Positions 1 to 64,000 of a stretch of 64,000 nucleotides of DNA are shown one piece after another (position 1 is the first letter of the stretch; each line of letters opens with the position of its first letter). Where the stretch lies: NCBI GenBank assembly GCA_037447605.1, contig CM074809.1:424689-488688 (forward strand), given 5' to 3'. The DNA comes from Zygnema circumcarinatum SAG 698-1b (lineage: Eukaryota; Plantae; Zygnematophyceae). A program made the position numbers and the translations under genes. The notes under the pieces were generated by a model. It was not told the origin of the DNA. It searched no databases and saw nothing but the letters and a program-made list of their open reading frames with translations.

Positions 1-241
1 GGGAGGGTGAGAGGGCGAGAGGCCGCAAGGGGAGAGGAGAGGGTTAACACCCCACTCCCCTTCCTCTCCCTTCAGCACAAGTTTGAAACTCGAATAGGAG
101 GCCAAGAAACGTGTTGGAAATTCGGTCTATCGCTTTTGTCAAAATTGGCCGAACTAATTCTAAAAACTAAATGAGTGCTGTTTATCTAGTTATCTATTCC
201 CTCTCCCACTCCCCCTTCCCCCCTCATTTTTTATCTCTCAC

Positions 242-2166
242 CTCTCCTTCCATGTCCTCGTCACTCCGCCACTCCCTCCCTTCCGCTAAAGCTTCCGCTT
301 TAGCTGCCTCCTTTTTGGCAGCTTCTTTCTCTGCCCGCTTTTTAGCTCTCGCTACTCCCGCTCTGCACGAAAAAAGAAAAAACACTAAGAAAAGGAAACA
401 ACAACTGAAAAAACAGTCTAATAAACATAACAAACAAACAAGTGATGGTAGAAGAAATAAGTTTTTTAACTTATGTTCTCAAATTAAAAGAATTGATGTT
501 ATCTCTAAGGGCATATTTTAAGAGACTTACGCCACATTTCGAGGGAGAGGAGGAGCGTATTCTTGGAACACTCCCTCCTTCACCAGAAGGCCTTCTCCCT
601 CTCTCCCTCCCTCTCCCTCTCCCACCTCTGCCGGCCTATGCTTTCTCACCAACCCCGGATGGTCCTTTTTTGCCCGCAGTAATGCCTGCACTCCCACTCG
701 CTCACATCCCTTCGTTTAAAAAAAAATTCCCCCCTTTCCCCCTCCCTCCCACCCCTCCTGCTCTCCCTTCTCTCACTCTCTCTCACTCTCCACCCCCCCC
801 CTCTCTCTCCTTCTCTCTCTTGACAGTTTTTTGTTTCCTCACTCTCTCATGCCTAGCAGAGTCTACCGACTCACACGTGTGTTTTCGCGCTCGATCCGAA
901 TTGTCTCTTTGATTAAGGGGAGGGAAGCTTCCAGGAAGGCATCCAGTCTCCCAGCGAGGTGCAAAATCTGGGCTTGTAGTAACTTCACTTTTGCATCCTC
1001 CCACCACCTCTTCACTCTCACTCTCTCTCTCTCCCCCTCCTCCTCCCGTTTCCTTGCCTGCTGTTCCTCCTCTGGAAATGAAACCCCACCTCGATACAAC
1101 AGTCAGTCGGCCAATCAATCAGTCAGTCCATCAATAGATAAGTTTTTGTGAGACAACAATGTGGATGAGAAAGACATGCACAGAGAAACAAGTACATCAA
1201 TCATACAATATATATATACATATATGATGATATATATATGATATGATATATATGTATGTATGTATGTATCATATATATATGATATATGTGTATATATATG
1301 ATGGGCGATACATACCTGGAGAGGGGCGTAATATGAGAAGACCCTCATCGAATTGTTTGACCCGTCCGTACAGTTCTCCAAGAGCTAATCTCGATTCCAA
1401 GTGATCTGGAACAGCATGCACCACTGCACCCCCCCCCACCCGCAGAAAAAAATAAACAATTAGGATCCCACAGACACAATTTCCATAAAATGTGGTGAAA
1501 AGAGCAGACCTGGGTGAAAGAAAACAAAACTCAAATTCACTTTCTGTTTGTCAAAGATGATTCTTATGATGGAATACAATGCAATCTGATAACGGAGTTC
1601 TAATTTTGTTCTGAGTAGTGGGAGGCCCCCCTTCTCTCCCATACGCGCTATGCTCCACCTTCCTCTCCCTCTCCTCTCCTCTCTCTCCTCTCCCTCTCTC
1701 TCCTCTTCTCACCTTTCTTGTACACTTCAATGGCTTGCTGGTTGCTTCCAGCCTTCATGTGGCACTGTCCAATTTTGACCCAAAGAGGTGGCTGCACTCC
1801 CTCTCCCTCCCCCCCTCCCATCTCTCAACTCCAAAACCCTACTTGCCCTCAAACCTCCTCCACAATTTCTACTCCATAACAGGAAAAAACGGACTCCTCC
1901 ACGCACGAAAACTGAAACTGAATGAAACTGAAACTGAACCTGAAATCGAAATCCAACTTAAAATTGAACCGACAAAATGAAGGAAATGAAACCGAAAGAA
2001 ATTTGACGAACTTGACCTTATCGAGGTTCGGGCAGCTGCCCAGCCTCAAAAAAAAGGGCAGCGCTTCGGAAGGTTCGTCTACTGCCAAAAGTGCGTTTCC
2101 CACGTCTTCAAGAAGGTCGCTGAACTCTTCTGGGGGCTCGCATAGCAGCGCCTTGAAGGCTGGCTG

Positions 2167-2203
<37 letters not shown>

Positions 2204-2540
2204 GGGGGAGAGAGAGAGAGAGAGAGAGGGGGGAGGAGAAGTGAGGATGAGGGAGGGAGGGGGAACGAGGGAGGGAGAAAGAAGGAGAGACACAAAGACA
2301 AAAGGGGGGGGGAGACGAGCTCGGAAGAGTGTAGGAAAGAGAGGAGGAAGGAAGGGAGGGCAAGGAAAGAGAGGGACGAGAGAGCCAAGGAGGAAAAAAC
2401 CAACAGAGCAAAAAGCAGAGAAAGAGAAAGAATAAAACGAAGGGAGTTCTCCTCTGTTCACAAGCAGATCCTCAACACTCGACATCCTGCTTCAGGATCT
2501 CGTCGGGATTCTTTACTCCCTCCTCCCTTCTCCGGCTCTC

Positions 2541-2582
<42 letters not shown>

Positions 2583-2592
2583 NNNNNNNNNN

Positions 2593-2644
<52 letters not shown>

Positions 2645-5600
2645 TCTCTCTCTCTCGCTCTCTCTCTTTTCCTTTTTCTCTCCCCCCCCCCGCTTATCCC
2701 CACTTCCACCCACAAGCTCACCTGCGCCTCTTGAAGTTTCCCGGAGTAAGCGCAGCAGATCCCTGCTTTCACCTCCAAGTCCATGGGCAGCATCCCTCCC
2801 TCTCCGTGCCTCTCTCTCGCTCTCTCTACCACTGATGCGGCCTCTTTAAACTGCCCCAAAGCCATGTGAAGCTCTGCTAAAATGTTTACACTTGTCAGAT
2901 CGGCGTGAGTCGGATAGTTCTCCAACAGCTGCTCCAAAACGGTAATTGCTTTCTGGGAATGGTCCATTTTGTGGAATGTCTGTATATAGAAATTCACGCT
3001 AAAAATGCACGTTAGGAATGTTGCATGGATGCAGAAAAGAAAAAGTTGGAATTCGGAACAAAAGTTGGACAACAATGGGCATATAGTGCATCCAGTATCA
3101 TGAGAGGGAGAGAGAGGGAGAGAGGGGGGGGATAGGGAAGGCAAAAAGGACAAGAGAGAAGGACGGAAGAGAGCTTTTCTTCCACCAACAATGGTGCATA
3201 TACCCCAAAAAACTCACGTGTTCTCGAGTTGCAGAGAACAATCCAAACTGAGGCAATCTTGGAGTTCCCTCATGGAATATAATATGAGGTAGAAAGTAAT
3301 CTCAGAGATGTACCTACCCTTGCCAATTGGTGGCAGAGCTCGGTATCGTTCGGTCTCTTTGTGTGCATCTGCTCAAGTTCAAGAGATGCTCTTTTCAGGT
3401 CTCCCGTTTCTATGAAAAGAAGCGCTCGCTCCCACTTCGCCTCCTCATCCTCTCTATCGAGTTTGAGCACTTTTGAAATGCAATATAAAGCCTGCCGCAG
3501 ATTCCCCTCCTCCCTGCATTCCTCCTCTAAGAAATGCACAACTCTCAGGGACCCCAAAAAATCCAAATAAGAAAAAAAAGGAGAAAATCTAATAATGCCG
3601 GCACTCTTCACAAAGGTAAGCATTCTTTTTCTTTCTTAGTTCTTTTCCGGGATTAGTTGCTTACTTTGACCAAGTCGCAAGACGCTTCCATTGGTCGATG
3701 TCTTTAGGGTTGATGTGAGCAGCAAGAAGGTAGAACTGTAGGGCCTTTTTTGTGTTGCCCATGGCCTCATGCACTAGTCCGAGAGTGAGGTAGGAGTCTA
3801 CCACATTCGGAGCTGTCCTCACTATCTCCTGTAGGAGCTCAACTGCCTGTTCCATGCGAAAGAAAAACGATAAATTCCGTTGGGGAAACAAAGAATCAGC
3901 TCGACAATGCTTTAGTGGAACATGCATCGACAAGAATGTAGAATGCATGGAGAGTGGGAGAGTGGGGAGAGGGAGAGGGAGAGGGAGAGGGAGAGGGAGA
4001 GGGAGAGGGGAGAGGCGAAGGGGGAGGAGGAGATCCGAAAGGGGAGGAGAGAGGAGGTGGGGTAGAGGAGAAATGAGGCATTCTCTCAAGTGCGTGTTTG
4101 CGAAAAGCAAACATAGCTGCTTTTGGTGAGGTGAATAGTAAGAGACAAGCAGAGAGAGAGGGAGAAAAAGAAAAAAGAGTGAAAATAGAGAGAGAGAAAG
4201 AGAAGGGGATTTTGTACCTCCTCATATTTCTCTGCAATGTATAGAAGATTTGCCTCTCCCAGCTTGCGATGTACCTCTTTCGTCACTCCACCTGTCTTCC
4301 CTTTCCTCCGACCTCTCCTCCGAGGCTGCACCTTCAGAAGACGACTTTAAGAGTTGGGGTAAAATAGAAACAGCTTCGCTACGAAAAAACACCCCAAAAG
4401 AAAAACAAAAGGAGGGCAAAGAAAAGAATCTGACGAAGAAGGCAACCAATATAAAAAAAAGCGTAAGAAATGGTTTCTTTTCATGTTTAGTCCATGCGTG
4501 TATGAAGGATTGGCTCTCACACACACACCTCTCCTCTCCTCCCTCTCCCTCTCCCGCGCCGACTCTGCTCAAGGGCCTCCTCTATCTCGTCCACATCCGC
4601 TCCAAAAACTGCCTGTCGCTTTGAAGGCCGGCTTCCGTCCCTGCTATGCAGAAACAATCATAGGATCTAAAATATAAATTTATAGATAAAATACGTATAC
4701 ATTTGTATGTATATGTATACATTAGAAGGGAAGAAGGCGAAGGGGTTAGGAAGAGAGATGGACTGAATTTCTTAAAGGGAAGGACTTAAAACATTCTCTC
4801 TCTCTCTCCCCTCTCTCTCTCCCGCTCTCTCCCTCTCTCTCTCCTTCTCATTTGCTCTCGTTTACTCGTCGAAACACGGAGGATATTCCCCACAAAACCC
4901 TGAAAAAAATGGCTTAAGAGCCCTAACTCCTTCACCCTCAAACCTTCGTTCCAAGAAACTACAAGTTCACAACAACCCTCAAAGAAAAACAACACTCTTT
5001 CTAAACACACACACATAGAAAGAAGACTAGCTTTGGACCTAAAAGAAACCCTTCATTCCAAGGTTTGAAAGAGCCCTAAAACCCCCAAAAGGGAGCCAGG
5101 AATCTGTCAATACCGTACACCCTACACCCTGAACCCTAATCCTGGCGCCCTCCAAGCCCTACAAGCCCTGAACCCTCTCACGCCCTATACCCTATACCCT
5201 CTACACCCTAAACCCTAAACCTTATACACCCTACCCCCAAATGCACAAGCCTGGAAGCTGTGGGTGCCCTGAACCCTCCCTCCCTCCCTCCCTCCCTCCC
5301 TCCTTCCCTCCCTCCCTCCCTCCCTCCCCTCCCCCCTCCCCTTCCTCCCCCTCCCCTCCCTCCCTCCCCTCCCTCTCAACTCCCTCCCTCCCTTCCTCTC
5401 TCCCTCCTCCCCTCCCTCCCATCAATTCCCTTCCATCCCTCCCTCCCCCTCCCCTCCCTCCCTCCCTCCCCTTCCCTCCTTCCCCTCCTCCCCTCCCTCC
5501 CCTCAACTCCCTCCCTCCCTCCCTCCCCTCACCTCCCTCCCCTCTCCTCCCCCCCTCCTCTCCCTCCCTTCCCTCCCCTCCCCTTCCTCCCCTCCCCTCC

Positions 5601-6312
5601 CTACCCTCCCCTCCCCTCAACTCCCTCCCCTTCCCTTCCTCCCTTCCCCTCCCTCCCCTCCCCTCCCCTCAACTCCCTCTCTCCCTCCCTCCCTCCCTCC
5701 CCTCAACTCCTCCATCCTCTCCTCCCCTCCCTCCCTCCTCTCCTCTCCCCTCCCTCCTCTCCCTCCCTCCCTCCTCTTTCTCTCCTCCCCTCCCTCCCTC
5801 CTTTCCTCCCTCCCTCCCTCCCCCTCCCCTCCCTCCCTCCCTCCCTCCCTCCCTCCTCCCTCCCTCCCTCACCCCTGGCGCCGGCGCTTGGCCGCGAGCA
5901 CCTCCGCCTGGAGGCGGCGGAAGTGGTCGAAGCCCTCCTCGGCCTCCTTCTCCTCCTCGTCCTCCCCCGCCCCCCCTCCGCCCACCAGCGAGAGCGGGTC
6001 CACCGCGCCGTCGAACTCCAGCGCGTCATCCTCCTCCTCATCGTCCTCAACATCATCATGTTCACGGTCATGGCCATGGTCAGCATCACCTCCCGCAGGG
6101 GCACCATCATGATGCGCATAATATGGAGCTATGGCTCCAGCGCCATACCCGCCGCCTGCGTCCTCATCAGGGGCAACATCATCATCATCATCATCTTCGC
6201 CGTATTGAGATTCGGCATGCGGAAGGTACTCTGCATCATCACTATCATCACCATCATCATCATCGCCATCATCCGACACATCGCCGTAGGGCTTCCGGGC
6301 AGCCATAGCCAT
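242..6312 (-). CDS. GTF3C3: RNA polymerase III transcription factor TFIIIC TPR subunit (Tfc4/TFIIIC102 family), multi-exon, continues off the left edge
   Basis: Exon peptides match the family. Acidic N-terminus with FDGAVDPLSL...FRRLQAEVLAAKRR (5869-6312). RRKGKTGGVTKEVHRKLGEANLLY (~4220-4330). TPRs LQEIVRTAPNVVDSYLTLGLVHEAMG...AAHINPKDIDQWKRLA (~3665-3850), ALYCISKVLKLD...KWERALLF (~3320-3520), AITVLEQLLENYPTHADLTSVNILAEL (~2735-2980), LLEDVGNALL (~1995-2120), DHLESRLALGELY (~1315-1425), WWEDAKVKL (~870-1100). GT-AG boundaries are visible. Confidence 0.88.
5268..5872. repeat. ~600-bp (CCCT/CCTC)n polypyrimidine tract in TFIIIC intron 1
   Basis: Almost pure C/T on the + strand. It is the source of the Pro-rich and Gly/Arg-rich shadow ORFs. 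Confidence 0.95.
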
Positions 6313-7352
6313 GGCCGCCTTGGCTAGAGGCGAGAGGATCAGGCAACTTCAAACCCTAACGGTAACAAACTCGTATCGCATAATATCGAAAGTATCGTAT
6401 CGTATAATACCGTCGTGTATCGGATATTGAAGTCAGTATTGCGAATATATTGTAACGTTTCGTATTGCGGAGTTTTAACAGATTTGAATATACTGTATCG
6501 ATTTGAAAGGTGGGTAGTTTGGAGTAATATCGAGATACACATATATCGGGATACTCGAATTTGTAACGATGCTATGTACCATCAGTTACGCCGTCTGGTC
6601 GGGCCGGTCGACGTGCGGTTCATTTGCCGACAAAATCGTCGTACGGATACAGAGCATGCATGGTAATTTGTCGGGAAGCGGAGACGCTTTACCTGTTAAG
6701 CGAGAGGGATCGTTAATTACAGTTATTCCACGACAAAGAAGTCAATAATTGAGTAACTGGTCGGAGCTAACTCCCTGACACCTGAAACCTGGAAACGACG
6801 ACGAGCTATGACCTGCCGGGCTATTATCTTGTCGTTGTCTAACCGCTGTACGAATGGCCAATAAGCTAACTGCTCTGAGGAGATGACGACAAAAACAATC
6901 ACGATGCAATTCGTACAGAATTGTACGAGTCCGTACGGGTAACTGTACGAACAAGCTGACTTCGGAGCGCTGTAGGTTTGGGCCTTCAACCGCAAAAAAA
7001 ATGAGTGGTTGGGTTGAGCTTTTGTGTTATTTTTCGTAATTTTGAGATCGGGGAGGAGGAGGAAGGAGACGGAGGGCGGCATTTTGGTTTTTGGGCTGGG
7101 ATCGCGGCTCGGGAGGTGAACGGATTCGACGAGAATTTAGGGTTTAAGGTTTAGGGTTTGGGGTTGCAGGGGTCGGGGTGTTCGGATGGTGGTGAGAATG
7201 TGATGAATGTTTGGTGGGGAAGTTACTGCTTTGGGGATGACAGGAGTGGGTGNNNNNNNNNNNNNNNNNNNNNNNNNNNNNNNNNNNNNNNNNNNNNNNN
7301 NNNNNNNNNNNNNNNNNNNNNNNNNNNNNNNNNNNNNNNNNNNNNNNNNNNN

Positions 7353-8263
7353 CACATGGTTTCGTAGGCAAGCCTTGAAAAGCTGCGGAATCGTGCAACC
7401 CTAATTCGCGCAATCCTCATTTGGGTAACCCTAATTGGGCAATCCCAATTTGTGTGACCCTCAGTTGTGCGACCCTCACTTGTTCAACCCTCATTTGTGC
7501 AACCCTAACTGTGCAACCTCTCGTTGTGCGACCCTCATGTGTACAACCCTAATTCCTGGGAACCCTGATTTGCGCAACCCTACTTCCTGCAAACCCTAAT
7601 TGATTCGGCAGCCCCACCGTTCATGGGTGTGCGAATTTCATGGCTCATGTTGGCGAGGAAGCAACTCTTCGCTTGTGACGCACGCTCCGCCGCCTCTTTG
7701 GCGAGTCGCAGCTCCTCCTCGTGACGCTTCACATCCGTAAGGTCTTGCCAGACTACCAGCCACACCTGCTTCTCCTCCACCCGTATGTTCTGCACCCTCT
7801 CCCACCCTCTCTCCCTCTCTCAGGCTCTCTGGACATCTTGAAATCAATGTTGAATGATGCCGATACCCCACTTCTGCAAACCCTCGGAGAGGAATCGTAA
7901 AGGAAGGAATTTGGAGGGACCCTAAGGGTTGCAAAAGGAGGGCTCATTTTCTCACCTTTGCAAGCACAAGGCAGGGAAGAGGCGACCCGTCCAGTCGCCG
8001 ATGCATCCATTCAAATCGCAATTCCTGACCAAACTCCACATGCTTCATGATTCCCTGAATGACTTCCGGGGAAGGTCTCCCATTGGGCTGAGTTTCTGGG
8101 GAAATATCTTGCGATCTTATTCCCATCGCCAGTAGCTGCTGCTTATCTGGGGCGCCCAAAACCTTCACTGTGGCTTCGTTGCAGTCCACAAGAATGTCAT
8201 CTTCCACAATCAACATAGGCTCCTGCAGCAGCATTTGGAAGGGGGGGGGGGGGGGGGGGGGGG
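7353..8263 (-). repeat. Apparently identical copy of 8740-9650 (two histidine-kinase exons plus introns), bounded by N gaps; probable assembly duplicate
   Basis: ORFs 7580-7795 and 7944-8234 translate identically to 8967-9182 and 9331-9621 (offset 1387). The copy starts right after the 100-N gap (7253-7352) and ends at a G-run plus 10-N gap (8264-8273). Confidence 0.85.
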
Positions 8264-8273
8264 NNNNNNNNNN

Positions 8274-8330
<57 letters not shown>

Positions 8331-8412
8331 GAAGCGTGCATCAGGTTTTGGTGAACTGTTGAAAAAGTATGTGAATTAAACCGAAGTTTCGGCATGACTG
8401 AACTGATCGCAC

Positions 8413-9823
8413 CTGCAGTCCCTTTTCATGCTTGACCGCATCAAAGAGGGCGAGTGCCTCCTGAAGATGATCCCTCAAGTTGAACTCGATGCACTCCAAA
8501 GTGAGACTGTGCGATTCCACCTTCGCCAGGTCCAACACGTCAGAGATGATCCGCAGCAGCGTATCGCCCGAGCTGCGGACAATCTTCAAGTACGCTCTCT
8601 GCTCCTCCGTGAGAGGGGTATTCAGAAGAATCTCCACAATGCCGATCACTCCTGCAACAGAAAGAAAGGCGAGGGAGGGAGAAGGTGGGTGAGGTGAGGT
8701 TACAATAGAACCCATGGGGAATGCTTCTTGTCTAAGCGGCACATGGTTTCGTAGGCAAGCCTTGAAAAGCTGCGGAATCGTGCAACCCTAATTCGCGCAA
8801 TCCTCATTTGGGTAACCCTAATTGGGCAATCCCAATTTGTGTGACCCTCAGTTGTGCGACCCTCACTTGTTCAACCCTCATTTGTGCAACCCTAACTGTG
8901 CAACCTCTCGTTGTGCGACCCTCATGTGTACAACCCTAATTCCTGGGAACCCTGATTTGCGCAACCCTACTTCCTGCAAACCCTAATTGATTCGGCAGCC
9001 CCACCGTTCATGGGTGTGCGAATTTCATGGCTCATGTTGGCGAGGAAGCAACTCTTCGCTTGTGACGCACGCTCCGCCGCCTCTTTGGCGAGTCGCAGCT
9101 CCTCCTCGTGACGCTTCACATCCGTAAGGTCTTGCCAGACTACCAGCCACACCTGCTTCTCCTCCACCCGTATGTTCTGCACCCTCTCCCACCCTCTCTC
9201 CCTCTCTCAGGCTCTCTGGACATCTTGAAATCAATGTTGAATGATGCCGATACCCCACTTCTGCAAACCCTCGGAGAGGAATCGTAAAGGAAGGAATTTG
9301 GAGGGACCCTAAGGGTTGCAAAAGGAGGGCTCATTTTCTCACCTTTGCAAGCACAAGGCAGGGAAGAGGCGACCCGTCCAGTCGCCGATGCATCCATTCA
9401 AATCGCAATTCCTGACCAAACTCCACATGCTTCATGATTCCCTGAATGACTTCCGGGGAAGGTCTCCCATTGGGCTGAGTTTCTGGGGAAATATCTTGCG
9501 ATCTTATTCCCATCGCCAGTAGCTGCTGCTTATCTGGGGCGCCCAAAACCTTCACTGTGGCTTCGTTGCAGTCCACAAGAATGTCATCTTCCACAATCAA
9601 CATAGGCTCCTGCAGCAGCATTTGGAAGGGGGGGGGGGGGGGGGGGGGGGNNNNNNNNNNGGGGGGGGGGAGGGTGTAAGATTATTATGCTAGACACATC
9701 TGTTTGGGACTGACGAGATGTGGGGAAAGAATTGGCTTACCAGAGAGACATCGAATATGACTCGAAATTTTTCTTCGACGAGAAGTTTGTCGGTAACATC
9801 CTGGCAGAGCCAGACCTGCTCCA

Positions 9824-9864
<41 letters not shown>

Positions 9865-11300
9865 CGTCACTGCTTGGTTTGTTACAACGAAAAAGATCAT
9901 ACATGACTCAGCCTTTTATGCCCCTTTAACCTTACACCACAAAAAAAAATTACAAAATAGAGTTTCAATAATGTCATTCACTTAATCTTTTTTAAAAAAG
10001 TTCAAAAAAACGAGTTCGTACCCACCACCGCTCCCTAGAGGACGAGAGTGGGAGAAAGCGGGAGAGCACCGTAGAGAGAGAGAGCGGGAGAGGAACTCAC
10101 CGAACCTCCTTCATAGACAAACCCTGAAAACTCCGCCCATCGATAGGCCCCGTCCTTCCTCTGCAGCTGCACTTTATCAGAATCCGGAAACCCGAGAAGC
10201 TTGTGCTGCTCGTACATTTCACGCACTTCCGGAGCCCTTTCTCTGTAATATTTGTCAAAGGACTGATCCAACGTCGGGACTTCACTCTGCGTGTATCCCG
10301 TTATTTCCTCCATAGCCCGATTCACTGTGCATCGGTTCGCAAGGTCAAAATGCGTAATTCCAACAGGGACGTGCTCCAATATCTCCTTCATTTGCTTTGC
10401 AGATTCAGTCAGCTTGTTGACATTCTCCTGGAAAGAAAAGGGCACATCAAACAATAGGAGGTTGCAGGCTTTCGGCAATTGAGATTGTCAGTGCGTGTTT
10501 GCCGAGCTCCCGCAAAAACAAGTGCGCGGAAAAGACGGCAAACTTCGTATATTACCTCCATTTCTTTGTACATCGAAATGTCGTCGAATAAAGCAACTGC
10601 AAAGTTTTCTGCCGATGAGATGGCTCGCAGACGCAGCCATACATGGCTGCCATCGCTTCTCCTCCACCTCCATTCTCTAGGGCGTCCTTTGACTTCGTTG
10701 CAATAAACCGATCCCCTGCAAGTCTCCTGCACACCAGAAAGGCGAGAAGAACACAATAGCAGAGTATCAGGCACCACACACATCGCTGCAATACTTGCAT
10801 TTGAAGCATAAAAAGGCCTTTGTCGAGAGATAACTTTAGAAAGCTAAAGAAATTTGAGGATTGCTAGTACCTCAAAGGAAGGAAGATCCTCCGAAACGAT
10901 GAAACTGTCCATAGTTTGAAAACAGATATCCTCCTGAGAATGGCCCAACAGCTTTTCGAAGCCCTCGCTGTTCGCAAACCCGCCAAGTGAACTTGAAATG
11001 ATTAAAATTTTCCCTGGTCTTTCAAAACTCAATTACGACAGCCAGTAATCATTTGCGGAATATCTGCAACCCTATAGGCTGCCAGAACTGCATCATCAGT
11101 CTATTTTTTGCACATTAGTAGTAACTTGAGAAGGGAGAGGGAACCTGCAAGAGAGAATGACATTGTTGCAGTCGATCACCACCATTCCAAGCTCCGCGCG
11201 ATTGAAAAGATCATATGCGGACTGCAGCAGCAATTGCTGCGCCATTTCTATTGATGATCCCTCTCTCGCCCACTTTGTCTTAATGCTCTCAGTCGCAGGC
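8413..11300 (-). CDS. Multi-PAS sensor histidine kinase (3 PAS/PAC + HisKA + start of HATPase); 5' end uncertain, 3' end missing
   Basis: Exons give PAS1 ([12 protein letters not shown] / [13 protein letters not shown] / [16 protein letters not shown]...FDDIS), PAS2 ([12 protein letters not shown]...[11 protein letters not shown]...RKDGAYRW / VWLCQDVTD, exon ~9743-9817) and PAS3 ([12 protein letters not shown]...[12 protein letters not shown]...[10 protein letters not shown] / VWQDLTD). H-box [19 protein letters not shown]|[21 protein letters not shown]...[15 protein letters not shown] (8413-8654). Confidence 0.85.
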
Positions 11301-13857
11301 CTGCCCAAATTCCCAAAACCGATACCGTATCATGCCTACGTTCCAAACTTGTCCCAGAAAACGTTCGAATCTCTCAGAATATCCCAAAACCGCTCCTTTC
11401 AGCAACACCTTCCAGCCCGCGCAGAACAGGCAGCAAGGTGGTTTATTTTGAGGCCCAAGAAAACGAGCACAGAGAGGCGTACGCAAAAGAGAACGGCTTC
11501 TTTCTTCCTCCGTTCTCCTTGCCCGCCATGCTTGTCCCTCCGCAACTTCCACATAACTCGGTCTCCAGCCTCCTCAACTTACGATGCTGCTCCTCCATCC
11601 TGCAACCACGCTTGCTGCTATCTCCTCCCAATACTGTGAGGAGACGCTTGTTCTCCCCGTAATCACCTCCAAACAAGCGTAACCATGGCTGTCAGGCTCC
11701 TCCTCTCTTTCTCTCTCTCTCTCTCTCCCTCTCTACTGCTCCCTCTGCTCCCTTTCCAGCAACAACTTCAGCTAAAAGCAGCGAAATGCAGACCACTTCC
11801 TCTATCAGGGAGCTTGCGAGGGGAGAGAAGGTAAGTGGAGATAAGCTGCAGAGGCATGGCATAGCCATAGGCATGCCATGTCATGGGGGGAGCGGTACAG
11901 GCAGAAGCTGGAAGGACGTACAGTAGCAACTTTTTGTACTTTCACGCAGCGGCCGTACGGATCCCTTGTCGGCACCAGGGCGAACGGATACGGGATGGGC
12001 CCGCATCCTATTGGGCCACGTCATAGGAAACGTCAAAAGCGACAAAAAAGGACGTCGGGTTTGGATGGATTTGATTTGGACGCTTGCGGCTGATATAGCA
12101 GGACTGTACCTCGACGTCACATGTCGAAAAAACACAAATACAGTGTCAGCAGCTGCACTGTTTTAACTATGACTGTGACTGACTGGGATTACATAGAATA
12201 TAAGGCCTACTTTTACGGGAGAGTGTGCATGTATCCCGTTCTAGAAACTGTGCTGGGCCACAGCTTACGACCTTGAACTGGGCGGTCGCCACTTCTGTGC
12301 TGCGCAGTTTAACAAGGTTTTCCAGCGCAGGCCGCTCCATGCATAGAACGCCCCGGGACCTTCCGTTCGCGGTCGCAGGACCCGCCCTGTCGGATGCTGG
12401 CGAGAGGACGTGGCTTCGTGCCTGTACGGTGGAACACCGTACGAATGGATACTGTACTGTACAGTACAGTGTGTGTACGGCAGAGGGATGATACGGTTGT
12501 TTTATGTACTGTACGGCAGGAAAATACGGATGATTGATTGATCATGTGTACGGTGCGCCGTACAATTCGGGGAGATGGAGGCTGAACATTAGGGTTAGGG
12601 TTATGGTTAGGGTTGCTGCCGGGGGCAGCTAAAGGCTCAGAAGGGGAGATTGTGCAGACGGACGGCATAGCAGGTGAAGGTGGCGTGTTCTCAGGGAGCA
12701 GTGCAGGGATTGAAGTAAATGTATAAACTGCTGCTCTTGCAGCCATTTTAATATGACGGAGTGAAAAGCTTTCTCAGCATGGATCTGTTGATTATGGCTT
12801 GCTGGATTGGCCGCGAGTGAATGTGACTTGTGTGAGCATTGCTGCATTAGGCGATGTTCGACATTGCTTTGGCCTGGAGCTTCTTAATATCTTGATCATG
12901 GCGGATCTAGCATCAGTGGAGAATAGTGATAGAAGGCTTGGGAATTCACTCCAGTGTCGTCGATCATTCTTCGCAGTGCAAGGACGGGTTTTTTGGGTTT
13001 TCTACACATTTATATCTTTTCTGTATGCAAACGATTTATGCAAAGGCTAACTCTTTTTGCATACCTACACTTTGCGAATGAAGCACATTCGATCGAGTTT
13101 TATTCATTGACCATCCCCTCCCTGCACAGTGAGGTCTGACCAGCCATAAACATGCTGTCCGTGATTTTGTCACAACAGGCGCTTCTCCATGCACACCATC
13201 CATTCTCCATCATTTGTTTGCCACCACCATTCACCGAATTCAACAAAAATAAATAAAGAAAAGGAAGAAAAATGGACCCAAACTGACAGCCTACTTTACT
13301 TGGTGCATATTGCACTCAAAGCCATCGTACAGCTCCCCTCCTCGCTCGTCCTCAGCGCGAGTGCTCGCCCTGAAATCGAGACACTAAAAACAGGCTAAAA
13401 CTCCGCCACTTTATGTACAAAGGGGAGCGCCATCAGCGCCGCCAAACTCCACTTGCGCGCAAGTGAGAATGTGGGAGCACGGATTTTTCGAAAGAACAGG
13501 CAAAAAAAAAGGCCGATGTCTCCCACCCCGATCACATTCCCCTCCAATCTGGCCTCTGAATCTCAAAACGATATCGAAATGTAGGTTCATTGTAACTTGT
13601 CCCGCCCCTCCCCCTTCCCTCTCCCTCTCCAGCTTCCTCTCCCTCTCCCTCCCTCTCTCCCTTCCTCTACGTCTCGCCCCTCGTCCTCCCACTTCTCTTA
13701 GCCCTTACCATATCCGCCCCCCTTCCTCGCGCGCTTCCCATGCTTCTTTTTCTTCTCCTTCCTCTCCCCCCTTCTCTCACCTTTTCCCTTTCCCCTGCCC
13801 CTTCTCCTTCTCCTCCCCCTCCCCCTCCCACTTCCCCGTAATCCACATTCACTCTCT

Positions 13858-16605
13858 CTATTCCTTCCTCTCTACTCCTTCCTCTCCCCCTCCTTTCACC
13901 GTTCCCTCCTTCCCTTGCCCCTCACTCAGCCTCTCCTTCTCTTCTCCTTTCATCACCTCCGATTCCACCGGTACTTCGCTCTGCGGAACCTCTACCACCA
14001 CTTCTATCGGAGGCGCTTCCTCCAATTCGATCTCTGAAATCTTGAATATCGATATTCCGTGTGGCGCCAAGTTGAACGCTTTCACAGCGCATATAAATAC
14101 AAGACAGCAAACAAGAAAAAAAGTACAAGAAGTCCCCGCTACCACTACTGCCACTAACGTCCAGTCGACCGTCTCATTCCACCCTCCATTGGTGCGCTCC
14201 TGGCCATCAAAAGCAGGTGGAGTGGGGCAAGGGGAAGGAAACCCTGCTCCACAGAAGGCGGAGTTGTTGTAGAAAGCGGAGGCATTAAAGCGGGAAAGTG
14301 TTCCGGGAACTGCCCCGGAAAGAAAGTTGTGGGAGACATTGAAGAAGGAGAGGCTGCTATCGTTGCCTATACCCTCAGGAATGCTGCCCGTAAGGCTGTT
14401 TCTTGAGAGATCAAGGTATTGAAGCTGGAGATTGGCGATATCTTCAGGAATAGAGCCGGAGAAGTGGTTATTCGAGAGGTCGACAACTTCAAGAAAGACG
14501 TTTGAGCTGAAAGAAGGGAGTACTCCTTCGAGAGCGTTGTCACTAAGATCGACGGTTGAAAGGCTTTCTGGGAGTTCTGGAAGCGAGCCAGTTAGAAAGT
14601 TCTGCGATAAGTTGAGTCGTACAAGTGAAGGAAGCTGGAGAAGGCTCGCAGAAATATTTCCAGAGAAAGCATTCCCTGCGAGCTGAAGTGAATGAAGTCG
14701 ATTATTGCTGTTGAATACAGAAGGAAGAGGCCCTGATAAAGAGTTTTGTCTCAGATCCAAGTCAAGCAAATTATCCGCATTTGCAAGAGCGGAGGCAGGA
14801 AAAGACCCGAAAAGCCTATTGCCCTGCAGGGAGAGAGTGGTGAGGGAGGAGCTCTGTAAGAACTTGGAGTCGAGAGAGGTGTTGAAATTGTTCCAACTGA
14901 GGTCGAGTGAAAGCAGCCCTTGTAAAGTAAATAAAGAGCCCGGAATTCCACCTGTTAGCTCGTTATTGCTCAGGTCTACCTCGACTAATGCAGGAGCATT
15001 TTCAGCCAAACTTTCCGAAATAGGGCCAAGGAATCTATTGCTCGAAAGGTCGAGACTTCGAAGAGACCTCCAAGTCTTCCCCTCCGGAAGACTCCCATTG
15101 AGAGAGTTGGAACTAAGGTTTAAGCTCTGCAAGATGGGGAGGTTCCCAAGCTGAGCAATTCCGCCGGAAAGATTGTTCTCTTGCAGCCGAAGGTCAGCAA
15201 GGTTGGGGCAGTCAGAAAAGCTGGGAGGAATAGCTCCACTTAAACGGTTTCCATGCGCCCAAAAGCTGACAAGGTTCTCACAGAACAAAGAGGGAATGGG
15301 TCCTGTCAGATTGTTCGACTGAATGGTAAAATCCTGCAAGCTTTTCAACCCTGTAAACTCCCCAGGAATCTCGCCACTGAAATTGTTATCCTCCAGAGAC
15401 AAGATATTCAGCTCCTTGAGCTCACTTAGGGTTGCAGGAAGCTCCCCAGAGAGCGAATTTGAAGCAAGCGCGAGCGAAAACAGCGACCCACACTTTCCAA
15501 TTGCGGTCGGAATTTCCCCGACGAAATTGTTCGTGTGCAGGTCCAAGTACTGAATTAAGGGCCGCGAATTCTCGCAGAGCTTGGTAAGAAACTCGCTGAT
15601 GTTTCCTGAGAGGGAGTTTCCATGGACATCAAAAGTGTACCATGACCCAAAAGCAAGCTCGATGGGTAAAGGTCCTGTGAGGTTATTGGTAGAAAAGTTG
15701 ATTTCAACCCCTTGGGAATGATTCAAACGACCAAACTCCGCCGGAATGCTCCCGTTCAAGTTGTTGTCACTGAGGCTCAAATCTTTGAGAGTCGAAATTC
15801 GTGCTAAGTTTGAAGGTATGGGCCCCACCAAGTTCATGAACTCAAAGTGAACAATGGACAAGTTTTGGGGCCACAAAAACCCATCTCCCGGAAGGGTCGA
15901 AATCTCCAAATTGAAGAGGTTGTTGATCCAAACCTCTTGCAAGTTCGTGAGGTTTTGTAGCCATGGCGGAAACCTCCCCGTGAAGCTATTGCCGGTGAGA
16001 AACAGATGTTGGAGTGAAGTTAGGTTCCCAAGAGGGAGCTCATGCAACTTGCCGGTGAAGTTGTTGGTGGTGAGATCGAGAGATTGAAGGCCATGCATGT
16101 GAGCAATGGCTCCCAAGTCTCCCCCAATATTTTGTCCACCCAATGTGAGGGTCTCTAGGGAGGTCATGTTGGCCCAGCTCTTGGGAATGTGGCCGGACAA
16201 GAAGTTGTTGGAGAGGTCGAGGTCGCGGAGGAGAGGGAGAGAGGAGAGAGAGGGAGGGAGGGTGCCATGGAGGCCGGAGGAGAGAGAGAGGGAGAGGACT
16301 CGTACGGAGCCGTCGGAAGCTTCGCCGCAGGTGACGCCCTCCCAGCAGCACGCCGCCGAGGACTCGCTCACATTCCAAGTGGCGAGCTCGCCCTCGTTTA
16401 AGTCAAAGCTTGACTTTGCCGCGAGGAGGGTCTGGACGTCGGCGGGGGAGAGCGCCAAGCTACAGCTTGCGGTGACTTTATCGAAAAAGAGGGGGAGGAG
16501 GAGGGAAAGGAAGGTGAGGAGAGGGAGAGGGAGAGGGAGAGGCTTAGGTCGACGGGGATGGAGCGGTATTGGGAGGGGAAGGGAGGGAGGAGCAGGAGCA
16601 GCCAT
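13858..16605 (-). CDS. Single-exon LRR receptor-like protein (~915 aa): signal peptide, LRRNT, plant LRR array, TM, short acidic tail, no kinase
   Basis: Lies within ORF 13858-16836; the likely start is the Met at 16605 (MAAPAPP...LLTFLSLLLPLFF). LRRNT CCWEGVTC, many LxxLxLxxNxLsGxIP repeats, cap FYNNSAFCG, TM WTLVAVVVAGTSCTFFLVCCLVFICAV, Glu-rich tail to stop. Confidence 0.9.
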   Translation of the reverse strand: MAAPAPPSLPLPIPLHPRRPKPLPLPLPLLTFLSLLLPLFFDKVTASCSLALSPADVQTLLAAKSSFDLNEGELATWNVSESSAACCWEGVTCGEASDGSVRVLSLSLSSGLHGTLPPSLSSLPLLRDLDLSNNFLSGHIPKSWANMTSLETLTLGGQNIGGDLGAIAHMHGLQSLDLTTNNFTGKLHELPLGNLTSLQHLFLTGNSFTGRFPPWLQNLTNLQEVWINNLFNLEISTLPGDGFLWPQNLSIVHFEFMNLVGPIPSNLARISTLKDLSLSDNNLNGSIPAEFGRLNHSQGVEINFSTNNLTGPLPIELAFGSWYTFDVHGNSLSGNISEFLTKLCENSRPLIQYLDLHTNNFVGEIPTAIGKCGSLFSLALASNSLSGELPATLSELKELNILSLEDNNFSGEIPGEFTGLKSLQDFTIQSNNLTGPIPSLFCENLVSFWAHGNRLSGAIPPSFSDCPNLADLRLQENNLSGGIAQLGNLPILQSLNLSSNSLNGSLPEGKTWRSLRSLDLSSNRFLGPISESLAENAPALVEVDLSNNELTGGIPGSLFTLQGLLSLDLSWNNFNTSLDSKFLQSSSLTTLSLQGNRLFGSFPASALANADNLLDLDLRQNSLSGPLPSVFNSNNRLHSLQLAGNAFSGNISASLLQLPSLVRLNLSQNFLTGSLPELPESLSTVDLSDNALEGVLPSFSSNVFLEVVDLSNNHFSGSIPEDIANLQLQYLDLSRNSLTGSIPEGIGNDSSLSFFNVSHNFLSGAVPGTLSRFNASAFYNNSAFCGAGFPSPCPTPPAFDGQERTNGGWNETVDWTLVAVVVAGTSCTFFLVCCLVFICAVKAFNLAPHGISIFKISEIELEEAPPIEVVVEVPQSEVPVESEVMKGEEKERLSEGQGKEGTVKGGGEEGVERKE

Positions 16606-18113
16606 GGCTGTGGGGGAGTGCGGAGGGCGAGAGAGGGTGCGGGGAGGGAGGGAGGGAGGGAGGGAGGGAGGGAGGGAGGGAGGGAGGGAGGGAGGGAGGG
16701 AGGGAGGGAGGGAGGGGAGGGAGGGAGGGGAAGGGGAGGGAGAAGAGGGTCCGAGGACGGACGTCACCAAGCGGCGGCATGACGCCAGCAGCCATGGGCC
16801 GCGGGCGGCCTGGCATAAAGCGGCGCCGGTAATCACGTTGGCCGGCGACGGCGGCCGTATGGTTTGACCGTACTATTTTGTCGTTACGGTCTCAATTGGC
16901 CAACCGTTAGCCCTATTAAGGGATCAACTACCATTAAAGCCAATCAAAATGTGCCACGTGGAAACAAAGTAGGTACTAGGGACACGTCGCGATTTGAAGA
17001 AAATTTTGCGCGATCTCTCCGTACGAGAGGGACTAGGGGAGGGACTTCCTCCACAGGTGTCGGGGATGCCATCTGGTGACGTGACAGACTGCGATTCGCT
17101 CCGCGTAGCGGGGGACCGTACAGCGGAGACCCGCCCGAGAAGTCGGCGGAGGCTGAGGATGACGACAAGTTTTTGGCAAAAATATGGATGAGTTTTCGGG
17201 GAAAGTTCCGGCCGGGTTTTGGAGAAATGGTTTTTGTTGGGTCGCGGTTTGGCAGACAGAGGCTCCCAATAATAATAGTTTCGATTCTGTCCTTTTTAGA
17301 ACATCAGGGCTATGGTACTGATCTGGAGAAATCAAAGGCAGCACCGCGGTTTGCGTTTTAATACGGTATCGTGAGAGGTACAAGTACGTATTTTGAATTT
17401 TTATTGTTTTCGAAGTATTTTCGAAAATTGATGCATACGACCACTTATTTTGGGAAAAAAACAAAAAAAAGGGGAAAACTAGCTGCCGTCAGTAACCATT
17501 TTGCTGACGTCTTCGTTTCCGGCTGATGATAGACGGTCTCATTTGTCGTATTCAGGGGGAGAAAAAAACAAGTGTGCACGACCGCCGGCCGCAGGGCATT
17601 AAGTAATTGATTTCTGTCGTTTTGGCTGACAATTTGTCGGCATTACATTTAACGGTGCCGCCCACTTGCCAGTTTCCCCCTGACGGCTCCTGAGCGGCCG
17701 TACATAAACGTCATGATACGCTTTGACCCATATTCTTGTACTCTAAGCTGAGCCGTCCATGACCATGTCGGTTCAATCTGACCCGTCCGTTCATCCACGA
17801 ACGTTCGCAAGCTGCCGGCCCAAGTTGTAAATTCGAACGGCCGTCCGTACGTCCCCATAGGTCCAAACTCCCCTATGAGACAAAACTCACCACGTGGACC
17901 AATAACGTCTGACTCGCCGATTGCCGAACTCCCTCGATAATTTCAACCGTTGACCGTCAGTTTGGTCAATGCACACGTGCGGGAGCCCAGCCAATCAGGG
18001 GCCCACGTATTCTCCGGTTTTTTGTCGCGCAGCGCATCTTGAATTCTTGATCGGATGACCGTTGACCGCCCGTTCCTGGCCAAGGTACGGACTACACGTT
18101 TGTCGTCCGTATA

Positions 18114-19160
18114 GGAGAATGATGGACGCTCCCCCTTTTTTGGATATCCTTTCCCCCTGATTTCTTTTTGAGAAGCAAAAATATGTTAGTGCCTGCCCGA
18201 ATCCGCTCGGAGCGGAAGATCCGTCCTGATCGCAGGTGCGAGTGCGCGCGTCCTTCACACTTGCGGTGAATCTCAGCCGTCTCTCTCCCAGATCGTACCA
18301 CGGCGACCGTTCGATCTGCAGTATTTCACGCTCGGTCCCAGCGAATTGCACGCACCCACGTGTCTCGGTAAGTAGGGATGGCCCGCGTTATAAAGTCCGA
18401 CTATATTATATACTTTACAACGGGTTTAAAAGTAGTAATATAGTAAAAAGTAAAACACTTTATTACATATATTATACCCACTCGTTTTGAACAATTAATG
18501 ACCGTACGACCGTATTCATACGGTCGTACGGTCGTTCCATACCAAAATTAGGTCGTTTTGGCGTTGGCGTTGCGAAATGCGTCCGTCTGGTTCACACTGT
18601 CTTCACCGCATAATACCGTACAGTCATACGACCGTACGACCGTACATGTTGTAAAGGCGTTGTAAAGTATTATATAACAGCCCTTATTTAGTCGTCACAG
18701 TTATATAATATAATATATATTATATAGTCGTAATTAAGCCATCCCTATCGGTAAGACGGTCAGACGGTAAGTTCGCGGACGGCACGCCGTGGCGCCTGGA
18801 CGCGTCCGTACGGATGTAAGTACTGTACTGTAACCGAATCGGTTTCGTACAATAAAAATACGAACGCAGCTTCGAGGAAAGTCGAAGTTACCATATAGGG
18901 CCTGAACCAATCACAATTTGCTACGTCATACAAGAGAACACGTGGCAGATAATGATTGGCTTCCAATTTTCCGCAGGCTGGCCGGTCCAGCTCATAGTTT
19001 TCCGGAGATCTCGGGCCGAGGGACGCGCGCACTCGCACCTGCGATCCGGACGGATCTTCCGCTCCGAGCGGATTCGGGCAGGCACTAACATATTTTTACC
19101 TCTCAAAAAGAAATCAGGGTGAGAGGATATCCAAAAAAGGGGGAGCGTCCATCATTCTCC
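18114..19160. mobile_element. Non-autonomous DNA transposon with ~140-bp TIRs and 8-bp TSD (Mutator-like)
   Basis: 18114-18253 (GGAGAATGATGGACGCTCCCCC...) is the near-perfect reverse complement of 19021-19160. TCCGTATA flanks both ends (18106-18113, 19161-19168). Confidence 0.9.
18373..18747. mobile_element. hAT-type (Ac/Ds-like) MITE nested in the 18114-19160 element
   Basis: TIR TAGGGATGGC/GCCATCCCTA resembles the Ac/Ds YAGGGATGAAA end. 8-bp TSD TCGGTAAG (18365-18372, 18748-18755). Internal perfect 16-bp hairpin at 18500-18533. Confidence 0.9.
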
Positions 19161-19470
19161 TCCGTATATTGTACCGTACAGCCTTGTGAGTATCGGGATA
19201 TATCATCGTACTGTCAGTCCGATATACGAACCACGGTACAGGTCACTACGGGCTGATGGAAACCCACCCTGAGGCGTATGCCGTAACGGCTTTGCCGTCC
19301 CGTGCCGCTCCGTTCTGTTCCGCCCGACGGACATTTTAACTGAGCCTCTCCCGCCTGTGCTGAGCAGCCGCGTGCCCCATGAGGACATGTTCGGACCAAT
19401 GTCATGTTGCACAACGACTCTTGTTGCACAACATCAAGCGACGTCCAAACTTGCAAAAATTAAAGAAAAT

Positions 19471-20205
19471 GATAACTATATACCCCCCCCCCTTTTTTTA
19501 GTTATTTCGCCCCTGTTTTTTTGATATCCCACCCTCCCATTTTGGCTATTCCACCCCCTGTTTTGGGATATCCCTCCCCCTATTTTGGATATTCCCCCCT
19601 GTTTTATCCTTCCCACACATAAGCGCAACGTCCGTAAAGACATTCGCAGAGAGAGAGAGAGAGTGAGCAGAAGAGAGAGCAAAGGAGAGAGAGAGAGTGA
19701 GCAGAAGAGAGAGCAAAGGAGAGAGAGAGAGTGAGCAGAAGAGAGAGAGCAGAGGAGAGAAAGACTAGAGGAGAGAGAGCACAGGAGAGAGGGCAGATGA
19801 GAGAAGAGGAGAGAGAGAGAGAGACCTCTATCCTCGTAATTCCCCCCGCTACAGCATTGCAGGTACAGTCAGCGGCTATCGCTATGCTTGCCGATCTTGG
19901 CGTGAAATCCTTCCTGCTTGTAGTGCTTGGTTATGACTTATACAAGCTCATTGCGAGTCTTATACTCAGTCATTTGTGTGGAGATTGCAAACCAGGAAGA
20001 GGAGGGGACGGGAGGGGAGAGGACGGGAGGGGCGGGAAAAAGATTCCCTCCTGAAATATTCAAAATAGGGGGGTTATCTCCTCCCGAAATATCCAAAATG
20101 GGAGGGGGGGCGGAATAGACAAAATGGTAGGGTGGGATTACCAAAAATAATAGGGGCGGGATAACCAAAGGGGGGGGGGGGGGGTGGGGAATAGAAAAGT
20201 TCCCC
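19471..20205. mobile_element. Degenerate Mutator-like element related to 60820-61514
   Basis: Imperfect inverted arms at ~19480-19610 and ~20040-20200. TAAAGAAAA(T) is repeated at 19461-19470 and 20206-20215. Shares GGGGCGGGAAAAAGATT...CCCGAAATAT and ATTGCAAACC.GAAGAGGA with 61200-61430. Confidence 0.7.
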
Positions 20206-20269
20206 TAAAGAAAATAGCAGATACTGCACTACCTACACTTACACAATTCATTTTTTTTTTCATGTATAC

Positions 20270-20570
20270 TCGCACAAATATACACATCCATACATGCATA
20301 CACGCATACATGCATACATGCCTACAGACATCCATACATGCATACACACATCCATACATCCATACATACATACATACATCCATACATGCATACACACATC
20401 CATACATGCATACATGCATATATCCATACATGCATACATACATGCATAAACACATCCATGCATGCATACATGCATACATGCATACATACAAATATACATA
20501 CATGCATGCATGCATACGTACATACATACATGCATACGTACACACATACGTACATGGAAGTCTGCTTGCA
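20270..20570. repeat. (TACA/CATG)-based tetranucleotide microsatellite
   Basis: catacatgcatacatacatc... array; it generates the M/C/Y/V and H/T/I shadow ORFs. Confidence 0.95.
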
Positions 20571-21105
20571 TACATTCATACGTTTTTTTGTTTTTTCAAT
20601 GAGCAGACCCACAGCCACAGAAGCTGAGAAGCGCGACATGGGCCTCAGAAAGCTCTTCAGTGTGACGCGTCACTCAGCGAGGCAGGTTCCCTGTCAGTGA
20701 CAGTCCGTTGACTACACATTCGAGCAGAGAAATACTTGAAGGACATAAATAAAGATACAAGAAAAATGGGAGAAATTCACTTACTACTGTTTGTGGTGTA
20801 AAAGAAAGGAAAAAAAAGCGCTACTCCATCTAAAGAGTGGCCAAAACCAGTACATGACAGAAGCAGCTTCCGTTTCGAAGTTCACCTCCTGCTCCTCTCG
20901 CCGTCTCCTTATTCCGTCATCCTTTCTACATCTAGAAACGACCGGAGCGATAAAACCACGACTAAAAAAAAAAAATGAAGAAAAGAAAGGGGGGAGGGGA
21001 GGGGGGGGGGGGGGNNNNNNNNNNCTCTCCCCCTCCCTCCCTCTCTCCCCTCCCTCCCTCTCTCCCCTCCCTCCCTCCCTCTCTCCCCTCCCTCCTTCCC
21101 ACCCT

Positions 21106-24100
21106 TCAAGACTCCTCCGCTAGCCTCTCCTCCTCCTCTGTGGGCGTCGCAATGGGCTCCAACGCCTCCACGAGGTCCTTCATCTCCGGCCGCAGATCGG
21201 GGTTGATCTCAATGCAGTGCTTGGCGAGCTTCGCCAGCGTGGCGGCCTCCTTCCGGCCGTACCTCTTCCCCAAGTTCGGGTCCACTATGACGCTCAGGTT
21301 GATGTGCCGCTCCATCAGGTGCGGTCGCACCCACGCAGTGAGCGTCTTGTCGAGGTGGAAGGCAGCCTTCCTCCCTGTTAGAAGCTCAAGGAGGAGCACT
21401 CCGAAGGAGTATACGTCGCTCTTTGCTGTCAGATGGCCTGCACGCACAGAAAGAGGTAAGAAGAAGAGGTTTCGCTCTCGGGATTGTAGGGAAGCGGGAG
21501 AGAGAGAGCGAGAGACTCAACTTCTCTGTCTCTCTCACTCTCTCTCTCTCTCTTGCTTACGTGCTTACGCGCACAGACACAGACACAGAGATAGACTAGC
21601 TCTGTGAATTACCAAAAAGGATAATACGGTCTGATGGAGGTTCTCACGGAGACAGATGCTCAGTGTGGGCGCTTAGGGAGGGAGAAGGCAATGCTCGATG
21701 TTGAGCTGTATGGTTATGTGGGAAAAAGGAAAAGGGGGGGAAAATAGGAAAGGTCTAATACCTGATTCTGCATATTTCGGATCCAAGTAGCCGTACGTCC
21801 CTTTAACATTTGTTGTCACATGAGTTTGGTCGTTTGCGGCTCCAACCGCCAGGCCAAAGTCGGTAATTCTCACATTATAATCCTGTTTATAAAGCGCCGC
21901 CAATTAACAACACTTAGTATTAGTCTACAAATTTCCTCTAAGACTCTACCTCTTGTTAGTCTACAAAATTCCTCTAAGTCTCTACCTCTTGTGTAGAAGT
22001 GCCCCACAAAACTTTAGAGTCCAAGATGGGAGACTTCGGTTCCAAGAACAACAACACCTTATGGTTGGCCAATTTATGCCCTGCATCCACTCTTGCCAAA
22101 AAGCAATGCTCCCATATCTCACCCCATCCAGAAGCACATTTGAGGCCTTCACGTCTCGATGGATGACTCCATGGTCATGCAAAAAGGCGAGCCCTGACGC
22201 CGCCTGCCATGCAATGCGGCAACGCAACTCCCAAGAGAGGCAATTGGACGCATCTTTACCTGCGGGAGAGACGATGTATCTAGTTAAGGATCGTGGCTAG
22301 ATAATTGAGAAAGATAGGATGGAATAGGAGAGTTGAGGGGAAGAGGAAGGGAAGGGACCGGCAGGGAAAAGGGCAGGCAAAGGGGCATCTCCTCCGCCCC
22401 CCAAACTCCCTCCTTTCCATTGTTTCTTTCTGTCCCATTCCCATTCCTCTTACTTGAACCATGTCGATAAGTGTACAGAACATATCATGTGCTCGACAAA
22501 GTATATGTTAGAAGTTGGCTATAAGAAATTACCAGCCAAGCATGAAACAGCAGTTCCAACCGGCAGAAAATGAAACTCCATGGTACAGAATGATCAGATC
22601 TAACTCCCACGTCTAGAATTGCACACTTTTGCTGACTCCAATCTAGTGGGCAGCACAGCATAGCTCAAAGAGACCCCAAAGGAAAAAGTGGAGGAGGGGA
22701 AAGGGAGGAGAAGAGAGGAACATTCAAAAGGCCAAAAACTCCCTGCATGTTTCAGACCGTGGCAAAATTCCAAGGCTTTCATGCACATGAATAGCCAAAC
22801 AAAAGATTCAATCTCACCGAAGAGATGATAGTCGAGCGAGCCGTTGGCCATAAACTCGTACACCAAAAGGGCCTCCACTCCCCTGTTGTCTTGACAGAAC
22901 CCTAAAAGGCGAACAAGGTAGGGATGCTTCAGCCGTGCTAGAAGCACTACCTCCACCTGCAAGCAATGCAGCTTAGGAAAAGAATGAGAAACTGTGACAT
23001 GAAAACTGCGATTAGTTTCGCACACTGAAGACATAGAACCTCTCAGTTGCAGCCTTTGCAGACACGGCTGAAGAAACCACTGACCAGCCATTCTTTGAAG
23101 CCTTGAAAGCTGTCTGTGTTCAGTCGCTTAATGGCTAACTTTATCTTCTCATGAGGGGGCCCCTGCAGCCAATCATCTATCTGTCCAATGTATACTTTTC
23201 CGAAGCTGCCCTCTCCAAGAACGAACGATTCATTGAAGCTGTTTGTTGCCGTAGACAGTTCCTTAAGTGTGAACTTTCGGATTCCGTACTGCAAAGTGAT
23301 GGGAGCAGTCGCCGTATCTGCATCTGTAGTCAAGATGAGAGACAATGCTTTAGTGATTCATGAAACAGAAGATCGGTTTGAATGCATGAGAAGCTCACAT
23401 GATGCAAGTGGTGAAGGTGATGCGGTTCTAAATCCCTCCCAATAAGTAAAGCTATGACAGCATTTCAGTCCGGGATCTGCAAACACTCCAGCAAAGATAG
23501 AATGCATGTGGCACGATTCTTGATATTGAAGAGTTGACGCTCCTTATGATTCAACATTTGCCATTGCATGTGAGCAGAAGGCAAGTTTAAACCACCTGCG
23601 AAAAAAAATATATATTTTACTCCAATAGTTCATGTCTTTCTGTGTTTTGCAGGCTCTTCTCACAAAACAAACAAAACTTTGACTATGACTTTTTCCTTTT
23701 TGATATTCTAAACTTCCCTCAGTCAAAACTTTAGATTTTCTTAAATGTCTAACTGACTGGATACACAAAAAATACATATAGACTGGACTTTTGAATATGA
23801 CACCACTTTGAAAGCCCTCTGTCGCAGTGAGGCTGCAGCTCGCAAAGGATCGCTTCAAAGTACAGTTTGAACAGCAACACGGGCTAGCAAAGAAATGGGG
23901 CCAAAAATGAGGAATTCCCAATTAAACTAAGCCGAGTATTGAGCACTTCAACATCGAAGCTGACAAGGTAGCAATAGACTTGGGGGCTAGGAAGGGAGAC
24001 GGTGGGAGGGGAGGGCCTGCCGAGGCGTATAGCAGGCATAAGAATGTATGCGAGCAAAAAGGATATGTCATGTACACACCTAAATGTTTATCCGCAGAGG

Positions 24101-24996
24101 CAGCAAAGCCAAACCATCAATTCAAGTCAAACATTTCTAATCACTAGCCAACGAGCAAAATGCTTACGGCCACCAGTTTGCGGATTCGTAAGCACTATAT
24201 AGCGCCATAAACTAGAAACAAGTTGAAGGAATAAGGTGCTTTCAGAAGCTCACAGACTAGAAAACAGATAACTTTTTTGCTCACCTCCTTCACTACAAGG
24301 ACTAAGCAATTCTAAATTGGTAAGCTCAGATAACTACTTCTAAACGCTAGCTAAGAAGACGGTAATACCTCCACAAAGTGAGGATTGAGGACTCCATAAG
24401 AGACAGAACTAAGCCGGTTAAATGCAGTTCCTTACTTCAGGGACACTGTTTCTGTCACAAACACCCCAACAACTTCTATTTGATAGATCAGAAAAGCTCC
24501 AAAGTCAAGGAGGGAGGGGGGGGTGTCCATGGATAAAACCTCCACTGATTCTAGACCAAAGGTCACAGTATTTGCAAAAGAACGGCAAAAACAACACCGG
24601 AAGTTTCCATGGTTTCACATACAAAGGAAAACTTGAACGAAATAGTTTCCTTCGTCTAGAGAGCTTCGGCCCCACAATAGAAATGCGGCTTACTCTCTGG
24701 AACCCTACGACTGTAAGCTTACTATAGCCAGCTCTGAAATCTGTAACCCTGATCAGACCGAGTTTTTTCAGCAATATATTAAAGCAGATTCGAGCTCCCT
24801 AAGGAAATCTTCCCTTAGCTTGAAAAAAAGAGGGGAGAGCCATAGCCATGGACGCTAGAGTGCAAACAACAGCCGCATTATCACCGGCCAAACGAGCACA
24901 TTACTCCCGTTCACATGTCATTCGAGAGAAAAAAAACAAAGCGGGAGCTTTTAACAGACCTGAATTATTATCAAAGGAAGACAAACAACCCCCCAT
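21106..24996 (-). CDS. Receptor-like cytoplasmic kinase, RLCK-VII (PBS1/PBL/BIK1)-like, with N-acylation motif
   Basis: Exon 1 at 24960-24996 ([12 protein letters not shown]) splices in phase to 23085-23323 ([15 protein letters not shown]...[13 protein letters not shown]...[17 protein letters not shown]). Further exons give [37 protein letters not shown]...[18 protein letters not shown] and [23 protein letters not shown]...[12 protein letters not shown]. No TM or ectodomain. Confidence 0.9.
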
Positions 24997-26164
24997 CGAC
25001 ACCCTTTCTCCTCTCGATTTGCCTTCCGGAGAGTCGAGGTCGACCGACTGACCAGAGCACTGCTGTCAGCTGCTCTCAAGGAATGCAGGCAGCGACGCTC
25101 TCTTCTTCAAAATTTTCAAATCCAAAGACGAAAGCCATTCTGCCAGAATTAGGGTTACTCCGGCACCATCCTGCGCGACGCGCCCCGGAGACTCAACTGC
25201 ACAACTTCCGCATTCAGACGGAGAGTGCAAGAGTGAGCCTTCCTCTAACATGCAGACCGGATGAACGGGCTGTGGCTGCAGAGACGGGGAAGGAGAGTGA
25301 GAGGGGGAGAGAGAGGGAGATGGAGTGAGAGAGGGAGTGGGAGAGCGTGCGGGTGGTCAATTAGGGCTAAGGGTGGGTCCTGCCGCTGCCTTTAAGCCTA
25401 CGACTGTACGGACTGTACCAACGGCCAACCATTGTTTGCCAATGGTTGGCACTTTGCACGGGTTCCTTGACCTCCGGCCTGGCTCCAAACCTTTGACCAT
25501 TAGTCAGGACCTGACAAATCGTGAAGCTCAAAATCTTGTTCAGATAAGTCAAGTACGTACCAGCCTGGTTGCCGAATGACTAGAGGCACCTTAGTCGGCC
25601 TCACTCAACGGTCAGCCAGACGACCGTACTTCCATATTTACGTCATAGTGCGACGCCAATCTCATAGTGCGATTTGATTGTCATTTACATGTCGCATACA
25701 AGTCGCAGTATGGCTATATCTTCGCAGAATGTCGCAAAGCCAGTCGTCGGCCGCCACCTGTGACAGGAAATTCACTGCGATACCGGAGGGGGCATCAAAT
25801 CATTGACGCAGTGTCGATGGGGCTAGTCGGTGCTGAGAGGCGCTGACTTGCACCGGCCTACGGCTGACAGGATGGACCTAAATCAATGAAAGAACTTGTA
25901 CGGCCATCCTGACAGGGGCGCTGACCATGTAATGGTGAATCGCCACGTATAGCGTGCCTCGTGCGGCCGCATACGACGACAAAGGTCACAAAGCAAACGG
26001 CGAGGCAGGAGTGTCGAGGGAGAGGAAGCCTGCGGCGACTGTGGGGGGGGAGGAGGAGGAAGGTGGGAGGAGGCAGGAGGGAGGGAGGGAGGGAGGGAGG
26101 GAGTGAGTGAGGGAGGGATAAAGGAAGGGAAAAAGGGAGGAAGGGAAGAAGGGAGGGAGAAGCC

Positions 26165-29100
26165 ATGGCCGCCACAATGCCTCTCCTCTCTCTCCCTCTC
26201 TTGCCGCTTCTGTTGGTCCTCACGGTCCTCACCATGGCAGGGAAGTCCGGGGAGGCTGCCACGTGTCCACAGACCCTCGTAGCGTCAGAAGCGCAGACTC
26301 TCCTGGCAGCCATGGACGACCTCGAGGACCCGCAGGGCGTGCTGGAGGACTGGACAGCTGGCAACGTCTCAGAGGCCTGCTGCTGGACAGGTGTCACGTG
26401 TTTAAAAGTTTTTGGAAAAAAGATTTTTATGGTTCAGAGTTTGGTTCTCAGCGGGCTCGACCTCAACGGGACTTTGCCTTCTGCTTTCGGGAACTTGACG
26501 AAGCTCTCTTCTATCGACTTATATTATAACAATTTCACAGGAGGAATACCTGAAAGCTGGGCCGCGCTTTCTTCTCTCCGCGACCTCAGGCTTGGAAGCA
26601 ATAAGTTGAACGGATCGTTGACCGGACTGGCGCAACTCACGAGCTTGGAGACCCTTGATCTGAGTTCAAATTTATTTTCACAAGAGATGGAGGCGGTCCC
26701 AGTGGGCAGTCTGACGAATCTCACTTTTTTAAGTCTTCAGTTCAACCTATTCTCTGGAGGGTTTCCGACATGGCTTGGAAAGCTCTCCGCATTGACCGAA
26801 TTGCACCTTGAATACAACCCTTACCTCTCTCCGTCGCTTCTTCCTATCGACTATGCCAGCTGGCCTCCTCAACTCGCTACTGCTTGTTTCAGTTCCATGA
26901 ATCTCTATGGACCCCTTCCGGACGCGCTCGCACAACTGCCTCTCCAAGACCTCGACCTCAGCGTTAACACTTTTAATGGCAGCATTCCGACGGTGTTTGG
27001 CAATTTTACCTTTATTGGTGAGACGAAACTTCGCCTTAATGACAATAATCTTACAGGAGAGGTACCCCTGGCCCTTGCAGAGGGCTCCTTTCAGACCTTA
27101 ACTTTACATGAAAACGGCTTTGTGGGAAATATTTCCAGCTTTTTGAAGGCGCTTTGTGGGGGCCCAAGCGCGAAATCACTGTACTATCTGGATCTTCATC
27201 GCAACCAGTTCAACGGCGAGATTCCATCCGAGGTCCAGAACTGCTTGAATCTTGGGACTCTCAATCTTAACGAAAACCTTCTAACTGGAGCGATTCCTCC
27301 TGAACTTGGCACCTTAACTTTGTTGGATACTCTGTCTTTGGACAATAATCGTCTGTCAGGAGAAATTCCCAAGGAGTTTTTGCGACTGACCAACCTCACT
27401 TCTTTGACATTTAGTAATAATAACATTTCTGGGTCCCTCCCGCAGCTGAACTGCTCAGAAGGAGGAGGGTTATCAGTACAGGGTGATAACAACCGCCTTT
27501 CAGGGCCACTTCCTTCATTCTCAGACTGCCCTCTTACCGTCCTTAACCTCCAAAACAATTCCCTCACTGGAAACCTTTCCGTTCTAGCAAACATGCCCAT
27601 TCTCACTAACCTCAGTCTCTCTCAAAATCTCTTCAGCGGGAGCCTTCCGGCAGTCGAGGATTGGAAAGCACTGGAAACACTTGATCTATCTTTGAATAAT
27701 TTCACTTCCAGAATCCCAACGAGTTTAGGCCTCCATAGCCCCAGTTTGAGCAGTATGAACTTCAGCAGGAATGCATTGACTGGCAGCATCCCCAGGACTC
27801 TCTTTCTGCCTCCCTCTCTTCAATCGATCGACCTCAGCTACAATAATCTCACTTCTCCCCTTGACCCGAGCTTTCTAAACAGCACCTCGCTGACCACGTT
27901 CTACCTCCAAGGCAATCAGATTTCTGGGCCATTACCAGAGAGGGGGCTCCTGGTTGCCAATAGCTTATTGGATTTGAACCTCAGTGACAATTTCCTGTCT
28001 GGCCCCCTCCCTTCAAACTTTAGTGTAGTGAACCGTATCAAAACCCTAAACCTCGGAAGTAACGCCTTCTACGGGGCCATTCCGCCAAGTCTCGCGGACC
28101 TGACCACGCTTGTGACGCTTAACCTGTCAAAGAATGCCTTCAACAACTCCATTCCGAATCTCCTCTCACAGAATCTGAAACTGTTGGACCTCAGCGAGAA
28201 CTCCTTCTCGGGTGAATTGCCATCTTTCAGCGGCTCCTCCTCCCTCCAGTATATGGACCTTTCCTCTAACAACCTCTCGGGCTCCATCCCGACCAACTAC
28301 TCCCTCTTCAGCAGCCTCCAACACCTCGACCTCTCCGACAACGACCTCAGCGGCAGCCTTCCAGAGGGGCTGGGCGACCTCTCCTCCCTCACCTTCATCG
28401 ACCTTTCGAACAACCTTCTTTCCGGCCCCCTCCCTGCCAACCTCTCCCGCTTCAACGCCTCCTCTTTCAGCGGCAATGCGGGGCTCTGCGGCGCCCTGTT
28501 GGCCTCGCCCTGCGCGGCCACTCCTCCCCCGCCGAGCCCCTCCGCCGCGGGGGATGATGGGCTCTCCGGAGGCGCAATTGGGGGGATCGCAGTGGGGGCA
28601 GCGGCGGGCCTGCTTTTGCTTGCGGTGGGGGTCTGTCTCTTTGTTTGGAGGAATAAGAGGAGGTCGTCTGAAGATGAGGAGCAGGTAGAGGTGCGAGTGG
28701 ACGGGGCATTCAGCGTTTCGCCTCAAGGGGTTTTCCGCATTTTCGAGAATGCAAGGCTCAGCATTGACGACATTGTTCAAGCGACGGGGAATTTCAGTTC
28801 GAAACATCTTTTGGGGACAGGCGGGTTTGGGTCTGTCTACAAGTAAGCACCTTCAATATTGGCATGCTTGCAATTTTTAACTCTGCATAGTTGGGTTCGG
28901 ATTGTCTCTGATCTTTCTTGAAGTTGCATTCTCTGTATTCAAAAGGAGAGAAATGCATGCGATTCAGAGAAGCTGTGCTGATATCAGCCCTATTTGCTGT
29001 GATGCAGAGCGGCAGTATCAGACGATGAGGTGTATGCCGTGAAGCGGCTCGCTCAGGGCAGCACGCAGGGAGATGCTGAGTTCCGAGCGGAGATGGAAAC

Positions 29101-29782
29101 ATTGGGAAAAGTTCGACACAACCACTTGGTGACGTTAGTTGCGAGCTATAACGACCCCTCTGCAAATGAATGCCTCCTCATCTACAACTTCCTCCCGGGC
29201 GGAAACCTCGACTCGCTGCTCAAGAAGGGAGTGGACTGGTCGACTCGCCTCAATGTCGCCATAGGAGCCGCGAGAGGGCTCAAATACCTCCATCACGACT
29301 GCATCCCTTACATCATCCACCGAGACATGAAGCCCGGAAACATCCTCATGGACGAGGACATGGAAGCGCATGTTGCGGATTTCGGGTTGGCGAAGGTAGT
29401 TGACCTCAAAAAGACCCATATTTCCACAAAGCTGTTGGGGACGATTGGGTATTTGGCTCCGGAGTATGCGACCAAGGGCCGAGCTTCTCCAAAGAGTGAT
29501 GTGTTCGCATTCGGAGTCATTCTCCTGCAGCTTGTAAGTGGCAAGTCTCCTACTCATCCTCAGATGAGTGACGGCATGTCGGTTTGGGCTAAGACATCTC
29601 CAAAGGAGGAGGTGATTGACTCGACCTTGGCTGAGGAAGAAGAGAGCAGAAAGGAGATTCTGGCAATGCTGAAATTGGGTATTGCCTGCACTGCTCGGAA
29701 GCCGATGGATCGGCCGACTATGGAGGAAGTGCTCCATGCTTTGGAGCACTTGAGCGAGTTTGCTGCAGGGATAAAGGAATGA
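26165..29782 (+). CDS. LRR receptor-like kinase (2 exons: 26165-28842, 29008-29782); RD kinase resembling LRR-X (EMS1/BRI1/PSKR)
   Basis: Signal peptide, CCWTGVTC, continuous LRR array, FSGNAGLCG, TM GAIGGIAVGAAAGLLLLAVGVCLFVW. The intron (AA|gtaagc...gatgcag|A) joins GTGGFGSVYK to AAVSDDEVYAVKRL. Kinase motifs EFRAEMETLGKVRHNHLV, IHRDMKPGNIL, DFG, GTIGYLAPEY. Confidence 0.95.
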
Positions 29783-30693
29783 GTTATTGGGGAAGGAGGG
29801 GATGGTAGGGAGGGAGGGAGGGAGGGAGACGGGGAGGGGGGTTCCTTGTCGCCGCAATCTCATCCTTGGAAAGGTGAATAGTCGGCGGAAGGCTGAAGGT
29901 CCCACTTCCTGCAGAATAGGTTTATGTTGCAGGGTGGAGTCTGTACCGTATATGGTATGCTGCTAGAGACTGATTAATGTAATTTTCGGGCAAAATTTTT
30001 GATCTCAACTTTCTATGTGAGCTTAGTAGGCAGAAATAACTTTGATATTACTTGGCATTTTTACAAAGCAGTGCTTACACAGGCGATGGCGCCGTATACC
30101 TGAATACTACGAAACTTAAGGCACCGCAAACATTTGCTGAATATTACGAGGAAGAAAATGGCTTATTGAAAAAGAAGAAAAGAACATATGAACATATGAA
30201 GCATAGTGGCGCATAGTCTTTCATTATTAGTAACGTAAGGTGAATAACAGGTTAGAAAACATCTCCACTTAATTCGAAATGCAGGTTTGCTCTATGCACA
30301 TCTTCTTCTTACAATCGAGCACGCTTCGATCTTTCTCCTCTTGTTCGCGGTTGCATTACATTGCATTGCAGCCTTGGGCGCTGTTTGCCTTCAAAAGTTC
30401 CCATATTGCTCTCATCTTGGATGAACGCCGGCCAATGCATGCATGCATGCAGTCAATGCCACATCCTTTGCTTCGTATGGATGCATGTGATGATAAGGTC
30501 AGACGACATGACTGTTAGGAAGGACGATGCTCCACCGTGGCTCGCAATGGACAAACGGCCGAACACTTGGTTGGTAGAAGAAGTCCGCCGCCGCGGCGGT
30601 TACAATGTTACAGACCGTACTGCTTGGCGGCGAGACTGAAGTCAGACAACGACGTAGTCCAGCTTAAGTCTATTTCTTTTTGAGAATTAACAA

Positions 30694-31098
30694 GGGTAGT
30701 GTTATTTCCACCCCTTTTTTGGATCAAAACACTCCCTCCTGGCCGGGCGGATTTGAAAAAGGTTAAAAAACGGAATATGCTTTTTTCACTCCCTCTTGGA
30801 ATCGATACCCACCTTTTTCCGTCGGGCAGATTTTAATTTTGCAAAACAAGGAAATTGATACCCCGTCACCCCATTCAAGGTCAGGGTCAAGCGATGGTCA
30901 AGTACTGACTCCCCCTAATTGGGTGACGGGGTATCATTTTCCTTTGTTTTGCAAAAATAGAATCTGCCGACGAGAAAAGGTGGGTATCGATTCCAAAAAG
31001 GAGTGAAAAAAGCATTTTCCGTTTTTAAACCTTTTGAAAATCTGGCCGGCCGGGAATGGATGTTTTGATCCAAACAAGGGGTGGAAATAACACTACCC
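30694..31098. mobile_element. Foldback Mutator-like MITE (TIRs ~180 bp, 8-bp TSD)
   Basis: Ends GGGTAGTGTTATTTCCACCCCT / AGGGGTGGAAATAACACTACCC; the arms pair nearly to the centre. ATTAACAA at 30686-30693 and 31099-31106. Confidence 0.9.
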
Positions 31099-31120
31099 AT
31101 TAACAATATATAAAATTCAT

Positions 31121-31960
31121 GTCATAGTGCGACGCCTTTCCAATAGTGCGGTCCGATTGTCATTTGCGCGTCGCAGTATCGTCGCAGTATCGTGGCATTA
31201 TCGCGATCGCATCGCAGAATGTCGCAATTTGGGCGACGCACGCCAGCCGTCGATGTGGAGACAAACCAATCGCCGACTGTCACGTGTACCATGAAAATTA
31301 TGTAATTCCGGCGAGGGGCGTCAGATCACTGAAGAGTGAAGAGGTGAGGGCTGGTCCGGTGGGGGCTGGGTCGGTTGCTAACGGGCGTTGACAAACACCG
31401 ACCTACGGTTGGCAGGCTTGATCTATGTTTGACAATCTTGACTTGTGTTGGCCTGCTTGACCTAGGCCAACGCATGGAACGACATGTACGACCATCCAGT
31501 TCAACCAATGGCCACTCGCCACGTGCAAACTCGCCAAGGGCGGCCGCATACGTCCAGAAAACAAACCGCAAGTGGGGACAGCACAGGGAGAGGAGAGGGA
31601 GAAGACAGGAGATGGAGAGAGAGGAGAGGAGAGGAGAGGAGAAGATGAGGGAGAGGGAGAGGGAGAGGGAGAGGGAGAGGGAGAGGGAGAGGGAGAGGGA
31701 CAGGGAGAGGGAGAGGGAGGGGGAGGGGGAGGGGGAGAGAGAGAGGAGAGGGAGGAGGAGGGCCCTGCTTCCTCGCTTACCTGCTTGCCTGCGGCGGCCG
31801 CTGTGGGAGGGGGGGAGGGAGGGAGGGAGGGAGGGAGGGAGGGATGGAGTGAGGGAGGGAGTGACTGAGAGAGGGAGGGAGGAAGGGAGGGAGAAAGGAA
31901 GGGAGGAAGGGAGGAGGAGGTGTCATTCACGGTTGACGCGAATGGCAGCGCTGCTCCTGA
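31121..31960 (+). promoter_or_regulatory. Diverged copy of the upstream region of the 26165 LRR-RLK, with no recognisable gene behind it
   Basis: GTCATAGTGCGACGCC...GATTGTCATTT...TCGCAGAATGTCGCAA (31121-31230) matches 25641-25740. AATGG..A.TCGCCACGT...GCGGCCGCATACG (~31506-31555) matches ~25931-25975. Both are followed by a GA-rich leader and ATGGC. Confidence 0.55.
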
Positions 31961-34900
31961 GGAGGGAGGGAGGGAAGGGGCGGCCAAGCCTTCAGCACAC
32001 GTCTGCAAACATTTGCGTCGAGTAAAGGGAATGTTGTACGCATGAGCGTATTGAAGCAGTCGCAGCTTATTAAGGGTGAGATGGCTGGCTCTAGTAGTGC
32101 GAGAAAATGTTGGAGTTTCATAGAGGGATGTTGAGGCTGCAATCTGCAAACGCGGCGTTCTCTGATTACGAGCCGGTTTTTAGGGTTTAGGAGTAGCAGC
32201 CCCTGCGAGTCTGACTCTGAAAGATCTGCGTGAAGAATTGAGACCCGCCCCCAAACCACAGTGGAATGACTCGATTCGCTCGGCTACGGCTGCTTCCTGG
32301 AGCTGTGGCACGATTAGCCTCCCGTCTCTCTCTCCCCTTCGCTCTCTCTCGCTCGCTCTCTCTCCCTCTCTCTCCCTCTCACTTCTCCCTTTCTCATGCC
32401 CCCCTCCCCCCCCTTCCTGTTTCACTCTTACTTGCTCTGCCATCAGCTTCCGTTCCTTTTCATCGTTTGTCTCTGCCAATCATCATCCCTCTGATTACCA
32501 CTTTGTTCTCCCCTGTTTCCCTCTCTCGCCGTCATTCATTTTCTTTCCCTCGTCGCCCTCTCTCTCGCCATCTTCATCCCTCCTCTTACCTCCATTCACC
32601 TGCACTGAGAAACCCTAGCATCCTTTGCCATGTTTGTATATTCCGAGCACACGCTTATTGAAAAAACAAGCGAGTATCGATACTTCTCAGAACCCGCAGA
32701 CATATGATCTCCCTCTCCCCACCTCTACCTCAATAATCAGATTTTCGCGGAAGATGTTGGTGCCCTATCTGATGTGCTGGTTCCGTGGTGCTTTCCGTAT
32801 CGCAGCAAACGAAACAAGGAACAGCGTAATGTGCCTCACGGGCTGTTGGGACGACGCTTTTGAATTTCACGGATGGGCCAATCTGGTGTGCTCGAGCAGA
32901 CGGAGTTTTAATCTCACAAAGTATCGGCGCAAATCTTGTGCTTGGCGCTGAACTCTGAGAAAAAGAGGGCAGGACCTCTGCTGCTGGGGTCTCTTGCTCT
33001 CCCCACCCTCCTCTCTCTCTCTCTTTCACCCTCGTTTCTATTCCAGTTTTTTTCGACACTCTTCACTCTCTTTTGTCCCCTACACCCAACCCCCCTCGTT
33101 CGCTCTCCCATTCGAGTTCTTATTTATTCTCTACACTCCTCCTTCCCTCCCTCCCTCCCTCCCTCCCTCCCTCCCTCCCTTCCCCACTTTCTCCCTGTGT
33201 CCCCTTCAAGTTCTTGTCCGCTTGCAATTTGGTGGAGCCAAGTCCGAATTCACTCTCAGCTCCTGCAACGGAAAATTTAGGCAATCAAAATATTGGTTAG
33301 GTGCACGTCAAAGCACGAGGTACATTTCAATTGTATTATTGAATTACATTGAACACATCAGAGTAGAAGTAGAAGTGACTTGCAAAACAAGTTGCTAGGC
33401 TCGTATTCAGCATAGGATGTGGTGACTCAGGCAGGCTTGAAACTGTGAAACAGCAGTTTTTACCTTCTTATCTCCTTTGTTAATCAAATCAGATGGGCTT
33501 TGAACGTAACAACGGGGTGTGATCATTATTGGCTTTGGCTGCCGATTGTTCCAAGAGAGTACCATGTTCCGCTGTTCCCTCCCTCCCTCCCTCCCTCCCT
33601 CCCTCCCTCCCTCCCTCCGTTCCGCTGTTCCCTCCCTCCCTCCCCTCCCTCCGCGGGTGAAAAAACATGCAGATTTATAGTGGCATGTGACACACATAGC
33701 ACAAACATAGGAAAAGAGGGCTGCGCAGTGATCGCATTCGGCGTGGCTCTGCTTTTGATGCATGTCAAGACGGGCATGCATGCGCGCATGACCTGCATGG
33801 GATGGCCAAGTATGGGGCCCTTGCATGGGCATGAATGCATGCATGTGTCATGTCAGTTGTGGGATGATGCCATGACTTGTCGGAGCTTTTGTCCACATGG
33901 CCTCAAAACAGTGCTCATGATGGCATCAGGCATGATGATGCGGCTGTACTGTTCAGCGATGCACTTCAGCGCGATCGATTTTAGGTTTAGCAGGTAGGTT
34001 GAGTTAAAAGGACATTAGTCAGCAACAAGGAAAAATAGTTCGATTACAGTAGACCACCTCATATTTTCCACCCTCTTAATTGCGTTTCCCAAGAAATTCG
34101 CCCTGATTTTGCCGAAACCACTTTTTTGTACGGTAAGTCTGTCTGGCCGTACTATTCGTATGATCCGTACTATTCGTACCATCCATGCTTAGCTGTACTA
34201 GCCGTTACGGGCTTAAGCAAAACTCACCGAATCTTCCCGCACTTGCCGCCGTAAGAGGCGCTCGCTCCTCTTCCCTTCTTCTTGGTTTCGATATGATACG
34301 ATACGATACGATACGTTACGATACGATACGTTATGGTACAACATGGTACGGTACGATACGTACGAACATACAAGAACCCTAACATAATACCGCCCGCCTA
34401 TTAGGGGGAGTCAGACCTTGACCATCGCCCGCGGAATTGCAAGATTTCGACCGCGGAAAGGTATTGATTTCGATTTCCGAATTCGGGTCGGAAACCACGG
34501 CTCCCCCCGAACCTGTCTGTCACGTCCGTACGGCGGAATAGGTTACAAAAATGCCCCCAAATTTCAGAATTCCGCGCTCCGAAACGGGGGGCCTCCAGAG
34601 GCCCCCCGTTTCGAAATTCCAGCTTTCCGCCGATGAGGAATCGTGCCCCGCCTTGTCGCCATGCGCGTCACGCACTTGCGAGCGTCTCTCTGCCGCCGCC
34701 CGGACGCCGCGACCCGCCGCCGCGCAGAGCAGCGGTTCAGTGCTGGCACAGGTTTAGGGTTTCGCTTCCCCCCGCACCAGCGTCCTCTTTCCGGCAACTG
34801 TGAGCACCACGGGAGAGCGGTGAGCGAAGACGCCAAGGCGACGAGGTACTCCCTCTCTATTCCCCTCTGTTGCTGTCTCCCTCGTCTCTCCCTCTCTGTT

Positions 34901-35954
34901 CCCCCTTTCTCTCTCTCTTGCTATCTCTCTCTATCACTCTCGCCCTGTTATCTCTCCCACATTCTCCCCGCCTGTGCCACTCTGCCCTGCCTCCCTCGGC
35001 CTGGCCCATGCCTCCCTTGTCTCCCTCTGTCTCCCTTGCTGCTGCTTTTCTCGCTGCTTCGTTTTCTGCTGCTGCTGCTGCTTTTTCTGCTGCTGCCCCT
35101 GCTGCTGCACCAGCTGCTTTTAGTGCTCCTTCTTTCTCTGCTTCTGCTGCTGCTGCTGCTGTTTCTTTTTCAGCTGGTTTTGCTATTGTTGTGCTGTTGC
35201 TGCTGCTGCTGTTGTTGCTCCTGCCGTCTTTTCTGCTGCTGCTGCTGCTTTTTTTGCTGCTGCTGCTGCTTTTTTTGCTGCTGCTGCTGCTTTTTTTGCT
35301 GCTGCTGCTGCTTTTTTTGCTGCTTCTTGTCTGCTACTGCTGCTGCTTTTGCTTCTTTTTCTGCTACTGCTCTTTTTACTGCTTCTTTTTCTGTTGCATT
35401 TTTTGCTGTTTCTTTTCCTGTTGCTGTTGCTATTGTTGTTCTGCTGCTGCTGCTGCTGCTGATTTTTTTACTGCTTCTTTTTCTGTTGCTTTTGTTGTTG
35501 CTTCATTCTCTGCTGCTGTTGCTATTGTTGTTTTGCTGCTGCTGCTGCTGCTGCTGATTTTTTTACTGCTTCTTTTTCTGTTGCTTTTGTTGTTGCTTCA
35601 TTCTCTGCTGCTGCTGCTATTGTTGTTCTGTTGCTGCTAGTGCTGCTGGTGCTTTTTTTACTGCTTTGTTTTTCTGAAGTTTTTTTTGCTGCTTCTTTTT
35701 CTGCTGTTGTTGTATTGTTGTGTTGTTGTTGCTGTGTTGCTGTTGCTGCTGCTGCTGCTATTGCTGTGCTGCTGGTGCTGGTGCTGCTGTTGTCCTTTCT
35801 GCTGCTGCTTTTTCTGCTACTGTTGCAGCATTCATTTTCTTTTTTGCTACTGCATTCTTCTTCCGCATTCCGCATTGCCCTGTCCTTGTGCTTCCCGTTC
35901 CTTATGCTTGTGTTGTGTGTATGTTTGCATATAATTCCTCCCCCTCCCCATTAA

Positions 35955-36024
35955 GTCGAAGTGGCGGATTGGTTATGCAACTGTTGCAAAACAGTAATAA
36001 AGGGGTTCAAATCCCCTCTTCGAC
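35955..36024 (+). ncRNA. tRNA-like element copy 1 (tRNA-Cys-like pseudogene or non-decoding tRNA mimic)
   Basis: GTCGAAG-TG-GCGG-ATTGGTT-ATGC-A-ACTGTTGCAAAACAGT-AATAA-AGGGG-TTCAAAT-CCCCT-CTTCGAC. It has a 7-bp acceptor stem, a 5-bp T stem, A-box TGGCGGATTGG and B-box GGTTCAAATCC. The anticodon arm is 1 nt short. Confidence 0.75.
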
Positions 36025-36958
36025 CTGCACTGTTTATTCATTCTTCCATTTTTATTCATTTATAGTTTTTGTGTTTGTGCTTCATGTCTTATATTTGTTG
36101 TTATTTTTCCTAGTTGTTTTTATTGCTTTTTGCCTTGTCCTTCAAAACTTTGAATACGTTTTACATCATATTTTGATTTGAGCATATATAGGTAGTTTGC
36201 TAACAAAATTATGCCGGCACACTCAGGAAAAACTCTTCTTTGGTTTTTGGAAACCTTGGTGGTATAAGCAACCATATCAAGTGCGGCAATGGGCTGTATT
36301 TGATGCCATCAGTACAATTATAGAATCCCTTGTAACTGCGTGTGCTCAAAATCCAAAACGTCTGGACTTAGGAGAAACAAGCTGATAAAGGTGCAATTGA
36401 TTCAACAACAATACAAAAAATATCATTAGAATGATCGACGTGTGGGCAAAGGAGGGACAAAGTGGGCGGGGGTGGGAAGAAGAGGATCAACAAGAGAGTC
36501 TGGAGAGGGTTGAGATCCACTAAGGAGGAGAGCGAGAGTGAGTCGGGGATAAGGCATAAGAGGGAGACAGCAACAAGAAGACTGTAAGGGGCAAAGAACA
36601 CAAGATGCTAAGATGTCACATACTAAGATGGGGAAGGAGACACACGGGGTGGAACAGGAAGGGAAGTGACAGAAAAAAGAGAGGGCAAGACACAGCAAGG
36701 TAAGCNNNNNNNNNNAGCCGTTCAAATGGAGTTTCCAAACACCAAGCTGCGAAGAGAGTGAAAAACAAAAAACAAACGCACCAAGGCCAGCATAAAGAGA
36801 GAGGAGGAAGCGGGTGAGGGATGGGGGGAATGCACAAACAACAAAAGTGAGAATGGGAGAGAGAGGGCACAAAGAGGGGGGAGGGGCAGAGAAAAAGCAA
36901 AAGCACAAACACAAAAACTATAAATGAATAAAAATAAAAGAATGAATAAATCGTACAA

Positions 36959-37028
36959 GTCGAAGAGAGGATTTGAACCCCTTTATTACTGTTTTGCAAC
37001 AGTTGCGTAACCAATCCGCCACTTCGAC
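36959..37028 (-). ncRNA. tRNA-like element copy 2
   Basis: Reverse complement of copy 1 with 2 substitutions (ACGC in the D stem, a G-U pair in the T stem); same short anticodon arm. Confidence 0.72.
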
Positions 37029-37462
37029 ATAATGGGGAGGGGGAGGAATAACATGCAATCATACACAACACAAGCATAGGCAAAGGAACGGGCAGCAGAA
37101 GAAGAAGAAGAAGAGGCAGCAGCAGCAGCAGAAAAAGCAAGAGCAAAAAAAGCAGCAGCATAGAAAGCAGCAGCAACATCAACAGCTGCAGCAGGTGCTG
37201 CAACAGCAGTAGCAGCAGAAATAGCAAAAGCAGGAAAAGAAACACCACAAAAAGCTGCAGTAGCATCAACAGCAGCAGCAGCAACAACAGCAGAAACAGC
37301 AGCACAAAACAAAATATGGTATACAAGGTATTCAAAATTTTGAAAGAAACTCAAAAAACAAAAAAAAACAACTAAGATAAATAACCACAAATATTTTACA
37401 TCAAATGCACAAACACAAACACTATATATGAATCAAAATAAACAAATGAAAAAATAGTACGA

Positions 37463-37532
37463 GTCAAAGAGGGGATTTGAATCCCTTTATTACTGTTTTG
37501 CAACAGTTGCATAACCAATTTGCCACTTCGAC
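37463..37532 (-). ncRNA. tRNA-like element copy 3 (most diverged)
   Basis: Reverse complement of copy 1 with ~4 substitutions (GGCAAATTGG, GGATTCAAAT, CTTTGAC); the B-box is damaged. Confidence 0.65.
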
Positions 37533-39039
37533 TTAATAGGGAGGGGGAGGAATAACACACAGTCATACACGCAACAAAAGCATAAGCGAAGGAACGAGAG
37601 GCACAAGCAAAGGAAGAGAAGACTGAGGCAAAGGCAACATAGCAAAGGGCAAAGGCAAAGGATGTCGGGGCAGGGGCAAGGGAGGTAAAATACGGAACGT
37701 GGAATGCGGAATGCGGAATGATGAATGAAGCAACAATACAAATAAAATAAAACCTACAGCAGCATTAGCATAAAAGCAAGAGCAAAAAAAGCAGCAGCAT
37801 ACAAAGCAGCAGCGACATCAGCAACAGCAGCAGCAACATCAACAGCAGCAGCAACATCAACAGCAGCAGCAGGAGCTGTAGCAGCAGCAGCAGGATAAGA
37901 AGCGGCTGGAGCTGCAGCAGTAGCAGCAGAAACAGCAGCAACAGCAGAAGCAGCAGCCGCAGCACAACAACAACAGCAGAAACAGGAGATGAAGAAGGAG
38001 GAAGCAGCAGGAGCAGAAAAAGCAAGAGCAAAAAAAAACAGCAGCAACATCAACAGCAGCAGCAGGATGAGAAGCGGCAGCAGCTAGAGCAATAGCAGCA
38101 GAAACAGCAGCAACAGCAGTACCAGCGGCAGCAACACAACACAAAAATAATAGCAGAAACAGCAGATGAAGAAGAAGAAGAGGCAGCAGCAGCAGCAAAA
38201 AAACCAAAAGAAAAAAAGCGCCAGCTTAAAAAGCAGGAGCAACATCAACAACAACAGCATAAAAAGCAGCAGCAGCAGCAGTAGCAAAAAGAGCACCAAG
38301 GGAGACAAGGGGGGCATGAGCAAAGGCGAGGGAGGCAGGGGCAGGTGCAAGAGCACAGGAGGCAGGGGCAAGGGAAAGGGAGGCAGGGGGAAGGGCAGGG
38401 AAGGCAGGTGCAGAGGCAAGGGCAAGGGAGGCAGGTGCAAGGGCACGGGAGGCAGGGGCAAGGGTAAGGGAGGCAGGGGCAAGGGCAAGGACTCACCGCT
38501 GCTCAAGTCCGCCGTCGTCCCTAAAAACCGATCGCGCTTTTGCCGTGGTCGACGGCACACCGCTCACCGTTCACCGTTCACTGGGGTGAGGCGAGAGGAC
38601 GCTCTGCTCACTCCGCTGCAAGGATGGCTCGGGCGATGGCGAGGGAGGAGCCCTATACCCTAAACCCGAGCTGATCTGAGCTCGCTGAGAGCGAGCAGAC
38701 GGGCAGGCGGCGGGCGCGAGGCGCCGCGGCGGGACGCCGCTCGCGCGGTGGTGACGCGCATGGCGACAAAACGGAGGGCGGCGGGCGGCGGGCGGCGGAG
38801 GGAGCGCGGGGGGGCGAAAAGGTGGGAGTCAGACTTGGCCCGGAGATACGGAGGCAAAATAATTGCTATCTGGAATTCGTGACGCCCGAGCCTGTCGAAC
38901 GTCCACTTTTCGCGGAATTGGGCTGCCGTACAACGCGGAATTAGGGTCGGGGGTTTTCTGAATTGATTTGGCGCTGGTCTAAGTCTGACTCCCCCTATTG
39001 ATAACACGAACCTTATACTGGGGAGCCGAGCCACCTGGT

Positions 39040-39680
39040 GTCCCCACGGCCGACTATTCGTGGCGAGCGCGGAGTTCGCCCTGATTTGGCTCTTATGGAT
39101 GGTGCCCGGCGCTTTTTTGGGAAAATATTGTGTTGGCCGATCCAACCCGTCGCGATTTATTGTCACGTGCAGCACATCATGAAGGCGTGGCTGCTCGCGA
39201 TGCGGCCCTTCGCAAGGAGCGTGCATATGCTCACCGTGATGCAGTCGACGAGTTTGTTCCTATGGCTATTGAGATTTTTGGCTGCCTCGACACCCTTTTG
39301 GACACCTTCCTTCGCCAGTGCGCCCATCGCTCCTTCAAGATGCACGGCCCCGGAAGCCCTCCTCCGGGGATCTTGGTTACCTTTTATCGACAGCGTATTT
39401 CTGTCGCCCTTCAGCGTTGCCTCGCTTCTACGCTTCTTCGGCGTGCTGCAGTTGTTGGTGATCGTGTTGGCGGACTTCCGCCGCTCCCTCCTCGTGACGT
39501 GCCTCACATCGGTGACCTTCGCGGCTGCTTCTAGGGCTGCGTTGTTGTGCCTAGGCGTAGTTTTCCGCTCCTAGCTTCGTTTTATTGTGTTTTGGTCCTT
39601 GTGACCAGTCCTTCGTGGTTCCACATTTTGCCTTTGTCCATGTACATATTTGATGGCCTCGCCATCGCGAGTTCAATGAA
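39040..39680 (+). mobile_element. 5'-truncated non-LTR retrotransposon tail (restriction-like endonuclease domain, CRE/R2-type) plus 3' UTR
   Basis: RPDLALMD...LADPTR...AARDAALRKERAY...FVPMAIEIFGCL...FL...FYRQRISVALQRCLASTLL is the C-terminal pattern of RLE-type LINEs. Homologous copies at ~58740 and ~61630. Confidence 0.7.
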
Positions 39681-40282
39681 AGTTTGTCCGTCCTTATACT
39701 GTGTTTGCAAATTCCAAGATTTTCGCCCCATATTTGCCGAAACCATGGCGAAAATATGAGGGGTCTCTACTGTAGTTAGTTCGATGCATTATTCAGACGA
39801 AGATGATGACTTTCCTGAGAAATTTCTGACTGAAACTGAACATCACCCTTTAGTCATTAGTCAGACTCGATAGTCAGTCGAAGAAAGTGGCTTAAAGGAT
39901 GTTCTCTTTTACGGTACGGTAGTCACGCTCCCTTCGGGCCTCTGTCCCACGCCCGCGCCATCCAGTGACTCGCCGCGGCCCTTCCTGCGGGAGCCGCGGC
40001 GGGCGATAGGGACAGGCGGGGCGCTGCAAGTCCTGCAAGTCCTGCAAGTCCTTCAAGTCCCTCCCGCCTGCTTCCGCCGATGACGATGAGAAAGACGATT
40101 GGTCAATCGCCAATCAGACGCGCCCGTGAGGCGTCTCTCCTGAAAAGTCTTTTTTCACACCGCTGTGTTGCAGCGAGAGGCGCCTGGCGGGCGGGAGTAC
40201 GGTGAGGGAGGAGGGAGGAGGAGGCGGAGGAGGAGGAAGAGGAGGAGGAGGAGGAGGAGGAGGAGGAGGTGTAACGTCAGGG

Positions 40283-43200
40283 ATGAAGCGAATGGTGGCG
40301 CTTCTCCTTTGGGCGCTCCTTGTAGCGCCATGGCGGGGAGTTGCAGGTGAGGGGGGAACAGAGGGAGGGAGGGAGGGAGGGAGGGAGGGAGGGGTGTCTA
40401 TTGTCTCCTAATGTCTATTTTATTTCTTCCCTACTCTGATTCTTATCTTTCCCTTTTCAAATCGACTGTGAACAGGAGAAGGAGCTTCCCTTGAAGTGGT
40501 TCCGACAAACGCAACTCGCCGGAGCCTGCTTCCGATATCGACTGACGGTCAGCGACTGACTGCCGCTACAGGCGGATCTTAATGTCGCATTGCGTGCACG
40601 ACTCCTGCACATGCATTGATTGCTGTTCCATTGTGTCCTGTTTCCCTTTTCTTTGTTTTGTGCTTAGCTCTTGTACATTTATGTGTGTATTCATCGTTCT
40701 GCTACGAGTTTTTTTCGTGTTCCTTTATTGTTTTACATCTTTATTGTCCATATAAAGTATTGCTTCTCATTTTTCATTTTGCTTAGTCCTTGCTCGTGTT
40801 TTGTGTTTCCAAACTAAGTATGCTGCTGTCTACCATCTGGTACTAGGATTTTTTTTCTCACATTTCATTCCTATCAAGTGCTGCGCTTGATGTCTTAATC
40901 GCTATTAGGTATCATGCGCATTTCTATCTTTCAATTCCTCTCTTCATCTTTTGTTTATGTACTTGACCTTTTACCTTTTTACCCTTTTGTTACATGTATT
41001 TCACCTTCTTGTTTGTTTGTTTACTGTTGCTTGCGTGTCGTATTTGGATGTTGCTGCGTCGTTCGTTTTCTTTCAGGCAGTTGCGGGTCCGCGGCGCAGC
41101 GGCGATGCCCCGACACTTCGTGCTGCTCTCAGTACAACTGGTGCGGCTACACGGACGAGTACTGCTTGGCAGGATGCCAGACCGCGTACGGACGATGCAG
41201 TGAGTGAGCCGAGGGCAACCAACCAACCGCCCGCCTCCAAAGGCTGTCCTGTCCTGTCCTGTCCTGTTCTGTCCTGTCCTGTCCTGTCCTGTTCTGTCCT
41301 GTTCTGTCCTGTCCTGTCCTGTCCTGTCTTGTCCTGTCCTGTCCTGTCCTGTCCTGTCCTGTCCTGTCCTGTCTTGTCCTGCATGCAGGCGAGGGTGAAG
41401 GTTCTTTTTCTTTTTGGTGCTTTGGTCGACGGCTGTGCCATCGCAAGTTTTGTATAGTGACCCCTCTGCTTTACAATAACCACGAAGGCTGCACGTGTGT
41501 GAAGTGAGCTGAGAGCAGTGCTCGCAGGACTCTAGGACAGAAGGACCTACTCCAAAATGACAAAATGCATGTCGTTCGGTGTTCGGTTAATCATGATGTT
41601 CTTGTCAAATGTTGTGTCGGCGCGACCTAAAAGTACTGCAACCCATTTCAGACCGTTGAAGTTTGATTAGATTAAGCATGAACGGGATGAATCCTTTGCA
41701 CGATTCATGTGCTATTGGAGTTGAGACACTGACAAATCTTCCACTATATTGTTTTTTTTTTGTCGGCGTTCCGCCAACAACAACTCTGCAGTCTCCTCAG
41801 ATGGTAATTACCTTTCCAATTAACCTTTCGAGCTATAAGTTAATAACAAGGACTAAATAATAATGTCAATGGCTCGTGTTGAGCGTCTGTGCACCATCCG
41901 ACGGTTACGTTCTGTGAATTTTTGCTGGAGTGTTGCAGCGTTCTGAACACATTTGATGAATCTCAGGCTATACACAGGACCTATGCGGGTCCATGTGCAT
42001 GCATAGCTATGCCTAAGTTTGTGCAATCGAAGAAGAGAATATTAGGGTTCCCAAGAGGCATGCCCATCACAATCATTTGCACGGCTTTCTTGCGATGCTG
42101 CACAATCAGGCAGTTGCACCTTCTTGCAGCCGTCTGTTGAGAAGTTCACTTCCTTGAGATACGTTTTTCCATTCGAATGCATTCCATCAGCTATCTTCTT
42201 GCATAGGCATATGTGGATGGATACTTCGCAGTAGTCAGGGGAGGCTTTGGTCTCAGCCGACCATTGAAACCCTAAAGTTTAAACCTTGCCAGAGTTGCTG
42301 ATGTTTCATAACTCTGCCTCTTTCAGGTACTTGCGGACCCTCGGTGAATCTCTTCTGTCCCCGTAACTCATGCTGCTCTCAATATAACTGGTGCGGCTAC
42401 ACAAGTGACTATTGCGGGTCTGGATGTAAACCAGCGTTTGGAAGATGCGGTGGGAGGCTCTCACTCCTCCCTTCTCTCTGCAATGTCGAAGTCTATTTCT
42501 TTAGCAAATTGAGCTTTGGCGACTGCAGGAAGGTGCTATTGGCGTCTTCATGCTTTGAGGGATCACATGATTGTTGGAATCGACTGAAGATGTTCTGCTT
42601 CAAAAGAGAGAGAGGGAAAAGGTTATTGTAATCACAGATAGAGGCTATCCGCACACATGAATTACACTTTTGGGTAATGGAAGTTGACGATTCTTTTTAT
42701 TTGTCTTTGTGACAAGTTGCCATGTGCGTTTACGGTGCAGATCTACCCTCTCCACCTCCTCCGTCGCCTCCACCACCTCAGTCGTCTTCAGCAGGTACTC
42801 TTTGTGGTCTGAGTACATACACACCTCAAGAGCACACTGCGATGACTTTGGTTCTTTCAAATGACAGTCAGTTGACACACTGTTGCACTTGGCTTTTTCT
42901 TTGTCTCTCGTTCTCCTTGCTTTCTCGCTCACTCTCTCTTTCTCCTTTCCCCACTTTCTCCCATGCGCAAACTCTCGTTTTTTCCTCTCTCCCTTCTCTC
43001 TCCCTCTCTCCCTTTCTCTCTCCTCGCCCGCTCTCTACTTTACTCTCTCCTGTGCACACGCACACACATCAATTCCATGTCTTTGTGCTTGCAGTGAATC
43101 TGAAGCTCTGGACCGATACCTCAATAGGGAACTTCCTTGTCGTGCCCTCGAATTCGTTCAACGCGTGGTCTGCCGAGGGAAACAATTCTAATGTCGGAGC

Positions 43201-45030
43201 TCAAGTTCAATTTTCTGACTGTAAGTATGGCCGCACAGCTTAGTGGGATTATCACTTGAGATATCCTTAACCTGGTTCTGCCAATGCAACTTTCACAATA
43301 TTTTCGAATCTCGCTTTATGTGGCGACAACTTTTTCTGCCCCTTAACATGCAGCATGCATGCGATTTCGTCGACATGCATTTCTTTGTCTCGCTTTCGAT
43401 GCGTATAATTCATTGTTTCTGAACAAAGAAGCTCTGTTGCGATTGCAGATCCTGACGGATTTGATGGTAACGTCGGAGCCCTGTGGTTCCTCAACAAGGT
43501 CGGAAGCGCTTACTCTTTTCAGCAAACGCGGGGAACGTGTTTGGATGTTCCAGGAGGTAGCACAGATGTTGGCACAATCTTGACTATATGGAGTGAGCTT
43601 CTGCCCTGGTTCAAACCAATACACAAGACATAATTGAGCTCTCTTCGTCCTATACAGAGTTTACGCTATCTGGATATTTGAGTTGATCACTTGGACCTGA
43701 AACAGTTTTAAGATACGGAAAGGATAACACGTGGGCAGTGGAAGAATCGTCCAGATGCGTTTCTTAAGGATTCCTTGAATGTTGTTGACTAGTCTTAGAC
43801 GCTGGTGCTATTCTCAAATCTTTGTGTCGGTGCTATTCTCAAATCTTTGTGTCTGATGTCTATATGGGATGGCGAATGGGTTGCAGCATGCCATGGCGGT
43901 AGCAATCAGCTGTGGACGCCCATCTACAGCAGCTCTGTGGATTTCTCCGTTCAATGGCAGAACGTAAACTCCGGCTTGTGCCTCGACGCTGCCGGGTCCC
44001 GCAATGGCGATTACCTAGTTCAGTGGTATTGCAAGTCTGCCGATGCTCCCGACAACGCCAACCAGCTGTGGCTGCCACTACGCCGTACACTTGTCAACAA
44101 CTTAGCCTGTGAGTGTCCCCGTGGCTTTGAGTGAGCATGGGGGGAGTGCTGCTTGCACCGCCTGCCCTGCCCCTTGAGCGCTCGTCCCTGTCACTGTCCC
44201 TGCCCTGTGCGTGCAGCCCCGTCCGGGCTGGCGGCACCGCCCGCAGGCAGCGATATCGGCACGACGCGCCTGAACGTGCTGTCGCGGCACGCGAGCTGGA
44301 CGGACGCCCTCCCGCCCGCCGTCGACTGGTCCCCGTACTTCGGCCCCGCCAAGGACCAGGGCGCATGCGGTGCCTAAACCCTCAACCCTATACCTTAAAC
44401 CCGAAACCCGAAACCCGAAACCCGAAACCCGAAACCTTAAACCCTACACCCTAAACCCGAAACCCTAAACCCTACACCCTAAACCCTCAACCATACACCC
44501 TCCACCCTCATATCCAAAACCCTCACACCCAAAATTCTAAACCCTACACCCTAATGCCCTCAACCCTCAACCCTACTCTACCCTTCCACCCTCACATCCT
44601 AACCCCAAACCCTCAACCCTCCACCCTCACATCCTAAACCCTAAACCCTACACCCTTCACCCTCCACCCTAATGCTCTCAACCCTCAACCCTGAACTCTA
44701 CCCCTCCACCCTCACATCCTAACCCTCAACCTTCCACCCACATTTTAACCCAAAACCCTCCACCCTCACATCCTAACCCTCAACCCTCCACCCTCAACCC
44801 TCCACCTTCAACCCTCCACGCTCACATCCTAACCCAAAACTCTCAACCATACACCCTCCACCCTCACATCCTAACCCTCAACCCTCCACCCTCACATTCT
44901 AACCCTCAACCCCCCACCCTCACATTCTAACCCTCAACCCTCCACCCTCACATCCTAACCCTTAACCTTCCACCCTCACATCCTAACCCTCAACCTTCCA
45001 CCCTCACATCCTAACCCTCAACCTTCCACC

Positions 45031-45061
<31 letters not shown>

Positions 45062-45062
45062 C

Positions 45063-45094
<32 letters not shown>

Positions 45095-47409
45095 ACTCTC
45101 AACCCTCCACCTTCAACCCTCCACCATCAACTCTCCACCCTCAACCCTCCACCCTCACATCCTAACCTTCAACCCTCTACCCTCACATCCTAACCCTCAA
45201 CCCTCCACCCTCAACCCTCCACCCTCAACCATCCACCCTCCACCCTCACATTCTAACCCTTAACCCTCCACCCTCCACCCTCACACCTCCACCCTCCACC
45301 CTCACATCCTAACCCTCAACCCTCCACCCTCAACCCTCCACCCTCAACCCTCCACCGTCAACTCTCCGCCCTCAACCCTCAACCCTCCACCCTCACATCT
45401 CAACCCTCCACCCTCAACCCTCCACCATCAACCCTCCACCCTCCACCCTCACACCCTAACCCTCAACCCTCAACTCTCCACCCTCACATCCTAACCCTCC
45501 ACGCTCACAACCTAACCCTCCACCCTCCACCCTCCACCCTCCACCCTCCACCCTCCACCCTCCACCCTCCACCCTCCACTTTCCACCCTCCACCCTTACA
45601 CCCCTCCACCCTCCACCCTCAACCCTTCACCCTCAACCCTTCACCCTCAACCCTCCACCTTCCATCCTCAACCCTCCACCCTCAACCCTCCACCCTTATA
45701 CCCCTCCACCCTCCACCCTCACACTCTCCACCCTCCACCCTCCACCCTCCTCCCTCACACCCTTCACCCTCCACCCTCACATCCTGACCCTTTAACCCTA
45801 ACCCCTGCCCGGCATCCCGCAGGGTCGTGCGCGGTGTTCGCGGCGGTGGCCGCGGTGGAGGGCGCGTACGGCGTGTGGCGCGGGCCCCCCCCCGCGGCGG
45901 TCGCGCTCGCGGAGGCGCAGGTCCGGGACTGCTCCGGGGTCGGTTCGTGCCTGGGCGGGTGGCCCGCGCGCGTCCTCGACTGGCTCGCGGCGGCCTCGGG
46001 CGGCCTCGCCACGGCGACGGCGTACGGACCGTACAGCGCGCAAACGGAGGCCGCTTGCCGGGTGGGCACACATGGCTTTCCCAAGCGTGACTTTAAAGAG
46101 CTATGGCGAGTAGTGTTCCGTACTATACACCTTGAGGTTCGATACAGTGTATAATACCGTATTAATACAGTATCATACGCTGTATAATGCTCAGGTGCTA
46201 GTGTTGAGATTTGTACAATCGGACATAGATTCGTACGGAACTTTTGTATGGAAGTGTACGCAATTGTACGGATCGAGTCACACGTGTTGTGTTTAGAAAG
46301 TGACGTGAATCCTTAGTCCCTTAGCCCCTTCTACTACTTCTACTTCTTGCTGGAGGAGTATCATCATTTTGTTGTTGCTCTTCTTCTCTTATCCTTCTCA
46401 TGATGCCTTCACCGATGTAGGTAGCAGCATTACCACATGGCCCATCATCACCGTCCCCTTTGAAACTGCTCTTGTAGACCTATGTTTTCAATACAACTAT
46501 TTTGAGACTGGTATAAGGTGTCCTAGAGCTGCCTTACGGCTTGAAGCTTCAATTATTATAATCAATCTCTGTCTAACTAGCAAGAAAACGAAGAAAAGAC
46601 TTTAAATACATATAAAGTACTCTGTATTTTAAAATGTCGTATAATACATACGTATTATACAGTGTATTATAAACGCGTTTGATACATACGGATCACTTAT
46701 GGCGACCTAAACATGACCTTGTGAATATGACTGTCGTCTTTATTGACTTTATAGAGTTCATTGACCCTTTTACATGACTTCACTAGGTGCCAAATTTCAA
46801 GGCTTGACTTTATTGAGGTATTGTGTCGTCGCATGCACTCGTGCTGATCCTTGGGCCATGTCCGACGATTTGATTACGTTCTTCAGGATTTTAAGGGTTT
46901 GCGCAATCTCTAGCGTTTAGAGTATGGAAGGGAGGGGTCGTACGGTTGACTGTTCTTTTGTTCTGAAGTCACTTTGGTGGAGGGGACTCCGTGAATGCTG
47001 ATGTACTTTTTGAGCTTGTGCGGATGCTGAGCAGGCTGCGTCCGTACAGCGGACAGTGTATGTGCTGAGATATGAGCAGGTTCCTGCGTCCAATGTTTTG
47101 GCCCTCAAAGCTGCTGTCAGCCGACAGCCCGTCACAGCGTTCATAACTCTCACACAACAGCTCATGGTGTGGAACACGGTGAGAAAATAGCACCTACTTT
47201 GAACCTCTATTATCCGGGTTAAATAAATCATGGCATGGGATACCCATTTTGACTGGTCATTTCTTCAATAAGTGAACCACCATGTTTCGAAGATGAAGTC
47301 TCTGCTTGTCTTACAAGGCTTTATGTAGTATAAGTGGACTTCCATGCTGCTCACTCCATTCATTGAGATTATGCTTTAAACTATTCAAAGCATACCCTAA
47401 TTTTCTGCT

Positions 47410-47463
<54 letters not shown>

Positions 47464-50094
47464 CGCTGTGAAGTGGGACATTTTCACGGACTCAGAGGGA
47501 GCCTGCGAGGACGACTCGCAGCTGAGCCACGCCCTCGCCCTCGTCGGGTACGGCAGCGAGAGCGGCGTCGCGTATTGGATCGTACGGAACTCGTTCGGCC
47601 CCGCGTGGGGCCGCAGCGGGTACGCGCGCATCAAGCAGGGAATCTGCGGGGTCACCGCCCTGCCGGCCCTCTACCCAGTCATCTCTCGTAAGTTTCTCGC
47701 GCACGTTCTCCAAACTTAATGTTATTTTTTATATTGAATATAGGAGCTATCAAGGAGGTACAGCCTCTGCGTACACTGTTTGGATGCTGCGTAGCAACAC
47801 AACTATAGAGTATGCCAAGTTACAATTATTCGGACAACGAAAACCAGTTGTTACAAACAGAGTTTCATGACAAAGAGTTGAACGATGTGTTCCTGTCCCG
47901 TTGTTGTCCCGATAGTCGCTTGGGCTTATCTCAAGGCCCCTCTCCCTGCATGTGCAGCGCCTGACGGCAACCCCTGCAATGTGAGAATCAACCCTTGTGG
48001 GAGGGGCACCTGCATAAAGTCTGGGAATTCCTACACGTGCCAATGCCCCAGCAAGTATGTCGCTGCTCAGAATACCGACAACACGCAGACTTGCGTTCTC
48101 AGTAAGTGACTCGCATTTTATTGAATCAATTGCTTTCCTTCGTTTTTCAAACGGTACCATACTCAATACAGTTTGGTGCGCTCTCGCTCAACCCTATCCA
48201 AAACAAGCGGTCCGATCCAACTTCCATGTGCCTTTATCGAATGTCCGTTGTTGCGCTATCGCGTTTGTGGCAGAGGACGTGTGTAGCGCCACAGGCGTGA
48301 ACCCGTGCGGGGCGGGCAACTGCGTGAATGAGAACAACGGCTACTACCATTGCGTCTGCTTTGTCGGATATGTCAGTGCGGTCAACAGTGACGGCAGGCC
48401 TCTCTGTGTTCCGCGTAAGTGCTTGCACTGCTCACTTCTCCATTGTGTGTGTGTGTGGTTTGGAGTTTGGAGGCGTAGAACATGAACAAACGACTATTTA
48501 CTTCTCGGTTGGGTCGTCTTTTTCGTCATTTCTAGGCGAAATTTTGCAGCTTTCATGGTTTTATTGGATTCTGTCGTGTTGACAAAAATGAATGCTGCTG
48601 TGCAGCGGTGCAAGCGAACCCGGGATTGCCGCAGACTTACACCGTCAAGGCGGGAGATTATTGCTACTTGATCGCCTACGCTTACGGATTAACAATCACG
48701 CAACTGAAAAAACAAAACACGAGGGCCAATCGGGTACATGTGGCTGCTGCTGTAAAAGGCCAATGGAAAAGGACGTATTTTGCTGTTACTCGCACTCTTC
48801 AATGGATGTCCACTGGCAAAGCCTCAACTTTTCATTCGTCCTCATATTTTTATTCCATTTATCTTCTCGTCTTGTGTCAATGTGCAGGATCTCTGTAATC
48901 CATTGTGGATTGGTGATGTCCTGAACATTCAAAATGCAGCAGCTAAAACCTGCAAGGTTCTCTACAGCATTCAGCAGGTCCGCTTCATGCCGAAAACGCT
49001 CAAACTGCTTCTCGTTTTAAAGTAGTAAGAACGAACGCCAATCTGTATGGCCAAGATTGAACAATCAGACGCATTCTACAGTCGGAGACAGTACCTCCAT
49101 TATGACATAGAAAGAAAATCACACTGTTCTTGCTAACGCTACAAAGAATCACTGTAAATGACAGAGGTCAAATGTGTGAATGCAGGACGACTCGTGCTGG
49201 GCGATTGAAACCGCTTTCGGCCTCGCTATAGGCACCCTCGTGAAGCTGAATCCAGGACTCATATGTGACGTCACCAGCGCGCCTGATGGCACTCCTCTTG
49301 GCATTCAGCCTGGCCAGCAGGTGCAGTAATACGCCATGAACACCCCTTAAAGCGCTAACACCACCCGCCCTGAGTCCGCCTCCCCTCCCCTCCCCTCCCC
49401 TCCCNNNNNNNNNNCCTCCCCTCTCCTCCCTCCCCTCCCCTCAACGAGCGAGGGCGAGCCCCCCCCTTGCAGGTGTGCCTGGTGTTGGGGTCCCCCGACA
49501 ACACGAAGGTGTGCACGAGCGCCGATGTGGTCCTCGAGAGCGACCGCGGCAGCAAGACCTGTGCCTCCATCCTCGGGAGGACCCCCTCCTTGGCGCGCTT
49601 CGACTTCTTCGAGATCAACCGCGGCATCAACTGCGGGAACCTTTACGCGGGGCAGACGGTACGGCACGTACATCCCATGCATGCATGCATGCATGCTTGC
49701 GTACACGCATCATGCATGGGATGCACAAAGCAACCAATCACATGGCTCTTGCTTCTCTTCCCTGACATTATGCAGCAAAAGGGTATAGGATGGTGAAGGA
49801 AATGACGGGTTCTTTTGTGTGTGCTGCTGGGGAGGGCAGGTCTGCACCGGCTTCCAGGTGGTGCCTCCGGCCGCATGCAGGCCTTACTACCAGTGGCAGC
49901 GAGGGGATACATGTTCGACTGTGGCTCAGCGTTTTTGCGGGGCGAGATCGCGGCCCAAGTGGAAGAAGTGCATGGGACAAAAAACGGCTTTGTGTATCAG
50001 CTCTGGCCAGTGGGCCGTGGGGCAAGTCATCTGCGTGGTTCGACCGACGGGGTGCTTCCTTAAAACGAAGAGGGTGCCCTTTTGCATCGGCTGA
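40283..50094 (+). CDS. Secreted multidomain protein (~918 aa): SP - 2x hevein/CBM18 - Pro linker - ricin-B lectin - papain-like peptidase C1A - 2x EGF - 4x LysM
   Basis: 19 GT-AG exons join in one open frame: 40283-40346, 40476-40547, 41077-41199, 42327-42449, 42741-42794, 43095-43220, 43449-43592, 43887-44108, 44217-44369, 45823-46061, 47035-47178, 47474-47687, 47958-48101, 48274-48414, 48606-48733, 48888-48977, 49186-49320, 49473-49658, 49840-50094 (2757 nt). Motifs: CCSQYNWCG x2; CLDVPG...NQLW...CLDAAG...NQLW; LPPAVDW...KDQGACGSC, SHALALVGYG, YWIVRNSFG; two 6-Cys EGF; YTVKAGDYC and related LysM. Confidence 0.9.
41244..41381. repeat. (CTGTC)n pentanucleotide microsatellite in the intron after hevein exon 1
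   Basis: Direct read. Confidence 0.95.
44374..45805. repeat. Intronic telomere-like heptamer satellite (CCCTAAA/CCCGAAA grading to CCCTCAA/CCCTCCA, 28-nt higher-order unit)
   Basis: Direct read. Recurrent unit CCCTCCACCCTCACATCCTAACCCTCAA. Flanked by the donor at 44370 and the acceptor at 45822. Confidence 0.9.
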
Positions 50095-51048
50095 CGGCGG
50101 GCGGGATCTGTGCATGCGTACATGCATGCATGCATGCATGCATGCGAGCATCCGCGGTTGGGTTTGGCGCTCATTCGGCGCTGACTGGCGGCCTTGGCTG
50201 CGGGCGAACCGGAGTTTATAGTCCACCAAATTTACAAAGTTCGTCAAATGCAACAGTGGACCTGGCCGACTCCATTTTGACAGGTTTTTGATGGGTGTGG
50301 TCAAGTTGATCAGCTTGACTTGGTCAACTTAGTCAGCACATGAACCGCGGTAAAAAAAATAAACTTGACTTATGCTTTAATGTCCTTTGTTAATTATTAT
50401 TATTATTATATTAATCTGGCCCTTTTGTCTATGCTCTCTGCGTGGATGCAACATTTGCTTTTAAGGTCATACGGAATGTGCCTCAGTAGTCGATGGTGCG
50501 CAGCGGCTTTGTGCGGATTCTTTCCCTCGCGTCGTGTGCCGATCGCTGGGGGCTCTCGGCCCTCCAGCTCTGTCAGCCCCCCATCCCCTCCACTAAAACT
50601 CTTTCTATTTTTTTCTCCTTCCTCTCATATTTCCACTCCCTCCTCTCCCTCTCGCCTCTTCCCCCCTCACTTTCTTTTTTACCGTCCTCCCGCCCTCCCT
50701 CCCTCCTCCCTCCCTGTTCCCTTTCCCTTTGGGGCGTGTCATTGTTTTGTTTGTGTGCTTTTGCTTCACCGTCCTTTCGGTTTCCATTGCCTTGTAAAGA
50801 AAGACAAAGGAAGGCTACGAGCGGAACGCTGCTGCAAGGTCCATCAACGCGCGGCCTCTATGAGCGTCCAATGGTTGCACCCAATCGTTGGAACCATGCA
50901 TGGCAGGACCAGCCAACCACTGGCGTTGGACACAATCAACCATTGCCAGTGGTTGCAACCATTGGCTATCAATGGTTCCAATTTGCATCCAGTTTTTGCG
51001 ATGGTTCGACCTGTGAATGCGCTTTCGATGGAAGGCCAGCAAATGCCT

Positions 51049-51137
51049 ACGTGGCGCCTATATGGCGTCCACGTGGCACCCAGGTGGCGCGTATGTGGCG
51101 TCCACGTGGCGCATTAAATAAACGGACACAACGTGGC
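51049..51137 (+). promoter_or_regulatory. Cluster of four ACGTGGC (ABRE/G-box) motifs ~280-370 bp upstream of the SERK-like ATG
   Basis: ACGTGGC at 51049, 51071, 51104 and 51131; two of them are full CCACGTGGC. Confidence 0.55.
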
Positions 51138-51415
51138 AATGAAGAGCGCAGGCACGTCGCGACGTTTTGATCGCTAATTCGATTTCGCCAGCCTACCCAG
51201 ACGAACCAGAAAACCAGGTTTCCGAAAGTTTGTTCAACGCCGTCCACTCCAAATATCAATAAACCGTGCGCATGTGCAATGCTGACGTCTTCAACCACGT
51301 CAGCAAAGTTGGCAGTAGTTGAAGGAGTTGGATCCTTGAGGCGAGCTACTGCCTTCACCTGCCACCTCCATCCCTCCCTCCCTTCCCCCTTCCTCCCTCT
51401 CGCCTTCCTCCTCTA

Positions 51416-54400
51416 ATGGCGGCCTCTCTGGCTGCCAAGTGGCGCGCTGGGAGGATGCGGTGGGCGGAGGTTCTGGCGGTCATGGCGGTGCTTGTACGGC
51501 CTGGTTGGGTGGCGTGCGAGGATGTGCCGGCGTGGAGTGACCCGGAGGGTACGAACCTGCCCCTTGCTTCCTTTCTCTCCTCGCCTTCTCTCCATCTCCC
51601 TCACTCTCCCTCCCTCCCTTTAAATGCGCTTTTTGCTGGCTCTTCCTTCTCCTTACTGACGCCTTCCTCTTCTTCTTGCTCCTCGCCTCGCCCTGGAGAC
51701 CAGCGAGTATTCTCGCCCAGTACGTTATGACCCCTGCTTACATCACCACCAACATTACCTCGTGGGCTTCGAACGCCGACAACCCGTGCGACTTCACTTA
51801 CATCACGTGCAACCCCGGCGGGAAAAATACCATCATCTTGTGAGCACAGTGGGGCGCAGAGGGGCTGTGCTTGTACTTTTGAGGGCTGCTGCAGGAATTA
51901 GGGTTAGGACAAGCGAGTGCTGTAACACGCAAACGCTGTCGACGGGTGCAGGGACATGCACGCGAGGAACATCATGGGGAAGCTCAGCCCGTGGGTGGCG
52001 TACCTTCATCAGCTGGAGACCCTGTAGGCTCTTATTCTTTACTCCCGAATTTCGTCAGTCTGTGAATGCCTTTGCACTTGCTTTCGCTTGATTGGCATCT
52101 TTGCTGTGAGCGAACGCCTCACAGACTTGGGGTTCAGGACGTTATGGGTGGTGGGCTGCCATTGTCTGTCTGCAAATGGTACTTTCCTGAAATTGCAAGG
52201 CTGGGAGAACACTTGAGTGAGGAAGCCGCCGCGCATACGCATTGCTATTATTATTTTTATTTGTTTTTTTTTTATTGTCAGTGCTTGTTTATTAAATATT
52301 TCATTTTTTGTGTTGTTTTAGATTCTTAGGCCTCAGAGGCTACTAAGCAAGAATTGCATTGAATTGTCTGGAGAGGTGTCTGCATCAGACGACCATCAGA
52401 GTCCATGCATTACATTCGTGTTGCAGCACTCTCGCTCGCTAATGCGTGCTCACAGACATGCTCTCTCTAAAGCACCCTGCTCGCCTGTGATCAAATCAGT
52501 AGCAGGCAGTCCACTGTCAAGTTGCAGGCTGCGCATGGCTACCCACGTGTGTCTAGCGAAAGAATGAGAGCATGGTGCGCCCAATTGCATTGTGTGCGCT
52601 GCTCATGTTGGTACTCATGCTGAGCATGCGCCCCAAGTCCCGCTTTCCTCTCTAGACCTTTGGTGTTGACATGCGCTGCTTCCCTGTGCAGAACTTTGGA
52701 CGATAATAACTTCACGGGCCCCATTGTAAGCGCGCCCCTCCCCCTCCCACCCCACCGCCATGAACCTAGTTTAACCTGATTAACCCGGTGGATCTAGTTA
52801 AACCTGGTTAACCTGATTGGCCTAGTTAATCTGGTTAACCGGGGTAATCTCACCAGTCAAATCCAGCCCCAGCGCAAGGACCGGCCCGATCTGGACCCGG
52901 ATCGCGCGCTAACCGACAGTCTTGGTCGCCCCTGGCTCGTCCGTACGCTCACGCGCACCCAGGAGGATCCGCCGCTTGAGTGGGTCCCGCTGCCAGCTGG
53001 CGCTTGGCTGTCGCGACGTGCGCCTGAGTCGTACGAACAGGCTCTAGCGGTTAAAATTTGGAACGTCGCAGGTTGACCGGCCGCTGTCCGTACGCGGTCG
53101 TGACGGATTGCGGCGTTGACCGCGAAGGTCTGCCGGCGTCTCGGGGGAGGTTCCATGCGGCAGTTTCGGGTCCTGAGCGGCCCGTCACGTGACTCACGTA
53201 ACCTTTTGTCGACGTGGCCGCCATCATTGACGTTTCCAATCGGAAGCGGCCACGTGGTCTTTCACGTGCGAGTCCTGTCACGTCTGGCGACTGCTCGGGC
53301 CGGGCCGCTGTGACCGTCGGTTAGGATGGTCGGCCGCCGGAAGCGCCACGTGGCAGCGAGTGATTGGAAAACGCTTGCTCGCATTAATTTATGAAATACG
53401 CGTTACGGGCCACGCGCATGGAACGGTCCCACTCTGAAGGGGCAGACATAACTGGAACTGCTTGTGTCGCTGTTGCCGCCGTGCAACTGCCAGCATGGAA
53501 AGGCAAAGGCACGGAATGGCGGAACTGAGTTCAGCACTAGGTCGGCACCCACGCAGTGTGGATGTATGAGTGCATGCACATAGAATGGCATGCAGGAATC
53601 TGCATGCATGCATGCATACACATATCATGCATGACTTGTCACTTTGAAGCATATGCATACATGCACGTGTGCACAAACATATTGCGCGCATCCCCCATGA
53701 TTCCATGGCGCATGGGAGCATGCAGCCGGCGCTGCTGGGCTACCTCGCGAACCTCTCCTCCCTCACCTTGAGCAATAACGCGTTCTCGGGTGCCATCCCC
53801 CCCGAGCTCAGCAACGCGACAAAACTTGCACGAGTGTGAGTGCCCCTCCCTCCCTCCCTCGCACGTGTGTGCTTGCAAGGATAGTTCTCGTGTGCGACGG
53901 CACTTATCTACAGCTTGTGTGATTGAGCCTTGATCCTTTCGCTCTGTTTCCTGACAATCATGCTTTAGCAGCAGCAGCAGCAGTCTGTAGTGGAAGTGAT
54001 GGCTTGCAGGCAACTGCTTAGAAGGAATTTATGGTTTCTACGGTTTATAGGGTCTGCAGAGTGCTTGTATTGCAAGACTGGAAGTGATGGTTACCACGGT
54101 TGTGCGTGCAGGGACTTTTCGAATAACAATCTGACCGGCAGCATTCCATCTTCTTTTGGAAACCTCACGATTTTGGACACCTTGTATGTCACCCATTGCA
54201 TGCCTTCTGCAGCACCTTCTCTCATTCTCTCACCTTTGATGCTCTGTATGGGGGGGCTATCATGGGGAATAGGGGTAGGAAAGGGAGCAGCCATGGCTGA
54301 GTGAGGGATGGTGACTATGGCCTTTCGGAAACGTTTCTTGTGTCACAGAAATCTTGCAAACAATAGCTTGAGTGGCGGAATTCCTGTCGAACTGGGGAGT

Positions 54401-57147
54401 TTGTCGCGACTTAATGTCCTGTAAGTGCTGAAATTATAGTTTGTTTGCGAGGTTTTTTTTTTTTTTTTTTTCCAGCTGTCATCTGTATCAGTACTCGTGC
54501 TTACAGGAAATTGAAATTGATGTGGGCAAGAGTGAGGAAATTGAACCTTATGTTGTTACTTGCAAGATAAGTTCGTAAGATAGATTTGAAGAATGCTTGT
54601 GATGGTGCAGCAATTTGGCGAACAACAACTTGTCGGGCTCTGTTCCTGATAAGCTCACCCGCTTTTGTACGAGGTGGGTGGGTTCCTTTTTCAAAATATG
54701 AATCAGGGAAGTAGGCGAAGTCGTAATCACAATAATTACTGCAATGCAAAACACCTTCTACATTGCCCCCAATGGACATACTTTTCCAGAAGGGAAAGTT
54801 TGCACTGTTTGGAGGGTTTTATTCTATAGCCGTTTTTTCTCATTTTAACGCTGCGCTGCAACTAAGCTGGCTGGGCGATCTCACAAACCTTCACAACCCC
54901 CAATTATGTATTTTGTTTCGCAGCGGCGCTTTTGATGGAAATCCTTACCTTGATACTATCGTGTGCACATATTGTAAGCAATCTCAATCTATCGTCCTCC
55001 TGCTACTTCTCACTTCTCACTCTGCTTCTGCTGCTTCTTCTTCTTTTCTTCTTCTTCTACCTCTTCTTCTTCTACTTCTTCTTCTTCTTCTTCTTCTCTG
55101 CTTCCCCACTTTCAAATGAAGTGGCGTCATCATAGTGGAGCATCTGAATGCCTGCTCTCAAGTATAGCTCTCCCACGAAGTGTGACGATTAATATTGAAG
55201 ATTTTTTTTAAACTACTGTTGTTCCTTGCCCCGGCCTCCTGCAGCCCCTCCTCCGCCTCCGCTTATTCCAAAAAAATCGAGCAGCGCGGGAGCTATAATA
55301 GGGGGGGTAGTAGGAGGAATTGCAATTGTACTTATTATTGCCGGAGTGCTTGCCTGGAGAATTCTCATGAAGAAGCCGTACGTTTCCTCAAAAAGTCTTC
55401 ACGCTGAGCTTCTCCCTCATAGTGGGACCTCCAACGGATCATGTAAGCTTCAGAACCATAAAGTGATTCAAGAATGAACGCAAGATTGCAGCTTTGTGAT
55501 GTAACGTTTGAGGTTTTCTTTTGGCAGCAAATGACTTTGGGAAAATTGTTCATTTTTTTGCCTGTTTTCGTGACGCAGCGGCGTACACATTTTTGGATCG
55601 AATTCGGCGGTTTACTCTCGCGGAAATGCTGGAAGCAACCATGGAGTTCAGTGACGATAGAGTGTTGGGAGAGGGAGGGAGTGGCGTAGTGTACAAAGGA
55701 GTCCTTCCTGGGGACCGGCACATAGCTGTGAAACGCCTTAAGGTCAGAAATTTCGTTGTCTCCGATCGGCCGCAAAATACCCCTCTTCCCATGCACATTC
55801 ACTTCATGCATGGTAGATGACACGAGGATGCATCTGGCAGAAGAGCAGAAGATGCTGCTTTCTTGGATTAGGGACTGCGATGATGCTTGGAGAAATGTTT
55901 TCACTTATTTTTTATATTCTGTTTTATGTGATTTGCAGAGGTTCTACTCTAGAGGAGACGACCAGTTCGTGAGGGAGCTGGACATCATCAGCCGCACAGT
56001 GCATGCCAACCTTATCCAGTTAGAGGGCTACTGTTTGGAGGCGGGGGAGAGGTTGTTGGTCTTCCCATACATGAGCAATGGCTCCGTGGCAGCCCACCTT
56101 AGAGGTGCGCAGATGGTGACGGTGATGATGGTGGTGGTGATGGAGAAGACGATGACAGTGTGGTTGTGGTGATCATAACTGATGGTCAAGGTGGCGATGA
56201 TGTGATAGTGATCATAGCTGATGTGATAGTGATCATAGATGATGGTCAAGGTGGCGATGATGTGATAGTGATCATAACTGATTTGTTGGCACGAGGTTGG
56301 AGTGGTGGTGCAACTTGCAGGCGGGCCCAAGCCGCTCATTCCCTTTGTAGTGCGGCGGACCATTGCCCGGGACGTGGCGGAGGGCATCTGCTACATGCAC
56401 TTCGGGTGCAGCCCGCAGCTGTTGCACCGCGACATCAAGGTGCTGCCACCCTCCTCTCTCACTCCCTCTCTCTCCCTATCCCTCTTCTCTCCCTATCCCT
56501 CTTCTCTCCCTCTTCTCTCCCTCTTCTCTCCCTCTTCTCTCCCTCTTCTCTCCCTCTCCTTCTCCCTCAGTGCGCTTACGTGAGAGGGAGGAGGGCGGTT
56601 GCAGGCGGACAATGTGTTGCTGACCAACAGCTGGCAGGCGAAGGTAACGGACTTTGGGTTGGTGAAGATGGTGGGGACGGATGATGAGGTGCAGCAGACG
56701 GCTCTGAGGGGCACCATAGGGTACATTGCTCCAGGTGGGTTTCCAGGGTTTCAGAAATTCTAGGGTTTCTACAGAAGAGGTTCAAGGGCTATTGAAGTCT
56801 TCCTGCTTGATGCTGTAAACTGTAGAGCATTTTTCTTCACTGAATGTTTTGTTGAACTAAATGGTTCTTGGATCTGCTTTCCCCCTGCAGAGTACTCGAG
56901 TTCGGGGAATGTGTCCGACAAAACCGACGTGTTTGCGTTTGGAGTGTTCTTGGTGGAACTCACTTTGGGCCGCTCCTCGCAAGAGCTTGCAGAAGTTGTG
57001 CCGGACAGCTACACCCTTCAGGAATGGGTGGGTTTTTTGGAGTTAGGTGTTAGGATTGGTGGAATGTAGTTCGAGGATGTTATGTTTATGGTTTCAGGAC
57101 TTTGAGGTATCACGTGTTAATCTCAAAAAAATTACAGGGGCTCGCCT

Positions 57148-57183
<36 letters not shown>

Positions 57184-57829
57184 GCACTCGCTGTAGTCTA
57201 TTGTCTATTGTCTATTGTATATTGTAGTCTATTGTCTATTGTCTATTGTAGTCTATTGTCTATTGCTTTTCCCTTTATCTTCTCACTTCTGCGTCACTTT
57301 CAACGGCTCGCCTAACGTTCTTCCCCATGTTTCCTTATCCTTCGATCTCTCCCCTTCCTTCAACCTGTCTCACCCTCGTCGCCCTCTCCCTCCTCTCTCC
57401 CCCTCTCTTCTCCCACTTCCCCCTCTCACGCTCTCTCCCCTCCGCCCTTGCTGTCCCCAGATTGCGACCCTCCTGCAGCAAAACAAGCTGCGGGAGGTGG
57501 TGGAGAGATCGGACACAGTCTCTCCAGAAACATTCCGAGAGCTGGAAGAGCTCCTTCAACTTGCTGTGCTATGCATGCAGGAGCATCCGGACAGCCGCCT
57601 TAGCATGAAGGATTGTGGGGTCATCTTGAGGGGAGAGGGGTTGGGAGACAGATGGAGCCAATGGCAGAATCCGGACACAGGGGTCATCTCCATTCCTGAT
57701 GGAGAGGACAATCCTGCCCACTCACGAGGGCCTGCTTGGACGGGCTCCAATTTGTCTGCTTACTCTGGTGGACAGACAGGAGAATGGAACAGTCAAGCAT
57801 TTCCGATCGACCTCTCTGGGCCACGGTAG
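51416..57829 (+). CDS. SERK: SERK-like LRR-RLK (subfamily II co-receptor type)
   Basis: SP exon; 136-nt exon with SW...NPCDFTYITC; LRR exons of 72, 34+110 (=144), 72 and 72 nt (51952-52023, 52692-52725, 53726-53835, 54112-54183, 54349-54420), the SERK pattern. Pro-rich stretch before the TM. Kinase RRFTLAEM...AVKRLK, ERLLVFPYMSNGSVA, HRDIKADNVLL, DFG, RGTIGYIAPEY, KTDVFAFG; LRGEGLGDRWSQWQ; C-terminus LSGPR. The symbol is family-level only (SERK/NIK/CIK not resolved). Confidence 0.88.
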
Positions 57830-58739
57830 TTGGTTTCGAGGGGGGGCTGCTTTTCTTTCGTGGGGGAGCGAAAACTTGAGCGTTGGGTGAGCAGAACCAA
57901 AAAGGGGAAAAAGTAGGGGGTTGTTTCGTGTTCGGCTCCTGGAAGTGGCTGGGAGGTGAGCTGGCTAAGAGAACTTTAAAAATCTTCAGAGGCTTAGCAA
58001 TCCTTTCGGCCTAGTTGGGACTTATTCTTTGTGGGCGGAGCGCGAAAATGCTGTGTTAATGCGCCTCCTTCCGCTTGCATGAAGTTGGGACGAGGAGGAG
58101 AGGCATGACAGCTTGCATGATGTGGCATGCATGCCATTGCATCAGGCTGTCATGCTTACTGGAGCGGATGAAGACTTTTTGAAGCGCAGGTTGTATTTAT
58201 TTATTACGGAATTAATTATTAGTTGTTGCTTGTATACGCAAACATTTAATGTTATACTGCTTAAATAAATTCGTTTTTATTTTAAATTTGGGGACATGTT
58301 TTGGTCCTATTTCTTGGAGATGAATGAGTATTTCCAATTATATTTTTTCAAAAAGTAACATCATCGGGCATCATAACTGCCCTACACGGGCCCGGAAAGT
58401 TATTCCCGAGCCAATTGGCATCAGTCACGTTCGCTATTGACATTTGGCTTCTGATATCTTCTTTTGTTTATATTAATTAATTAGTTCACGTTTCAAAGAC
58501 GCTGGTGGTATGCGTACCATGGTTATAAGGATACAGATACATCGTTAATTTCAAAATATCGATATCAGAGATGACAAAAGATGGTTGGCCCATACAGTGG
58601 TCAATAATCCCCAAGGCCCCGCCCTGCGCAATTCATCACCGTTCGAAGTGTGGGTCGAACTCCCTTTCGTTTATTCTAGTTTTACATGATTAAACCAACA
58701 CAGCCTTCTCTGTCCTCGCTTAATTCACCTAAAACTCCA

Positions 58740-59220
58740 ACACATGAAGGCGTTGCCGCTCGCGATGCGGCCCTCGCTCCCTCCATCCCTCCCTTTGTAA
58801 AGAGCGCGCTTATGCCCCGCCGTGACTCTGCCGACGCGTTTTTTTCTTATGTCTGTCGAGTGCTTTGCTTGCCTCGACGCCCGTTTGGACGCCTTCCTCC
58901 GCCATCGCTCCCTCGAGATGTGCGCAAACGGCCCTGAAAGCCCTCCTCTCCTCCGCCGATGATCGCAACTTTTTATCGCCCTCCAGCGTTGCCGCCCTCC
59001 TCGCTTCTACGCTCCTTGGGCGTGCCGCGTGACCGATTCGGTGGTCGTCCGCCTCTCTCTCCCTCCCTCCCTTCCTCCGCGCGATGTGCCACACATCGGC
59101 GACCTTCGCGGCTGATTCTAAGACCGCGTTGTTGAGCCTAGCAGTGGATTACCGCGCATTGCTTTCTTCTATTGTCCTTTGGTCCATTGCGACCAGATCC
59201 TCGTGGTTCCCCTGTTGTAC
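58740..59220 (+). mobile_element. Degenerate copy of the RLE-LINE 3' tail
   Basis: CATGAAGGCGTTGCCGCTCGCGATGCGGCCCT...TTTTATCG...CTCGCTTCTACGCT...CACATCGGCGACCTTCGCGGCT aligns by eye with 39177-39530; contains indels. Confidence 0.75.
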
Positions 59221-59970
59221 AGCACTAGAGACTGCACAACGTATTGTGGGACATGGACTCACTAGTGAGGGTACAGTAGACGTGTCTTGCAGATGTTGGA
59301 GGCGCTATTGTACGGAAATCGGAGTCCGTACCGTACAGTAGGGGGTCATATTTTCCACCCTGGTTTTGGCCAATATGAGGCGAAAATATTGATTTTGCAT
59401 ATATAAGGCTCGTGTTACCAATAGACGGGCGGTATTATGTTAGAGTTCATGTTGGACCGTACGTATCGTATCGTATCATATCGCAACGTATCGTACTGTA
59501 TCGTTTCGCGTCGTATCGTATCGTGTCATATCGTAACGCATTTTAGAGGTTTTCCGGTGTTGTTCGTCTCAGCTCGTACGGCTAGTACCGTATCGGGGAG
59601 TTTCGTATCGTACCGTAGCATATCGGACCGTATCGTACTGTAACGGCTACTGTACTACAGCTCATACGGCTAGTACGGATAGTACCGTATCGGGGAGTTT
59701 CGTACCGTACCGTATCGTACCGTATCGTACCGTATCGAAGCCAAGAAGAAGAGGGAGAAGAGCGAGAGCCTCTTACGGCGGGACGTGCGGGGAGATTAGG
59801 TGACTTTTGCGTAAGCCCGTAACGGCTAGTACAGCTAGTACGAATAGTACGGATAGTACGGTTAATACGGCTAACACACGGTTACCGTACAAAAAGGTGG
59901 TTTCGGCAAAATCGGGGCGAATTTCTTGGGGACGCACTGTACAGGGTGGAAAATAGGAAAATGCTATTTA

Positions 59971-60772
59971 CAGTGTCCTTGTTCTGAATGTAGTGTACTT
60001 TTTCCCCGGGCAGCTTGTACAAAGGATTTTTTTTGCGAAAAATGCTGTTTCATACTTTTCAGAATAGATACAGACCTTTTTTCGTCGGATGTATGGATGG
60101 TGATTTGAATGTACAAAGCGCGCGTGACTACAAGGTATAAGGGCGCAACACGTGGAGCGACATGATTGGTCGCGGCAACATATGACGTGACAAGTATGTT
60201 TGGGACCGTGACGTGACGAAACGAGACGCGACAAAAGTGGAGGTCCGCGGACGGCAGTCGGAAATGGCAGGAATTAAAACTGACAGATTTTTCCTGAAAC
60301 ACGCTACGTTATGTGCCCTATCTTTTTCTGTCAGTTTTTATTCCCGCCATTTCCGACTGCCGTCCGCGGACTCCACTTTTGTCGCGTCTCGTTTTCGTCA
60401 TGTCACGGTCCCAAACATACTTGTCACGTCATATGCTGCCGCGACCAACCATCGTGTTGCGCCCTTATACCTTGTACACGCGCGCGCTTCGTACATTCAA
60501 ACCACCATCCGTACATCCGACGAAAAAAGGCCTGTATCTATTCTGAAAAGTATGAAACAGCATTTTTCGCAAAAAAAATCCTTTGTACAAGCTGCCCGGT
60601 GAAAAAGTACACTACATTCAGAACAAGGACACTAGGGGGTGTCAGACTTAAAGAAATCTTACGAACAAAAAAGTTTTGTAAGTACTCCGCCGCACCAGGA
60701 TTGCGATGTCATTCAAGTACTCGTTCTGGTCTCAAACTTACGAAATTTTTTTAAGTCTGACACCCCCTACTG
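59971..60772. mobile_element. Foldback element with ~320-bp arms, CAGT ends and TA TSD (Tc1/mariner-type MITE)
   Basis: 59971-~60287 is the reverse complement of ~60327-60772 once the 60634-60768 insert is removed. Flanks are TATTTA / TAAATA. Confidence 0.88.
60634..60768. mobile_element. 135-bp MITE of the AGGGGG(A/T)GTCAGAC family, 3-bp TSD ACT
   Basis: TIR AGGGGGTGTCAGACTTAAA/TTTAAGTCTGACACCCCCT; ACT at 60631-60633 and 60769-60771. The opposite foldback arm shows the empty site GGACACTGTAAATA. Confidence 0.9.
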
Positions 60773-60819
60773 TAAATACTGTAGTCGTTTCCGGAAAATT
60801 AGGGGGAGTAATATTAAGG

Positions 60820-61514
60820 GGGTAACTCTACTGCACCCCCGCGTTTTGTCTTTCGAACCCCCCTTTTGAAAATTTTGCCTGCCCGTTTTGGTACCCCCCA
60901 GTTTTGAATATTTCGGGAAAAAATCTTTTTCCCGCCCCTCCCGTCCCCTCCGCTCCCCCCCCTCCCCTGCCCGCTCCTCCCCTCCCTCTCCTCCCCTCCC
61001 CTCCCCTCCTCTCCCCTCCCCTGCCCTGTACTCCCCGGCCCTCCCCTCCCCTCCCCTCNNNNNNNNNNCCTCGTTTTCTCCTTTTCACGATTGACTTCCA
61101 ACAATGTGCGACAAAAGAAAAGGGGATTTGCATTGGTCTCAAGATGGTGAGGCCATCAAATAAACATGGACAAAGTCAACATGGGAACCACAAGAAATTG
61201 CAAACCGAGAAGAGGAGAGACGAGGAGGGGAGGGCAAGGGAGGGCAGGGCAGGGGAGGGGAAGGGAGGGGAGGGGGCGGGAGGAGGTCCGAGGAGGACAG
61301 GGCAAGGGATGGGAGCGGAGGGGAGGGGAGCGGAGGGGAGGGGAGGGGAGGGGAGGACAGGGCAGGGGAGGGGGGGGAGCGGAGGGGAGGGGAGGGGCGG
61401 GAAAAAGATTTTTTCCCGAAATATTCAGAACTGAGGCCGTAACCAAAACGGGCAGGCAAAATTTTCAAAAGGGGGGTGCGAAAGACAAAACGCAGGGGTG
61501 CACTAGAGTTACCC
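60820..61514. mobile_element. Mutator-like element with long TIRs and 8-bp TSD, carrying a captured LINE 3'-UTR fragment
   Basis: TIR GGGTAACTCTA.TGCACCCC... (more than 130 bp); TATTAAGG at 60812-60819 and 61515-61522. 61141-61195 is the reverse complement of ~39610-39667. Confidence 0.88.
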
Positions 61515-61629
61515 TATTAAGGGGGTCTACTGTACGAAGATTTGCGCGTAATTGTAATTGTACAGAAGGAGAAGTTGATGTCACGACACATGATGACATG
61601 GCATTGGTTGACATGCGTACAACTCACAG

Positions 61630-62130
61630 ATTGAGAAGGAAAATGAGACTGAACTCACGATGGCGAGGCCATCCAATGCACATGCACAAAAGCAGCATGA
61701 AGAACCACGAGAGACTGGTCGCAAAGGACCCAGGCACAAAAGAAAAAAAGCGAAGAGCGAAAACCTACGCCTCGGCGCAAGAACGCTTCAAGCCCTCCCT
61801 CGAAGCAGCCGCGAAGGTCGCCGATCGATCGATCGGCACATAACATCACATCACATCACATCACACCGCGCGCAGGGAGGGAGCGGCGGACGGCCACCGC
61901 CACGCAACAGCCACCAACAAGCGCGGCTTCCTTCACGCCCAAGGAGGAGCGGAGAAGCGAGGAGGAGGAGGGCAGCGCTGAAGGGCCACGGACATGCGCT
62001 GTCGATAAAAAGTGGCGAGGATCGATCGGCGGAGGAGGAGAGGAGGGCTTCCTTCGTCCCTTCCAGGGCCGTACGCGCATAGCCAAGGAGCGAGCGATGG
62101 GCGCACGCAAAGGAAAGCATCCAAACGGGT
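61630..62130 (-). mobile_element. Third degenerate copy of the RLE-LINE 3' tail
   Basis: Minus-strand ATFYRQRMSVALQRC; the 3' UTR GATGGCCTCGCCATCG.GAGTTCA is shared with ~39655. Confidence 0.75.
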
Positions 62131-62659
62131 TTTTCAAAATTCAAAAAAATGACGTCACTTTGCTGCGCGCCGAAAGCGCCGACACGGTCCATCAGCCGCC
62201 CGCCGGCGGGTTGCCGCCCGCCGCGACCTGGATGGCGTCAGTAAGGTCGCTCTCATCCACAGTCGCGCATCGGACGGCGCCCATTCGCGGGAGGCGCTTG
62301 GGGGTGATCTAGAGGACATCTGCCCGTCCGTGACACGCGGAAAGGCGCAGGCCCATTGGTGAGCGTGACGGAAAACCACGTGGAAGCACGAAGGGTTGGG
62401 AATCGCCGCGGGACAGCGGACGATGCAATCGCGTTGTACAAACAGATGACGGTGCCGTACAGGCGAGGATGTTAAAGAAATCGACGAACCACCAATGTCC
62501 GTCAGTCAAAACTATTCGAATTTTTCGAATTTTTTTCTCAACTTTTCTGACGAGCGGGACGGTCCAAATGCCCTCCGTCGACGCTTCGCCTCCGCAGCCA
62601 TGATCACGCCCGGGCCCCTCCCTCCACTCCGAGAGGCGCAGCACGTAGCTGCGTCCGCC

Positions 62660-64000
62660 ATGGCTGCCGGCATGGAGAGGAGGAGGAGCATTCTGCTCGT
62701 CCCTGCCCTCCTCTTTCCCTTTCTGATTCTTCTTACAGTGTTCGCTAATGCAGCCGATGCCGCTACGTGTCCACAGACCCTCGTATCGTCAGAAGCGCAG
62801 ACTCTCCTGGCAGCCATGGACGACCTCGAGGACCCGCAGGGCGTGCTGGAGGACTGGACAGCTGGCAACGCTTCAGAGGCCTGCTGCTGGACAGGTGTCA
62901 CGTGCTTCTACGATTCTGGAGGAAAGTTTTTTAGGGTTCAGAGTTTGGTTCTCAGCGGGCTCGACCTCAACGGGACTTTGCCTTCTGCTTTCGGGAACTT
63001 GACGAACCTCTCTTCTATCGACTTATTCGAAAATACCTTTACAGGCGGAATACCTGAAAGCTGGGCCGCGCTTTCGTCTCTCCGTAAGCTCAATCTCGGA
63101 TACAATTACTTGAACGGATCGTTGGACGCACTGGCGAAACTGACGAGCTTGGAGACCCTTGATTTGCATATCAACTCGTTTCCACAAGCGATGGAGGCGC
63201 TGCCCGTGGGCAATCTGATTAGACTCACTTCTCTCGACTTATCTAGAAATACCTTTACGGGAGGAATACCTGAAAGCTGGGCCTCGCTTTCTTCTCTCCG
63301 TAAGCTCAATCTCGGAGACAATCAGTTGAACGGATCGCTGGACGCACTGGCGCATCTCACGAGCTTGGAGACCCTTGATCTGAGTTCAAACTTGTTTTCA
63401 CAAGAGATGGAGGCGGTTCCAGTGGGCAGTCTGACGAAACTCACTTTATTATGTCTTCAGTTAAACCAATTCACAGGGCAGTTTCCGACATGGCTTGGAA
63501 AGCTCTCCGCATTGACCGAATTACACCTTGATAACAATCCTAACCTCTCTCCGTCGCTTCTTCCGACCGACTATGCCAGCTGGCCTCCTCAACTCGCTAT
63601 TGCCTCTTTCAGTTCCATGAATCTCTATGGACCCCTTCCGGCCGCGCTCGCACAACTGCCTCTCCAAGTCCTCGACCTCAGCGATAACTCTTTTAATGGC
63701 AGCATTCCCGCGGAGTTCGGCAATTTTTCGAGCACGTCGGGGACTGTTCTGTCTCTGCATAACAACAACTTGGCAGGAGAGCTTCCGTCCGCCCTTGCAG
63801 CGGGCAATTTTCCGGTCTTTGATTTGCATTCGAACAACTTATCAGGGACGCTTTCGGATTTTTTTACGGCGCTTTGTGGGAGATCAGGCGGGGAACTGCT
63901 TTTCAGTTTGGACCTCGGCAACAACAGTTTCAGCGGAGAGATTCCGCCCGTCCTTCAAAACTGCAACAAGCTGCTTTATGTCCACCTTAATGACAACTAT
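62660..64000 (+). CDS. N-terminal part of a third LRR receptor, close paralog of the 26165 LRR-RLK; runs off the right edge
   Basis: Open frame MAAGMERRRSILLVPALLFPFLILLTVFANAADAATCPQTLVSSEAQTLLAAMDDLEDPQGVLEDW...CCWTGVTC followed by LRRs to the window end. ~62760-62900 is nearly identical to ~26260-26400. It is absent from the ORF track because no stop falls inside the window. Confidence 0.92.
   Translation, partial: MAAGMERRRSILLVPALLFPFLILLTVFANAADAATCPQTLVSSEAQTLLAAMDDLEDPQGVLEDWTAGNASEACCWTGVTCFYDSGGKFFRVQSLVLSGLDLNGTLPSAFGNLTNLSSIDLFENTFTGGIPESWAALSSLRKLNLGYNYLNGSLDALAKLTSLETLDLHINSFPQAMEALPVGNLIRLTSLDLSRNTFTGGIPESWASLSSLRKLNLGDNQLNGSLDALAHLTSLETLDLSSNLFSQEMEAVPVGSLTKLTLLCLQLNQFTGQFPTWLGKLSALTELHLDNNPNLSPSLLPTDYASWPPQLAIASFSSMNLYGPLPAALAQLPLQVLDLSDNSFNGSIPAEFGNFSSTSGTVLSLHNNNLAGELPSALAAGNFPVFDLHSNNLSGTLSDFFTALCGRSGGELLFSLDLGNNSFSGEIPPVLQNCNKLLYVHLNDNY

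Follow-up and report, generated by a model that had tools for sequence, protein, structure and literature searches.

A stretch of 64,000 nucleotides from Zygnema circumcarinatum SAG 698-1b (the window) contains, at positions 40283-50094 of the forward strand, a real, transcribed single gene of 20 exons. Zygnematophytes, the green algae to which it belongs, are the closest living relatives of land plants. All introns are bounded by GT-AG, and the exons join in a single frame to give 922 amino acids. By alignment, the predicted protein belongs to a zygnematophyte-algal family with a common papain-EGF2-LysM4 body and differing N-terminal heads; here the head consists of two hevein domains and a ricin-B lectin. 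A first-pass annotation had 19 exons and about 918 residues; the sole difference is a 12-nt micro-exon, and the model is otherwise as first drawn. The features of the gene are:

40283..40346, forward strand: exon 1, start codon (first ATG of the open frame) and predicted signal peptide MKRMVALLLWALLVAPWRGVAG
40476..40547, forward strand: exon 2, brief N-terminal spacer carrying a single N-glycosylation sequon
41077..41199, forward strand: exon 3, hevein (CBM18) domain 1, a phase 1-1 exon
41792..41803, forward strand: exon 4, 12-nt micro-exon, linker residues joining both heveins
42327..42449, forward strand: exon 5, hevein (CBM18) domain 2, a phase 1-1 exon
42741..42794, forward strand: exon 6, Pro/Ser-rich (extensin-like) linker, translation DLPSPPPPSPPPPQSSSA
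43095-43220, 43449-43592 and 43887-44108, forward strand: exons 7-9, ricin-B beta-trefoil, with each phase 1-1 exon coding for roughly one lobe
44217..44369, forward strand: exon 10, linker containing the conserved motif LN..SRHAS, followed by papain from its mature N-terminus (LPPAVDW) to Gln361 and Cys364, from the homologue alignment
44373..45779, no strand: repeat array of intron 10, about 200 copies of the degenerate heptamer CCTCAAC, with CCCTAAA-like units at the 5' end
45823..46061, forward strand: exon 11, papain domain with predicted catalytic Cys367
47035..47178, forward strand: exon 12, middle of the papain domain, colinear without gaps with the relatives P0003, P0017 and others
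47474..47687, forward strand: exon 13, part of the papain domain that carries His511 and Asn531
47958-48101 and 48274-48414, forward strand: exons 14 and 15, two EGF-like modules of 6 Cys each, phase 1-1 exons
48606-48733, 48888-48977 and 49186-49320, forward strand: exons 16-18, LysM 1 and LysM 2 (Pfam LysM)
49405..49414, no strand: assembly gap (N) in intron 18 (49321-49472), with (CCCCT)n on either side on reading the sequence
49473..49658, forward strand: exon 19, LysM 3, divergent
49840..50094, forward strand: exon 20, LysM 4 (divergent, with a Cys-rich second half), short Cys-containing tail and stop codon

Spliced contigs from 4 public runs of 2 studies reproduce the model at every joint between exons 1 and 11. 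The exon 2/3 joint (40546/7 to 41076/7) and both joints flanking exon 6 are present in 4 runs, those of the ricin-B exons 7-9 occur in run contigs, and all four runs have contigs that place the micro-exon letters TCTCCTCAGAT between 41199 and 42326. Loose contig ends in 4 runs match the end of exon 1 (ahead of exon 2) and the start of exon 11 (behind 44370). Single contigs span exons 1-9 and exons 9-11, and depth over the introns in the exon 1-11 contigs is approximately zero. The library type is not on record, and the runs are taken to be RNA because their contigs lack introns. For 47474-50094 the runs contain 0.37-0.49 of the sampled words, compared with 0.41 expected for exon-only RNA. None of joints 11-20, including exon 18/19, was seen directly in reads of the runs, and the 3' half of the model is based on this word share and on P0003 and P0017, both derived from transcripts and colinear with it. 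Checking by junction reads, as first proposed, thus succeeded over exons 1-11 and not beyond; the single-gene reading is borne out by these contigs together with the one-frame model.

A basic stretch and a hydrophobic core, closed by small residues, make up the N-terminus, which is predicted by hydropathy to be a signal peptide. Exon 1 holds the sole 19-aa window with KD hydrophobicity above 1.6; no further window across the protein exceeds this threshold, in agreement with the earlier prediction of a signal peptide and no transmembrane segment. An exon-wise Pfam search found no match in exon 2. Exons 3 and 5 match Chitin_bind_1 (PF00187) with E 1.5e-10 (41.6 bits) and E 1.8e-10 (41.3 bits), respectively, against a cut-off of 27.8. 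The two hevein domains are approximately 59% identical, and their exons cross-match in tblastn. Direct reading of each exon confirmed the 8 Cys and the predicted GlcNAc-binding set, Ser-x-Tyr-x-Trp...Tyr, that had been reported as intact in both domains. Exon 9 exceeds the cut-off for RicinB_lectin_2 (PF14200; 26.1 bits, cut-off 25.6) and lies just below that for Ricin_B_lectin (PF00652; 27.6 bits, cut-off 29), and exon 8 has a ricin-B match with E 7e-4. The x-L-W motifs of the three lobes are GALW, NQLW and NQLW. Lobes 2 and 3 retain CLD...W...NQLW, and lobe 1 lacks the sugar-binding Asp.

The papain domain is assigned by alignment to the C1A proteases and is cathepsin L/H-like. Peptidase_C1 (PF00112) is matched by exon 11 (E 3e-9, 37.7 bits) and exon 13 (E 3.3e-15, 57.2 bits), with a cut-off of 20.7. 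Alignment and a motif check place Gln361, Cys367, His511 and Asn531 in the canonical motifs of catalytic Gln19, Cys25, His159 and Asn175, and the claim of an intact catalytic set holds. At the positions that align with the three papain disulfides, Cys is present both here and in P0003, the closest relative. Adjoining the active site, Trp26 is replaced by Ala and Trp177 by Phe. C1A enzymes normally depend on an I29 prodomain for folding and latency. Neither the exons nor the homologues gave a Pfam match to Inhibitor_I29, alignments with PDB proenzymes begin only at their mature start, and approximately 40 residues separate the ricin-B domain from the mature papain N-terminus. The solved proteases nearest to the P0003 papain domain are mature ananain, ficin, fruit bromelain, actinidin and cathepsin H, aligned from the mature N-terminus with E values of about 1e-31 to 1e-28. 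The apoplastic papain-like proteases of land plants share the catalytic domain and its residues with the Zygnema gene, but they possess an I29 prodomain and no lectin modules, the opposite of what is seen here. As a natural papain-family enzyme without a prodomain, the Zygnema protein poses the question of its folding and control.

In Pfam the EGF-like exons 14 and 15 score 15-21 bits with EGF families, under the cut-offs; the aligned modules of the homologues P0017, P0151, P0152 and P0007 exceed the PF00008 cut-off. LysM 1 and LysM 2 reach 34.9 and 24.0 bits against a Pfam LysM cut-off of 20.9, and a family LysM profile finds them in the spliced model at 4.8e-11 and 2.5e-13. Exon 19 (LysM 3) has no Pfam LysM match, and LysM 4 has 14.9 bits, below the same cut-off. 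Profile comparisons indicate homology of repeats 3 and 4 with the first two: the family alignment of LysM 3 matches the LysM1/2 profile at 97.8% (E 1.2e-12, profile-profile), LysM 4 does so at 98.3% (E 1.2e-14, hhalign), and the family profile detects LysM 3 in the model at 2e-5 and LysM 4 at about the same value. An AF2 model of exon 20 has the beta-alpha-alpha-beta order, with low confidence. The LysM profile matches chitin-binding LysMs, namely fern chitinase A (E 1e-13), Ecp6 (E 9e-12) and the 'Chitinase, lysozyme' chain of 5k2l, the title of which is the LysM domain of Volvox carteri chitinase. The modelled fold of the P0003 LysM array has its nearest match in Ecp6 complexed with a chitin tetramer (E 2.3e-6), and the single repeats of the array superpose on the fern chitinase LysM at 1.2-1.3 Å.

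The suggestion that the architecture is singular is not borne out: the papain-EGF-LysM body occurs in several zygnematophytes, and the hevein and ricin-B head recurs in a transcript of another species. The protease, two EGF-like modules and four LysM repeats are colinear with P0003, P0017, P0113, P0151, P0152, P0154 and P0007 (MAFFT; phmmer per part). Members are found in Mesotaenium (ME000065S09001, ME000065S09004 and ME000110S_11032), Spirogloea (SM000172S03048) and Closterium (CAI5502628.1, one record with two units). These proteins share the body of the Zygnema gene, in which a C1A domain lacking a prodomain is followed by two EGF-like modules and four LysM repeats framed by Cys, but their heads are LRRs (Mesotaenium, Closterium) or are absent. 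Where the region is present, the LN..RHAS motif precedes the mature N-terminus in the Zygnema model, P0003, P0017 and P0152. P0003, an ORF of 812 aa from transcript contigs in SRR8128904, SRR8128905 and SRR8128907, resembles the Zygnema gene in that one reading frame contains ricin-B, papain, two EGF-like modules and four LysM repeats together with a Pro-rich stalk and a hevein-like module. Identity over exon 13 is 65%, and the remainder is colinear; P0003 comes from another species, having a GC3 of 0.44 compared with 0.71 here. Only one hevein-like module is visible. The contig is truncated at the 5' end, and the sugar-binding set has Phe in place of Tyr/Trp.

Other counterparts are the green-algal C1A-LysM proteins, secreted proteins in which a papain-family protease is fused with two or three LysM repeats; the Zygnema product shares the fusion of protease and LysM and is predicted to be secreted. 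Those of Chlamydomonas are documented (PMC6362431, Table S3), which upholds that part of the algal precedent invoked earlier; unlike the Zygnema gene, neither hevein nor ricin-B is given alongside C1A in that survey. Combinations of C1A with lectins were not retained in vascular plants (PMC6362431). No C1A-LysM protease of Volvox or Chlamydomonas was among the best 150 matches to exon 13. For Volvox, Amon et al. (1998) reportedly described a LysM-type cysteine protease that bears chitin-binding domains and is inducible by wounding as well as by the sex pheromone. Lectin-tethered algal C1A proteases are already known, and the papain-EGF2-LysM4 proteins are a little-studied family to which this gene adds a head of two heveins and ricin-B; it defines no new kind of system. 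In hevein- or LysM-tagged chitinases (class I, fern chitinase A, Volvox), to which the Zygnema LysM repeats are closest, CBM18 or LysM docks a hydrolase onto chitin. The hydrolase there is a glycosidase, whereas here a protease is combined with three lectin types.

Our preferred reading, to which we give somewhat better than even chances, is that of a secreted, glycan-targeted endopeptidase that docks on microbial GlcNAc polymers, probably with a role in defence. Working extracellularly, the protein would be held by its hevein and LysM modules on the chitin of chytrids or fungi or on bacterial peptidoglycan, and ricin-B would contribute a second specificity, probably Gal-type. The tethered protease could then cleave wall or secreted proteins of the microbe. 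Land plants offer parallels in their lectin-tagged chitinases and papain-like apoplastic proteases. The original idea of a lectin-guided protease is a reasonable, putative one, and the LysM repeats are nearest to those that bind chitin; release of elicitors for neighbouring receptors, also suggested, has nothing in its favour beyond LRR-kinase genes in the same 64-kb window. The lack of an I29 prodomain, W26A/W177F, the divergence of LysM 3 and 4 and a ricin-B lobe 1 without Asp are points that weigh against. To our knowledge, the dealings of zygnematophytes with microbes are almost unstudied. Transcribed secreted proteases with swappable heads (chitin lectins, a Gal-type lectin, LRRs) and a LysM tail are testable candidates for recognition or attack by algae of chitin- or peptidoglycan-walled organisms, or for remodelling of their own walls.

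The last of these roles is possible, though we think it rather unlikely. The lectins would bind algal glycans (galactans of arabinogalactan-proteins through ricin-B, and GlcNAc-bearing glycoproteins), and the protease would remodel hydroxyproline-rich wall proteins or mucilage in growth, cell separation or conjugation. The extensin-like Pro/Ser stalk fits such a role, as does the reported induction of the Volvox protease by pheromone as well as by wounding. However, hevein domains and the nearest LysM relatives bind chitin, we know of no chitin in zygnematophyte walls, and the LRR heads of relatives look more suited to recognition of foreign ligands or proteins.

It is improbable that the protein is mainly a lectin or pattern-binding scaffold which agglutinates microbes or signals, with a papain domain that is latent, non-catalytic, or a binding or decoy module. 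The missing prodomain and the W26A and W177F changes point that way, as do Ser or Gly at the catalytic Cys position in the Mesotaenium copies and Ser at Asn175 in P0017. Because of the Mesotaenium relatives, catalysis appears not to be essential family-wide; in this gene and P0003, retention of Gln, Cys, His and Asn and of the Cys positions of the papain disulfides argues for catalysis.

An extension of the microbe-directed protease reading concerns the heads. Those of the Zygnema gene and its EGF modules are each encoded by symmetric phase 1-1 exons, the expected trace of exon shuffling. LRRs, hevein arrays and ricin-B may have been shuffled through phase-1 exons onto the protease-EGF-LysM body, diversifying as immune receptors do, so that each paralogue would direct the protease to a different microbial surface pattern. 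We regard this as speculative and unlikely; if true, head shuffling would be an immune strategy unlike the receptor kinases of land plants.

That at least two adjacent genes, or a mis-assembly across the gap, have been read as one is very improbable: the gap, the repeat array and the joints unseen in reads speak for it, but single contigs cover exons 1-9 and 9-11, intron 10 interrupts the active-site motif QGACG/SC, the gap is intronic, the model is colinear throughout with single-ORF transcripts of another species, and neither a start codon nor a signal peptide was found between domains within the model. The array of intron 10 is approximately 1.4 kb in length, with a period of 7 and 200.7 copies (Tandem Repeats Finder). 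The N gap begins 84 nt past the donor of intron 18 and ends 58 nt ahead of its acceptor. The alignment with homologues runs ungapped through the exon 18/19 junction, no residues being missing there, and judged by it the assembly gap removes nothing from the coding sequence.

The gene at 40283-50094 on the forward strand consists of 20 exons that read in one frame through 922 codons and a stop, and all of its introns have GT...AG borders. The open frame has its first ATG, the start codon, at 40283; the 5′ leader immediately upstream of it carries a (GGA)21 tract (40207-40269). Residues 1-22 form the sole strongly hydrophobic stretch of the protein and thus fit a signal peptide, and by hydrophobicity a transmembrane segment is unlikely. 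The first-pass annotation had described a single frame of 19 exons and about 918 amino acids. The single frame stands and the count does not, since a micro-exon of 12 nt (41792-41803) between both hevein exons had been missed. A (CTGTC)28 microsatellite lies in intron 3 (41244-41381).

The single-frame GT-AG model, together with contigs confined to exons, confirms the earlier observation of one spliced multi-domain gene. Five public runs, from one organism and two studies, contain 0.37-0.49 of the sampled words from 47474-50094, where a share of 0.41 is expected for exon-only RNA. Over 40200-44372 (exons 1-10), contigs from four runs were examined, and those of all four were confined to exons, with a depth of 30-260 in exons and of zero or about 3 in introns. 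That these runs are RNA is deduced from the intron-less contigs and the run size. The modelled joints among exons 1-11, for which a check by junction reads had been proposed, were found in the run contigs:

Splice joints seen in contigs (forward strand)
40546/7 to 41076/7
41199 to 42326, with TCTCCTCAGAT between (the micro-exon)
42448/9 to 42740/1
42790-4 to 43091-5
43220 to 43449
43592 to 43887
44108 to 44217

Ahead of exon 2 the loose contig ends carry the 3′ end of exon 1, and past 44370 they carry the first bases of exon 11. Exons 1-8 and 1-9 each lie on one contig (779 and 832 nt), and further contigs cover exons 9-11. In run X4, the ricin-B exons (43097-43552 and 43901-44013) are also covered by additional contigs that differ at a few bases, have another sequence upstream and join 43552 to 43901 non-canonically; they probably stem from a close paralogue or from chimeric assembly.

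Two objections to a single gene were rejected. A division into two genes is contradicted by the contigs that span exons 1-9 and 9-11 and by intron 10 (1453 nt), which interrupts the active-site motif Q-G-A-C-G/S-C, so that exons 10 and 11 belong to one gene in any case. A frame break at the assembly gap fails because the gap is intronic: the N run (49405-49414) lies in a (CCCCT)n tract of intron 18 (49321-49472), with the donor 84 nt before it and the acceptor 58 nt after it. The exon 18/exon 19 junction is in phase 0, and across it PGQQ/VCLVLG aligns gap-free with AGLQVCLARG, KGQQVCVEKG and PGQQICVQAG of homologues from other species, so the gap would hide no coding sequence known in the family. 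Within intron 10 (44373-45779), about 200 tandem degenerate heptamers (CCTCAAC / CCCTCCA) fill 1.4 kb, with plant-telomere-like CCCTAAA units at the 5′ end and a GC skew of about -0.97. Between AT-rich overlapping palindromes (ATACAGTGTATAATAC...) in intron 11 lies a segment of about 530 nt (46142-46671) that may be a small mobile element.

Pfam scans of the gene were run exon by exon. In database and fold searches of longer parts it was represented by P0003, an 812-aa homologous open reading frame on transcript contigs.

Pfam matches by exon (forward strand, 40283-50094)
Exons 3 and 5: Chitin_bind_1, 41.6 and 41.3 bits, cut-off 27.8
Exons 8 and 9: ricin-type trefoil, PF14200, 26.1 bits vs cut-off 25.6
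Exons 8 and 9: ricin-type trefoil, PF00652, 27.6 bits vs cut-off 29 (below)
Exons 11 and 13: Peptidase_C1, 37.7 and 57.2 bits, cut-off 20.7
Exons 14 and 15: EGF family, weak matches
Exons 16 and 18: LysM, 34.9 and 24.0 bits, cut-off 20.9
Exon 20: LysM, 14.9 bits, under the cut-off of 20.9

Direct reading showed that both hevein domains have eight Cys and keep the Ser-x-Tyr-x-Trp...Tyr set. The three trefoil lobes end in GALW, NQLW and NQLW; lobes 2 (CLDV...IW...NQLW) and 3 (CLDA...QW...NQLW) hold the Asp/aromatic/Asn-Gln pattern of sugar-binding ricin-B lobes, and lobe 1 lacks it. Six Cys are present in each of the two EGF-like modules.

In the protease domain, Gln361, Cys367, His511 and Asn531 are held in canonical motifs, and Cys occupies each aligned position of the three disulfides of papain; papain Trp26 is replaced by Ala and Trp177 by Phe. 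Among solved structures, P0003 comes closest to cathepsin H and to plant papain-like proteases in their mature form (E 1e-31 to 1e-28). It aligns from the mature N-terminus of these proteins on, and entries of proenzymes match from that point only. An I29 prodomain was found neither in this gene, by exon-wise Pfam scan, nor in scans of any family member examined, and the spacing from the trefoil to the mature start is only about 40 residues. Before the mature start, a motif in exon 10 (44250-44290), [RK/Y]-L-N-x-x-[SF]-R-H-A-S, is kept across genera of this prodomain-less family, as RLNVLSRHAS in the present gene and as RLNAFSRHAS, KLNRFSRHAS and, in Mesotaenium, YLNPGFRHAS elsewhere. In three Mesotaenium homologues (P0152, P0151 and P0154) the catalytic Cys is changed to Ser (CGASWAF) or Gly and the His and Asn are retained; these proteins may be pseudo-proteases or Ser-type variants.

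Exon 19 had no Pfam LysM match in the exon-wise scan. Each repeat was aligned across the family, with the gene's own exon heading the alignment for repeat 3 and for repeat 4. Against a profile made from repeats 1 and 2, the repeat 3 alignment scored 97.8% (E 1.2e-12) and the repeat 4 alignment 98.3% (E 1.2e-14). The same profile, with the sequence of this gene left out, found four sites in the spliced model (4.8e-11, 2.5e-13, 2e-5 and 1.7e-5). It also matched solved LysMs of a fern chitinase A (E 1e-13), Cladosporium Ecp6 (9e-12) and bacterial wall enzymes, as well as 5k2l, a "Chitinase, lysozyme" chain that the structure search titles Volvox carteri chitinase. The predicted fold of the P0003 LysM array consists of repeated beta-alpha-alpha-beta units (mean pLDDT 71) and is closest to Ecp6 with a chitin tetramer (E 2.3e-6), with the CEBiP and CERK1 ectodomains next; its single repeats superpose on the fern chitinase LysM at 1.2-1.3 Å. 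An AF2 prediction of exon 20 alone was of low confidence (pLDDT 58). Four LysM-type repeats, the last two divergent, are thus supported by the profile comparisons and the P0003 fold matches.

The first-pass annotation knew of no land-plant protein with this full architecture; a singular architecture is not supported. When 1.84 billion representative proteins were searched exhaustively and without profiles, the best single-stretch match to exon 13 was P0003 (65% identity). This reading frame lies on transcript contigs of 2.8-2.9 kb in three runs, with its 5′ end open behind a Pro-rich stretch, and is colinear with the model through a hevein-like module, ricin-B, papain, two EGF, four LysM and a common C-terminal tail. 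Its GC3 of 0.44 vs 0.71 in the present gene indicates another species of origin, and a same-genome paralogue was rejected on these values. P0017, a further homologue that comes from the study of P0003, combines ricin-B, papain, EGF and LysM. Proteins of Spirogloea muscicola and Closterium and three of Mesotaenium endlicherianum share only the body, made of papain, two EGF and four LysM; LRR heads, that is, LRR modules N-terminal to the body, are present on the Closterium protein and on two of those from Mesotaenium. By these relatives, the organism of the present gene falls within or close to the Zygnematophyceae. Word-index queries with the head (1-240) and tail (456-812) of P0003 found P0003 alone, which, at the limits of such an index, does not imply rarity. 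An atlas search with its body gave generic papain clusters only (0.76), and a PDB sequence search with its head gave no significant match. A papain-EGF-LysM family with varying heads is confirmed across species. The gene described here adds a new head variant to this family of lectin-tethered algal C1A proteases and is not a singular invention.

Separate exons encode the two hevein domains, the Pro-rich stalk, the individual trefoil lobes and the individual EGF modules, and all of these exons start and stop in phase 1; the exons of the protease-LysM body have mixed phases. Given these phase-1 exons, the identity of about 59% between the two hevein exons, and the differing heads on one body across species, exchange of heads by exon shuffling with tandem exon duplication would fit.

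The most economical reading of these modules is a secreted protease that would dock through its lectin modules onto microbial GlcNAc polymers and a second glycan. The lectin-guided protease proposed at first is borne out in part, by the architecture and by the catalytic and hevein residues. A less likely alternative is that the protein acts chiefly as a lectin, its protease domain being latent or inactive; the missing prodomain and the lack of the catalytic Cys in some relatives speak for it. Remodelling of the alga's own wall is a further rival to docking on microbial polymers.

A chitin-binding cysteine protease of Volvox, reportedly described by Amon et al. in Plant Cell in 1998, is a precedent. 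In 21 species surveyed for lectin architectures, C1A was listed with LysM in Chlamydomonas only and with neither hevein nor ricin-B; by the account of that survey, vascular plants did not retain combinations of C1A with a lectin (PMC6362431). A literature search found no paper describing the zygnematophyte papain-EGF-LysM family, and the Zygnema genome paper and one domain-evolution paper make no mention of the hevein/ricin-B/papain/EGF/LysM architecture.

Two LRR receptor kinase genes share the window with the protease gene:

13858-16836 (-), LRR ectodomain exon, 991 aa
26165-29782 (+), LRR ectodomain exon, 893 aa, then a protein kinase exon
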